Source: Elsinoe ampelina
Taxonomy: Eukaryota
Reading direction: 5' to 3'
DNA: 64,000 nucleotides
NCBI GenBank assembly: GCA_010093995.1
Contig: ML992505.1
Span: 1,133,147 to 1,197,146, forward strand
Below the pieces are notes generated by a model. It searched no databases. It was not told the origin of the DNA and worked only from the letters and a program-made list of their open reading frames with translations. Both the position numbers and the translations under genes were made by a program. Shown one piece after another: positions 1 to 64,000 of the stretch (positions are counted from its first letter, which is position 1; each line of letters opens with the position of its first letter).

Positions 1-60
1 ACATCATACCAAGTGAGTTCCAATTTGTCACGAGTGGATCAGGTTGCTGAGAACCAACAG

Positions 61-611
61 AATCATCCCCACTGATGAACATACCGCGCAATCGCGTCCC
101 GCCTGATTCGCATCTATGAATCTGGAGACAGGAGGTATCGACAATACTCGGTGGTACAGACCATGTAGAAACAGACACAATACATGTCAGGCACAACCAT
201 AGATCAATACCGGAATCGTTGAACGTCCACTGCACGTCAGACGTCGACGCAAACGTGCCTTTTCCCATTCAATGCGCTGTTCATCTCAGGTCAAGAATTC
301 CCTCGAGGGCTGATAATAACGCGTACTTCCCCGTGATTGTAGACGACCTGTAGCCGAACATGTCTCTTCCCGAGGGTCAAGAATGTGCAGCCACGACACA
401 GCTCGCCAGAGATCGCCTCAAACACATGGAGACCGAATTTATCCATTTCCTGAAGGTCCAATCCACGTCCACGCCGCCTCCAACCATCCTCTATCCCACG
501 CGAGGGCAATGCCACCTGGACGTAGATATCCCATGCTTTGACACGCCCGACTTCGTCCGGAGAGGTTTGGCGTGCGCCTTACTTGGCGAGCGATATGGCG
601 AATGGCATTAA
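61..611 (+). pseudogene. 3' exon of an orphan gene entering from the left edge, interrupted by stops
   Basis: Intron-like segment 13-60 (GTGAGT..GCTGAG..CAG). The frame of ORF 360-611 extends back to 63 with only two stops, TGA 117-119 and TAG 351-353. No recognisable domain. Confidence 0.35.
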
Positions 612-881
612 TTCAAGCGAAGAGCGCAAGAACGATAGTGCGAAGATTGCACACCTTGCTACTACCAATACATTGAGATCTTCACCTCTCGGTCATGTGC
701 GATCACGGTACAAAGCCTGCAGATCGGTATTATACTCTACACCTGTCGCCAACGACAAGATGGAGACTGGATCTGCTTTTTTCTGTTCTCCTGCCTGCCG
801 ACACTCATTTGTGCGGATTTGCCACCATCAACTGCCGCAAGCACAGTGGCCTTCCTGGCTGACGTGATTCGGGAAAAAACA

Positions 882-2524
882 ATGGCCAAGCTCGCGTCAG
901 GAATGGCATATCGAACCAGCGAGATGTTCGCATATTATGAATGTATGTACCTACCAGCTGAAATGGGGTAGTTTCAGCTGACAAAGCCTATAGTAGGCGG
1001 ATGCGCTGCTTTGTATCGACTCTCAGACTCTTTCTTATATGATCGGGGTGAGCCTGTCAATGTCCGGTTTTTCATCGAGAACCTTCCAACCGACTATGTC
1101 TATCTTCTTGCGCTCCTACACACTCTCAGTAGCCGAAATACGTTTGACCAGAACGCTACAAATCAGGAAGTCCACGCACCAGTGTCGAGAATAATCTTCA
1201 ACAGATTGTATCAACCTCAGCGCAGATGGACCCCTGATGGGACAATCGGGTTGAGATATTTCGGTGAAAAGAATCTCCACTCCAGCTTGGTGCCCCTCCT
1301 TCGCCACCCTGAGAGTGTGGTTCTAGCGGTACGCAATCTGTATCCACTGGTCACGTTGGTCTTTGCGAAATCTGTGAGCGGGGGCGAACGAAATGTCGTG
1401 GCATTCAGCTTCCGGTCTTCAGAAGTCTTCAGTCAGACCGCAACCATCCTGCAACTCCTGGAACAACCAAGAAAGCGAAGCGGCGCGTTTTATGGGTTGA
1501 GACGTCAAATGCTGGCACAAGCAGCGGTTCTTCTCATGTTCTCCTTCCCCCTCGAGAAGCACCTTGAGAGTGAGTGAGTCGATTGATATCGAGCCATAAT
1601 CGGAACTAACGTTGGCGAAGAGCAATGGATACCACCCTTGCCATGGAGCCTCAGCTCTTAGGACTAGACGTCGAGTCTGCGGCAATGAGCTCGATTGACG
1701 TGGACCATGCGAGGGCATTGATCTCCCTTGCAGACTACAAGACTTCTCAAGCCCGGCTTGCCTTACTCAACAAGGTCGCCGCAAAACCAACATCTGAAGC
1801 TACAGAGATACGATTGCGGCTGCGACTAGCTCTCGCTGCCCATCTTGCGCGCAATGGGGACTTCGAAGCATCAAACAACAAGATTGATGAGCAGGTGGAG
1901 TCTGGCGATAGCACCATCGGTAGTGTGCTCCGCCATACCATCAGCCGTCGACTTGCGACGCTCAAAGCGAGCAACTTGATTGCACTTGGAGACATTTCTG
2001 TAGCGGATCATGTTCTAGGCGAAATAGGTTTTCCAGAACTGCCCCTACCAATGGAGATGGCATCTGTGTTGGAGTGCCACGTCCTCTCGGCACGGATTAA
2101 TCTTGACAAGAAGGACGTCGAAGCAGCACAGGTGCATATCATGGCTTACGTCAAATTGTTCAACACCACCGGCCCAATCTCTGCTATAAAGCAGATCTAG
2201 CAAGATACTCTTCCCCGGGCCATCTGCTGCATTGCAGACATACTGCGTTTGCGAGGTCAAGCCGCTGCATGGTGCCGTTTGCTGAACGAAGTACAATTAC
2301 AGAAGCGGTCGTGCAGTTTGAGCGCGGTCTTGATCAACAGCGCCATGCTGAGATGCCTCATGGACTGCGGGAAGGTGGAGGCAATCAGGCAACAGATTGA
2401 TCACGTCATTCTGCTCGCAAGCTTTCTCGATGTAGAGGAATATGCCAGTAGCGGCGTCGTCATGCAGCTCGAGGATGCCAGGAAGAGAATCTCGTCCTCT
2501 GCAGTGGTACAAGATCCAGAGTAA
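882..2524 (+). pseudogene. Orphan spliced gene (helical, possibly TPR-like C-terminal half) with one in-frame TAG
   Basis: ATG 882. Introns 943-993 (GTATGT..GCTGAC..TAG) and 1574-1620 (GTGAGT..ACTAAC..AAG) both preserve frame and join ORFs 1011-1577 and 1625-2200. ORF 2249-2524 is in the same frame beyond a single TAG at 2198-2200. Confidence 0.6.
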
Positions 2525-2562
2525 TACTGCTATCCAGCAGTCCTAGTCAATGCATCCAATCC

Positions 2563-2570
2563 TATAAAAG
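2563..2570 (+). promoter_or_regulatory. TATA box (TATAAAAG)
   Basis: Consensus TATAWAWR about 80 nt upstream of ATG 2646, which has CAAGATGG context. Confidence 0.4.
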
Positions 2571-2645
2571 GCTACCGAGCTCCAAGTTCCTTATGCCTTT
2601 TTCATGGGCAACAAAGATAATTAAACCACTGCGCACCACTCCAAG

Positions 2646-3311
2646 ATGGCCAACCAGGTAGTCAGAGAACTCCATTTTGTCTGCGACACCGGTGTCAATT
2701 ACACGCTCTGGACCGAACCTCTGGAGAACCACTAGGCTATCGAGTTGCTGCTGGACTCCGGCAACTATTGTGGCTTGTGCCTCAGAAACGCAGATAACGA
2801 TCGTTCTCAAGAAAGTCTGACAGCTTCTTACCATCGTAAGACTAGGGATACGATGGCGGCGAGACATATTCTGAAGACAGGACGGAATTTCACCTCTGGA
2901 GCACTTCTGGACGATCTCCTTATCAATGGCTTCGGTCATTACCAGTATCCTCACACCTCGAGGGATCAGAGAGGCTGGATGTGAGTCGACTTGCCATTCA
3001 TTGTCGAAGAAGCTAATGTGTGAAGACTGTACGTATTGGAGAGAATGTTGAATCAAAAGTTCTTGATGCCAGGCGACGCTTGCCGAGACCTCCAAATGGA
3101 TCTACAATGGATTTTCCAAGAAAAATGGTGGTATCAAGGGGACATTCGAACACAGAAGCCTCCCCAAGATGGCGTCCTGAGCGAAGTCATACCCGAGGAA
3201 TCTGATCGATGCGAGACGCCATCGGCACAGAGTGAAGAGGACTGGCAGAACGCCGTCTGCATGCTGGAATCAGCTAAGGTGCAGAGCATCAAGGAAGACA
3301 TACGAAAGTGA
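2646..3311 (+). pseudogene. Small orphan spliced gene with a premature TAG at codon 30
   Basis: ATG 2646 is in frame with ORF 2745-2984 across a single TAG (2733-2735). Intron 2981-3025 (GTGAGT..GCTAAT..AAG) joins it in frame to ORF 3036-3311. Confidence 0.55.
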
Positions 3312-3382
3312 GTAGTAGAATGAATGAAGATATTGTCAAGCAAAGAGTGATAAAGCCTAATGGGATTGCACGTAATAAACAT

Positions 3383-5341
3383 TTACCCCTCCTTGGTATC
3401 GTTCTCCTGGAAATAGACGTGCTTTTCGATGGCGGATGGCAGCGGGCGGTCTTTGGGATTCAGAGCCGTCATGCTCTCAAGGAGATCAACGAAGCTGGGA
3501 GACATCTTCCTGCCCTCGGGGAGGTCTAGGTTTCTCACTCGTAGATTTGTCGCGACAACGTCCAAGAAGGCTGTTGGAGACTTGTCCGGTGGTGCGATCT
3601 TCGAGCCCTTTCCTTTGTCCTCTGCTTCCTCCTCTTCTTTCACATCTGCTTCTGTCTCAGTACTGGATCCCGCGGTACTTGAGAGGTGTGGTGAAGCGGT
3701 ATTCGGGATGTCTGAGGCGAAAGAAGGTAAGCGCGGAGGTCTGATGAAAGATTCAGTAGCCTCAGGGATCTCAATCACCGTAGACGCCTCTGTCACTGAA
3801 ATCTCCCTTTCATGCTCTTCATCAAATGTCCTGGCGTATTCGAGGCTCTTACACGTCCATATGGTGGCTCCAAGACTCCAGACATATAGGTTGTGATAGT
3901 CTGTGGAGACCAAATTGGTCATCCCGAGCCCCAACGCAATGATCTCGGGTGCCATGTAAGGCCTGGTACCGCATACCGTCCAGGTCCGTCTGTCTGACGT
4001 TAGTAATGTGTAGGTCCAAAGGTTCGCGACGTACCCGTCTCGCCGACGAGATATGTTTCTTGCGATACCGAAGTCAATCAGGTGTACCCTCATCGGCTGC
4101 CAAGAGCTGACAGCCAGGTTTGCCGGCTTGATATCCCTATGCACGACTTTCTCCCGACGCAAGTAATCTAAAGCATCTGATATTTGCCGAATGATCGAGC
4201 TGCATCCACTTTCGCTGATAGGACAGCGATTGTCGATCGCCGTTTGGAGTACTTGACCAGCATAGTCAGCGTGGATCTCTGCAAAGTCGATGGAGTCGAC
4301 AACACAGGTGAATCTCGCGATGGACGGATGTTGCAAGTTGCGTGCGAAGTCCAGCTCTCGTTTCATGTTGATCGTACGTTCATCTCTTGCAACCGACAGG
4401 CGCTTGACGACGTACTGGTATTTATCGCCTATACGTCGCATCAGCTTGATCGTTACGTTCTTGTCGTCTGCCAGTGTCCGTATAGTCTCGACAGAGACTG
4501 GTGGTGCCGGTGCTGATCTTCTTGGGGATAATAAATCAGACACTACCATCTGTTTGCGTTTGTTGGATCGTTCGTTGGGACTTTTAGTCCTTAGCTAGAA
4601 GATTTCAGCAAGTTCGCTTCAATTATCCAAACTCTGACAACGTACCCTTGGCATCCCGTTTCGAGCATCTTGGGCTCGTACCGAAGTAGACTCCGGCTGC
4701 AGTCGAGCGTCGGGCGTAGGGTCGAACCTGCTCTCTGCGATGTGTATCGAGGAGATTCGAGGTACGGCAGCTTCGGCTGAACGTCGAAAGCATTCCCAAG
4801 CGGCCATGAAATTCAAATAATCGTCTTTATCGGACGGCGGGTCTCGGACCTGGAGAGTCAGAGAGGCTGTCCCTGCCCTGACGAAGGTTCGGCCTGGGGA
4901 CAAGATCCTCGTCTGTTGATGTGCGAGGTTACGTCCATCGACGAGCAGACTTTTAGTCGACACATTACGGAGCATCAGTATGAATGGATCTGGACAGTAA
5001 CCCCAGATGTGCGAAATTGAGAAGTGTCGGCCGGAAGCCCCCTGGGAATTGTCCGAATCCAGTGCCACGTCGACTTTCTCATCATCACTACCGAAGACCA
5101 GGCCAGCTCTGACATCGAAGAATGTTTCTTCGGTCAGCGTGAAAGCTAGCCTCGTGTTGTTCGCTGGCACGGTGGGGGTGGTTTCAATGCCTGCTTCTTT
5201 CGTGCCTGACGAATTAGGTGCTTGTGGCTCTTCTGAGATGCGGAATTTGTCGTTCAAATCAATTGACCTGAATGCCGAGTCAGTCTGCGAACACTGGGCT
5301 TCAGCATACAAGTATGCGAGGGACAGGTTGAGCAAAGCCAT
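3383..5341 (-). CDS. FHA domain plus Ser/Thr protein kinase (Chk2/Rad53/Dun1-like architecture, divergent)
   Basis: FHA-like motifs (FGSD..VDVAL..SGRHFSI..LRNVS..LLVDG). Phase-0 intron 4595-4645 (GTACGT..GCTGAA..TAG) fuses this in frame to the kinase ORF, which has VVK, HRDIKPAN, DFG and GTRPYMAPE. Probable second in-frame 45-nt intron at 3990-4034. Confidence 0.8.
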
Positions 5342-5683
5342 TATGGGGTTTTGGGATGTAACAAAAGATAGAGCACAATGGCTCAGAAAGATGAATGAGG
5401 AAACGCAGATCTTGTAACATGACTTAGCCCACGTTTCTGCCCGCCCAGGCACATGATTTTTCAGCAAATGCGCTGTGGTTCGACACTAGACGGACCTGGT
5501 CTCTGGCACAGGGATCGATCTGTTGAAGTAGCCACACGTTCACGGATGACGGCGCTTATTTTCGGGGAAGTGCTCCGTCTAAGCACGGACACTGATCGAT
5601 TGGCTTGCAGGGTCCGAGGGTCGTCTTGAGCCTGGGCTTTATGTCACTTCTCCTCTTGGCCCGCTGGCCACACGTTGCGACAA

Positions 5684-5734
5684 CACCATGTTGCCAACCA
5701 CATTCGAATCACCATGTTGCCAACCACATTCGAA
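5684..5734 (+). repeat. Direct tandem duplication, 2 x 25 nt (CACCATGTTGCCAACCACATTCGAA), period 26
   Basis: Identical copies at 5684-5708 and 5710-5734. Confidence 0.95.
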
Positions 5735-6097
5735 ACGCATGACTTGGAGCGAGTAAATCGAGCGCTTGGGAAGACAACCTCCGGAAAGCGTGCTATCAGC
5801 CGCAGCGCTGAAGTAGCCCACTGGACTCCTTACCACGAATTCTCCACTCGCTGTAACAATGATCCCAATATTGTAGCCAGAGCACGGAGCTGGATCCAAG
5901 AGGAGGTGTACTGGGAGCTTGAAACCCGACACTTTCAAGTGCTGGTCAGCATCATGAACAGCATGGCGTACGAAGGCGACAGCAAGCATACTTCTTCTTT
6001 CCCAGACATGGACGATCTTGAGGACGCATTCGGAAACTTCAAGGAGGCAGTGTACGAGGCATACAAAGTCAGAGGTAAGCGCATTATCCGCCTCTAA
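5714..6097 (+). CDS. Small hypothetical protein (~127 aa)
   Basis: CACCATG start context and protein-like composition. No recognisable domain. Confidence 0.45.
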   Translation: MLPTTFETHDLERVNRALGKTTSGKRAISRSAEVAHWTPYHEFSTRCNNDPNIVARARSWIQEEVYWELETRHFQVLVSIMNSMAYEGDSKHTSSFPDMDDLEDAFGNFKEAVYEAYKVRGKRIIRL

Positions 6098-8379
6098 TCC
6101 TCGCTAACTGATGCCAGATAGGTCCAGGGCAGAGACGGCGCACATGCACCAAATCGATAGCGGTCCATTAGACAATCGAGCCATGAAATCATCCTTGGCT
6201 GACGGCCGGAAGCGCCGCGATGACAGTCGACCGGGAACTCATGGCGAGGCAGAAAAGAGCAAGCGTCGAGTGAACAAGGTTTCCAAAAGGAGAGTCGTTG
6301 GTCACAGTTCCGTTTCCGAGCTACACAAACTTCGCAGGAGCCCACGCCTAGCTCGTCGATGATGAAGCATTGATTCGTGGATCGAAGAAGGTATACGGTG
6401 CAGTAGGTGGCCTATCGATGTGTAATCACGTCCAGCGCAAGCCACACCCATATTTTGTGCATCTATTCAACCAAAGGAAAGTCTGCGGCATGGTAGAATG
6501 CCATGCCTTTGGGGGATTTGAGGATCATGGCTCAGGCCGTGGGCGGCACATGTATGATAGTATCGAGATTTGACAAGTCCTAGTGCGGCACAGCTACGCC
6601 GCCGACAGGGTCATCGATTAGATCATTGCTGAACCAACTTCGTCGCGAGCTGGAATATGCGATGCTCGAATGCATAGACCCGCACTGGAGTTGAGGCCTT
6701 GCACACTACAAAAGACCTGAATGTATTTTATCTTGACAATCTTTCGACGTGTCTGTAGATTTTCCATGTGACCTATTCCCAGAACAACACTAATGCCCTC
6801 CAGTAGATGTGATGCTCTCGGTGCACGTTGGGGAACAAATACTGCTCGCGATGTAGAGTCGGCATGGAGATCATTTGTGTAGCAACGCCGGCAGCAGGAG
6901 TAGCTACGGACACAAGAAATTGCATACACTTGTGTCTAGACAAGTCGCCAATATTGACGAGGAAATCTTACACGGATCTCCTCTCCTCCCTAACGTTCCA
7001 TAGCGCCCGGCATCTCGCTCAACAGACGATTAAACTCCTGCTCGGCATCTTCGACTACATGACCAGGTTGTGGTACATTCCCACCGCGCTGATACCTCAA
7101 GCGTACAATGTCCCCGCTTTCCACCTCTTCTTCGTCGAGCTCACCCTCGCCGAGCTATTGCCACTCTACCCTACTATTTGAGCCTGGTAGTACAAGGATG
7201 GCTGGCGTGGTCCGGGATGCCGCACAGTGCTCGGTTCAGGCAGTCCCTGCACGCACTCCTGGTTACCTCAGTTGTTCATGAAGTTTCATCGCTCAACTTC
7301 TCCGCAGAATCAGTGCTTTGTGTTGGACCTGTATGGCGTACCTGGCAAACGCTACCACTGTCCGCTGATCACGAGCCGGAGTGCGACATTTGTCAGATGC
7401 TGTAGTCCTACCAGTGATCTTTCGACCTGGTTGACGGACTCTTGCGATTAACAAGAATCTGAAATTGGGGATTTAGCAGCTCCGGTCAAATATGAAGTTG
7501 ACAAACGATACCATTCGAGGCGCCATAATTGCAAGCTGAGATACGAGCTGGCCCACCCCAAAGCTCACTGACACGGTCCGTCGATCGTTATCTCTGAGGG
7601 CTCGCGTGTGCTGCCTTGAGGTACTTTTGGTAACTTCGCCACAGATGAAATTTGAGCTTGATGTGAAAGTTTCGGTTTCCTGCCGGGGGATTCCAGTGCA
7701 GTGCTGCGACAAATATTCTAACACTAAATTCACGTGTCGAAAGGACAATGTCAGCCTGACATGACTAGGAGAGGACACCTATTTTGCTTGGGCGCACTTG
7801 AGCCTCGCATCGATGTCTGCAAGACGATTTGACAAGTTGTCGAAATCGGCTCTTGGGCCTGACTGGTAGTACTGGAGCGTGAGAGGTACGGTCGAAGCAG
7901 GAAATCCAGTAGAGACTGCTACGCGTATGCCATTCCGGCAACGAAATTGTGCTCGAAGTAGATAGACCTCAACATGGTATCCTAAGGCCTCTCCATGATC
8001 CGCAGCATTGTGTGAAAGAAATTTGGCCTGCAAGGTGAAGCGGGTCAACAGGAGGAGGACCGACAAAGACGGCGGGCGCAGAGGCTCGAATGAAAGCGGC
8101 CGAAGTGCTGTCCGGCTTCAAAATTGCTCGCTCCTACGTGGTCATCACCCATCTTCATAGCACGAGAATCCACTGGATTTTTCGACGGGAAGGGAGACCT
8201 GTCGCAGACTCTCTGATTCCTACGTGTCATCAAGACGGGTACACAATGAATGCTGAGTGGATGAGCTGATCTGTGAATGGCAGAGCTCGGCTTGTTCAGA
8301 TCCGAGCAAATTTTGCAAAGACCATATACAGTTCAACTTCGCATCCCATCACCCAACTGTGCAGTTGACGCTGCAGCGC

Positions 8380-8614
8380 GCCGGGGTAGCTCAATCGGTA
8401 GAGGTACTGTTCGTCCAATCGACCTCACCAACATGTCTAACCCGTCCCAGCGTGTGGCTCTTAGTAATGAGAGACAACCTCAAGGTACTTCTGCTTGAAT
8501 GCCCCACCGTCTTGAATTAATACTGACACCCCAATTGGTCGTGGGTTCGAGCCCCACCTTGCAAGTTCCGCCCTGTCTCTCCTGTCGAGCTTGTAATAAC
8601 AGTTCACAGCGGCT
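8380..8614 (+). tRNA. tRNA-Lys(CTT) gene or pseudogene split by one canonical tRNA intron and three spliceosomal-type introns
   Basis: Exons 8380-8403, 8451-8463, 8477-8484, 8538-8560 and 8610-8614 join to GCCGGGG TA GCTC AATCGGTA GAGC G TGTGG CTCTTAA CCTCA AGGTC GTGGG TTCGAGC CCCAC CTTCGGC T, a standard 73-nt cloverleaf. A box and B box are intact. Confidence 0.88.
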
Positions 8615-9973
8615 CATTTGACGTCAAAAGCAAAGCTGCTATCACAGCGACGCTTCCTTTTTGTGCTTTTGCTGTCTCAGGACACGTGGAGAAGATTGCG
8701 TCTCTTCCAAGGCAACCGGTGTTGATCTTTTGATCAAAACAAAGTGAGCAAATCTTCGAAGTGGAAGTGAAGGTAGAGTAGTCTATCAGCACGACGACGA
8801 CATGTGCGCGTTTGCCTTTGTTTTGCCAGGCTCCCAAACATTGGCAGCATCGACGGCGAGCATGTGATGCAAAAGGGATAGCGTTTGACCTGGGAAAAGC
8901 AAAAATTGTGGTGAGTGAGCAAATGTGGGTGAGAGCAAATCTTGGTCAAGACTTGGTTGAACAAAGAGGCGGCGGCGACAGTCGCGACTCCAGCACCGAC
9001 GACGATGACTCCGGCGACAGGACAGGCTAACGGCAGTATCGTACGATCTATGCGCCAGAGAGAGGAGAGGTCATCGCCATGAAAGTGCCCAAGAGGTAGA
9101 TGACATGTGACTTCCGGTACTCCTCAGCGGAATCCCGGTAGGTGTACCTCGATCGAATGCATACACTCCAGATGCCACGGCCCTCCGTACATGGAACGCC
9201 TGACCAGAGGCGTCTTGCTGTTTGATTCTGTTCAATGCAAGTCCCAGAACAAGTGGGAACATGATGGCGGGCGATGCGGCTCTGCTCTATAGAAGTCACG
9301 CGTGCTCGGGGCGTCGACATAAGAGCGCTACGCTGAGATCAAGTGGTATGGGATGTGTAGTAGTAACATCGGCAAGCCGAGAGAGCATGTAGTTGGGACG
9401 GGCCGCTCATTGTCACGTGTGCCCATTTAGGAATGCTTGCCGACAACGATCTGGCATGTGATCGTGACAGACGACCGGTCTGAGCGATTGGAGTAGCTTC
9501 GAGACAGAGCAATGCTCGAGTGTGAGATACGCTTCCCAATCAACTGCAGGCTCGGGTAAGAGGTGGGGATTGGATAGCACTCAGACGCAGACCATGCGTA
9601 ACTGGTCACGCAAGTGGGTGGATCGGCATCAAGCAGAGCACGAGCTGCACGGGAGATACGCAAAGAACAAAAAGACAAAAGGGCAGGATGGTAGCTCGCA
9701 GCCAGCCGAACGCAGGACGTCCTTAGCTGACCACATCATGTAATTCATTCGGGAGTGCCTGCAAGGTGTCGAGTTGCATTGTGCAGTGGCGACATGGGCA
9801 AGCTTGAGCCCGTGCTTCCTTAATTGGATGCGGCACCTCAGGCGATCTCCAAGTATGGGTATCTGATCTATCGGAGGGTGTCCCTCGGCGAGCCTTGCAA
9901 GTCCTCTTGCGCTTGTCGATACTTAACCTTGGATCGGGAGGGTGGAGGGTATGAAGCAGTGGCGAACGGCCTT

Positions 9974-12900
9974 TCAGCCAGGCCCGTCCAAGATACCGCT
10001 CTCCTTCAGGCTCTTGAACAACTCAGGCTCGAGGAATTTGCTGATCGTGACGTCCTCAGCAAGTCCTTTCCTCCTTCGTGTCTTTAGTACAAAGTCTCGT
10101 GCGGTGGCTTGAGCGCTTGCTGGTTCCAGTGGGCGGAGCTTGATACTCTTGTCAAGAGGGTCACCAGGGACAATACTCCAGCGGTCGAAGACTAAGCTGA
10201 CCGTTGCTTGACCTTGGCTGTGCATTCTTAGATCAGTCTCGAAGCCGAAGCTGTCGATGACGGGGATCAGACCCTTGACTGAGTACAAAGGTGTGCCAGC
10301 GATGGGACCGTCCTGCAGCACATGCCCTCTACGTCGGGCCAACACAGTGTAGAACGAGCTGACAGCCGTCGCGGGGCCGATCATGCTGCAGCTGTAGACG
10401 GGCTCCATCAGGCGAGGACTGGCCATCAAGAATGAGCTGTAGGCCGCACGGCGTGAGGTTGGGATGATTTGTCCTCCGCCACGAAAGATGGCTTGCTCTG
10501 CAAGCTGAACATCGGTGATCTTGAATTTCGTGTTGCGAATTGGCTCTTCGCACAGTGGTCCTTCACGGGTAGCCCAGCTGAAGCCTTGACGAATCGTGTC
10601 ACGTACGCTTCGCAGAGTCTTTTGGTCCACTTCTGAGGGGAGCGTATCGTTTTGAAGGATGTTTGGACCCGTATCGTCCGGTCCAAAGGCCCAGATATTC
10701 CGCGAGGCTAGAAGGTCATAGCCGTAGTTCTGCTCGAAGAACTTGCCGACCACCTTGATGGGATCTCTGATCTTGACCTTTCCAGATTCGATATCCTGAG
10801 CAATACCGTCATCCAGCGGCTCAGCGACCATTGTCAGCTTGTTCTTCTTGTTCGGAGTCAGAGCATAACATTGGATGGCGGAGGTCTCGACGACCGTCTC
10901 ACAGAACCGGGTGACCGGATCGGAGACCTTGATGTCCATGTTTGCATAGATCTTGCGCAAATCATGAAGCACGCAATCCATGTAGAGCTCTCCGGTACCA
11001 AGGACGATGTGTTCGCCAGACTCTTCTACCTTGGTCGTGACCAGAGGATATGATTTGTTGATCTTTCGAAGACCGTCGAGCATCTTCGGGAGCTCTGAAG
11101 GATTGACTGGCTCCACAGCAACCTTGAAAACGGACTCGAAGAAATGAGTGATGGGTCGGAAGATGTAGGCCTCTTCCCCAGACGGCAACTCAGGCGCAAC
11201 GAGAGTAGCTGTCTTGACAATGCTGTTGTCAACTCCACCGAGAAGCACGAAATTTCCAGCAGGCACACCCGAGACAGGAATGTGATACCTCGACTCTGCT
11301 ATCCAGGTGTCAGATATAGTCGCATTGACCATGTCTTCCTCGTCTTCGATTGTGTAGCCTTCACCAAGCACTCGTACTTGGTCTCCAGGCTTTGCGGTGC
11401 CGCTCAGAACTCGTCCGAAGGCATTGAAACTGGAAGCGTCCTCGGTAGTGAAGAGTTTCGACACATGTACGACCAGAGGGCCATCTTGATCACATTTGAG
11501 CATTGCTTCTGCCGTCTTTGTGTCCGTAGGTCCGGTGTAGTAGTTCTGGAGCTTTTGCTTTGCTCCTTCGATGGGTGATGGCACATGTGCTACCAGCATA
11601 TCGACCAGTCCCGTCGCAGGGCCGAAGAACTGCTCACATGCCAGCTTGAGTAATTCCTTTGCATTCGATCGGAGCTGTGTAGGTTTGAGATAGATGCCCA
11701 GACTTTCCAGAGTTTCCTTGAGCTCATCCGGCTTTTCCGAAATGGTGTGCGAGAAGAGTTTGTAGATAGGTTCGAGCACAAAATTGACAAAGGACCGCTT
11801 ACTGGATGCGTCGACGCTCTTTCGGGTGAATTTGCGGGTGCTAGGAGTGTAGAAGATGTCGCCCCAAAGTCTTCGGCTGAATTCGGGAACATCGAGAGGT
11901 GAATTTGAATAGGAATCGGCGTAGAGCTGGGCGAAGGATGGCAGCGTGAAGCTCCAACCAAGACTAGTGCACGCGAATGCGACATTGCCCCTTTCCGGGC
12001 TCAGTCTTCGAGATTCTCCCCGACCTGGAATCGTATTCTCGATCACTGTGTTGACTTCTTCAATGACGTGTTTGAGCTTGAAGTAAGCATCTGACGGAGG
12101 CAGTCTGAGTTCCACGATCAGACGGTCCATCTTATTAACGACCAGAACGAGTGGGAGATCTTCCAGTACTGCATGCTTGATGGCCTGTTCCGTAGTCGTT
12201 TGTACGCCTTCAACCACGTCTACCACGAGAACCACGCCGTCAACCAGACGCATTGAAGCGGCCACTTCATCGGCGAAGTTTACATGCCCAGGAGTGTCGA
12301 TCATGTTGATCAATTGTGACTTTCCTTTGGTGCCTTGTAACACCAAGCTCATTGGCGCTGCCTTTGTCGACAATCCGCGTTCCCTCTCCACTACATGTGT
12401 GTCTGTGTATCGTAGCTGCTCGTCTCGTTGGCGTCCTTTGCGATCGTCCAGTCTGTTCGTGATGTCGTGAGTCTGCAGAACGAGCATATCTACGAGTGCA
12501 GTCTTTCCGTGATGCAAATGTCCGACGAGTGCCACATTCCGGACTTGCTCAGGTAAGTTCATAAGATCCGTCATAAAGTCGCGGCTGTAGTAAACAGGGG
12601 GAAGATCTGCCTCCTGTACTGTGTACTTCTTTTGCTCAACCGGCGCAATAATTGGCTGTGCCAAAGACTGTGTGTCTTCCTCCTGCACCAGCGTCTCGAC
12701 ATCCTGACCGTAAACTTGTGACGCGCTGGGGTAGTATTGCTTGTCTTCATGGAGTACCACTGCGTTCGACGGGCCATCTGATTCTTGTAAGCTCAGAACT
12801 AGAGGTTAGCTCGCAAGTTCTTACCATCGACTTCCATCAACTGTTGGTCGTTGACCTCTTCAGCCTCAGCTTCCTCATCATCGTCGAGGTACTGATTGAC

Positions 12901-13029
12901 ATTGGCTGGGGCGGCATCTTCCTCTTCTGACTCGTCGACCTCGCCAATGTAATTACCGAACCTGCACCATGTCAGTCGCGTGGTCCTGAAGGATGGATAG
13001 AGAGCTTACTCGTCATATAGGTTGTCCAT
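9974..13029 (-). CDS. SNU114: U5 snRNP GTPase Snu114/Cwf10 (EFTUD2, EF-2-like)
   Basis: N-terminus MDNLYDEFGNYIGE after splicing introns 12962-13009 and 12778-12824. GHLHHGKT, DTPGHVNF, NKMD and EF-2-like domains present. Confidence 0.97.
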
Positions 13030-13314
13030 GGTGTCGACTGAACGAACGCTGAAGACAACGCTGACCTGATTGCTTGCAGTGACCTCCGAACTTTTGAGGT
13101 CCCGCAGCTTCACCGCCTTTGATCCCGGTCGCGGGCATGACGGAGCGGTCGGTGCTTTCTGCCGAATTGGAGCTCGTACGATCAGAACAATTTCCAGACT
13201 CAAAATTGTTGAGGGGAACACACATAGTTGAGCAATTCCCTCTTCACTTACACTAATACATTCACACAGTCTTCCTGCAATCTTCTATCTCCGCCCTATC
13301 TCACGAACAACAAG

Positions 13315-14703
<1,389 letters not shown>

Positions 14704-15916
14704 GCAGGAGGCAGCAACAGTGGGCTAGAAATTATACCAAGACAAGAGTCGTAATAGCATTCCGTCACGCAAGTATGAATACTATGCAAGCGACGGCACG
14801 AATCGATACAAACCCTGAGCTCATAAGCTCACCTCACAGTTGCTCCCACGCTTTGTGGTTGCTCAGACGAAACCGTTCTGCAAATAAAGATTTCCTGCCG
14901 GCAACGTCGACAACCGGCGCCAGGGTTCCTCGTCAGGTCCAAACGGTACACACTAACGACGATAGCTCAATCTCTGCTTGGCCGAGTCGTCTTCTGGATG
15001 ATGGTCGTGAGACACTTGACTGCCCAGACTGTCGATCTCTAGATTCGCTGGAAGTGGCTTCTCCGAGCAACCAGCTCTTTTGCCTCGGACAAGCCGCTGG
15101 AATGTTCCACATTATCAACCACGACAGGCGAGTAGAAGGGCCCATCAGGCCACGGGTACTTGAACAATCTCCCATGGGCGGCTGTTTTGTTCAGATGGAA
15201 GCGCGGCCGAGGAGGTGAGCTCGCCAATGGGAAAACCCCGGCAAGATCGGCACAGCTGTTCTCTGACCTCACCTCTCACGTCCATAACGCGACGCGACTT
15301 TTCTTTTCCCACTCATCATCATCGAGCGTATCTCGACTATCATCGTTACTTCATCGGGCGGCGGCTGATTAGCACGGAGTCGCCGTAGCAGAACCTGAAG
15401 CACTCACCTGCTGAGATTCTCCATTACATGTGTGTGTGGACCCCTCTCGACTTGCCACACTTCGTGTCTCACAATATTCTGGTACAGATCTTCCAGACAA
15501 GATCCCAGTCCACGGTAGCCACAATGCGGTCCTCTCACTTCCCGTGCTCGTCCTCAGCATATACTATCTCGTGCTTTCCGATCAGGGACCGTTTTGACAA
15601 GGCGGACCGTTGACCAACGACGCGTCGACAGGCCGCCACATCAACGGAGGTCCTCTGCATGGCTATGTCGACTAGCGAAACGGCGCCGGGAACATGTGCT
15701 GCCGCTTCAAGCTGCCAAGGTAGGTGCAGATTCTTTCCCAAGTCTTAGCCTTGTAGATAGTAGCCAGTCCGCCATATCTCACCTTGCAACGAGAAACGGC
15801 ATCGTTCTGGGACCCGACGACCATTTTTTCGGGGAGAGTATATGAGCTGATCTGCCCCTCTCTTTGCTTTGTGAGATCAGACCCTGCATACCATCCTGAA
15901 CCGCAATTCTTTCAAG

Positions 15917-17479
15917 ATGGCTTGCATCTTCTCCCGTTTGTCACTCATTACTCTATTCACCTTTCTTGTCTCTTCATGCTCAGCTGGCTGGGTGTTGAAG
16001 GACGATTATAACCCCTCGAATTTCTTCAGCAAATTCAGCTTTTGGACCGGACCTGATCCGACACATGGTCATGTCAACTATGTGGATCAAGGTACAGCGA
16101 CGGCGAATGGATTGATCAAGCAAAGAAACGGCGGCATCTACATGGGCGTCGATTACACCAACAAAGCTCCCAATGGACGTATGAGTGTCCGTCTGACCAG
16201 TAACGCCAAGTACAATGTTGGCTCCCTTTTGATCCTTGATATCAAGCACATGCCCGTTGGATGCGGAACATGGCCAGCATACTGGACTGTCGGACCCAAT
16301 TGGCCCAACGGCGGTGAGATTGACATCATCGAAGGCGTCCACAACCAAGACCACAACGCCATGACACTCCACACCAGCGAGGGCTGCACCATCAACCAGA
16401 ACCCCCTCATGACCGGCTCCCTCGCCACCTCCAACTGCTACATCAAAGCCCCCGGCCAATGGGACAACCAAGGCTGCTCCGTCGCCGCCCCATCGACCAA
16501 CACCTACGGCAAAGGCCTCAACCAAATCCAAGGCGGCGTCTACGCCGTCGCCTGGCAAAAAGCCCAAATCCGCGTGTGGTTCTTCCCCCGCGGCGCCATC
16601 CCCGCCGACATCAGCGCCGCCAACCCCAAGCCGGCAAACTGGGGCAAACCCCTCTCCATCTTCAGCGGCGGGTGCAACATCCCCCAATTCTTCAAAGACC
16701 ACCAAATCGTCTTCGACACGACCTTCTGCGGCGACTGGGCGGGCAACGTCTGGGGCCAATCCGGATGCCAAACATCGCAATACCCCACCTGCCAATCCTT
16801 CGTGAGCAACAACCCGGGCGCGTTCAAAAACGCCTACTGGCAGATCAACTCGCTGAAAGTCTACACCCAACAACCCAACACCCCTACCACAACAGTAAGC
16901 GTCCCCGTCCTCCCTCCTGTTTCTACCACCCCCGTCTCTGTTGTCCCCGTGGCTACACCCAAGACATCGACGCAGGCTTACGTCCCCGTCCCGACAGGCC
17001 CGCAAGACAACGGCCAAAGCTCCGGCGGCGGCGACCAAGAAGGCGCAGCGGCGCCATCTGCATCCTCATCGTCATCCATGAACGTCATGGTGGGCGCGGA
17101 TGGGAAACTCGTCTTGAGGCCCGCGAAACGAGAGGTGGATGATGCTGATGCGCCTGGGACTGTGGAGGTGGGCTCGGAGGTGTCAGCGACTGCTGCTGTC
17201 CATGCCGAAGCGAGCGTTGAAAACCTCGTGCCGCAGGTGCCGATCCTTCGAAGGCCCAGTGAGGGATTGGAGGAGAGGGAGGCGCCCGTTGAGGAGGGAC
17301 CCGCTGAAGTCGACGCTCCCGGAGAGGACGAGGAGGATGGAGAGGTCGACGAGGCGCTCCTTGCTGTGCTGGCGAGGGAGAAGGCGAGGAAGGGCAGGCA
17401 TCAGCATGGGAGGAGGGGGCAGCATGTGAGGAGGCATGTGAGGAACGTGGGGTTGAGGGAGGGGGTTTGGTTGCATTAG
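15917..17479 (+). CDS. Secreted GH16 endo-1,3(4)-beta-glucanase (fungal laminarinase type) with a low-complexity C-terminal tail
   Basis: Signal peptide, DPTHGHVNYV, GCGTWPAYW, catalytic EIDIIE, FDTTFCGDWAG and AYWQINSLKVY. Confidence 0.92.
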   Translation: MACIFSRLSLITLFTFLVSSCSAGWVLKDDYNPSNFFSKFSFWTGPDPTHGHVNYVDQGTATANGLIKQRNGGIYMGVDYTNKAPNGRMSVRLTSNAKYNVGSLLILDIKHMPVGCGTWPAYWTVGPNWPNGGEIDIIEGVHNQDHNAMTLHTSEGCTINQNPLMTGSLATSNCYIKAPGQWDNQGCSVAAPSTNTYGKGLNQIQGGVYAVAWQKAQIRVWFFPRGAIPADISAANPKPANWGKPLSIFSGGCNIPQFFKDHQIVFDTTFCGDWAGNVWGQSGCQTSQYPTCQSFVSNNPGAFKNAYWQINSLKVYTQQPNTPTTTVSVPVLPPVSTTPVSVVPVATPKTSTQAYVPVPTGPQDNGQSSGGGDQEGAAAPSASSSSSMNVMVGADGKLVLRPAKREVDDADAPGTVEVGSEVSATAAVHAEASVENLVPQVPILRRPSEGLEEREAPVEEGPAEVDAPGEDEEDGEVDEALLAVLAREKARKGRHQHGRRGQHVRRHVRNVGLREGVWLH

Positions 17480-17966
17480 ATTGAGGGGTGGACATTGATG
17501 ATTCAGGGATGGAAAGGGTGGATATGACTTATGGCGGCGAGCGATTTTGGTTTATATACCCGATGGATATAGATTTGGATACCTTGAGCATGAGGATGAG
17601 GATGGGCCCGCTGGTCGGGTTGTCCAGCCGATTTGGAAGAGGAGCTGAAGGGGCACTAGATAGATATATGGTCCGAGGATCGATTAATATATGGTTGAAT
17701 ACCTACTAGGTCTTGCAGAGTTGCCAACTGAGGTAGTGAATAGAACCTTGCGATCATGAGTTGGTGACATGACTGGTTGCAAACCTCGCATGGTAACTGT
17801 AGTCATGGCAGGACAGGTACATAAGGTACACTTCAATGCGTCGACGACCACGATGTCGGTCACAGATTGCCGGCAAAGATTCCGGAGACACTTGTCACTG
17901 ATCTGTCTAGATTTCTCAGAACCTATGGCGGACTATCGGCTTACTCCCCTTACCCCTGAAGCAAAT

Positions 17967-20900
17967 CTATATCTTCAAGCCCTCAAACCACTTGGTCGCC
18001 TCCTCAACCGCCCCATCTACCTTCTGCACCTCAGTCGCCTGTCCAACAGCAGTGGCGCCTTTCCCGCCGGCCTTACCGCCGAGAACCTTCCCCACCGCAC
18101 CAGCCCAAGCAGCAGCGTCAACCTTACTCTTCTCCCGGGCATCGGCGGCCATGTAGCATCCGTGAACGACTCTGCCTTCCTCGCCCTCACCTTCAGCCAG
18201 CACGACGTAGACGCTCTTGTCCTTCACCGCGGACTTGGGACCTCCAATGGTCTTGAAGACCTCGGCGATTGTCTTTGAGTTTGCGGAAACCTTGGGAATG
18301 CGGAGAGCGGCGAATTGTGAGGAGGGGTTCTTCTCGAAATGGGATGTGATGGCGTCGATGATGGCCTTGCTTTCTGCCTTTTGCAGAGCTTTGGCCTGAT
18401 TCAAATTCGCCTGACGATATGGTAAGATGACAGATTAACAAAGTTCACGACGATTCGCACGTACCTTTGTGATTTGCTCGAACTTGGCCCTGAGCTCGTT
18501 CTTGGTAATGGCGGAAATATCGGCCTGGCCCAGCTCGAGGGTAATCTCCCTACATCTCTTCTCCTTCTCCGGACCGTACTGCATCTTCTCGAGAGCAGTT
18601 ATTGTCTTGCCGAGCTCCTCTGCCTGCCGTTGCACTTCATGCGCAAGCTGACCTGTCACACAAATCATGCGGCGAATGCCCTTTGCGATACCACTCTCCT
18701 CAATAATGATCAAGTCCTTGATCTCGCCAGTCTTGTCAACGTGAGTACCACCGCAGAACTCGACGCTGACGTTGCGCCACTCTTTGTTGTCCGGGTCTGA
18801 GAGGAGCTCATCGACTGGTACACCAACAGAGACAACGCGCACAGGGTCGGGGTAGGTCTCGCCGAAAACAGCGCGTACACCATGAATCTTCCTTGCATCA
18901 GAGAGAGGCACATCAAGAGCGTAGACCTGGGAGTTCTGGCGGATATATGAAGTAGACTTCTCTTCAATGGTTCTGAGCTCGGCATCGGTAACGCCAGCCT
19001 TGTGGCTGAAATCGAATCGGAGTTTCTCAGGGGCGACCAGAGAACCCTTCTGATTGATATCCTCGCCAAGAACTTCACGCAGAGCAAAGTTGAGGATGTG
19101 TGTGCCAGTGTGGTTGTTTCGGATTGGATGTCGGCGAAGCTCGTCAAACTCGCAGACGACTGTGTCTGAGGTAGAGAAGCTCCCATACGACATGAAACCA
19201 GTATGGAGAACATAGCCAGCATAGACCTGGACATTGGTAACATTCAGCTCAGCAACGCCGTCGATAACGAGCTTGCCAGTATCGTTCTCCTGCCCACCTT
19301 GCTCCGCGTAGAAATTGGTCCGATCTAGGAGAACACCGACCTGTTGACCCTCTGAAATTTCCTTGGTCGAGTCCAGGAATTTCTTGTTGTGATAGATGGC
19401 AACAATCTTTGCGTCGATGTTGTCACGACCAAACTTTGGTGAATCGTCGGTCTTTGGCACACCGAGTGTCTTCTCGAGGTTGCCCAAATCGTGGACATCC
19501 AGCTTCGGATAGTCTGCAGCGGCCTTCTTCTCGCCTTTGGACGCCTCCTTGGCCTTTTCCTGTGCAGCGGCGACCTCAGCATCGTCGATTGACAGTCCGC
19601 GCTCCTCGGCCATGATTTGCGTAAGATCCGTCGGGAATCCGTAGGTGTCGTAGAGGCGCCAGACATCCGCACCACCGAGCTTCTTTGAGCCAGACTTGTT
19701 GCACTGCTCAGCGTATCGCTCGAACATGGCCTCACCACGATCTAGAGTCTTTGCGAATGAGACCTCTTCCTCATTCAAGATCTCAATGACGTCTTGTTGC
19801 TTCTTCTTGATCTCCGGGAACATGTCACTGATCTCTTCAACAAGTGTCGGGACCAATTTCGAGAAGAAAGTGCCAATCTCGGTGTTGAAATATCTTCGGG
19901 CGTAGCGAGCACCACGTCGGAGCACACGTCTGACCACATAGCCACGTCCGACATTGTTGGGGACACCTCCGTCACTGATAGCAAATGTGAGCAATCTCAG
20001 ATGGTCCGCGACGACACGATACGCCGTATCGATGTTGTCCGGGTCCTCGGCTCCAAACTTGCCCTGATACTCTCTTACGCCTGTGACTTCCTGAATCTTC
20101 TTGAACAGTGGCGTAAAGACATCCGTGTCATAGTTTGAGTACTTGTTCTGTAGGACACTGACTAGCCGCTCGTATCCCATACCGGTATCGATGTGCTTAG
20201 CGGGTAGATTGCGCAGAGAACGATCTGGCTCGCGATTGTACTGGATGAACACCAAATTCCAGATCTCCAAGACATTCGGATCATCCATGTTGACAAGATG
20301 CGCGGCGTTGCGTCCACCACCAATACGGTCGTAATGAATTTCACTGCAGGGACCACATGGACCTTGATCACCCATCTCCCAGAAGTTGTCTTTCATGTTG
20401 CCGGTCAAGATGTGGTCATCAGCGACTCCCATGGCCTTCCAGAGGTCTCGAGCTTCGTTGTCAGGCTCGAGTCCACTTTCAGGGTGGCCTCCGAAGTAGG
20501 TCACGTAGAGACGATCCGGGTCGAGTCCGTAGACCTTTGTGAGGAGTTCCCAGCCCCAGGAAATGGCTTCCTTTTTGAAGTAATCGCCAAATGACCAATT
20601 TCCCAGCATCTCGAAGAAGGTCTAAATAGTGTTAACATGATTGGTGAATCAATTTCATGATCCAACGAACATGGTGGTAGCTGTCCTTCCCAACATCGTC
20701 AAGATCCTGCGCGTGATCAGCTCCAATCCCACCCTTGAAGAAGTTGAACCAACATTGTGCTTGCCTCCAGCACGAATACACTGTCAAATGGTCAGCTTTC
20801 ATTCGAAACTGTGTAGGTCACATGACCAACCTTTTGAGAATTGACGGCTCTCTTGAGCTGCGCAAAGTCGGATTGCGGATCCACTGTCCCTAAGAAGATA

Positions 20901-21266
20901 CTCTTATACTGGTTCATTCCAGCATTGGTGAAGAGCAAAGTAGGATCCGACAATGGCACGACCGACGACGAAGGCACTGTTGTATATCAGCCATAATTCA
21001 GTGTGACTCGACGCCCCCTCGTTCGAGCCAAGCATACCAAAAGTGTGTTGATTCTTCTTGAAATACTCCAAGAAGGTGTTTCTGACCTTTGCAGCAGGCC
21101 ATTGCTGCTCCTGCTCGGTCGGAGTCGCCATGGCGGGTCGTGTGTGGCGAGATCGATATGGCCGCAGTGGTTGTGCTCCAATCCGCAGCGATTTGGAGCT
21201 TCGGAAATTTATAGAAGATGGAGGAACGAGCTGGACCTGACGGACAAGACGTCGACTCCACACCAT
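17967..21266 (-). CDS. ALA1: Alanyl-tRNA synthetase (probably both cytosolic and mitochondrial)
   Basis: [43 protein letters not shown], editing motifs HTGTH and EFCGGTH, C-terminal GGKAGG. About 5 introns. In-frame ATGs at 21266 and 21131. Confidence 0.97.
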
Positions 21267-21457
21267 TCACCTCGATGCAGATTTATCTATCACTCTTCGC
21301 AAACACTCGAGTGATCAAAAATCGCTGCCGTCGAGATAAAACAATGTCACTTGACGTTCTGATCAAAAGTCAAACCCCGCGCTGAAGAAGGGAGAAAGAC
21401 TGAGGTCGCACACACGCTCCTCACTGAGCACGACTCATCTGTCCCCGCCGACCACCC

Positions 21458-22375
21458 ATGGCGACCACACACTTCCCACACGCCCCCATGCCTCTCGCAG
21501 GCACTAAACGCTCTGCTCCCTCCGACCTCGACGACGAGCAGCGCTTCACCAAACGCTTCAACCTCCTCAACCTCATCGACCAGCCCTCACGGCTCTACAT
21601 CCCAGTCCCCTCACAATCGCAACCACAACACCTCTCGCCCAGCCAACAACCCACCCACCTCTCATCCTTCTCCTCCAATGGCCCTCTCCCCTCCAATCTC
21701 CCCTCCTCCTCCTCCGCTCACCCACCCTGCCCCCCAACCCATCCCGCTTCTGAGCCAAACGACACCCCCCTCATGGCAATCGACGAAACCCCCTCACGGA
21801 TCTACATCCACGACCTCGACGCCGAACTCACCTCCCTCCCGCCCGACGTCAACACCCCCCAACTCATCTTCCTCCCGGACATCGAGCGCCAACTCTCGCG
21901 CGTATCCCCGTTTCTCCTCCGCCCATCCCCAGCGGAAGAAAACAAGGGGAAAGAGCTGGTGCTGTACTCCTCTGGCACCGGGGCGGACACGAACGCCAGG
22001 CCAGGGGAAGGGGGACGGGGAGGGGCAGGCGGTGTGCAAGAGTCGGGAACAATGGGAGGGATGGCAGGGATACGTGGAATGTCAGGGCTAGAAGGGACTA
22101 ATGGGGTAGGAGGGCGAGCAGGAGGGGTCGATGTCGTCCAGCTTGCTATCGAGGAGACGAAGAGGCGGAAGAGAGAGGAGGTGCTGGCGCGGACTCAGCA
22201 GGTATACAGGACAGAAGGGACGGAAACGGCGCATGGGTTTGGGGAGGGGGAGTGGGGACCCTTGGGAGGAGAGGGGAGAGGGGAGGATGGAGGGGAGGCG
22301 AGGAGGATGGGGTGGGGGGAGATTGAGGATCTGGAGGAAGGGGATGGGGATGGGGATGCGATGGATATCGGCTAG
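21458..22375 (+). CDS. Hypothetical protein, probably a conserved fungal family
   Basis: Intact 305-aa ORF with motif-like islands (KRFNLLNL, IYIHDLDAEL, LIFLPDIE, KELVLY) in low-complexity sequence. Confidence 0.7.
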   Translation: MATTHFPHAPMPLAGTKRSAPSDLDDEQRFTKRFNLLNLIDQPSRLYIPVPSQSQPQHLSPSQQPTHLSSFSSNGPLPSNLPSSSSAHPPCPPTHPASEPNDTPLMAIDETPSRIYIHDLDAELTSLPPDVNTPQLIFLPDIERQLSRVSPFLLRPSPAEENKGKELVLYSSGTGADTNARPGEGGRGGAGGVQESGTMGGMAGIRGMSGLEGTNGVGGRAGGVDVVQLAIEETKRRKREEVLARTQQVYRTEGTETAHGFGEGEWGPLGGEGRGEDGGEARRMGWGEIEDLEEGDGDGDAMDIG

Positions 22376-22879
22376 GGAAGTTGCCTGCAGAGGAGGAGAT
22401 GATTGCTGCGGACATTTACATTTAGCAAGGCGTCTGGGATTTGGGAGAATTACGGGCACATAAGCAATGACAAGGACGAGCTTGTGGACAGGACCACCCG
22501 ATCACGTCTCGCCCTGCTACAGGAGCGACGAGAACAATGGGACGCTCACGGACCAGGCGACATACTCGAGATGATACCAACGAGTCAAGAACACTTCAGA
22601 CGATTCATCCATACCACATAAAGCTACAAAGTTCCCTCTCCCAGCATCTGCGTGTCTGTGTAGTATACAATAGAAACTGCTCCCAGCTCAGTCGTGAGCG
22701 AGCATTGAGACCACAATCCTTGCTTCCCTCATTGTCGCTTCGAATGCACACGTGCTCATATCCATGCTTCCCATCCTTTGCACGCGAAACCAGAGGAATA
22801 CTCATCCCTTGCCGTCCTTCCTCTCGACTGAGATCCGCTCCGGCTACCCCGTTCATCGCCTTCACCATTGATAGTCTCC

Positions 22880-25800
22880 CTAGGACAACAAATTCCCAAT
22901 GTGTGGGCTATTACTCGCCCCGTTACTCTGCGCTGCCCTCGCAGCGTCAGCACTCAAGGGCTTTGGGGTCGACGGTCCTCCCGCTGGTTGCACGGCCGAC
23001 AGCGCGGGAGAAGTCCCCGGCGGCAATTGCGGTGTCGAGCTCGGGTTCGAGACGCTAGCTGGATGACCAAACGGGGATCCGGAAGAGCGGCCAAAGGGAG
23101 GTGGCCCTTGATGGTGAGGCACGTTCGAGTGCGGAGGGTAGCCTGACTGAGGTCCTCCATACTGTGGGGTCTGAGGATGGTGATGTGGAGGTAAATCAGA
23201 CCTCGGTGGCGGTGGCGGCCCTGGTGGACCAGGAGGGCCTGGGGGACCACCAAGGGGCGGACGGTTGTAGAATGGTGCGTTCGGACCATGATGACCTTGG
23301 TAGGGTGGGGGTGGACCAGGGTGACGATCATATGGATGTGCTCCGTTGGCCACAGGCATGCCATGGTTGGGGGGCGGGTGCGACGGATGATGACCATAGT
23401 GAGGCTGGGAGTATGGAGACTGCTGTCCGTAGCCCCATTCTGGTCGATGATATCCTGGAGGAGGCTGTTCGCCAGGACCACCTCGAAACCCTGGAGCAGG
23501 TTGATCTGACCAAATCTGCCGAGGACGAAGCTCATTAGGGTCAGAAAGCGAAGGAGGCCACTCCACATTAATGTTGAGCGGTTTGGGTGACAGTGGAATG
23601 CGCTGAGGCGGCTTGTTCGCGCGATGGTGACACTTGTGGCACTCATAGGCAGGCTTGTCCTTCTGATTCGGTCTTGGACCATCACCGTTGATGCCAATCG
23701 GAGCGTTCAGAATACCGTTCATTGATGTCGGAGGGTGACTGAAAGGTTGAGAAGGCAAAACCCACCAAGTCGGGCTGACATCGATGCCGCATTTGGCGCA
23801 CTTCTTGTCGACTTGCTCAGGGAATGGCTGATCCTTGTTCGCCATGGTAGGGCTACTGGGGTCTGCCTCATCAGGAGCAATACCGCCAACGATAGAATTG
23901 CGCGCCCTTCTGGCATTCGCAGTGCTGATCGTAGACGTGCGTCGGTTCTTGTCGGCAACCACCGAAGCAGCCTGACTAGCCCCTCTTATGGACTGGCTGA
24001 CAGAGTTGGCCTTTCTCGCGGTGCCTGTCAGTGTCTGATCGGCTTGCTTGTAATTCTCCACGTAGAGTTCGAGTGCTGTCTTGCCACTGTCATCCACCAA
24101 TTCTGTCATGGGATGGACATTCGTCTTGATGCTGTGATCTTTGCACCAAATGGCAGGAGTAGCTGAACCAGTCTCCTGACCCATCGTGACTGTGGTGATC
24201 TGATCCTTGCGAGAACCTTTGACGGGAGTGATGTCGAAGCCGAAGATGTAACCAGCCTCGAATGCGCAGGCCACATGGAAATTGCCATGACACTGCTGGC
24301 AGGAGACGCAGGCGCCTTTGCGACCATTCTTGCACAATTTGCAGATGGCTTCGTAGCGAGCTGCTGGAATCGCACCAAACCCCTCGGCCCTTTCAAGCTT
24401 CCTTGCATTGCTGAATTTGATCTCTGGTGTCCAGACTGAGCACAGGACGTGCACCCAGTTATTGCCGTCAGTCTTCTTGAGCGGCTCTCGAGGCTGCACA
24501 GATCTGTTAAGCTCTGATTGACGTCTTGTATAGTCGTTCTTCGCCTTCTCCATCAGGTCTTTCTCCAGCCGTTCCTTTTCCCTGTCACGATCCGTCTTCT
24601 TCTTGTGTGAGACTCTGGGCGCCTCCCACAGATCGATCGGCGTGAACTCAATTGGGCAAAGCGTACAAGCATAATCCTATGACAAGTCAGTTACGGAAAG
24701 CAGTTGAGTATTGGAATCCTTACAGTTGACACGAGCGGGGTCCGATCATTTGTGCACTGATCGCAGACCCATTTACTACCGATATTCTGATCAGCTAGAC
24801 CGTAGCAGTGCTTGTGTACAGTCAGCTTGCAATGGGTGCAAGAAATCGGCTTGTCGTCGGCAGCGTCGATCTGCTTACACACAAAGCAAGGCAAATCGCG
24901 CAGTCTGGGATGCTCGGGTATGATCGGTGGTGGAGGTGGTGGTGTCGGAGCCTTAGCTGGCACAGGCTTCGTCTTGACACCAGCAGTGCCGTCTGTCTTC
25001 GCCTTCTTCTTCGCAGGTTCGGATGTAGGATCAGGCGTTGTATCCATTGGTTCCGAAGCCTCTCTGGAGGCCATGTTGCTTTCGATCTGGAGTTCTCGAA
25101 GTAACTCCTCATCGATCCTCCGCTTCCATGCCTTCCCGCCACCCTGAGCAAGTTTGCGTGCCGTCTCATCTTGATCCTCCCACTGAATAGCATACTTGCG
25201 CCACAACCCAGCACAGCGTAGGCACAAAGCCAGGAGTGGTCTACTCGACTTGTCTTTGCTTGAACCCTTCTCCGCCGCAGCCGTCTGGCCAGGAGTGACA
25301 CCTGGTGCTCTCCTCCATTGCGGCGAATGCTTCTTGTTGCAGAATTTGCACTGAAACTCGCGCTTGTTTGATGCTGCCTTTGCAGAATCGAAAGCCGAAT
25401 CATCCGCATCATCAGCAACTTCTTGTTGAAGTTTAGTGGCAGCATCAGCATTCTCCTGCTTCTGCTTTTTGTTGGATTTTCTACCTCCATAATTGTCCCA
25501 GATCTGGTGTCCTCGTGGCGTCTTCTTCCAGAGGTAGTAGAATCGGATAATGGATGAAATGGGTAGGTGGGTCTTCATGTGCTGCTTGATCAATCTGTGT
25601 TCTGAGCCATACTTTGCCACTCCTTCCTCAAACTTGCGGAGATCATCATGCGTAAAGATGGGTTCCTTCAAGTCTTTACCGCGGTCGACCTTGGCGAGCT
25701 GGTCTAAGGCCTTCTTGTCGTCATACTTGTTGTCGATGAGCAGAGACAATGCTTTGTCCATGAGATTGACACCATATTCAGACACTCTCAATGGTCGAGC

Positions 25801-27864
25801 TAGGCTTTGCGCTTGTTGCATATATTTTGTGATAAAGTTCTCGTTGGCGGCAGGTGAATGCTCTTCATCAATGGTCGGCATCTTGAATATGAGCTCAGCA
25901 GTGTTTCGTTTGTCGTCGTTGGGGTAGTCCTCCCCACGTGCAACATAGCCGACAGGTTCGTCCAACACCCATTTGGGTCGCTTCGCCTTTTCAGCTCGGT
26001 CAGCTTCGATGGCAGCCAGAGTCTCCTTTGAAAGCTTTGCATCTTTCTTGTGACTGTTGGTCTTGACGTATTTCTTCTTGATTTCGGTTGGCTTGACAAG
26101 CTCGACTGGACGACCATGCCAGACGTTGACATTGGCTTGATGACGTGGACCAAGTCGTGAACTTGCTCTGGGGTAGATTGCTCGGTCGTCATACTGTAAT
26201 GCATCCTCAACTCTACAGTGAATGCCGAGGTATCGCATAGGCCACATCTTGGCCAGAGCAATCTCGGCCTGAGTAGCGGGATGCTTATCGACGTCGATCT
26301 CTTCCGGGCTAGGTGCTCGTGTGCTGTCACCCACAGCAGGCTCTTCTTCCTCTTCCTCCAGCATCTCTTCGTCGATCTCTTCGCCGTTGGGACCGACTTG
26401 AGGAGTGTGGCGAGCCTCGAGCTTCTTCTCTTGCGCCCTACTGCAAGGTCCGCAAGCCCATGCGAAACCGCGCGATGGCTTTTTGGGAAGTGGTGGTCGA
26501 ACACAATTCATGTGATAGCTGTTGCCGCACATGGCGCAGTCGACAGAATCGTGACTTGCGCAGTACTGTGAGCAGCGCTTGCATAGCTTGACAGCACTGG
26601 TCAATTCCTTGACCCTGCTGGCTTCGACGGCGATAAACTTCCATCGTTCGTCCAAGGCTTTCTTGACCTTTTCAGGCACGTTGATGACGAGCGAAGTAGG
26701 GATCACCTCGTAGAAACGACGGATGAAGCGATCGAATATTTGGTTGAACCAGAATGAGTCGGGATTCTTGCGGTACTGATCCAGATCATCGATATCTGAA
26801 CGATGCAGTATGCGACATTTACCGCGCAGAGAAGTGATTGGACAAATGTCGGAATGCATGGTGCCGTAGACGAGACGGGTGTCATTGTTGTAGCGCTGAA
26901 CATCCCTAGGTCGGTAAAACCAGTTGACTCGCATTTCCGTCACGGTAGAATTAGGGTCGCTGGAGTTGGAATGCACAAATTCCATGATTCTGCACAGATA
27001 GTATGGGTCGCCGGGTGGTTCCGATATGAGGTAAACATGGTCGTCGATACCAAAAGTGGTGCCATCATCGGCGACGAGTTTACCATCCTTGTTGAGCTTT
27101 GCCTTTGTCTTGTCGAAAAAGACCATATTTGTCTCTGGCCGACGTGGTGGTGGAGTGCCCTTTGCGAGCGATTTTCGCAATGTTGACACGGCAGGTGCAG
27201 GCGCCGGCGCCGGCGTTGATTGTTGGGCTGGAGTCGCGGAACCTGCAGCTTTGCGCTTTTTCGGATTTGACGCCGCGTCGCTCGCAGATCCCTCGTCCAT
27301 GGCCACGTCGTTGATTGATTTGAATTTTGATTCGTGCGCGTCTGATACACGCTTTGCATCTGCTGCGCTTGCATTCTTTTTCGAGTCTGACTTTGCAGCG
27401 CCTGTGTATTCAAAGTCCATTTCCTGGTCCTCGGCGTAATTCGGCCTGGACGCTGCACCACGATTTCGTGAACGAGTGCCATAGGACGATGCAGCCGCTC
27501 CATCATCGCCAGATGAAGCCATCTGTGAAGGTTCTGATGGTTGGGCGTTGGCGGCAGGCTGGGGTGTTGTGGATTTTGATTGCGATTCGGCGTTCCGATT
27601 TGCAGCCTGTGACGGCGATAATCGTGAGGTCTTCACGGCAAGTGCAGAGTCCTCTGTGGCGGGCCCAGACTCGGGGGGCTCCGACTTGACAGCAACATCC
27701 TTTGCTTGAGCAGCGTCGGTGGGAGTCAAAGTCGATTGGGATTGAGATGAAGGTTGGGTTGTGACAGTAGATGTGTCAGGATTAGATGTACTCGAGTCGG
27801 TGATGACACCAGTAGATGCTTGGGTGGCAGAGCCACTCTGGGCGCCGGACGGGGTTTCGTCCAT
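22880..27864 (-). CDS. SNT2: Snt2-type chromatin regulator / E3 ligase (BAH, PHD fingers, ELM2, SANT)
   Basis: BAH (EPPGDPYYLCRI..VNWFYRPRD), PHD (CAMC..YHMNC..WACGPC), ELM2 (SRLGPRHQA), SANT (FEEGVAKYG) and further PHDs. Intron 24677-24723 joins the two long ORFs in frame. Confidence 0.93.
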
Positions 27865-29995
27865 CAGTCAGCGCGCGTCAGAGCCGTATATTATCGTATG
27901 GGGTTCGCGACTGCCTCGAACGACACCATCGAAGCCAAGGTCGACCAAAGCCTCACTGAAAGGGTGATAAATTCCGAAGTGTACTTGGACGATGATCAGA
28001 ATGTGACTTGACAGGCTAGACGTGTCCACGAGAGTGAAAGGTAAAGGCGATGACAACGGCGGCGAGGGAAGCGTGGACCTTGATGACAGGGCTGTTTTCC
28101 TTCTGTAACGGGCAGATGTCCGAAGAGGTAGATATTATGCACAGGGCGACTTGGCGGGTCCGAGGTGGAAATGCGGCACGGACGGCAGGGGGGGTCAATG
28201 CGAGGTATGTCGATGGCACGTCTCGTCCAGGTTGGGAGGCGAGGAAGATTGGTGGGTGGGATATGGGTGCCGTGGGGAGAAAATTAGAAAGGGAAGAGAG
28301 GGGAGAGAAGGATGAACATGGTATCAGCAGTGGACTGAACTGGTAGCACGCGGGAGTGCAGGTGCGTGGCAGCAGCAGCAGGAAGAAACGGGCGCGACTC
28401 AGAGCCAAGGCGACATCTGGCATCTGAGTTCCAATCTCTGCGGAAGCCTAACATGCCAGAAGCGTCAGTGCAGAGGGCAGAGCGCCGCAAAAGGCCCATC
28501 GAGGGAACAGCTGGGACAGGCGGGAAGAGCGAGATGCGGCACGAACCCTTTCAAAGCCTATTGACGTCTACCCGCGCAATCTTTTTCCAATCAGGTCATC
28601 CGCGGCTAAGAAGGATGGCAATATCATGTGAGAACGCCAAACCAGCTGTAGCCCGGCTGATGGACTTGGGAGCATCGGGTCACTTCTGGCGCAGTCACCG
28701 CTGGAAGGGATCGACCATCGATCCGGCGGGGTGTTAGTCCCGAGCGTGACATTTCTGCGACAAGAGGTTGATGCCAAGCCAGGGCCATTTACGGTCGAGA
28801 CGACACGGTGGACCTGGACATGGCAAAGTCATCAAATCAATATTTATTCCATCTCTATTCGACAGGCCATGATGGTCACCGATACCTTCGACCGTGACCG
28901 GGTCTGATGACAATCGGTCTCGCGAGGGAGGACGTGGACTAGGAACGAGCGCAGGGTGCGCCACATTGCATCTTCTGGAACGTCGACAATCGACAATTAG
29001 CGGCACTAACAACAGCGGGCCAACGTCCGAGGCAACAAGTCGCACAAGTGACCGACTTCCTAGAGCAGGACCACCACCACTAGAGTCGATAGAGCATGGC
29101 TTGTGTTCGCAATCTTGGCCGACCGTAAAGAGTTTTGTTGGTCGTCCTGAGCGCTGCGAGACCAATGACATGAGTCGTGGTAGATGATGAGCCGCCCGGA
29201 AGCCACGCGAGACGGTGGACCCCAAGCACCCCCCAGGGCTGTCTTCAGCACGACCTCCAAAGCCATTTTTCCGCCTGACAACGCCTCGTATCCGGAATGT
29301 TGCCAGACCTTTTGCGCTGATGATTGATTTCTGATATCAAGGTGTATATCAATGTTTTTGCATCTTCAGAATATACTTGCATGATGTTTTGCCCTACCAG
29401 ACCGCCCCGACGGCGAGCCACAAAAGTCACACCGACCAATCGCAACAGATACAAAAAAGTAAACGTAAGACAGCCGGAAACCATGTCGATCGGAGAAGAC
29501 GGCTGGTAGGCTGGACAAAAAGTGCGAGGGCGAGTCTGCAGAGGTTCGACTCGATGAGGTACCGTGTGAAGTGTGAGAAGTGGATCGTTCGGCTACCCTG
29601 ACTGCTCGCAGCACTCGCCTCCCTTCGACAAATGTCAACAGTGACCGCTTTTTCAAGACCGAGGGTACTCGGCATATCGACAGACAGGTCATTTCCATCA
29701 CCGCAATAACTCGCAGAGTAATTCTTGAAATTTTGCTCAATTTCAAAAATTGCGACAATACTGCTCGTGGGCATCAGCTGCAGCGTTTTCCCGGGCCCGC
29801 ATGCTGCAGGTGTACCATCAGACTTGCGCTAGGCTACGGGTAGACCCACCCTCCCGCAAGCCACCGATCTCCCTCGCTTCCCCACGTCTTCCAATATCAA
29901 TTTTTTGACTCCCATCCTCGATACGACATCGGCCAAAAATTCACCACGACTTCACTTTGCCGTCTCGCATCCTAAGTGTCTCATATAGCCATGGG

Positions 29996-31403
29996 ATGCT
30001 CCGTTCACTTGCATCCGTCATGACATCGGCTTCAAAACGGGTCCTCATCCCACCAAGAGGGGTAGATTACAGAGGCAAAGTCGTGCTGGCGCCTATGGTC
30101 AGATCTGGGGAATGTCCTTCCAGATTACTCGCCCTCAAATATGGTGCCGACCTTGTGTGGGGTGAGTTTGCGGCTGCATGGCATGATTTTTGGCCAAGTC
30201 GCCACCCCATCGACGTCAAGACACTCATGGTTTCCAGGTCCTGAAACAGTCGACCGCGCCATGATTGGCACTACTCGGAAATTCAACCCCGTCACCAAGA
30301 CGATAGACTTCACTCGCTTCTCGAACAACGGCCAGAAGGACCACATCCCCGATCCTTCCCAGAAGGAATCCGTCATCTATCGCCTCCACCCCGAACTCGA
30401 GGGCGGCAAGCTCATATATCAGATCGGCACCGCATCGCCGGAGCTAGCCGTCCAAGCTGCATCTATAGTCGCGCCAGATGTCGCCGGTATAGACGTCAAC
30501 GCGGGATGTCCTAAGCCATTTAGTACTGCCGGTGGCATGGGTGCAGCACTGCTCAAAACGCCAGACCTACTGTGCTCCATTCTACGAGCACTGATCAAAG
30601 AGGTGGGAGAACCCAACAACATTGGGATAAGCGTCAAGATCCGTATCCTCGACACAGCGGAACAGACAAGGGCTCTCGTTACCCAGCTGGTGCAGACCGG
30701 TATCACGGGACTGACGGTGCATTGTCGGACAACACCTATGCGGCCCCGGGAGAGAGCCATACGGGATCAACTCAAGATGATCGTTGAGATCTGCCATGAA
30801 GCCGGAGTAGCATGTCTGATGAACGGCGACGTCATCTCCAGGGACGAAGCTGTCAGTCTGGCCGAGGAGTACGGCGCAGACGGTGCCATGATCGCCACAG
30901 CCGCCGAGGCCAACCCGTCATGTTTCCGATCAGCAGCAGATGGTGGCATTGAGAAATGGGAGACTGTAGTAGCAGAATACATGTCATACTGCCTCGATGT
31001 GGAGAATCGGTGGGGCAACACCAAATACCTTCTGGGTCAGATGATGCCGGGGAAAAGCCCCAAGTACAACCTCATGAAGCAATCAAAGAGCTACACAAAG
31101 GTCATCGAGCACCTAGGTCTGACAGAGAGGCTCGGTGAGAAGGCAAAAGAGGTCGACAAGCGGCTAGGGATGGGCGAGGCTGTGGCTGGAGAGCAGAAGA
31201 TGAGCAAAGCAGAACGGAGGGCGAAGAACAGGGAGCAGCAAGAGCTGGCGGAGAGGAGGCGGGCAGAGAAGAAGAAAGGTCAGCAGGCGAATGCGCAGAA
31301 GAGAAAGGCCAAAGAGGCCGAGCTGGACGATACACCCCATGATGTGAAGAGGCAGACGGCTCCTGGAACGGTGCCACAGCAGGCGAGTGTGCTGGCTGTA
31401 TAA
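29996..31403 (+). CDS. DUS2: tRNA-dihydrouridine synthase 2 (Smm1/Dus2 family)
   Basis: VLAPMVR, GIDVNAGCPKPFS..GMGAALL, SVKIR, TVHCRT and NGD motifs. Intron 30162-30237. The start may instead be 30020. Confidence 0.92.
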
Positions 31404-31573
31404 CGGACATCTCCAATCACGAATCAATGAGCAAAATGGCTTGCATGTAAATATAGATTTCAACTGAGCGACAAGGGCCAGGTGATCCGCAAGTGCGATC
31501 GTAACATCATGAATTCGTTCTGTGTGCTGTCCTGTCGATCTAGTCTGCTATGCTCATCCTCTATTCGTAGCAT

Positions 31574-34312
31574 CTATACCTCCTCCACCCTGACCTCACT
31601 CGCCAATGCATGCGTCAACTCCACCCTCACACCCGCCCCAGTAAGCACATCAATCCACATCCTCTGCGTATCCGACAAGCGATCATTCTCACTCTTGACC
31701 TCGGCAAACATGACCTCCCCCTTCTGACCTCTATCAAGCAACGCCCTCCTCCTCTTCCTCTCCACCTCATCCAAAACCTCCCCCCGCCTTCCTCCCACAT
31801 CAACCTCCCCCTTGGCCTCCCCATCCCCCTCATCCCTCACACACTCCAAACTCCCCTCATCAAACTCCCTCCAAAGGAACAAATCCGGCACCCCCCCACC
31901 CCTACTCCCATACTCCTGCGCCAAAACCTTCAACACAGTCGCCAACGCCTCGGGGGCCCAACAGCGCACGATCCTCCTCACCTCCCCCTCGTCAAACCCC
32001 CAATCCACACCGACCACACACGTCCTCCGCTCTCTATTCGCCTCATACCACCTCCCCACCACCTCCCCGGCGCGCCCATTCGCCACCTCCCTCAACCTCC
32101 CCTCCACCTCCCCGATCCGCGTGGCGTAAAACCCATCCGTGTGCAAATCCAGCGGACAAGTCTGGAACTCGGTCTGGAACACGTTCGGGACGTAGGCGAA
32201 CATGACGTCGCTCATGATGGCGCCGAACAAGGTGCGCACGAGGGAGGATTCGCAGGGGTAGCCCCGCCAGCCTTGGGACCGGTAGTGCGAGAGGCACATT
32301 TGTTCGACGCTGACGGGGGAGGAGGACGTGGCGACCGAAGGGGGAAGGGCGGGGTCGAGCCAGAGGGTTTTGGCGCCTTTGCGGTTGGTTGGGGGGGCGC
32401 CGGGAGGGGGCAGGGGGAGGGAGGAGTCGGATTTGCGGTGTGAGGAGGGGTGGGAGCGGATGATTTGGATGCCGTGGAAGGTGGTTTCGAAGGGTTTGGC
32501 GAGGCGGACGTGGCCAAAGTCGTGCTGGGAGCGTTTGGGGATTTTGAGGGATTTTTCCAGTTTGGTGATGCGTTTTTGGAGGTCGTGGTGGAAGATGAGG
32601 TGGGTGAGGGGGTCTTGGAGGCCGGTTTCGCAGGTGCTGAGGGCGATGCGTTTCCAGTGTTTCTTCTGGGATTCTGGGTCGCGGCCTTCGCTGGGGTGGA
32701 GGATGTGCATGTAGTGCTCTTCGAGGAGGGCTTTGCGTTGATACCAGTCGCCGCGTCGAGAGGTATGGAAGAGCTTTTGCGAGAGGAGAGTGGTGAGGAT
32801 CTCGTGCTCTCGTAGGTGGTGCTTGAACTTGCCGAGCACGACTGCGCCTTTGTGGACGATGCGAGTATACACCCAGGCTGGACTGAGACGGCGAAGGTAG
32901 GCACCTTCTCCTGTGGCGTAGATGCTGTCTTCCTTTCGTTGCTCTTCTGCCAAAAGAGTTTGCCATCGTGGGAGTACTTCTTCAAAGATGTCGAGGACCG
33001 TCTGCAGAGTATCTGTAGTCGACGTCCCGTTGAACTCCAAGATATTGTCCACCCTAAATTGAGTCCGTATCGACGCTTCAAACTCCAGCAGGATAGGTCG
33101 AGAAGGAAAGATGTTCGCCGACCTTGACACCAGATAGCTCGGAAAGTTCCATCTTGAGATCCTTGCTAGTATGATAGTCGTCAATGACTTCTCCGTCCAC
33201 TCCGTCGATCGGTAGAACACCAGATGCACCCTCTCAAACAGCTTCAACACCGGCAAAGAAAGCCGTATACACGGCCCCGTCTCAGCCATGATCTTCCCAA
33301 CAAAATGCGCATCCCTATTCTCCCTCGGTGTACTCGCACCACTATCGGACTCCCCCCTCGAGTCTACCGACGCCATCGACTCTTCCGTATCCGACCTCTT
33401 CAAGAACCCCAAGCCCGTCTGCTTCCCACTCGTCCTCCTCAAAGCCCTCAACAACTCCGTCTTATTCTTCCCCTGCACCTTCGCCTCCTTCGCAATCGCC
33501 TTGAGCTCATCAAGCAACAACAAGGACGAAGCCTCCTCCAACGTGGTGATGCACTCTTCCGACCGATCCGCAAACGTATAGCTCTCCCCCTCTACACCCT
33601 CATCCGGCGGATCCCACTCCCCCGGCCCCTCATGCCCCTCGACTTTCACCTCCGGCAACACCCTCGTCCGCTGCAACTCGACAATCGCATTCTCCATATA
33701 TGCGATATCGCTGTAGTACCCCAGTCTTCCCACGCGATGCCAACTCGCTGTCTTTCTCAGAAACAGTCTGACGTAGAGATACTGCGCCTCGTATGCCAGG
33801 CTTTGCCAGTCGGCGAACACCCTCCTCTCGGCGTCGTTGAAGAGGTGGCTCTCGTCCTCCAACACCGTCTCGAGAGCCAGGTTGAACGCGTCCACGTAGA
33901 TCGAGCTCTTTCCGCGCACCCATTTTCGTGCTTTGAGTCGGCTGTCTGCGTCGTCGAGACCGGATTGTTCGGCGACTTCGGCGGATCGTGTCGCTTCGTA
34001 GGCGGCGATGGCTTCTTTGTCGGTGCGGATTGGGGGGAGGGCGGTCTCGATGTCGGTTTTCTTGTCTGCAGGGGCGGGGGCGAGGTCTTCGCTGTCGGCA
34101 TCGGTGTCAGAGTCGGGGATGGTACGGTCATGGCTGGGTTCGCGCTTGATGGAGGAGAGGAGGTCGAGGTCGTCGTCGGGGGGGCTGCGTTTTATGCGCT
34201 TCAGAGGGCGCTTTTCAAAGTCGTCTGCGCCGACGAAGTTGGTGGACGGTGGATGGGAGATTTTGGTCCCGACCATGGCATTGTGCTTGGAGGGGCTACG
34301 GTCGGAGAGCAT
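31574..34312 (-). CDS. FAN1: Fanconi-associated nuclease 1 (VRR-NUC domain)
   Basis: LYVRLFLRK, SAP-like segment, FQTCPLDL and the PD-(D/E)XK nuclease motif GGVPDLFLW..FAEVKSENDRLSDTQRMW. Confidence 0.93.
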   Translation of the reverse strand: MLSDRSPSKHNAMVGTKISHPPSTNFVGADDFEKRPLKRIKRSPPDDDLDLLSSIKREPSHDRTIPDSDTDADSEDLAPAPADKKTDIETALPPIRTDKEAIAAYEATRSAEVAEQSGLDDADSRLKARKWVRGKSSIYVDAFNLALETVLEDESHLFNDAERRVFADWQSLAYEAQYLYVRLFLRKTASWHRVGRLGYYSDIAYMENAIVELQRTRVLPEVKVEGHEGPGEWDPPDEGVEGESYTFADRSEECITTLEEASSLLLLDELKAIAKEAKVQGKNKTELLRALRRTSGKQTGLGFLKRSDTEESMASVDSRGESDSGASTPRENRDAHFVGKIMAETGPCIRLSLPVLKLFERVHLVFYRSTEWTEKSLTTIILARISRWNFPSYLVSRSANIFPSRPILLEFEASIRTQFRVDNILEFNGTSTTDTLQTVLDIFEEVLPRWQTLLAEEQRKEDSIYATGEGAYLRRLSPAWVYTRIVHKGAVVLGKFKHHLREHEILTTLLSQKLFHTSRRGDWYQRKALLEEHYMHILHPSEGRDPESQKKHWKRIALSTCETGLQDPLTHLIFHHDLQKRITKLEKSLKIPKRSQHDFGHVRLAKPFETTFHGIQIIRSHPSSHRKSDSSLPLPPPGAPPTNRKGAKTLWLDPALPPSVATSSSPVSVEQMCLSHYRSQGWRGYPCESSLVRTLFGAIMSDVMFAYVPNVFQTEFQTCPLDLHTDGFYATRIGEVEGRLREVANGRAGEVVGRWYEANRERRTCVVGVDWGFDEGEVRRIVRCWAPEALATVLKVLAQEYGSRGGGVPDLFLWREFDEGSLECVRDEGDGEAKGEVDVGGRRGEVLDEVERKRRRALLDRGQKGEVMFAEVKSENDRLSDTQRMWIDVLTGAGVRVELTHALASEVRVEEV

Positions 34313-34482
34313 GGTGGCAGCACATGGTTGTTACCGTTGAGGTGTGATGTAAGGACTGAAGTTCTGTAGGTGGAACTTCGCGACCCCGCGTCAGCTTGGA
34401 CGCGAGATCACGTGGTTCAATTAGGGGTATCATTTTTGCTCTATATCTCATCAAAGACTTGGGCTACAGGAGTCAAATGACT

Positions 34483-36077
34483 TTATGTTCCTGAGCCCTC
34501 GCCGCTGCCTTTCTGTACCATTCGCGGACTTGCAACTCTGGGACTGTTCTGAACACTCCCTCCTCTCCCGCCCTTCATTAGACTGGCAAAATATGCTTCC
34601 AGATTTTCTACTGGTATGTCCTTCCCAGCTTCGAATGATGGCGGAGAGCCTGGAGTGAACGGCGTACTCTCGCGCGTCCGAGTCCTTTCTGGCGTGCCTT
34701 GTGCCTGGCCGGATCCTTGCTTTGTTCTCTCCTGTACCAGGTCAGACCAAGCCTATATCTGTTCGCAACTGAACAAACCTTGATCCTCTTCAGCGCCTCA
34801 TCAGCATCGTACTGAATACCTCCCATGTTGAATTGCACAGGTCCAATCTGCTCGTCAATAGACGGCCGCCCGCTGCTGTCTTCCGGCACGTTTGTCCTCC
34901 TCGTCTGGGATCTCTGCTTCTTCGCCGTTTCGTCCTCTGCTCGGAACGCCTCCAATCTCTCCATCTGTGCCCCTAGGAATGTCTGATCGGGAGTATGCTC
35001 AACCTCGATCTTCGGCTTCTCCTTGTCCTCGACCTTTGGATTGGCGACTCTCGAAGCCCACAGCTCCTCTGTTGTACTTCCTTCCTTCTCATTTGTGCTT
35101 CCCTCAACATCTACACCCCAAGCTCTGCTCACACCTTCAATGTCAAAGCCTTCTCTAAGTACCCTGATCTTGCCCCAACTGTCCCAGCCAGCAGGTACAA
35201 CCACCTTTTCACGGTCCACCACATTGTGCTTCACCCCCTTCCTCTCCTCTTCCACTTTCAGACCCCTGTACACGACCGCTCTGATCCCCTCATCCCCTCC
35301 TGGAGCAGCGTAAACAATGCCCATGCCATGCTTCAGCCCACCTGTCCGAAGGAATTGCAGCACAAAGTCGAACTCTCCCTCCCTCCACCCGTTCTTTTCC
35401 AGTCCCTCCATTGCTACTACATTTCCCACCACGATCGTCACAGGCAGTCCAAGTGGATCGTCAAATTCGCCGGGAGTCAAGGGAGTCCGAGTCACTCCAT
35501 CAGTGATACTCGTCTGTGCATCCTCATCCCTCCTCTTGAGCCACTCAGTGTTGTTGTCTTCCAGCAAATGCTGGCTTTCTACACTGAGTGACGCGACAGC
35601 AGTCTTGAGCAGCCTTATCCATGCTAGGAGCTCAGGTATGAAGGACCACGGTTTTGACCAGTCCAAGAGGAGTATCACTGATGTGTTCGGTATGGCGGAG
35701 GGTGTAAGCAGACGGGTAAGAAGAGGTGCATAGGCGGTTGAAGGTGAAGGAAGAGTGTGGATGTTCACTCGCGCAAGAGTATCCTCGCCATCGGAAGAGG
35801 GCAGGTCGCGGTACGTATAACCGAGGGCGTGAGTGTTTGCTAAGGGAATGGTGCGAGGTCGTTCGCGCCGGGAAGGAGGTGCTGGGGGAAACAGCTGGGT
35901 GATGAGGTCTGATTGTGACGAGGGCGAGGAGCCGAGGAGAAGGAGATGTCGCTCTGGTATTCGATGGCGGGTCGAGACTGTGGAGAGGAGAGTTGACCAG
36001 ATTGGAGGTGAAGGCTTGATTGTGCTAGCTATCCGATTATGGTTCGTTGCTCTGGATGTGGGTTGGAAAGTCGTCAT
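34483..36077 (-). CDS. Cytoplasmic dynein light intermediate chain
   Basis: IWSTLL, ALGYTY, LLDWSKPW, FDFVLQFLRT..LKHG and VVPAGWDSWGKIRVL. Intron 34732-34778 extends the ORF to a stop at 34483 (..LEAYFASLMK..). Confidence 0.85.
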
Positions 36078-36586
36078 ATTGGTAGAGATGAGGCGCTGTA
36101 TGACCGCCACATGTTCGAACCGAATCGTGGCCGATGCTGCCTAATGTTGTAGCCCTTTCCTCGACGAAAGTTGCAATGTACGAAAGACAATCATTCATGT
36201 ATAGAAATCGGAGAGCTGCAACAGAAACGCGGAGCAGCTGCGGAGACGCGCCCTCAGCCAATCACATTGCAGCAGCCATGATGACCAGTTCAGCCGCCTT
36301 GCTCTTCTCTGTGACATAGGTGCATAATGCATCTAATCTTAATAATGACTTTGATTGCTACTCGATACGCTCAAACACAGTAAGTAAGTATACTGCTTTT
36401 CCATTTCCATTGTCTCCATGTTATCCGCTGTTAGCCAGACTTCCAGCTAAGGTTGCCACCCTGCAGAATATACGCTATGGGGCACAATCACCATCGTAAG
36501 GAGTGATAGGATCAATCTGTTCAGATACATCGGCCTGTAATAGCCGTACACAGCGTCGAAGCTAGTCTCTGGCTTCTCAATTTACC

Positions 36587-37859
36587 ATGGCCGATGTTTC
36601 TCTTCCGACAGCAGTTCTAGACGAGACAATGCTGCCTCGCACAAGCATCGACCAGCCTTTTCGTTTCCTAGACCTACCAGCTGAGATCAGGTATACAATC
36701 CTCTCATTTACCGACCTGGTGACACCCCGGCGAGAAGTCACTTGGAATCCAGAGCAAGGCTACCACCTCCTCCAAACCGAAACCCAGAAACGATCCTTCT
36801 GCACCCACGACCACAACCCACCCTCCAAGTCCCACCCTCGCCCCTCCCACCCCCTTCCCGCCTGCTCCCGCTGCCGATGTACCTACCACCAACTCTCCCC
36901 AGCCTCGCACAACTCCCACCCCGACAACCTCCTCCTGAAATGCAACTGCTGGCACCCTCCCCTCCCCCACCTCCTCGTCTCAAAACCCTACTCCCACCTC
37001 GCCCTCGAAACCCTCTTCACCCAAAACCGCTTCGTCATCCACCCTTCTACAGACCTCTACACCACCGCCGCCCCCTGCCGCCCCTTCCTCGGCACCGAAC
37101 TCTCCTCCTTCCTGCGCAACATGCCCACCCATCCCCTCCACTGGCTCAAAGACCTCGAGATCATCTTCCCCGCCTACGAAGCGCAGAAACACACCCGCGT
37201 CTCCAAACTAGCGATCTGGGATCTCACCTCCGTGCTCAAGGACAGGGGCCAGCTCCTCAACCTCCCCGCCATGAAAATCAAGCTATGGATCCCCTTCGTA
37301 GACCCAGACGTGTGCATCGACAAAGTGATCCTGCACACCAGGGGTCTGCCGAAGAAAGAATGCCTCAAGCTATGGCGGCGGTACAGGGAGATGGTTCTCG
37401 CCTTCACAGAGCTGCAGGTACAGGCCTTGGTATCATTCCCACCACGCGGGGTGCGATATGAGGCGGGTCGAGGGGCTGGAGGACGTGGTGGATAGGGCGT
37501 TGGTGGAGAGGAAGGTGGAGATGGAGGGGTGGTTGGAGAGGGAGGTGATGGGGAGGGAGTATGAGGGGGGTGCGGAGGGGAGGTATGAGATGCCGAAGGG
37601 GGCGAGATGGGGGGCGAGGTGGGGGAGGCCGTGTTTGCCGGGTGGGGTGAGGAGGGGGGAGACGGGGTGTCCCGGCTTGGCGGGTCTGCAGCTGGGAGGT
37701 CTGGTCACCGAATCATCAATGTCCTATTATGTGACTGTCGGACGAGAGTCACTGGTGTCCTGCAGTGCAGTGACATTCGCGCAGAGGTCGGCGTGCCGTT
37801 GTACTTGTATCATGTTGAACTACCTCTTGTCTTGCATGACCCGGCTGCGAGATAGTTGA
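36587..37859 (+). pseudogene. F-box-like protein with an apparent frameshift near 37420
   Basis: F-box-like FRFLDLPAEIRYTIL in ORF 36587-37495. A plausible C-terminus (PW..LEREVMGREYE) lies in a different frame and no clear intron links them. Confidence 0.5.
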
Positions 37860-40800
37860 CCTTCTGGCAGTGACGGTAAGTCGATGAAGCCATGGCACCG
37901 AGTTTACCTATCACGTCTTGCGAAGTCCTCGAAGACAATCGCAGGTATCGGGTAGAACCTCATCGTATCGACCTACTGATCGCTGCATGTCTTCGACTTT
38001 CACATCTCTCTTCCCTACAATGCCCGGCTTACCTGACAATGCCTGGGGCCTTCCGAGCAATGCCCTCTGACGCTTCAACCACAGATCTCTCGCGCATCTA
38101 GAACTGCTCCTCACACTCCTCTTCGTCCACAGTCCCATATCTGTCCAGCAATTCTCTCCAGTCCATATCTCAGAGCTCAATCTGGCTCCATAAGAAATAA
38201 CCTGCCACCATCCCTCCCTCTCCAGCCCTATCTGACGAGAAAGAGTCATGTCCGGTACAACAATCCACTCTGCCTTTCCGTTCACTTGCAATGTATCATG
38301 TCATTCATCTGGATCTCTAGCCGTCTACTGTAGCACGAATCCAAACGTCCAAGCGGGTGAAGGTTCTCCCATGCTATCTTACTTTGCGAAGATGCGGCTC
38401 TGCCAGCTGGGGTAGATTCTGTTTCAGGAAGCGAACACGAGACTCGTCCCATCTACTCTCTAAACATACGGGAGATAGATAGACAGAGAGATGGTTAGAT
38501 TGGGCTTACGGCCGTAGCGGTTGAGCCGTGGTGATGGGATGGTGGAGGCGGTGATGCTACCCTGCATGAGAGTCTGCATGGTGCTGGGGGCGGTCCTGGG
38601 GCACGGTCACTGCAAGGGAAGAGGTTGGTTCGCATGAGCTTGTGCGGTGGGTGTCAGACGTCGGGTCTATTCGGGCCGAGCTGCGGGGGTATGGTTGGGC
38701 CCAGGTTGTGCGTGTTGATATTGCATGACGAGGAGGTAGAAGATGTGATTTGACGGGGAGGTAGACACCGTACTGGAGGCGAGGGTTCATAGTGGAGATG
38801 AGATGGACTGCACTGAGGACTTCTTGCTGGATCGTTGATGCCTCGGCCAAAATCATGATACTGTATAGAGGCTGTCGAGTCAGTGATCAAGGGCTGCTTT
38901 GGGCAGCGTGCAAGTATGCGACTACATCCACGAATCGCTGGGAACACCCAAAAGGGCGAACCATGATGACAGGGAACGACGATAGGGTTCAGAATAAATC
39001 ACAGCTTGCCTGCAATGAGACCTACGAGCCCTCAGTATCCACAGTGTCGTGTGCAGCAGCAACGCTCGGTTCAGACCCCTCGTACCCTGCCATCTATCCC
39101 AAGCAGGCAGCTGAATAACCCAGGCCGGCCAGCACATCTGCCCCGGATCACGGGGCTTGAACCGTCCACAGCACGTCTGCAACGATGCACTCTGCACCTA
39201 CCAGGACACGTAAGATGCTAGCCACGCAGGCATGCAGATCGAACATGTCACCGCTCGGCGTGCATATTGCATGAACGGCCCCCGGTTGGAATGTCCGGGA
39301 CCAGTGATGCCTCGGCGGAGCGAGGACCCACGAAGCCAGGATTGATATTGCTCGAGCGTAGATCAGGTTCGTCTTGATCTTAGCCGCGGTCGGGGGGCAA
39401 TGCTTCTCGAGAGTGAAAAGTGACAGGGATGATCAGGCGGTCGTGAGGATACCAAGGACCGGGGTCGAGGTTAATGGTGGTCGTGGAGATACTTCGGGAG
39501 TTCTTGGGCTGGTGATGAACATGTTCCCTGTCAAGTTTTGGGAGTAAAAGTTTGATCTGTGGGTATGCTGGGAACTCGAGGCTGATGTGGTGTGCAATTT
39601 TTCTGGAAATCCTTCAGCCTGAAGTCAAGTCTCCATTAGTGAGGTGGCTCGTCTGTTGAAAGTGTACATTTGACGGACCTTGCGAGCGAATGATTCATGG
39701 TACAACTCCACAGTCTTCCCAAGAGTCAACGTGAGGCGATCTTTGGGACTGGCTATTGGTTGTAGGACCCTGGTCCGGGCAATCAAAGTCTGCTGGGCGA
39801 GGTCATGCGAGCCAAGCGAGAAAGCATGTCGGGTCGTGCATGTCAGTTCTATGCGGTGGTGAGCTGAAATGCAAGCCACATTACGTTTGGGACACCACCA
39901 ACAAGCTGTCGTGCCGTCGTTTGGGTAGTAACCCGGGGATACTCCTGTCATCGAGGACGAGATATGTATGTAAATTAAACCATCGGAGGGTCACGGGTGT
40001 GAGCGGTGCGGGAACATGATCGTGGTGGAATGTCTTGATTAAAGGCCTGTGATCGGCTGAATTCTCTTTGAGATCAGCGTGTCTAATCAAACTTGACTTT
40101 CTTCGAGATTGATGGAATGCACAAAGACAGCATGGCCTCCCCGTTGCCTGTGAGAAGATCCAGGAACAGTTCGCGCCGGCATGTCACGAGGTGTGCGGGA
40201 AGGTTTACGTCTGAAGACCGCTTGGTCGTCATTTTCCGGAAAGTCTGGGCGAGCCGTGCAGATCATGCTGTCAAATTGATCAACATCTGGACCCAAGAGT
40301 CATGGGTCATGCGTGATGGGATCCGCTCGGTGGGACATGAATCGTGGCATGCCAATGGATCAGCCGTCATGGAAGATCTGTCGACAAGGTTAATTGCTAC
40401 GCAGAGATGAAGTGGGCTTGGGTGCGGGCGAAGATCAGTCACCGGGTCCCGACGGAGGGAAGGAAGATGTGGCAATGGTCGAAAGTGATGGTCACGGAAG
40501 ATCAGCCAGCCTCTATCCATGGAAGCAGACGTGTTTGCGCAATCGTTTCCATTCGAGACCCCAGGTGGTGGATGGCACGCCGAGAAGGGTGGAGCGAGGC
40601 GAGATGACCATGATCCACGGATGAGGGCTAGAAAAGGCAGCACAGGTGAGCCACCGCAGCAGTGAGGGCTGGTAGGAATCGACCTCGAGTCTCAAGACAG
40701 GCTTGATGAAAAAGTGTCACACCTAGTTTAGAGTTTCGGGGCCTTATTTGTCAAGTTAAAAAAAAATTTGGTGAAGCAGCGTTCGCGCGATGAACTAACT

Positions 40801-41850
40801 CCTCATGGTCCTTGCGCGTCTCGAGATGCAGCAAGTGTGTCGTCCTGCAGCAGGCAGGCATGCATGGTGATGACACGGTGGTATGTAGGACCTCAAAAAT
40901 GATTGCTGTCCTGTTCGTGACTCTCGTGGCACCAGTGATTGCACCCCGGAATGCCTGTGGCGCGAGACAGTCTCGTCCTTCTTTGATAAGAAGAAAAAGG
41001 GGAGGCTTGAGGCGGTGACATGACAAGGGGAACCAGCGACAAGCTTTGGCATTCCTCTCGCCGCTCTCCGAAGAAGGCAGCATAACCTGGTTCGCATAGT
41101 CATGTTCCACCAAGACAGGGCCCTGTTCCGAGAGGGTCTTGGACGTGTACGATCGTAGAAAGACGGGCGCCCCCACTCGCACCTCGTGTGCTTCACTGCA
41201 TTGGCGCAGATTCTGGGTTGGGCGCCAGTGAAAAAATGTCTGCGACGGGCCAGATATGAAGGAGCTTGACCCGATTCCGTCGCTTTTCGCTTGCTGCCGG
41301 CCTCGATTGGGCACAGGTGAGCAAGGGGCGGACTGGCGTGGATCGACTAATCCAGCAGATGACGCCGACGTCTTTGGGCAAAGAGACTGGTCTGTTACAC
41401 GTCTTGCGAGCTCGGGCCTGATCGACCGCGTCCATGCTCTGCCGCCCTCTTTACCTGTTCCGGCGAGGTAGAGGTTACCGTCAAGTCGGTTTGACATGAC
41501 GTCCTCCGTTTCCCGGCTGGGCCTGCGCAGATCTTACCCACTGCTCCTGGTGTGTGTGATTTGCCCTGTGATCGGTCGAGTCGAGTCAAGCTCCAACAAA
41601 TAAATGACCTCTCTATTATATACGCACGATACGCGAAATTGTCGTGGTGCTTCTCACAGCAACGCACTGTATCTGAAAAAATGTGTGTGTGATTTTGATT
41701 CGTGATTGGGTGGGTATTAGATATTAGACATAACTAGTGCTGCACTCTTGCTGCACTTGGACTGCACGGGCTGAGCTGTAATTCTGCCTGAAAGCCAATC
41801 AGGACTCGCTCGCTGCTGACCATGACTTCTTTTGCATTGGTTGTATGACA

Positions 41851-41869
41851 TGTGTGTGTGTGTGTGTGT
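41851..41869. repeat. (TG)n microsatellite
   Basis: About 9 TG units, in the probable 3' UTR of the homeobox gene. Confidence 0.9.
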
Positions 41870-42032
41870 TGGATCGTGCGTGATGTGCTCATGATATTCT
41901 TCTGCGCCACGAACTCTGCTGTCCCCATGACACGCGATTGATTTCTAGTGGCTTCCGATTTGGTCTCCATCCCTGTGTAGACTGTGGAATGTGGAGGAAT
42001 GGCTTGTGGTGGGCGCGTGAAAATAAAGCAAA

Positions 42033-43341
42033 CTATGGACTCTCAGTCGTGGCCCGTCTCCCAGTCGTAGTCTTCTTGTCTCGTTGCTCTCGTAGCTCTG
42101 GGCATCGTCTGCGGTGGTTGATGAACCAATTGCTGACCTGAAAATGAAATGTTAGGGGCATACATGCATTTCGAACGAGGTTGAACATACCTGTGTCAAG
42201 TTGATTCCAGCCTTTTGTGCAAAGTACTTCTTCTCATCTTCCGATGGGTATGGATTGTCCAAGTGATCCTCAAACCAACGCTTCATAGTATCCGTAGACT
42301 CCTTGGGTAAGTTGCTTCGCTTGCGCGCCTTGGCCAATTGGTAGTCGTACACCCCAGGTCGATTGTAAGATGACACTGAAGAGGAAGCTGTTTCGGGCGC
42401 TGCCGAGTACGACGGTGGTAAGCCCCTGGATACTGTTGGTCCACGGTATTCTGGACGCGTCATTGGAGCCCCCGAGGTGGAGTAGGGCCTGTACGGGGGA
42501 GGTGACGGAGCATCGTAATTGGGGCGTCGTGGGTAATGAGGAGCTGGCTCTCTCCAGCTTGGCTGAGCAGGCTGTCTGTCGTATTCGCTCGGACGTGATA
42601 AGCTATCAAATGACCGCTTCCTTGTAGGCTGTGGTTGGGACACCACTGGCACTCGCTCTGGGTATGCTGTACGATGCTCGTATACAGGAGTCCTGATCTC
42701 AGGCAAGTAAGCTACACTCAAACGATGCCTCGAGTGTACATCCTTAGTCTGTCGGTAAGCAGCCAGATCCAGTGAGTCTCGTCGTTGAGAGAAATCGACG
42801 GGCGGCAGAGTGGAATGATGACTCGCTGGCGATGGGAAGGATGGTCTGCGTTCCCATGCGAGACTCGAGCAAGCACGCTTGTGTGCTCTCGAATAGTCGC
42901 CATCACTCTCAGGAGGGGTGATCTGAAGAGCTCTGCGAGAAGTGGTGGGCGTCGATGGAGGGCTTGCAAGGGGCTCTGCAAGAATCTACTTCAATCAGCG
43001 GCTTTCTGTGCGTGCTGGTCAGAAACACATACGGATCTGAGAGGAGGAAGAGATGGCTTTGTCGAGGCCATGGGCGGAAGAAGATTCACATGTCGAGGTG
43101 AACCATAGCTAGAGCTAGCTGGCGGCTGTCCGGCATTGGAAGACATGCTTGAAGCTTCTCTCTGCATTGAGTAAGAGGAAGGAGCGTCAACGCTCAACTT
43201 CCGTGATCGGTCGAGTGATTCTAATGAGATGTGGCTGGTTGATGATTTTGGTGTTGCAAGACCACCGCTGTGTCTGTACTGTCGATACCAGTCCGAATGG
43301 GAGTCGTGACGTGAATAGTTCGTTGGTGCCAGTACCTCCAT
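42033..43341 (-). CDS. TALE-class homeodomain transcription factor (Cup9/Tos8-like)
   Basis: RKRSNLPK..WFEDHLDNPYPSEDEK..TQ|VSNWFINHRRR after intron 42138-42190. An upstream intron (~42988-43031) joins ORF 42991-43341. Confidence 0.9.
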
Positions 43342-46300
43342 AATGCCAGATGGCGGTGACGTTTACAATGGCTTGAGATTAAAACGAATAGTCGTGAGAT
43401 TGGTCGTCAATGCAAAATACAAGTACTGTACTGGCATTAGTCTCGAGTCTTTGACCTAGAGATCATGTATCGTCGCCGGCCAACAAGCTGGTGGCAGCCA
43501 TGGCATGTTGATAGAGTGATCAAAGTCAAACTCACCAAGAATCAATGAAGGCTGTTGTGGGAAAATAAGGTCGTCATCTACAAAACCGAGATCAACATGT
43601 AACAGTCGAACGGTGTTCGGCAGGTTTGCAACGCTCCCAATGTGGCGGAAAGGGAGGACGGTTGGAGGAAAAGCGGGAGGGATTCGTCTGATGTAAAAAG
43701 AGAGGCCTTTTTGGCAGTCGATGGTAAAAGTAGGGTGGTCTGAAACGTAGGTGTCTGGGCGAGAGACCGAGGATTGGGGATACTTTCAGTGGGAACCAGT
43801 GTGGTACTTCTGACCAGAGGTAGAGACACCAGATGCTCGGTCCAAATCGCAAGCCTTCGGGTTCAAGCGTACAGTATGTCGACGAGGAATCCCTGTGCTT
43901 TGTGCTAAACCAAAAATAAAGAAGATGGATCCAGCGGTCCCCTGGGTGTGGCGCCGAGAGACGCTCTTCGTTCAACGGGCGTGTGTGGTGCGAGAGAGTG
44001 GATAAGGTAGAGAAGCGTCCATTCCAGGCAACCTTGACACAGACAGGATGAAAAAGGACAGCCGATTGGAGGAAGACCGGGCCTTGCAGTGGCTTCCCAG
44101 ATGGTTGGAGAGAGGGCGTGCATCAACATTCGAGGCCGCTGTCGCATGTCACGATCACCCGCAAGCGGACAATGCACTAGAGGTGCATTAGCGTCGACAC
44201 CGACGACGTGGGAGCGTGTAGCCAAAACCCGCACGAGCTCTCGAGATTATTCGACCTGCATGACCAGTGAGCGGGTAGCTGGTGCCAAGTGGAGCTCGTG
44301 CCCCAGGCCTGGTGAGGTGAGCTACTGTATGGAGCCTGTGGCTAACGGAGCCCTGTCCGTGTTGGCTGTGCGATGGAACCTGGATGCGAGCCAGTCCCAG
44401 GTCCCGCGAGGTTGAACGCGTTTGGCTCAAGACAAAGGACAGATGATCCCGGGGCCCGCATGGTCGGGACGGGGCGATTTCTGTGTCTCTGATTCGAACA
44501 CAAACTGGCGGTATGAGAACACGACATGGGACGTGGGCAACATGTCAGCGGCCGACCATGACTTTGCCAATGTCACACAGCATACCAAGGACAATCAATT
44601 TTGTACTTGATGAGTGCGCCACCCGATCGGCGACTCGACCACTTGGATGGACGGCCCAAAAGGCAAAAGCGTGTGACCTTTCAAAGGCGCGCGAATGTGG
44701 GTGGGGTGTGGTGTAGGGAATGCTGTCAGTGGTGTAAATGGAGGGAGCCACTCTGGGGCGCCAAGGGGCAGACCATCGGGCAGAGCATCTACCATGGTGA
44801 CATGAGTCGTAGAGCGAGAAGAATCTCAAATACCAAAGGGCTAGCACGAACCATGCCATGTCTGGCTACTCTGGTAGAAAAGACAGATCGATCCTTTGTC
44901 CCCGCAAAGCGGACCGCAGAAAGTAGTGGAGCACCGTGGTGCCAGTCTAACGGAGTCAACGGCAGGATGCACGGCCATGATCGTCGGGAACCCGAGTCAT
45001 CGGCTGCTCGTCCAAGATCCGGCAGGTCGAAACGGTCGACGGCATCTACCAAATTCCAATGGACGCGTCTTGTGGGTTCTGTAAAGGTGGCACCGTGGTT
45101 CTCGCGGCGTCAGTCTGCTCAAAACCGCAGGTCGACAGAGAATGCTGCCATCACAAGGTGGCTCTAGGCTTGTTTCTTTTTGGTGTCAACCACGTCTCGA
45201 TGGGCTGGTCAGGCCGGGTGTCAGCCCTTGACGTCGCCGAACGCTCGAGGGTCAGAAGATGATTCTGATCGGCAGCATGGTTGCGTCAGCTGCATGGAAG
45301 GAGAAGGCACCAAAAGGTCAGGGTGCAGTTGCACCTCCAAGCACGGTGCAAATCATTTCAATCCTACGGTAAACAATCATCACACGTCCGAGCGAACCCG
45401 TGGCATTTTGACAGGACTTTCCCAACCATGCTGTATATTATCCACTGTCACGAAAGGAATGCCTCGTATTGACAATCTATCTCCCTATCTACTCGTGAAC
45501 TGAAACGATAGCCAGACAGACATTGACAGGTAGGTTGAACTCGACCTCGGTACACAAGACTCCTTTCCGTCTCATCACGTCGAGGACAAGGTACGACAAG
45601 CGACCATGCCAGAGCTTGTTCGGATCATCGAGCCGCCATGCTGAGCATGCTCGCTGTCACATTGAGTTTACAGACGTTTCCACTCTGAATCGTTTTCAAC
45701 CGTTGACTGAACCGTAGCCAACGCGCAGGATCGACTGAGTGCCACGAGCATCTTCCTTCACCGTCGTGGGTGTACACACGCGCCTCACGACTCGCACACG
45801 GTCTCTTGCTCTCCTGTTTCGGACCTCCTGAGTCACCCGTGTGTGTACCAAAATGGTCGGCCGTTCCCTTTTCGGCCTCTGTGGCACTGCGTCGACGAGG
45901 CAGCAAACAAGATTCAAGCCGCCTCGTGTCCCTTTTGCAGACCAGAAAGAGATCAAGAGGATCGATTGAGGCACAACGTGATCCGTCAAGGCTGTGGGAT
46001 TCCGACCCACCGCTCTTTCCAGTCCACCATTCTCGTACTTCCGGTATCATCCTCCTAACGGCAGCTGTCTGTCATTCCCCTTGACATGACCTAACTTCCG
46101 TGTCCAAGACTCCAATGACCCACGTATCCGTCCGCCGAGCTGCTGCGAACTGTCGCACAAGACTAATGCAATATCGCTCGAGCCCACCCACACGTCGTTG
46201 TCCTTGACCCGCAAAGGCAGCCCAGCCCACCTTGATGTGCCTGGAAATAACGCTGACCCAACATTTGTGACAGGCTGGAGAGATCTCGACTGTGCCGCCG

Positions 46301-47769
46301 CGCCGGTGCCTCTCCCTGGCGACGACATTATCGACGCCATTGCACATCATGTTGGTGTCTTGACACATTCTCGCATTGGAAATTCCGCTTCTCCTCGTTT
46401 GTGGCGTCTACCTTTGAAGCAGGCCGTCCTTGACCGCTGCACGAGCAATATCCACTACACTACCTCCCACCGGCATCCACACGGCTGGAATAGCAGACGG
46501 CAGAACTGCGGGCCTTGGTATGTAATGAATGACAAGGTGATCATGAATTGCTGCCCGATAATAAGTTCCAATCCGCTGGGGGATTCCCCGCCTCGGGCCA
46601 ACATCCTGTCAAGCAAGGTTCAACTCAACAGCGTCAACGTGCATGATGAGCAACGGCTGTGAGAAGTAAAAATTCCATTTTCTATTCTTTGACACTAACC
46701 GTCAGGACAGCAGTAGCAAGAGCTCTCTCTGACGGACTCACATCCTCCATCAAGACCCAGCGACAAGGAAAAGCAGATCCACCTGCAGGGGTTCCGAGTC
46801 TCTGCACCACGAACAATACAACACAGCCTTCTGTCATAGCGTTCACGCGTTGCAGGGTCTTATTCCTGGCCGGGACAAGGATCACTGCAGGACCGTTGGC
46901 CCTTGTGTCCTCTTCATCTCAAATTTCTGCGCTCATCCCGAATCGTCGGGACATGTCAAAATCTGCACACCCATGTCACGGGACAAAAGTTCCCGTCTGC
47001 GTCTCCGTCAATGCGCTGGAATGCAGGCAGAGAGGGGAGAAATTTCAAAAAAAGAAGGCAAGAACAAGATTTCAATCTTGTGCGACCACACTTGTTCTTC
47101 CCGTCGTGCATGGCTGGTCAAGGAGCCTCGGTAACATTGTAGGCCAGTCATCCTATGTCGTGCCCTCTTCCAACTGCCTCAATCGGAAGATGAGCGCTGC
47201 ATTGGACTCACCTCGACCAAGACAAGGTATGTGATGAAACTGCTTCTCTTTGTTTGCAAAACTCGTCACCGTGCAGCATGCACAAGGATGCGCAGCCGTT
47301 GTGGATCAAGCAGCAGTGGTTGAAGAGGAAACACAATGAAGAGGACGAGCTTTCTTACTCCCTGCAAAACTGCCTCTGAGCACTCTCACTGGATAACATA
47401 AGCATCGGACCGATAACCCATCGTTCACGAACATCCACATCTGCACGACCAGGATAACCCATGTCAAAATCTCACATCCCAACCATTGAAATCGTGGTAC
47501 AGAAGAATCCACCAGGTCGGGACAGTGTGCCTGACCGCTCCCATCTCCGGCAGCACAAGCAAGCATCACGGCGGCTACGCTCGAGTAGTACAAACATGCC
47601 CCCACCTCGACGAACCCGGCAGAACAACACGACACGACGCCTACCCGCGCTCTTCCCAGTCCTGCAAGACGCAATCACCCAAACGTGTCATACAGTATCT
47701 GCATTGCCTCTATCCAGTAAACGCCACGGCCCTGCCAGTCCAACCCATGCAATCACACGTTCATAATCA

Positions 47770-48870
47770 TCACCACCCCATCATCACCGCCACCACCACC
47801 CCGACCCCCATCCCTACCCTGCCCACCATCCCCTCCCCCCTCGTCCTCCCCACACCACTCCCAACCCTCACCGCCGGCCTCCCCCCTCCCACCTCCCTCC
47901 TCCCAACCGGCACGCTCACCCCATTCAACCGATCCACCGTCTGCACCGCGGGGCCCACGTTAAAAAAATCCACCAACACCCCCCACGGCGCCCGTCCATA
48001 CTCGGCCGCACAACGATCGCTCTTGACGCCTAGATTCCCCTCCCCCGGCCCACCCGGCGCGTTCGTGACGTTCACCCTCGCCTCATCGGGCTGGTTCACA
48101 CTGCTGCCGAAAACGCTCGTGCCGTTGTCGTACAAGAAGTGGTTCACCAACGGGAGGAGACGGTTCTGGAGGGCCGTGGCGGTGTTGCCCCCGAAGCTGG
48201 TGGGGCGGTCGACGCCGCACCGTAGGAGGTCCGCGGGGGAGGTGGATCGGAAGGGGGTTTCGAAGAGGTAGGTGAATTCGTCGAGCAGGTAGGGCGCGGA
48301 AGGGGAGGGGTCGATGGAGGAGACGAAGGTGATGAGGCGGGTTTGGTTGGCGATGAGGTCGCGGAGTGAGGGCCAGGGGTTGGGTGGGGAGGAGGTGGAG
48401 GGCGGGGCGTAGGAGAGGGAGACGGCGTCGGCGGTGGCGTAGGAGGTGGCGATGTCGGAGGCCGAGGCCGAGTCGGCGTTTACGAGGATTAGGGTGACGA
48501 CTTCGTTGGGGTTGGAGGTCAGCCAGGTTACGATCGAGGTGAGCCAGGTGGTGAGTGGGCCGGCGTCGAGGAGTGCGCAGCTGGAGTGGCAGAGCTGGAG
48601 GGTGGTGTTTTGGCGGTGTACTTGGGCCGTGAGGAGGCGGACCCCGGCGTCGAGTTGTACGGTCGAGTTGTAGTAGTGGTTGCCGGATTGGACCAGGCCG
48701 TTGGCGCCGTCCCGGAGGAAGGGGGAGTTGTGCGCGCCGAGTTGGGTGATGTTGCTGTATGAGCGGTCACAAAGGGCGGCGAAGTTGTTGCATGCTTGGC
48801 CCGTGGTCTGGGAGAGGGCGGATTGGATGGTGAGGGGTAGGAGCAGGAGGAGCTGTCTGGTTGACAGCAT
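47770..48870 (-). CDS. Secreted PI-PLC-like phosphodiesterase, possibly GPI-anchored
   Basis: Signal peptide, CNNFAALCDRSYSNIT..GAHNS, QLDAGVRLL, LCHSSC..LD, NPNEVVTL, LVDFF and a hydrophobic C-terminus. Confidence 0.85.
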   Translation of the reverse strand: MLSTRQLLLLLPLTIQSALSQTTGQACNNFAALCDRSYSNITQLGAHNSPFLRDGANGLVQSGNHYYNSTVQLDAGVRLLTAQVHRQNTTLQLCHSSCALLDAGPLTTWLTSIVTWLTSNPNEVVTLILVNADSASASDIATSYATADAVSLSYAPPSTSSPPNPWPSLRDLIANQTRLITFVSSIDPSPSAPYLLDEFTYLFETPFRSTSPADLLRCGVDRPTSFGGNTATALQNRLLPLVNHFLYDNGTSVFGSSVNQPDEARVNVTNAPGGPGEGNLGVKSDRCAAEYGRAPWGVLVDFFNVGPAVQTVDRLNGVSVPVGRREVGGGRPAVRVGSGVGRTRGEGMVGRVGMGVGVVVAVMMGW

Positions 48871-49772
48871 AGTGACCTGCGTGCTTTCCTCTGTGGCCTT
48901 TTCTTTGGAGTATCAGATGCTCTTGAGCCGTTGTGATATGGTTATTATCTGTCGTTCCGTTGACCAAATCCCGAAACGCTCGTATTGATGGTTCACTGGA
49001 TGTAGTCCTTTGACGTCTGTTTGTACAATGTGTATGGTTCTGGATTAGAAGATATGTATGCAAATACAACGATCGAAGGGAAAACTGAACACACTCAAGG
49101 AGATGAAATTGTTGCTGTGCCAGAAAAGAAAACTGGACACTCTTTACCCTTACCAACCTCTATTGATCGAGGTGTCGGAGTGCTGAGCATCGCCTCCCTC
49201 ACCGCACGTCAGCTCATCCAATCGACGCCTCGCGCCCAGAGATTTGTGTGGGTAAACGTGTCCGGTTGATGTGCGTAGTGAAACGGACTTTGACCGGGAT
49301 GCTTGGATGAAGAAGCGCGTCTGTGATTGGAAATCATGACGGTGACAGACAGGATGATCTGCCCAGGGCGGCTGAACCACCGTTGGCGCTTGGAATTCCT
49401 GACGGCGACGATGAGGGCTGAAAACAAAGGTACACCTCCACCCATGTTTTTCTCGTTCCATCTGCCGCTGCACTTCTCCAGCGTCTTTGACCAGTACAGA
49501 CGCTGCGTATCATCCGTGAGATGAGGTACATTCCAAGCTCGTGGTAGGTAGACGATGGAATGTTTTCATGCACATGCGAGAGGACACGGATAGGAATGAT
49601 CCGGCCTCTCACAGTCAGGTGTTTCTCACGCAGAAAAAAAGTCTCAACTTGGCACGGCTTTACCATGACCGAGTTACCTCGTATTTCTTTCAGCGACGAC
49701 TGCTGTATTTCTTCGTGATCCTGCTTGTTTTTCTGGAATTTCCATAGACCAAGTGTAGAGTGAGAAAGCAAC

Positions 49773-50369
49773 ATGGCACAAAAAGTAGTCCTACGCTCGC
49801 CCGGCACAACCAACCATCCCGAGTACACGCCACCAGCTCTCAGTCTCCTCGAAGGCAAATGGCACGTCACACACTCTACACTTCCCATGTGGAAATCAAA
49901 ACGCAACGTCACAATCACCTACACCCTGCTCGAACCGTCGAACAAATCCATCCCAGCAGACAAGACCGACCGCATAGACGACCTAGTCACATATCAAACC
50001 TTCGACTCCGACAAAATCTCCACAGTCCACGGCGTCGACAAAGCTGCAGACCCAGAGCGACGCGACACATGGGACTGGCGAGGCAAAGGACTCTTAATGG
50101 TCGCTTCGTCCCACTGGCAGATCCTAGGCTGGGGAAACGAGGGGCCGGAGCCAGGGCAGAATCCTGATTCAAAGGGGAATGATTGGGTGGTGACTTTCTT
50201 TGCAAAGACCCTGTTCACGCCTGCTGGATTGGATATTTATAGTCGTTCGAAGAAGGGGCTTAATCCATTGACGGTGCAGAGAATTGAGAATGAGCTTGTC
50301 AAGGTGGAGAGTGAGGAGGTGAGGGAGCTGGCCAAGGGGTTGTTTGAGGTGAGGATGACTGGGAATTAA
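49773..50369 (+). CDS. Conserved hypothetical protein (lipocalin-like beta-barrel suspected)
   Basis: GKWHVTHSTLPMWK, WDWRGKG..SSHWQILG and FAKTLFTPAGLDIYSR. The GxW start and terminal SR resemble lipocalin motifs. Confidence 0.75.
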   Translation: MAQKVVLRSPGTTNHPEYTPPALSLLEGKWHVTHSTLPMWKSKRNVTITYTLLEPSNKSIPADKTDRIDDLVTYQTFDSDKISTVHGVDKAADPERRDTWDWRGKGLLMVASSHWQILGWGNEGPEPGQNPDSKGNDWVVTFFAKTLFTPAGLDIYSRSKKGLNPLTVQRIENELVKVESEEVRELAKGLFEVRMTGN

Positions 50370-51312
50370 TGCTTGCTATGAGTTATGCGTGGTGGATCAG
50401 GAGTATGAATGGCATGTAGCACGTAATAGTCAATTCAACGGCCGGGTGCGCTTCTCGTCCGGATTTGCCATGTCTCCCTTGTGCTTGGAATGCTGGTGTC
50501 AAGATCATGTGCAGTGATACAGCAGACGAGCGTGGTGCTGGAACGTTCTCCATTGGTTCAATCGTTTCTTTGCATTGCCTTGTATGCTGGTTTCGTAGGC
50601 AGAACCCGTTCTATAATCCCGCATACCGCTACACTCTCCCGCGACTTCGATCCCCACCCACGCTTCTCGACCTCCCGTTCACCACCAAGTCTTCTTGCCC
50701 TGTTTGTGGTTAGTTGGCCTGCTTCGTTCTTGTTGCTCTTGGTCGGAGTGATCATACGAAAACCATCCGGGTCATCATGTACATGGATGCGGAGGTTGTG
50801 GTGATGAGAATGGCTACAGCAAAGGTTAGCGCCCACGTCCATATTATCGCAACAATCAGCACAAACCGTAGTATGGATAGAGCATGAGCTTTGCGCGCGG
50901 TCCCTATCCTCAATGTCAATCCCTCGCTTTTGCTCGTCCTGCTGCCTCTGAAGCCAGGGTGCAGCTCCTCTGGCGGGGCTGTAGCCATACCTTGTTCCAT
51001 TGGCGGACACCATCGTGGTTCTGGTGCAGACGCTGCCAGTCCGGCACGTTATTGCGGCGGTTGAGTCCTGGGAAACTGAGGGAGAATTCGTGTCAGTTCG
51101 TTCTTGCTCGTGTGCGGCGCATTCGGGGCCACGAAAAGGCGAAGGTGTTGTGCTTACGAGCCGGCCATTGTGATTCTAAGTATCCGTCTCAATTGGTCGA
51201 ATGCGAGATACCAATGTCTGGTGATGTGGTCAGATCCAGGCATCGCATCACTGCTGTTCAACATCAGATGCACGTTTGAAGACGCTCGGACCATCCTCCC
51301 GGAAACACCCGC

Positions 51313-53836
51313 TATGCGGCTACATTTTTACTTTGAAGGACCATTGCGATACCACCACATAGTTCGCCAACCTGGAGACTTTTGGATTGAGATTGGAGAA
51401 TGGCGTCTAGCACTTCATGACATTGATCATGTGTCCGGATCGAGGTTGACCTGGATCAAGCCAATGGCTTCGCCACGTTTGGCACATTTCCGCTGGTGGC
51501 CACGGCGGCATGGCGTATCTCCTGGTCTTCTATTAACACAATCTTCTGGTCGAGAATTTTCGCTGCATGTGTCTACTACTATCAATGCTTCATCCGAGAA
51601 AGGACAGAACTCTGCGGACCAAGATGCATCTCAATTCCATGGACAACCAAGCAACGACCAATCCGCCACTCGGCTTAGTGAAGGAGCGATGAGAACGGCG
51701 AAATTGGAACAATACACTCGCTTACTCGATCAGAGGCGGCGAACGCATGGAAGAATGGGTGTGCAGCAGATCTGGCAAGCAATGTGCGCCCGTGGCGTTG
51801 ATCTTCCAGCAGGAGATCCAGTCCTTCTCAAGATCTGGTCGATCTTCCTAACAGCTTTCATGGATGACATGGTGCTCCTGAAGGAATTAATCTTGCACGC
51901 TTCGGCAATGAAGAAGCGGCACGCATCAAACTTTGACTTCCTCTACACTCGTGTTATGGAGTATCACCTGACCAAAAATCCCGAGAATGCAAGGAAGCTC
52001 TTCGACTTTATGCAGACTTGCGATCTATTGCCTGGCAGGACTGTCTCTCCGCTGGTCAAGCCTGTTCTCGCAAGCGACCATCAGCTGGAGGCACAGATTG
52101 TCTTCAAGCACATCTACCACCTGGGCACGGAGCGCGATCTTTACGACATGTTCGCCGAAGAGGCTAGAGCTGTTGGTCTGTCGAAGAGATCCTTGCAAAG
52201 GTGGCATGATTTCCTGATCACTCAAGGTGACGTGCCGTCCGGACACATACGGACCACGCCGATGATCGATCGCTTGTTCGTCAATGACCGTACAAGTCAG
52301 AAGAAACAAGCTCGTCAGGTCAATTGCACTGAACAGCGGTGGACAAAAGAGACGGAGCAGACCAACGACCCGTTCGACCCAAATGCACCCTTCACACGAG
52401 AACGCTTGAGCTCTGTAATTGGCGAGATTCATGGTGTGAAGCAGAAATCGGTCACAGACTCATTCTGCGCCAGGATATTTGCGACAGCGGGTATCTCTTC
52501 GGGGTTCATGATCGGAGCTTTGTCCATGTTCGGTCTAGACACCATCGGGCCTCTTGCGCTACGAGAACTGGCTGCCCGAGGTGAGAATATTGAGAGCTTC
52601 AAGATCGCCCTGCGCGATCTACGAGATCGTAACATCGCCATCACAGATTGTGTCTTTTCTCGAGCCATTCGCAAGTTTGCAAGCGACGGTCGACAGGACC
52701 TGTTCGACAGTGTTGTTCATAGCGATCGGCATCCCGACACGTACGAACAGCGGGATGTACTTGAGAGGCTCGTTGAAGCGGATCTGTTGCAGGACAAGAC
52801 GATTGATGCACATGCTTTGTTAGCTATTCTGGTCATGTCGGATCGTGATTCGCACAGTGCAGAATGGAACTTGCTGCTGAGAGCGGAGATTAAGAACAAA
52901 AGGATATCGAGAGTAACGGCTATTATCAACGAGATGCTCCGACAGGCTCAGATGATCAGGTATGGCACCATCAGATACATGCTGGACGAGATACTGCCAA
53001 CACGCAAACTCGGAAAGCATCCGCCGCCCCAATCTTCGGATCCTACAAAGGATCCAGACACGTTGCTAATTGTAACTGAGCTTTGTCTTGCAATCGTCAG
53101 CGCTGGACAGGAAGTAGCGGTCACCACGTGGCGAGAGCTACTCAAGCGACACGGCATGTTAGGGCGAATGGAAGAGCTGTCCCGTATCAGTTCCAAGTTG
53201 GTGGAACATCATGTACGAGTAAAAGGCAGCGGTAAGATCTTGGATGGCCCAGCACAAAGTGCGAGAGACATGCGACGACTACAGTACATCTTTGGTCATG
53301 AAATGCAGCGGGCGATTGTGGCATGGGGTTTTTACTATGCGCCGTCAGCCAACAGCCATGTCTCAGGCAGCGGAGCTGCATCGCGTGATGATGCATGGCT
53401 TGATGGGATTCGTCTCCTCGCCCGACTTCGGGACACCGGCTTGCCTATAAACGAGCAAGCAGTCAGAAAGGAATTGATTCTTCGCCTCGGGATCATCTAT
53501 ACACCCGGGATCTCTGCATTGAACCGCAACAGAGCACTCAAAACCCTGAACAAGGAGAAGCTCTCTACAAGGATCGAGCAGATCAAACAAGCTTGGCGAG
53601 GAGGCGAAGGACTTTTCGAATTCCCTGGTTGGCTCGACGGACTGACTGGTGAGGATCGGGATCGTCAGCTGCACAGGTTGCTGTTCAAGCAGACTAGGTG
53701 GATCAGACAATCAAATATCGCCATGGCGAGGAAATGGTCCGGCCCGAGTCGATTTCCCAAGAAAGGTGTGCGGTATATCGACAAGCGAGCAATTCGCATT
53801 CTGCAGCACGCTTTGCACGAAGAGCGACGACAATGA
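51313..53836 (+). CDS. Probable mitochondrial pentatricopeptide-repeat-like protein
   Basis: Long helical-repeat ORF with PPR-like segments (WNLLLRAE, TWRELLKRHGMLGRMEEL). The start codon is uncertain (51313 or ~51463). Confidence 0.7.
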
Positions 53837-54124
53837 GACTGCGAACACCACTCATGGTAATACTGGCTTCATGTTCCAGTGTCCAGCAGACTTTATGAAC
53901 ACGATGGATTCATTCAAGGGTTGTTCAGAGAGACGAGCCCACAAGCATATCTGTACAACAACCTCTGGCATATTTAAATACCTTCTTACGATTTGTAAAA
54001 TTGTCCCCATTCCTACAATATCCCATACCTCATCGTTCCCCACCGCCTATCTTGCCCCGGGCTCGACCAGCCTACTGCTTGCCCCTATCACCTCCTCCCC
54101 TCTCCTCTACTCATCCACCGCCCC

Positions 54125-55073
54125 CTACTCAGCCCACGCCCTCCTCCTCGCATTCTCCCCCCTAACCCACCCCTGAATATACCCCGGCACCTCCCCGACC
54201 TCATTATCCGCCCCCTCGACCCCCTCCCCCATCTCCTCCCAAACCGGCACCACCCCCGTCCAAACCCTCCCCCTGACCCCCTCATCCTTCAAATCCCTCC
54301 GTTCACTATGCGCCCCACCCCGCCTCACCTTCGCGCTCGCCCCTTCAAGCTCCACCCTCAACACCCCCGTCTGCCTTATCTCGCTCTCCGTCGGCGGGAC
54401 ACGACTATTCTCCCACCGGGAGGGGACCAGGCGGTCCGTAATCGCTTCCATGGCAGCGAGGATCTCATCGCGAGAGGTGACCAGGTGTGCGCGTCCGAAG
54501 ACGATGGCGCTGCGGTAGTTGACCGAGTGGCTGAAGGGGGAGAGGGCGAGGACGTAGCCGTCGAGCAGGGTGGTGGAGAGGGTGACGGGGAGGCCGGAGG
54601 GGGAGGAGGAGGGGGAGCAGAGTTTGGTGAGGCGGGAGAGGGAGGAGCCGTGGAGGTAGATGACTTTTTCGGAGGGGGAGGAGGGGGAGGGGGCGAGGGC
54701 GGTGAGCATGGGGAGGGTGGAGGGGTGAGTGGGGGGAGAGTCAGGGGCGGTGGACGGGGGAATGAAGGAGACGTGGGTGATGGGGGAGGCGAGGAGGATG
54801 GAGTGGATCAAGGGGGCGTCGTAGGATGCTGGTGGGGGTTAGATTGGTGGGGAGGAGAGGGGGATGGTCTGTGGCGGCAGTGAGGTGTTGGGAAGTGGTG
54901 CAGTCGGGAAGAGGCCAAAGGAGGAGGAGGAAAAGAGACGTGGTTGCGATGATATGGTCTCTTCAATGTTTCTTCCATCGAGGGTGAGGAAAGTAATTTG
55001 AAAACAAATAGTGCGTACCTCTTTCGGCATATCTATTGGCTTTGGTCTGCTCGGTGACAGGATATGTAGCCAT
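54125..55073 (-). CDS. Pyridoxamine 5'-phosphate oxidase-like flavin-binding protein (NimA-related)
   Basis: Exon 1 MATYP..RYAER, intron 54829-55018, then HVSF, LYLHGS-like motif, LDGYVLALSPFSHSVNYRSAIVFG and SAKVRRGG. Confidence 0.85.
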
Positions 55074-55513
55074 GATGGAGCTGTGGGCTGGAGCGCAATA
55101 AAGATGCAATAGAGCTAACGAACAAGTCACGACGCAAGCGTAGAAGCAATCCTTGCTACTGAGAAGAGATGCTTGTCGAAGTGTGCAAGGTTTTGAGGCA
55201 TCTATACATGCGTCGAAGGTCGGAGTCACCACGAAGGATGACTCCGTATGTTATCAGATCGTCGGACAATGTCAATCACGCCTTTCGATATCTACGGAGT
55301 GGCGGAGTAAACAACACCGCACGGAGTACAGATTCGCGTATTTGACAGTGTGTCATTGAGCTGTACTATCTAGAAGCAACGAGCAAAAGGCTTCCCAACT
55401 CCGTTCCTCCCAGCCATTCCCCATGACGAACCACATCGTTTCCCAAAGATCATCATATCTCGTTTATTCCTACAACACCCATGGTAAAGATAAGTGCAAG
55501 ACCTGCGACCGGT

Positions 55514-56758
55514 CTAAGCACTCTCCTTCTCCTCGTACGCAGGTGCGTCCTCATACTGAGGAAGAGGCTCGGACATGACGCTCTCCGTCTCCTCCTTGTC
55601 AGCAGCCTCGGCTTCATCCTCATTAAGTTTGACACTGGCGTAACCACGACGGCCACCACGGACGAAACGCATCCAGACGAAGGCAATCAGGCGACCGACG
55701 ATCATGCCGATCATGCTGACGAGCATCCCCATGGTGATACCAAGGAAGATGGGGACGAGAACGAAGAGAATGCCTTGAGCGGCACGGTGAAGACCGCCGT
55801 GGTGATGATGGTGGTATGGGCCGCCAAAGTGGTGGTGAGGACGGCCGTGCATCCAGGGCTTGCCACGGTGGCCGTCAGGACGGTGTGGTGGGCGAGGGTC
55901 GTCACTGTTCTGGAAGTGAGGAGGGCGGCGGTGAGTTGGGAGTCTGACACCATCTGGTCCACTGTGGGTCTTAGCACCCTTGCGTCCGTGGCAGCCGGGC
56001 TTCTTGGGGAACTGAAGCTTGGTTGGGAGCTTAGCCTGGACCTCCTTCAACTTGGCCTCAAGGACGTCACGGAAGTGGCAGACTGGCGCTGGGAGCGAAC
56101 AGGGTCTAGGTGCTGAGGGAGTTGGAGCATCGCCAACGGCTGGTGGTAGAGAGTCGAAGATAGAGTTGGCCTTTGGGATAGGTTCCGCATTGAGCAGAGC
56201 CATCTTGCCATCCTTCCTCTTGAGAGCGGTGACCTCGATACCGTCGACAGTCACAGGGTGGTTGTCGATAGACATGATTTGATAATGAACACGGACAACC
56301 GAGTCGGCATCTGGCGAGACAATCTCCTCCTTTGCCATGGACGAATCGGCCGTGACTGTGACCGAAACGCGGTTGGCTTTGCCTTCTACCAGTTCAGTCA
56401 TAGATGTATCGGCGCGGATCATGTCGACCTTTGCCTTCTTAAACGATGCAAGAGGTGGGTATAGAGCGTAGTCCTCCAGTCCGACAGCGTTTCCTTCGAA
56501 GATTGTAGAAATGTTCAACAGCAGGCTGTTTGCCCCTCCTTGAATCCACATGGTCTCGCCTTCGGCTGACTCTTCGACTTCGCCCTGCTTTGTGGGGAAG
56601 ACGCATTCTGGGCAAGGCAGTCTAATCGCTTGCCAGTCCGGCTTGACCAGCATGAGTTCGACGGGCTCTCCAGTGCTCTGCATTCCAGGAGGAATGAGCA
56701 ATGCCTGAGCGGTCAAGGCGGAGGTTGCGGCGACGACGCCGGCTAAGCGGCTGACCAT
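55514..56758 (-). CDS. Hypothetical type I membrane protein
   Basis: Signal peptide, CPEC motif, His-rich linker, long hydrophobic segment near the C-terminus, and PQY/PAY tail motifs. Confidence 0.8.
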   Translation of the reverse strand: MVSRLAGVVAATSALTAQALLIPPGMQSTGEPVELMLVKPDWQAIRLPCPECVFPTKQGEVEESAEGETMWIQGGANSLLLNISTIFEGNAVGLEDYALYPPLASFKKAKVDMIRADTSMTELVEGKANRVSVTVTADSSMAKEEIVSPDADSVVRVHYQIMSIDNHPVTVDGIEVTALKRKDGKMALLNAEPIPKANSIFDSLPPAVGDAPTPSAPRPCSLPAPVCHFRDVLEAKLKEVQAKLPTKLQFPKKPGCHGRKGAKTHSGPDGVRLPTHRRPPHFQNSDDPRPPHRPDGHRGKPWMHGRPHHHFGGPYHHHHHGGLHRAAQGILFVLVPIFLGITMGMLVSMIGMIVGRLIAFVWMRFVRGGRRGYASVKLNEDEAEAADKEETESVMSEPLPQYEDAPAYEEKESA

Positions 56759-57381
56759 GATGGGCGATATCAGTCGTAGATGTGTGTGTGTTAGGTATGT
56801 ATTGTATATGCTATTCGAGAGTGGTGAAGGGAGGAAAGGGTGTCGTGGTTGTGTGAGTTGGGATTGAGAATGAGAGATAAAGAGTAGCCTGAGCCCTGAG
56901 GGACGGAGGATTGAGGGTTTGTTGCGCCTTGTCCGACGTTGATTGGTCCAAGCAGGGCCTCGTCATCAAGTGAAACTCTGGTTGCCGCTCGGCCGCGAGT
57001 CACGTGTCTTTTGTTGCCCTTTGTCACGTATTTTCTTCCAAAGCTCTGGCTTGTTCGTGTTCCAGGACACGAATGCAGTTTGGGACCGGTTTCACTTCCG
57101 CAGCAACCTTTGTCATCGCCACAATGCAAAAGTCGCTTACAACGAGTCATTTGAACGACTTGATCGTTTCTTGCATGATCAGTAAGTTCACAACTTGCCG
57201 AGGCTTGTCTCTTGTCTACAGCCGGGAGGGGCACCGAGTCTAGAAACTCTGTCCGTGACCTCACAACCAGCTCACGGGCTCACGAGCATATCTCTACTTC
57301 TTCTCTCCTTACCTTTACACCTCCCAATTGCCTTTTCCTCTTGATTATCTCTCAGCAACCCCTCACACCAATTCCACCACC

Positions 57382-58444
57382 ATGGCTCCCGAAATCCCCA
57401 ACGACATCATCCTCTTCCACTACCCCTTCTCCCCCTACGCCCGCCGCATAGTCTGGTACCTCACCCTCCGCAACATCCCCTACGCCCAATGCGTACGCTC
57501 TCCCCCTCCCCCCCATCCCCTCCCTCACTAACACCCCACAGCTCCAACCCCCCTACCTCCCCCGCCCCACCCTCTCCTCCCTCGGCGTCTCCTACCGCCG
57601 CATCCCCCTCCTCTCCATCAACTCCTCCATCTACCTCGACACACGCCTCATCCTCTCGACCCTCGAACACCTCTTCCCCCCGTCCGCGACCCACCCTCCC
57701 CTCTCCCCACAAGCCTCGACCCTCCTCGCCCCGCTCCTCTCCTCCTTCACCATCGAAGGCGGCGTCTTCGCCCGCAGCGCCCAACTCATCCCCCCTTCCC
57801 TCCCGCTCCTCAACGACCCCAAATTCACAAAGGACCGCGAAGACTTCATGGGCCGCTCGTGGGCCAAGGAACACATCCTCCGCGCCCGCCCGGAAGCCAT
57901 GGCCAGCATGCGCACTCTCTGGGACGTGTACGAGACTGCCCTCTCTGACGGACGAGAGTGGATCGCTGGTACGCAAGGCGTGACCTTGGCGGATATCGAG
58001 GGGGTGTGGCCGCTTGTCTGGCTGGGGGAGCTCAAGGCGTTGGATAAGGGGTTGTTTGGTCAGGAGGTATACCCGCGTACGCATGCTTGGGTGAAGCGCT
58101 TCAAGAGTGCGGTGGGGGAGGCGGAGAAGAAGAACACCAATGCGGCGAAGGCGGTGAAAGTGGACGGGGAGGGAGCGGTGGGGTTTATTCTTGGAAAGGT
58201 GGGGAGGGTGCAAGAGGGAGAAGTGCAGAGTGATCCGTTGGAGTTGACGAAGGGAGAGGAAGTGGCTGTTTGGCCGATTGATACGGGGTTTAATCACAAG
58301 GATAGGGGGAGGTTGGTGGGGTTGACAAAGGATGAGGTGGTGATTGCTGTCAAGACGAAGGTGGATCCGAGTAAAGAGATTGAAGTGCATGCGCCGAGGT
58401 GGGGGTTTAGGGTCGCAAAGGTCGGTGGGCAGACCAAGTTGTGA
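57382..58444 (+). CDS. Glutathione S-transferase-like protein
   Basis: YPFSPYARRIVWYL, intron ~57493-57541, YRRIPLLSI..YLDTRLIL and GVTLADI. Confidence 0.85.
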
Positions 58445-58731
58445 TGTGGAACAGGCACGTCACGAACAAACGAGGTTGTGGATGTATTGTAAAAAGTGTA
58501 TACAATGTATATACCACCATTCAGATCATGACCTCCGTGCTCCAGGCTATCGGGGTCTTCTATAACTGCTAGCTGCTTTTGACAGAGCCAGATCTAGTAT
58601 GTTGATCGCAACTCTTGAGTACTTTTGTCTTCGTCTCCGCATGTCTTTGGAATCTAACGTAATGTTTCCGACCGAATATGCATGTTTGTGAACCCACCTT
58701 GACCATTAACCGATATCCACTCTCAAAGCGA

Positions 58732-60344
58732 TCATGAGCCGCCATCGCAGCCGATCCGGCCCAATAGCTCCTTGTGATCGCTGTGTCCAGGGATGCTGAT
58801 TCCGCTTGCTCGACTCTTGCTCTTCTTCGTCCTGGCAGGCGGTGTGCTCCTTCTACTGAAACGTAGCTCTTCCACACCGACCTCTTCTTCCTTGGGTGCC
58901 TTGAACGCCACTTTCTTGTCGTTGATCTTCTCCTGGACCTCCTCCTCTTCACCCTCATCCTCGTCGTCGCTTCGAGTGTCGTCTGCTCCCTTGCCAGTCA
59001 AGACACCGTACACCACCCTGACAATCATACCGAACCAGATGACGGTCAAGCCCTGCAGTGCCAGGAGCAAACCCAGAAAGCTGACGCGGATGTTGTTGTT
59101 GAAGCAGACATCGCCTTCACCACCCCGGTATGCGTGTAAGACATTCCACCAGATCTTATCGCCGCCATTCGAAGAAAGCTTCGTGCCAGTCGAGAGATCG
59201 TAGCATCCGTAAGGCATGACTTTGGGTACGTCGGAGTGGATAGACCAGCAGATCGCTAGGTAAATAACATGGCGAGCGACGAACCATGTGACGACGAAAA
59301 GGCCAAAAGCGATATCGCAAGCGGTCTGCATGCCGACATACTTCATCATCTTTGCAGCCTGTCCAAATCAGCTTTCGAGACCATGCAAACGTGACTGATG
59401 AACTCACAGGTAGGATGATGTCCACCACATCCATGATGCAGAGAATCACATTCCCGACCTTGGTCTGGTAGTACCCATAGCTCATCAACATGAGCAAGCT
59501 CGTGATGATATGGTGCGTGAACATCTGCCAGTGATCCTTTCTCCGCTCTTCAATGTTGACAACCACAATCTGCTGCAACCAGAAAGCGAATTGAGCTAGG
59601 TAATACCACTTCATGAGGCTCGTCATGGATGCCGTAGGAAAGTTCGTCCACATTGCCGGCAGATTCGCAAAGTAATCGGAGGTAGTGTAGAGGTACTGTC
59701 GCACTCGTCAGCCATCATTCCCTTCTGAAGCTTCTCGCGCTCCTCACCATTCCAATTGTCCAGAACACCATGTAATAGATCAACATCCACGCCTGCTCCG
59801 CGAACCGCACCATCGTCTTCTTCTTCTTCAACCCCAAGCTCTTTGCCCACGGCATGAGCACATAATCCATCGTCCCCGCCCTCAATCCCGTAAAGATAAC
59901 GATCCACAATGAGATGTACTTCAGATCCTCCACGCCAGGAAGATACAACCCCGTCTCAGCATCCTGATGCGCCAGCGTAAAGAAAGGAGTCGTCGTCGCT
60001 CTCAAGCTCGGGAACAGAAAATGCGTCAACGCGAGGAACGCAAGGCAATTGACCGACAGACCTAGCTAGATTCAGCACCCAATTCCACCATGAGCTAGGT
60101 TTGGAAGACACCCACCAAGCTGATGATTCACAATCCCCACCCTGATTGTCCCAATCAAGCTCTCGTCCTTTCGCTTCATCTTCCTCGACTTACCCGCCAT
60201 AGCTCCCGGATTAGAGCACGTCGGGACCTCGAGCACGTCTCCGCGCGGTTGGGCGGCGTACTCTGCTTGCCATTGATAGCCGTCTTGGGCGGTAGCGGAG
60301 TCTTTGCGGAGGGAATCATGCGAGGGCGCATGCATTGTCGCCAT
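58732..60344 (-). CDS. Ceramide synthase (Lag1/TLC domain), BarA/Bar1-like clade
   Basis: RFAEQAW, Lag1 motif EERRKDHWQMFTHH..GNVILCIMDVVD and ADDTRSDDE. Three short introns. Confidence 0.9.
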
Positions 60345-61207
60345 TGTGAAGGTGGGAGGAGGGGGGAGCGAGTGTCTGGTTGTCGTTCTTCTGTAGGCAG
60401 ATTTGACTGACTCGACTGGACTCGGTGGGGTCGGGGAGACTCCTTTACATCAACGCGCAGCGACCGACAACCGGTGACCGCTGGGACAGGTGGAAGCAAA
60501 AAAAGCGTGGTGCGAGAGGCTCGAGCTGTGTGCAACGGTCAGGACGCGCCGCTGGGGGCGGTCAGGGACGAGGGTGGAGCGAAAGGGTCCTGTTTGGGTT
60601 TGTTGCTTTGGATCGGCGGCGAGGAAAAGGTTTTTCTCAGGGGAAAAAGGATAGATGACTGTGCGGGGTGTTGCTTGATGAGTGAGGAATCAATTGCTGG
60701 TCGGGAAGCTTGTGAGGTGTTGTAGGGTCCTTTTTTCTTTTTGGCCGAGAGGAGAGTGCTTCCAGGAGGTCTCCATAAAATTCACTGCGGTTCCTGCTGC
60801 CCCACGGACTAGGTTTTTGAGACGGGAAGAAAGGGTCAAGCTCGGTGTTTGATCCGCACGGGGTTGCTCTCACAGCCAATCACATTTCACGTGTTGGTTG
60901 TGCCATTTCTTGTCACGATACGGGATGCTATGGTTTTGGTGATAGCTAGTCATGGAGTATGTTTGTTTGACACGCAGCGTCTTGGATCAATCTGACAGAA
61001 TACCGCAAGATGAATATACAGTAATGAAATATACTGAAGCAATTTGCTTTCTTGAACAAGACAGACCAAGCAATGTATTTTGTACGGACCGAAAACCAAT
61101 CCCATAACCATTCTTGAATGCCGTACCCTTCCATGTGTCCAGCCACCATCAGCACCAAACTCCGACCTCGTTACGGCGTACACATAGAGAAGTGATCAGC
61201 TGCTGTC

Positions 61208-62097
61208 CTAATTGTTCTGCTGGCTGTTGAGGATACGCAGAATAGCCAGGAACAAGTTGATAATGTCAAGGTACAAGCTGATCGATGCCGCGATCTCCTC
61301 CTCGACGTGGTAGTGGCGCATGACCATCTGCGTGTCCACCAAGATATACCCGCTGAAGATCAAGGCCGCAATCACACCGTATCCAAGCTCGACCTTGCTG
61401 CTGTGCGGGAAGAAGGCGGACATGAAGCCGAAGATGATAAGTACCCAGAGACCACCGAAGAGGTATGGCATCCAGCTGGTGAAATCGTACTTGCTTTGGC
61501 AGGCGAACAAAGTCAAAGCGACGAAGATGGCGGCCGTGAAGATGAGTGCTTGAAGGACGATCCTGCTATCGTAAAAGGAAGTGATGACGCTGATCGAATA
61601 TGCTTCAAGCGCTGTGAATCCACTCAGGAACAGCAGGTTGGTTGGGTACGACTTGCGCTTCCAGAAAGTGAGGAGCATGAATCCGATGGCACCGAATAGC
61701 GAGACCCACATCATCCACTGGTTTGTCTGGATCCAGTCCTTATAACTCTTGCTGAAAAACGAAACGGACGAGAGAGCGGCGGTGGCAAAGATCTGGACGG
61801 TCAAGATGGTGTAGACCTTGCGGATAAAGGCCATTCGGATGTCGAGCGTCGCTTCTGAGACAGAGCCTCCGAACTGTGAACAGATTAGTTCATGATCCCA
61901 TGCGAATCGCGTGGTATGCAGTGTATCACACGTACCTTGAAGTCATCTGGCAGGTTATCGTCCTCATCGCGCGGCGTTCCTGGCTGGTAGGCAGATTCGG
62001 CCTGGTATGAGGGTGGGGGCTGAGAGTAGTTGCTTTGTTGCGGCTCCTCGAAGGAGTCGCGCGTAGGAGCCGGCTGGTACTTTGTGTTGGCAGCCAT
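61208..62097 (-). CDS. BXI1: Bax inhibitor-1 / TMBIM family protein
   Basis: IRMAFIRKVY, YPTNLLFL, YILVDTQ and SLYLDIINLFL. One intron ~61874-61935. Confidence 0.9.
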
Positions 62098-62516
62098 GAT
62101 CGATGGTGTCCGCTGTATCGAGTGGTGGGAGAGAAGAAGAGACGGCGTTGAGAGTGTGAAAGACTCTATGGACTGTCAGAGTTGATGGACGTGTGACGCT
62201 GTCTCCAGAAGGCACCAGAGTCAAGCCGCAGCAGCGGACGAGCCCGATTGGCTGCAATTTCCCGAGCAGGACTGTCACGTGCAAGCAGTGAACTTCAAGT
62301 CGGTCCGCGACGAATGTGGACGAGCCGACGCCGCTCCTCAAACATCAGCATTTGGCATAGCATGTTAGGCTATATCTAAAGTGACCAAGCGTAAGCATAT
62401 ATATTACCTCTGCTCCAATTTCACCCCCCTACAACCCCACGTCCGTACCACTCCGCAAAGGCCCAGCACCACCAACCCACCCAAACCCTGTCTACCAACA
62501 TCCACATCAAGCCAAC

Positions 62517-63110
62517 ATGACATCTCAAAAATGGTCTTCCTCAAACCACCCCGGCCCCATCCCCCCCGTCACCACCCCGTTCCACCTCCCCATCCCCCCC
62601 AAAACCGACATCTGGGCCCGCCCCCCTTCACACGAAGTCTTCACCGCCCCGGTCCTGCACACCACCATCCCCCACTCCTCCTTCTCCCTCCTCCGCGCCA
62701 CCATCACCGCCCCCTGGAAACACCAATACGACCAAGGCGGCATCCTCGTCTCCATCGTCTCCGCCTCGGGCCCCCGACGCTGGGTGAAGTGTGGCGTGGA
62801 GATGCTTGATGGCACGCCGCGCGTGGGCACCGTGGCGAGGGATAATTGGGCGGATTGGTCGCTGCATCCTGTTGTGCATGGCGATGGGAGGACGGCGACG
62901 GTGGAGTTTGTGAATGAAGTTGGGAAGGCGTTGTGGGTTTATTTGGTCGGGGAGGATGGGGAGAGGTATCCGCTCAGGGAGGTGGCGTGGTGGGCGGGGT
63001 TGGAGAGAGGGACGGAGTTGCAGGTTGGGGTGTATGGGGCGGCACCAGGGGAGGATGGGGGGTTGGAGGTGGAGTTCAGTGGGTTGGAGGTCAAGGCGGA
63101 TGGGAAGTAG
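62517..63110 (+). CDS. DUF1349 / Ree1-like concanavalin-fold protein
   Basis: KTDIW, QYDQGGIL, WVKCGVEMLDG, WADWSL and LREVAW. Confidence 0.8.
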   Translation: MTSQKWSSSNHPGPIPPVTTPFHLPIPPKTDIWARPPSHEVFTAPVLHTTIPHSSFSLLRATITAPWKHQYDQGGILVSIVSASGPRRWVKCGVEMLDGTPRVGTVARDNWADWSLHPVVHGDGRTATVEFVNEVGKALWVYLVGEDGERYPLREVAWWAGLERGTELQVGVYGAAPGEDGGLEVEFSGLEVKADGK

Positions 63111-63221
63111 GGAGTAGAGAAAGGGTTGGAGCATGATTCATTGAGTTCGTTACCGCTATGCTTCGCTTGACTGGGTGGATGCTGTAAAGGGGGTAAATAT
63201 GCTGGTGTAATGCTGGGATGC

Positions 63222-64000
63222 TCAACGGTAGCGTCCGTCCCATCGCTTGTCGCGCGAGTCGTAGACGTGCTCGTGTTCGTAGATACGCTCACGTTCGTCG
63301 TAGTGTGACCCGCCACCTGCGATAGAGACGCGGTCGGACTTTTCCTTCTCCCATTTCCGATCGACTGCGCGCTTCTGCCTCATCTGCTTGATGTCCTCGG
63401 AGATCTCAACGAGTCGAAGAACATCCTCCTGCGAAGCGTCAGCATGTTTGATTGCTATCAAGTTCGAGACCAACTCACGTATTTGAGATACTCGATGACA
63501 TAGAAGAACTTGTCTGTTTCCTCGTAATCGTAGCCTTGACGCTCAATCGCCTCCTTGACGACGAGATCTTTGGTCACCTCTGTCCACATGTCTCGACGAA
63601 GACGAGGCCCAGAATCACGCCTGATGTCGTCACGATGCGACGGTCGAGATGACATGGACCTTTTGCGGGCGACTTGCAAATCTTCTCGAACTCGATCAAC
63701 GGCACCACGTTCGCGATCGACGATGATGTCTCTTTCAAAGTATTTGTCTCCACCTTCACGGGTACCACTGGAATCTCATCAGCTCCGTCCGCCATTTGTG
63801 TGAGTGCGTATCTTACCGTCTACGAATCTCAATCTCGAGACTCTCTTCTTTCGCCTTGACTGGCGCAGGCGGAAGTGCAGGTGGAGGAGTTGGTGGCCTT
63901 GGTGGAGGTGGCGTGGGCGACCTTGCTCTTTCGATGCCTGCAAAATGTGGTCAACGAGTGTCTGTTGAAGTTACCGAGAAGCCTTACCATGATCAATGTG
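63222..64000 (-). CDS. 3' part of a conserved hypothetical protein; the gene continues beyond the window
   Basis: WTEVTKDLVVKEAIERQGYDYEET..YLKY|EDVLRLVEISEDI across an intron near 63429-63479. Further introns lie upstream. Confidence 0.75.

Follow-up and report, generated by a model that had tools for sequence, protein, structure and literature searches.

Spliceosomal introns are regarded as a trait of mRNAs and further transcripts of RNA polymerase II (reviewed in PMC12530127), and the splicing of tRNAs does not use the spliceosome (reviewed in PMC13149111). Among non-coding RNAs, spliceosomal introns have been described in U6 snRNA genes of fungi, Schizosaccharomyces pombe among them, and also in U1, U2 and U5 (PMC5855946). 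According to the available part of that source, the U6 gene is made by RNA polymerase III; the non-coding RNAs listed there as hosts of spliceosomal introns are U1, U2, U5, U6 and rRNA, with tRNA absent from this list, and the spliceosomal introns of ascomycete rDNA are credited to Bhattacharya et al. 2000. Several introns within a single tRNA gene, which render the gene invisible to standard finders, occur in Cyanidioschyzon merolae (PMC3728597, in the part available), in nucleomorphs and in archaea. In our search of the open literature, with subscription journals outside its scope, we found no description of a tRNA gene with spliceosomal introns. Elsinoe ampelina is among the fungi for which fewer than 30 anticodons have been detected (PMC8826637); the supplement of that study gives 25 tRNA genes and 22 anticodons for this species, and 74 and 45, respectively, for Myriangium duriaei.

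Here we describe a locus in a 64-kb stretch of Elsinoe ampelina DNA (the window, that is, the whole stretch analysed) that very probably represents a working nuclear gene for tRNA-Lys(CTT), with three short spliceosomal introns of the ordinary kind inserted at tRNA positions 24/25, 45/46 and 68/69 and a canonical intron of the endonuclease type at 37/38. As in the snRNA genes, to the extent that these are treated in the available part of PMC5855946, short GT-AG introns with branch signals lie inside a small structured non-coding RNA gene, and they occupy conserved functional positions while their bodies are unconserved. In contrast to the snRNAs, the host, a tRNA, has no place in the spliceosome, and therefore the explanation of the snRNA introns by reverse splicing into a nearby snRNA is not directly applicable. 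The locus further differs from the snRNA genes in its three long introns per gene (six in the related locus L001 described below), in exons down to 5–8 nt, and in the endonuclease-type intron within the same gene. The ascomycete rDNA introns, as cited in the part of PMC5855946 available, likewise are of spliceosomal type and reside in a non-coding RNA gene of the Pezizomycotina that is not transcribed by RNA polymerase II; however, their host is an rRNA made by RNA polymerase I, whereas the gene described here comprises just 73 nt, with introns that widen the distance between its internal promoter boxes.

With the multiple introns of the Cyanidioschyzon type the locus shares ectopic intron sites, which in the accessible portion of PMC3728597 and in the present case fall into the D-arm, anticodon-arm, variable-loop, T-arm and acceptor regions. 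Those introns form a bulge-helix-bulge and are cut by the tRNA endonuclease, whereas here the motif occurs in none of ten long inserts and spliceosomal signals occur in all of them. The insert at 8464–8476 is like the canonical nuclear 37/38 tRNA intron in position, short length and anticodon pairing, with no difference, while the long inserts differ from it in where they lie, how long they are and which signals they carry. The Introner-like elements of Dothideomycetes, the fungal class to which Elsinoe ampelina belongs, are a known source of recently gained spliceosomal introns (van der Burgt et al. 2012, as cited in the part of PMC5647799 available). In contrast to these elements, the tRNA introns showed no similarity to one another, to the rest of the 64-kb window or to the two related loci (best E 0.13, a weak test on a window rather than a whole genome).

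Structure of the split gene

The features of the locus are listed in Table 1. When all four inserts were deleted in silico, ARAGORN called the product a tRNA-Lys(ctt) of 73 nt; when just the three long inserts were deleted, it called a tRNA-Lys(ctt) with the intron i(37,13). In the predicted fold, the GAGAG of this 13-nt insert pairs with CTCTT of the anticodon loop, in agreement with an earlier reading of the sequence alone (the sequence-only reading) that had identified it as a standard tRNA intron. No tRNA was called by ARAGORN in the raw locus at 8380–8614, and the entire unspliced 64-kb window yielded 0 genes. Compared to Rfam, the unspliced sequence gave 0 matches at the gathering score, and over 8250–8750 a single match at E≤10, which was to something other than tRNA. 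Thus, the prediction that the spliced product would score as tRNA-Lys(CTT) and that standard finders would miss the raw locus was borne out, and all coordinates and motifs on which it was based were found in the sequence. The spliced product had also been described as an exact cloverleaf. The tRNA-Lys(CTT) fold was recovered by ARAGORN, and once the intervening sequences are out its stems and loops are of the standard kind and the conserved elements of the D-loop and T-loop are present, but the exactness does not hold, as there is a U.U at 29:41 and the acceptor stem contains two G.U pairs. The protein encoded next to the locus belongs to the Snu114 family and shows 100% identity to a protein recorded for Elsinoe ampelina.

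Table 1. Features of the split tRNA-Lys(CTT) locus in window coordinates.
Feature	Position	Strand	Remarks
Probable 5' leader	8364-8379	+	X3 contig begins at 8364, 16 nt upstream of tRNA position 1
Exon 1	8380-8403	+	tRNA positions 1-24: 5' strands of acceptor and D-stem, D-loop, nt 1-3 of D-stem 3' strand
A box (inside exon 1)	8387-8398	+	intact
Long insert 1, spliceosomal-type	8404-8450	+	47 nt, GT..AG, tRNA position 24/25
Exon 2	8451-8463	+	tRNA positions 25-37, anticodon CTT
Canonical tRNA intron	8464-8476	+	13 nt, site 37/38
Exon 3	8477-8484	+	tRNA positions 38-45, 8-nt micro-exon
Long insert 2, spliceosomal-type	8485-8537	+	53 nt, GT..TG, tRNA position 45/46
Exon 4	8538-8560	+	tRNA positions 46-68: T-arm, nt 1-3 of acceptor 3' strand
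B box (inside exon 4)	8544-8554	+	intact
Long insert 3, spliceosomal-type	8561-8609	+	49 nt, GC..AG, tRNA position 68/69
Exon 5	8610-8614	+	tRNA positions 69-72, discriminator T
T5 and T4, probable RNA polymerase III terminator	8658-8662, 8667-8670	+	X3 depth falls after these runs

As a chance control, all chains of up to seven intron-like segments were deleted blindly on both strands of the whole window, which involved 2,292 candidate segments and 7,593 chains. A tRNA spanning all junctions resulted from 14 chains, all of them at 8404–8609 (8 Lys-ctt, 3 Thr and 3 Leu). Elsewhere in the window, blind removal of chains gave 0 tRNAs, and a second split tRNA was not found. A scan of the window for T-arm hairpins returned five, with a tRNA-like context only around 8541–8557.

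Removal of the long inserts in RNA

The RNA support consists of assembled contigs, not raw reads, from one run (X3) of four. None of the listed runs is registered as RNA, and the designation of X3 as RNA is a tool guess that is backed by the splice junctions of neighbouring genes, five introns of which are skipped by its contigs; in addition, a poly-T loose end at 9689 corresponds to the 3' end of a gene on the minus strand. In the X3 contigs, precise removal of the three long inserts was observed as three junctions, 8401>8449 at a depth of 115 (equivalent to 8403|8451, the cut shifted by +2 giving GT..AG), 8483>8537 at 99.8 (equivalent to 8484|8538) and 8560>8610 at 25.4 (GC..AG). These are the three junctions named by the sequence-only reading. 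All three carry the flag 'between: not known', the contig sides being short. With 38, 24 and 24 nt, the sides of the junctions have the lengths of 8364–8401 and 8537–8560, and the pieces thus fit a single molecule with the leader and trailer of this very locus.

The junction contigs still contain the 13-nt insert at 8464–8476, and no X3 contig lacking these 13 nt was reported. With leader, trailer and 13-nt intron all retained, the RNA contigs show the precursor only. A sequencing adapter sits directly ahead of 8364. The X3 depth increased from 3.0 (bin 8008–8258) to 68.6 (bin 8259–8509) at the 5' side, and dropped from 93.5 (bin 8510–8760) to 8.6 (bin 8761–9011) at the 3' side. Runs X4, X5 and X7 had zero cover at 8008–9513, but were 29–41x shallower on the neighbouring gene and are uninformative either way.

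Related loci on metagenome contigs

The tRNA-Lys(CTT) genes on two metagenome contigs, L001 and L002, are likewise interrupted by an intron at site 24/25 of the D-stem; the L001 gene has six long introns. The spliced products of the window, L001 and L002 were all called tRNA-Lys(ctt), and the intron at 37/38 measures 13, 11 and 16 nt, respectively. The raw L002 sequence matched the Rfam tRNA model at 41.5 bits. Among these three sequences, 7 of 21 stem pairs vary; six of the seven changed on both sides and stay paired, and these compensatory changes include pairs separated by an intron. The U.U at 29:41 is common to the window and L001. Apart from the splice signals, the intron bodies of the three loci showed no similarity above that of shuffles; donor, branch and acceptor signals were kept in L001 and L002 with the rest of the intron sequence diverged, as the sequence-only reading had anticipated for related loci. 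The flanks of both genes contain no evident coding frames.

The blind chain scan of L001 yielded 56 chain variants, all at 642–1024, with tRNA calls of several isotypes, and hence ARAGORN alone cannot fix the exact exon borders of this locus. We chose the exon set whose product matches the RNA-supported product of the window (68 of 73 positions). For L002 the same scan gave 0 matches, its 45-nt flank being too short, and direct removal of the intron gave a tRNA. A scan of genome contigs with a looser pattern returned 43 matches at 41 bacterial MAG loci; three that were inspected are unrelated, truncated 5' tRNA copies, and ARAGORN detected no tRNA over the 43 matches. A scan of viral contigs gave 0 matches.

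Splice signals of the long inserts

In the window, the donors of the long inserts are GTACTG (8404–8450), GTACTT (8485–8537) and GCAAGT (8561–8609), and the corresponding branch motifs CTAAC, CTGAC and ATAAC lie 10, 11 and 10 nt before the 3' end. Over the ten long inserts of the window, L001 and L002, the 5' end is GT in nine and GC in one, the branch A is located 10–12 nt from the 3' end in all ten (CTRAY in nine, ATAAC in one), and the 3' end is AG in eight, seven of which have a pyrimidine before the AG. Two of the three window inserts end in YAG. If cut at the GT, the insert at 8485–8537 has TG as its 3' end, and none of the four equivalent cuts of its RNA junction provides an AG; its TTG end was listed in the sequence-only reading and was not flagged there as a spliceosomal anomaly. 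The last L001 intron would end in CG. Such non-AG 3' ends are unusual for the spliceosome.

The long inserts measure 47–53 nt in the window and 47–54 nt over the three loci. Five mRNA introns that RNA verified in the window are 43–53 nt long with GTA.., CTRAY and YAG signals; on this set, the likeness of the long inserts to the window's mRNA introns in both length and signals, originally proposed from the letters alone, was confirmed. The splice signals point to the spliceosome as the enzyme that removes the long inserts. With a simple positional test, the 4-bp core of a bulge-helix-bulge was found in 0/10 long inserts in either orientation. Group I or group II self-splicing was rejected on size alone, given inserts of 47–54 nt.

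Transcription and proposed maturation

According to X3, the transcription unit begins 16 nt ahead of the tRNA and has a length of about 300 nt. Runs of T5–T8 follow the gene at a distance of 22–45 nt in all three loci, and T5 or longer runs were not found inside the three genes. Judged by the terminators and by how small the unit is, transcription by RNA polymerase III seems to us somewhat more likely than not. The avoidance of T-runs in the introns themselves is uninformative in this respect: among 38 regex-predicted mRNA introns of the window, T4 occurs in six and T5 in none. The window and L002 both have intact A and B boxes, which in the window are 145 nt apart. In L001, however, an intron divides the B box itself, and the A box is found 59 nt downstream of tRNA position 1, within the gene. 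This arrangement, which would have TFIIIC place the start within the gene, fits poorly with TFIIIC-directed initiation of the standard kind and would be in accordance with a different origin of the precursor, namely a capped RNA polymerase II transcript that is spliced co-transcriptionally and from which RNase P and RNase Z excise the tRNA. RNase P and RNase Z release tRNA-like pieces from some long non-coding RNAs. Such a transcript would also agree with the ATATA-like motifs 40–56 nt upstream in the window and L001, with one low-depth X3 contig that is joined at 8610 and extends to 9065, beyond the T-runs, and with the good cover of the locus in a library that also has poly(A) tails. The terminator-like runs in three of three loci with no internal equivalent, the roughly tenfold fall in depth past them, the small unit beginning just ahead of the tRNA, and the intact boxes in the window and L002 argue against it, and we regard a polymerase II precursor as rather unlikely.

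Based on the working tRNA gene as the preferred reading, we propose the following pathway. A short separate transcript would be initiated at 8364, probably by RNA polymerase III, and would mostly end at the T-runs at 8658–8670. The spliceosome would then excise the three introns of about 50 nt before leader, trailer and 13-nt intron are removed; the removal and its order are seen in the RNA contigs, and the assignment of the enzyme comes from the signals. Subsequently, in line with the standard fungal pathway, RNase P and RNase Z would trim the ends, CCA would be attached, and the 13-nt intron would be excised by the tRNA splicing endonuclease and ligase, giving rise to what would be a mature, charged tRNA. 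With spliceosomal introns and an endonuclease intron in the same gene, a single 73-nt RNA would thus need both nuclear splicing systems.

Discussion

Three other readings of the locus have to be weighed against a working tRNA gene. The RNA might be made and spliced without being a working tRNA, as the product of a decaying, intron-riddled tRNA-derived gene or as a regulatory non-coding RNA. The U.U mismatch at 29:41, the non-AG acceptor of one intron, and the fact that the RNA contigs show precursor forms rather than mature tRNA would be in accordance with this. However, six compensatory changes on both sides preserve the stems over three lineages, and the gene has kept all elements that are invariant in tRNAs, its anticodon loop, and a canonical intron that pairs with the anticodon. 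The splice signals have likewise been retained while intron bodies diverged, and the published shortage of detectable tRNA genes in Elsinoe ampelina also speaks for function; we therefore consider a non-functional or regulatory RNA improbable.

A tRNA product could also be reached if the long inserts were excised by the tRNA splicing endonuclease and ligase, with no spliceosome involved, in the manner of Cyanidioschyzon, nucleomorphs and archaea. For these organisms it is established that tRNA introns can be ectopic and several per gene, as far as the available part of PMC3728597 covers them, and one insert of the window does lack the AG. This mechanism is nevertheless very improbable: the full 4-bp central helix of a bulge-helix-bulge is missing from every one of the ten inserts, all ten have a GT or GC 5' end and a branch motif at the spacing typical of the set, and their lengths are those of the mRNA introns of the host. 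Finally, the junctions could be artefacts of template switching by reverse transcriptase or of faulty assembly, or an intron-less paralogue could have supplied the contigs. The evidence is from contigs of a single run, and two of the junctions lie between repeats of 2–3 nt ('both' = 2 and, at 8483>8537, 3). The third junction, 8560>8610, has no repeat ('both' = 0), though, and the junction contigs bear the locus's own 16-nt leader and its trailer. Moreover, each of the three junctions falls on donor, branch and acceptor signals, together they restore the cloverleaf, and the same gene architecture occurs in two unrelated metagenome assemblies, which leaves an artefact as an extremely improbable explanation.

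If the locus is a working split tRNA gene, fungal intron gain can reach even the most constrained small RNA genes. It would then provide a natural system for a spliceosome that acts on probable RNA polymerase III transcripts with exons of 5 to 8 nt and non-AG acceptors, and tRNA annotation pipelines would need split-aware searching. Split genes may account for the apparent tRNA shortage of Elsinoe ampelina and would offer a testable explanation of the oddity of 25 genes and 22 anticodons (PMC8826637). The chances seem to us evenly balanced that most nuclear tRNA genes of this species are cryptically split by spliceosomal introns, with up to six in each, and that the same probably applies to other fungi with seemingly too few tRNA genes, for example Cenococcum and Teratosphaeria. 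Should this wider reading be true, the sub-minimal anticodon sets would be a detection artefact, with neither genome reduction nor tRNA import needed, and translation in these fungi would rely on the spliceosome acting on short tRNA precursors that are probably made by RNA polymerase III.

Structure of the split tRNA-Lys(CTT) gene

At 8380–8614 on the forward strand, five short segments of the window sequence together hold every part of a tRNA-Lys(CTT) and are separated by inserts of 47, 13, 53 and 49 nt, in that order, exactly as described in the sequence-only reading. The exon segments were concatenated by coordinate with a script and analysed with ARAGORN. With all inserts removed, tRNA-Lys(ctt) was called; with the 13-nt insert left in and the three long inserts removed, the call was again tRNA-Lys(ctt), now including an intron at position 37. 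The spliced cloverleaf had been termed exact, but although the product is called as a tRNA, 29:41 is a U.U and two of the acceptor-stem pairs are G.U. No tRNA was found by ARAGORN in the raw 64-kb window, which also gave no Rfam match at the gathering score, and a search of 8250–8750 against Rfam at E≤10 returned no tRNA match. Thus, the unspliced gene is missed by standard finders, as had been expected. The sole match in the latter search was a weak C/D-box snoRNA-like one (sR46, 13.9 bits, E = 1) at 8250–8286, roughly 100 nt 5' of the tRNA gene, which is probably due to chance because read depth is low there.

As a control for chance, the window was scanned blindly on both strands for candidates of 40–70 nt with a GT or GC start, a G end and a branch-like motif 10–12 nt before the end. 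The 2,292 candidates were chained with 'exons' of 4–45 nt into 7,593 chains, each of which was removed before running ARAGORN. A tRNA across all junctions resulted from 14 chains, all located at 8404–8609 and none elsewhere in the window. Among these was the exact insert set originally proposed, yielding Lys(ctt) with i(37,13).

Features of the tRNA-Lys(CTT) locus, with X3 junctions and depth
Feature	Position	Length (nt)	Donor	Branch	3' end	X3 depth	Remark
Long insert	8404-8450	47	GTACTG	CTAAC	CAG		
Short insert	8464-8476	13					
Long insert	8485-8537	53	GTACTT	CTGAC	TTG		
Long insert	8561-8609	49	GCAAGT	ATAAC	CAG		
Junction	8401>8449	47				115	GT..AG at cut +2 = 8404-8450
Junction	8483>8537	53				99.8	repeat at junction edges ('both') = 3
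Junction	8560>8610	49				25.4	GC..AG, 'both' = 0
T-run, window	8658-8662	5					
T-run, window	8667-8670	4					
T-run, L001	+23	6					
T-run, L002	+22	8					
Interval	8008-8258					3.0	
Interval	8259-8509					68.6	
Interval	8510-8760					93.5	
Interval	8761-9011					8.6	

Removal of the long inserts in RNA

Assembled contigs of four (X3, X4, X5 and X7) of 12 listed sequencing runs were compared with window positions 6000–13500. RNA support comes from one run, X3, in the form of assembled contigs rather than raw reads. This run was labelled 'RNA?' by the tool, and it behaves as RNA: five neighbouring-gene introns are absent from its contigs (6072>6116, 7458>7512, 12777>12825, 12959>13008 and 13378>13430), which also carry a poly-T loose end at 9689, the 3' end of a minus-strand gene. 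In X3, the three long inserts are removed precisely, and all predicted junctions occur in its contigs, each flagged 'between: not known'. The shorter junction sides of 38, 24 and 24 nt equal 8364–8401 and 8537–8560, so the pieces fit one spliced molecule with the leader and trailer of the locus itself. Sequencing adapter directly precedes 8364, marking an RNA end there, 16 nt ahead of tRNA position 1. The 13-nt intron, leader and trailer are still present in RNA freed of the long inserts, and the reported X3 contigs include none without the 13-nt insert. Later processing steps would presumably act on this precursor, and its spliced product may well function as a tRNA. The runs X4, X5 and X7 had zero cover at 8008–9513, with a neighbouring-gene depth of 5.7–8.0 compared to 234.5 in X3 (29–41 times shallower).

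The intron at 6072–6120 has one donor and two acceptors 4 nt apart, 6116 being used in X3 and X4 and 6120 in X5 and X7, reflecting alternative acceptor use or else variation between strains. Relative to the window, G is replaced by T at 7598 in X4, X5 and X7 and at 11284 in X4 and X7; neither change occurs in X3, and both are probably strain variation.

Related genes in metagenome contigs

Scanning metagenome contigs for the border of exon 1 and intron 1 yielded two loci, L001 and L002; since the pattern required this border, the matches do not reflect the abundance of intron-free versions. The tRNA-Lys(CTT) gene of L001 (642–1030) has exons of 5–17 nt, an 11-nt intron at 37/38 and six long introns of 52, 54, 51, 49, 50 and 49 nt at 7/8, 24/25, 29/30, 47/48, 59/60 and 67/68. 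Five are GT..AG and one is GT..CG, the last intron being the one that would end in CG. The intron at 59/60 splits the T-loop and the B box, and another lies between the A box and the 5' strand of the acceptor stem. The L001 product equals the window product at 68/73 positions. The more distant L002 (57/73) has two introns, of 52 nt (GT..AG) at 24/25 and of 16 nt at 37/38. All three spliced products were called tRNA-Lys(ctt). ARAGORN and Rfam found nothing in raw L001; raw L002 was mis-parsed by ARAGORN but scored 41.5 bits with the Rfam tRNA model.

The same gene architecture with covarying stems occurs in both other sequences: 7 of 21 stem pairs vary among the three, and six of these seven are changed on both sides with pairing kept. 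They include 4:69, 5:68 and 6:67, parted by the last intron of the window gene, and 50:64, parted by the T-loop intron of L001. For introns located at identical or adjacent positions, identities were 0.57–0.65 versus shuffle means of 0.50–0.55; splice signals are conserved at the related loci, as anticipated, while likeness apart from the signals is no more than that of shuffled sequence. None of the introns has a similar counterpart among the others or elsewhere in the window.

The 8 nt following the acceptor stem (TCAATTCC) are identical in L001 (1030–1037) and L002 (33–26, minus strand), despite tRNA bodies matching at only 60/73 positions; the window trailer differs. A looser pattern gave 43 matches at 41 loci in bacterial MAG contigs (L003–L043), none of which was covered by a called tRNA. 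Three that were inspected are copies of a tRNA 5' part, cut off after the D-arm, and most of the loci listed have a complete tRNA gene nearby, mostly Ala-TGC or Thr-TGT. These partial copies are possibly remnants of integration sites.

Intron type

RNA-verified mRNA introns in the window are 43–53 nt long, with GTAAG-like donors, CTAAC/CTGAC/CTAAT/CTAAA branches and YAG ends. The proposed resemblance of the long inserts to these introns holds for length, donor and branch, but 8485–8537 has no AG end: four equivalent cuts fit its RNA junction, none ending in AG. Here, as in the CG-ended intron of L001, 11 nt separate the branch A from the 3' end; this spacing is 10–12 nt across all ten long introns of the three loci. 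Branch distance may thus help to set the 3' cut. The enzyme removing the long inserts is probably the spliceosome. In a simple positional test, the full 4-bp core of a bulge-helix-bulge occurred in 0/10 long inserts at the three loci. The 13-nt insert is, as claimed, a canonical tRNA intron at 37/38, with GAGAG pairing with the anticodon loop.

Transcription

The transcript is probably made by RNA polymerase III, which is favoured by the T-runs, the 16-nt leader and a tenfold fall in X3 depth past the window T-runs. T-runs lie 3' of the gene at all three loci, and no run of at least T5 occurs inside any of the three genes. Arguing against this polymerase are the 145 nt between the A box (8387–8398) and the B box (8544–8554), the split B box of L001 with its A box 59 nt inside the gene, and a low-depth contig running on to 9065. 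A host transcript made by polymerase II is less likely.

Relation to known systems and to the tRNA set

Among snRNA genes, U6 (a Pol III gene), U1, U2 and U5 are recorded as having spliceosomal introns, as is ascomycete rDNA; a review on U6 that catalogues such introns in non-coding RNA lists no tRNA (PMC5855946). In full-text literature searches, with most subscription journals outside their scope, no paper describing tRNA genes with spliceosomal introns came up. The multiple ectopic tRNA introns of Cyanidioschyzon (PMC3728597) and archaea are endonuclease-type, whereas the long inserts of the window are spliceosomal-type. The observation is confirmed, and its reading as spliceosomal-type introns in a tRNA gene is supported.

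The minus-strand gene at 9974–12805 encodes a homologue of the spliceosomal GTPase Snu114/U5-116K (100% identity to the NCBI/UniRef Elsinoe ampelina protein, 93% to Elsinoe australis proteins). That it adjoins a putatively spliceosome-dependent tRNA gene is probably coincidence.

In a kingdom-wide survey, E. ampelina is one of 11 fungi with fewer than 30 anticodons, the supposed minimum (PMC8826637). Its counts there are 25 tRNA genes and 22 anticodons, alongside 74 and 45 in Myriangium duriaei, 16 and 16 or 30 and 25 in two assemblies of Cenococcum geophilum, 25 and 19 in Teratosphaeria nubilosa, and 35 and 29 in Mixia osmundae. The survey's authors proposed adaptation to lifestyle or import of tRNAs as explanations (PMC8826637). 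A simpler explanation would be that the tRNA set of E. ampelina is hidden by spliceosomal introns, which may then extend genome-wide.
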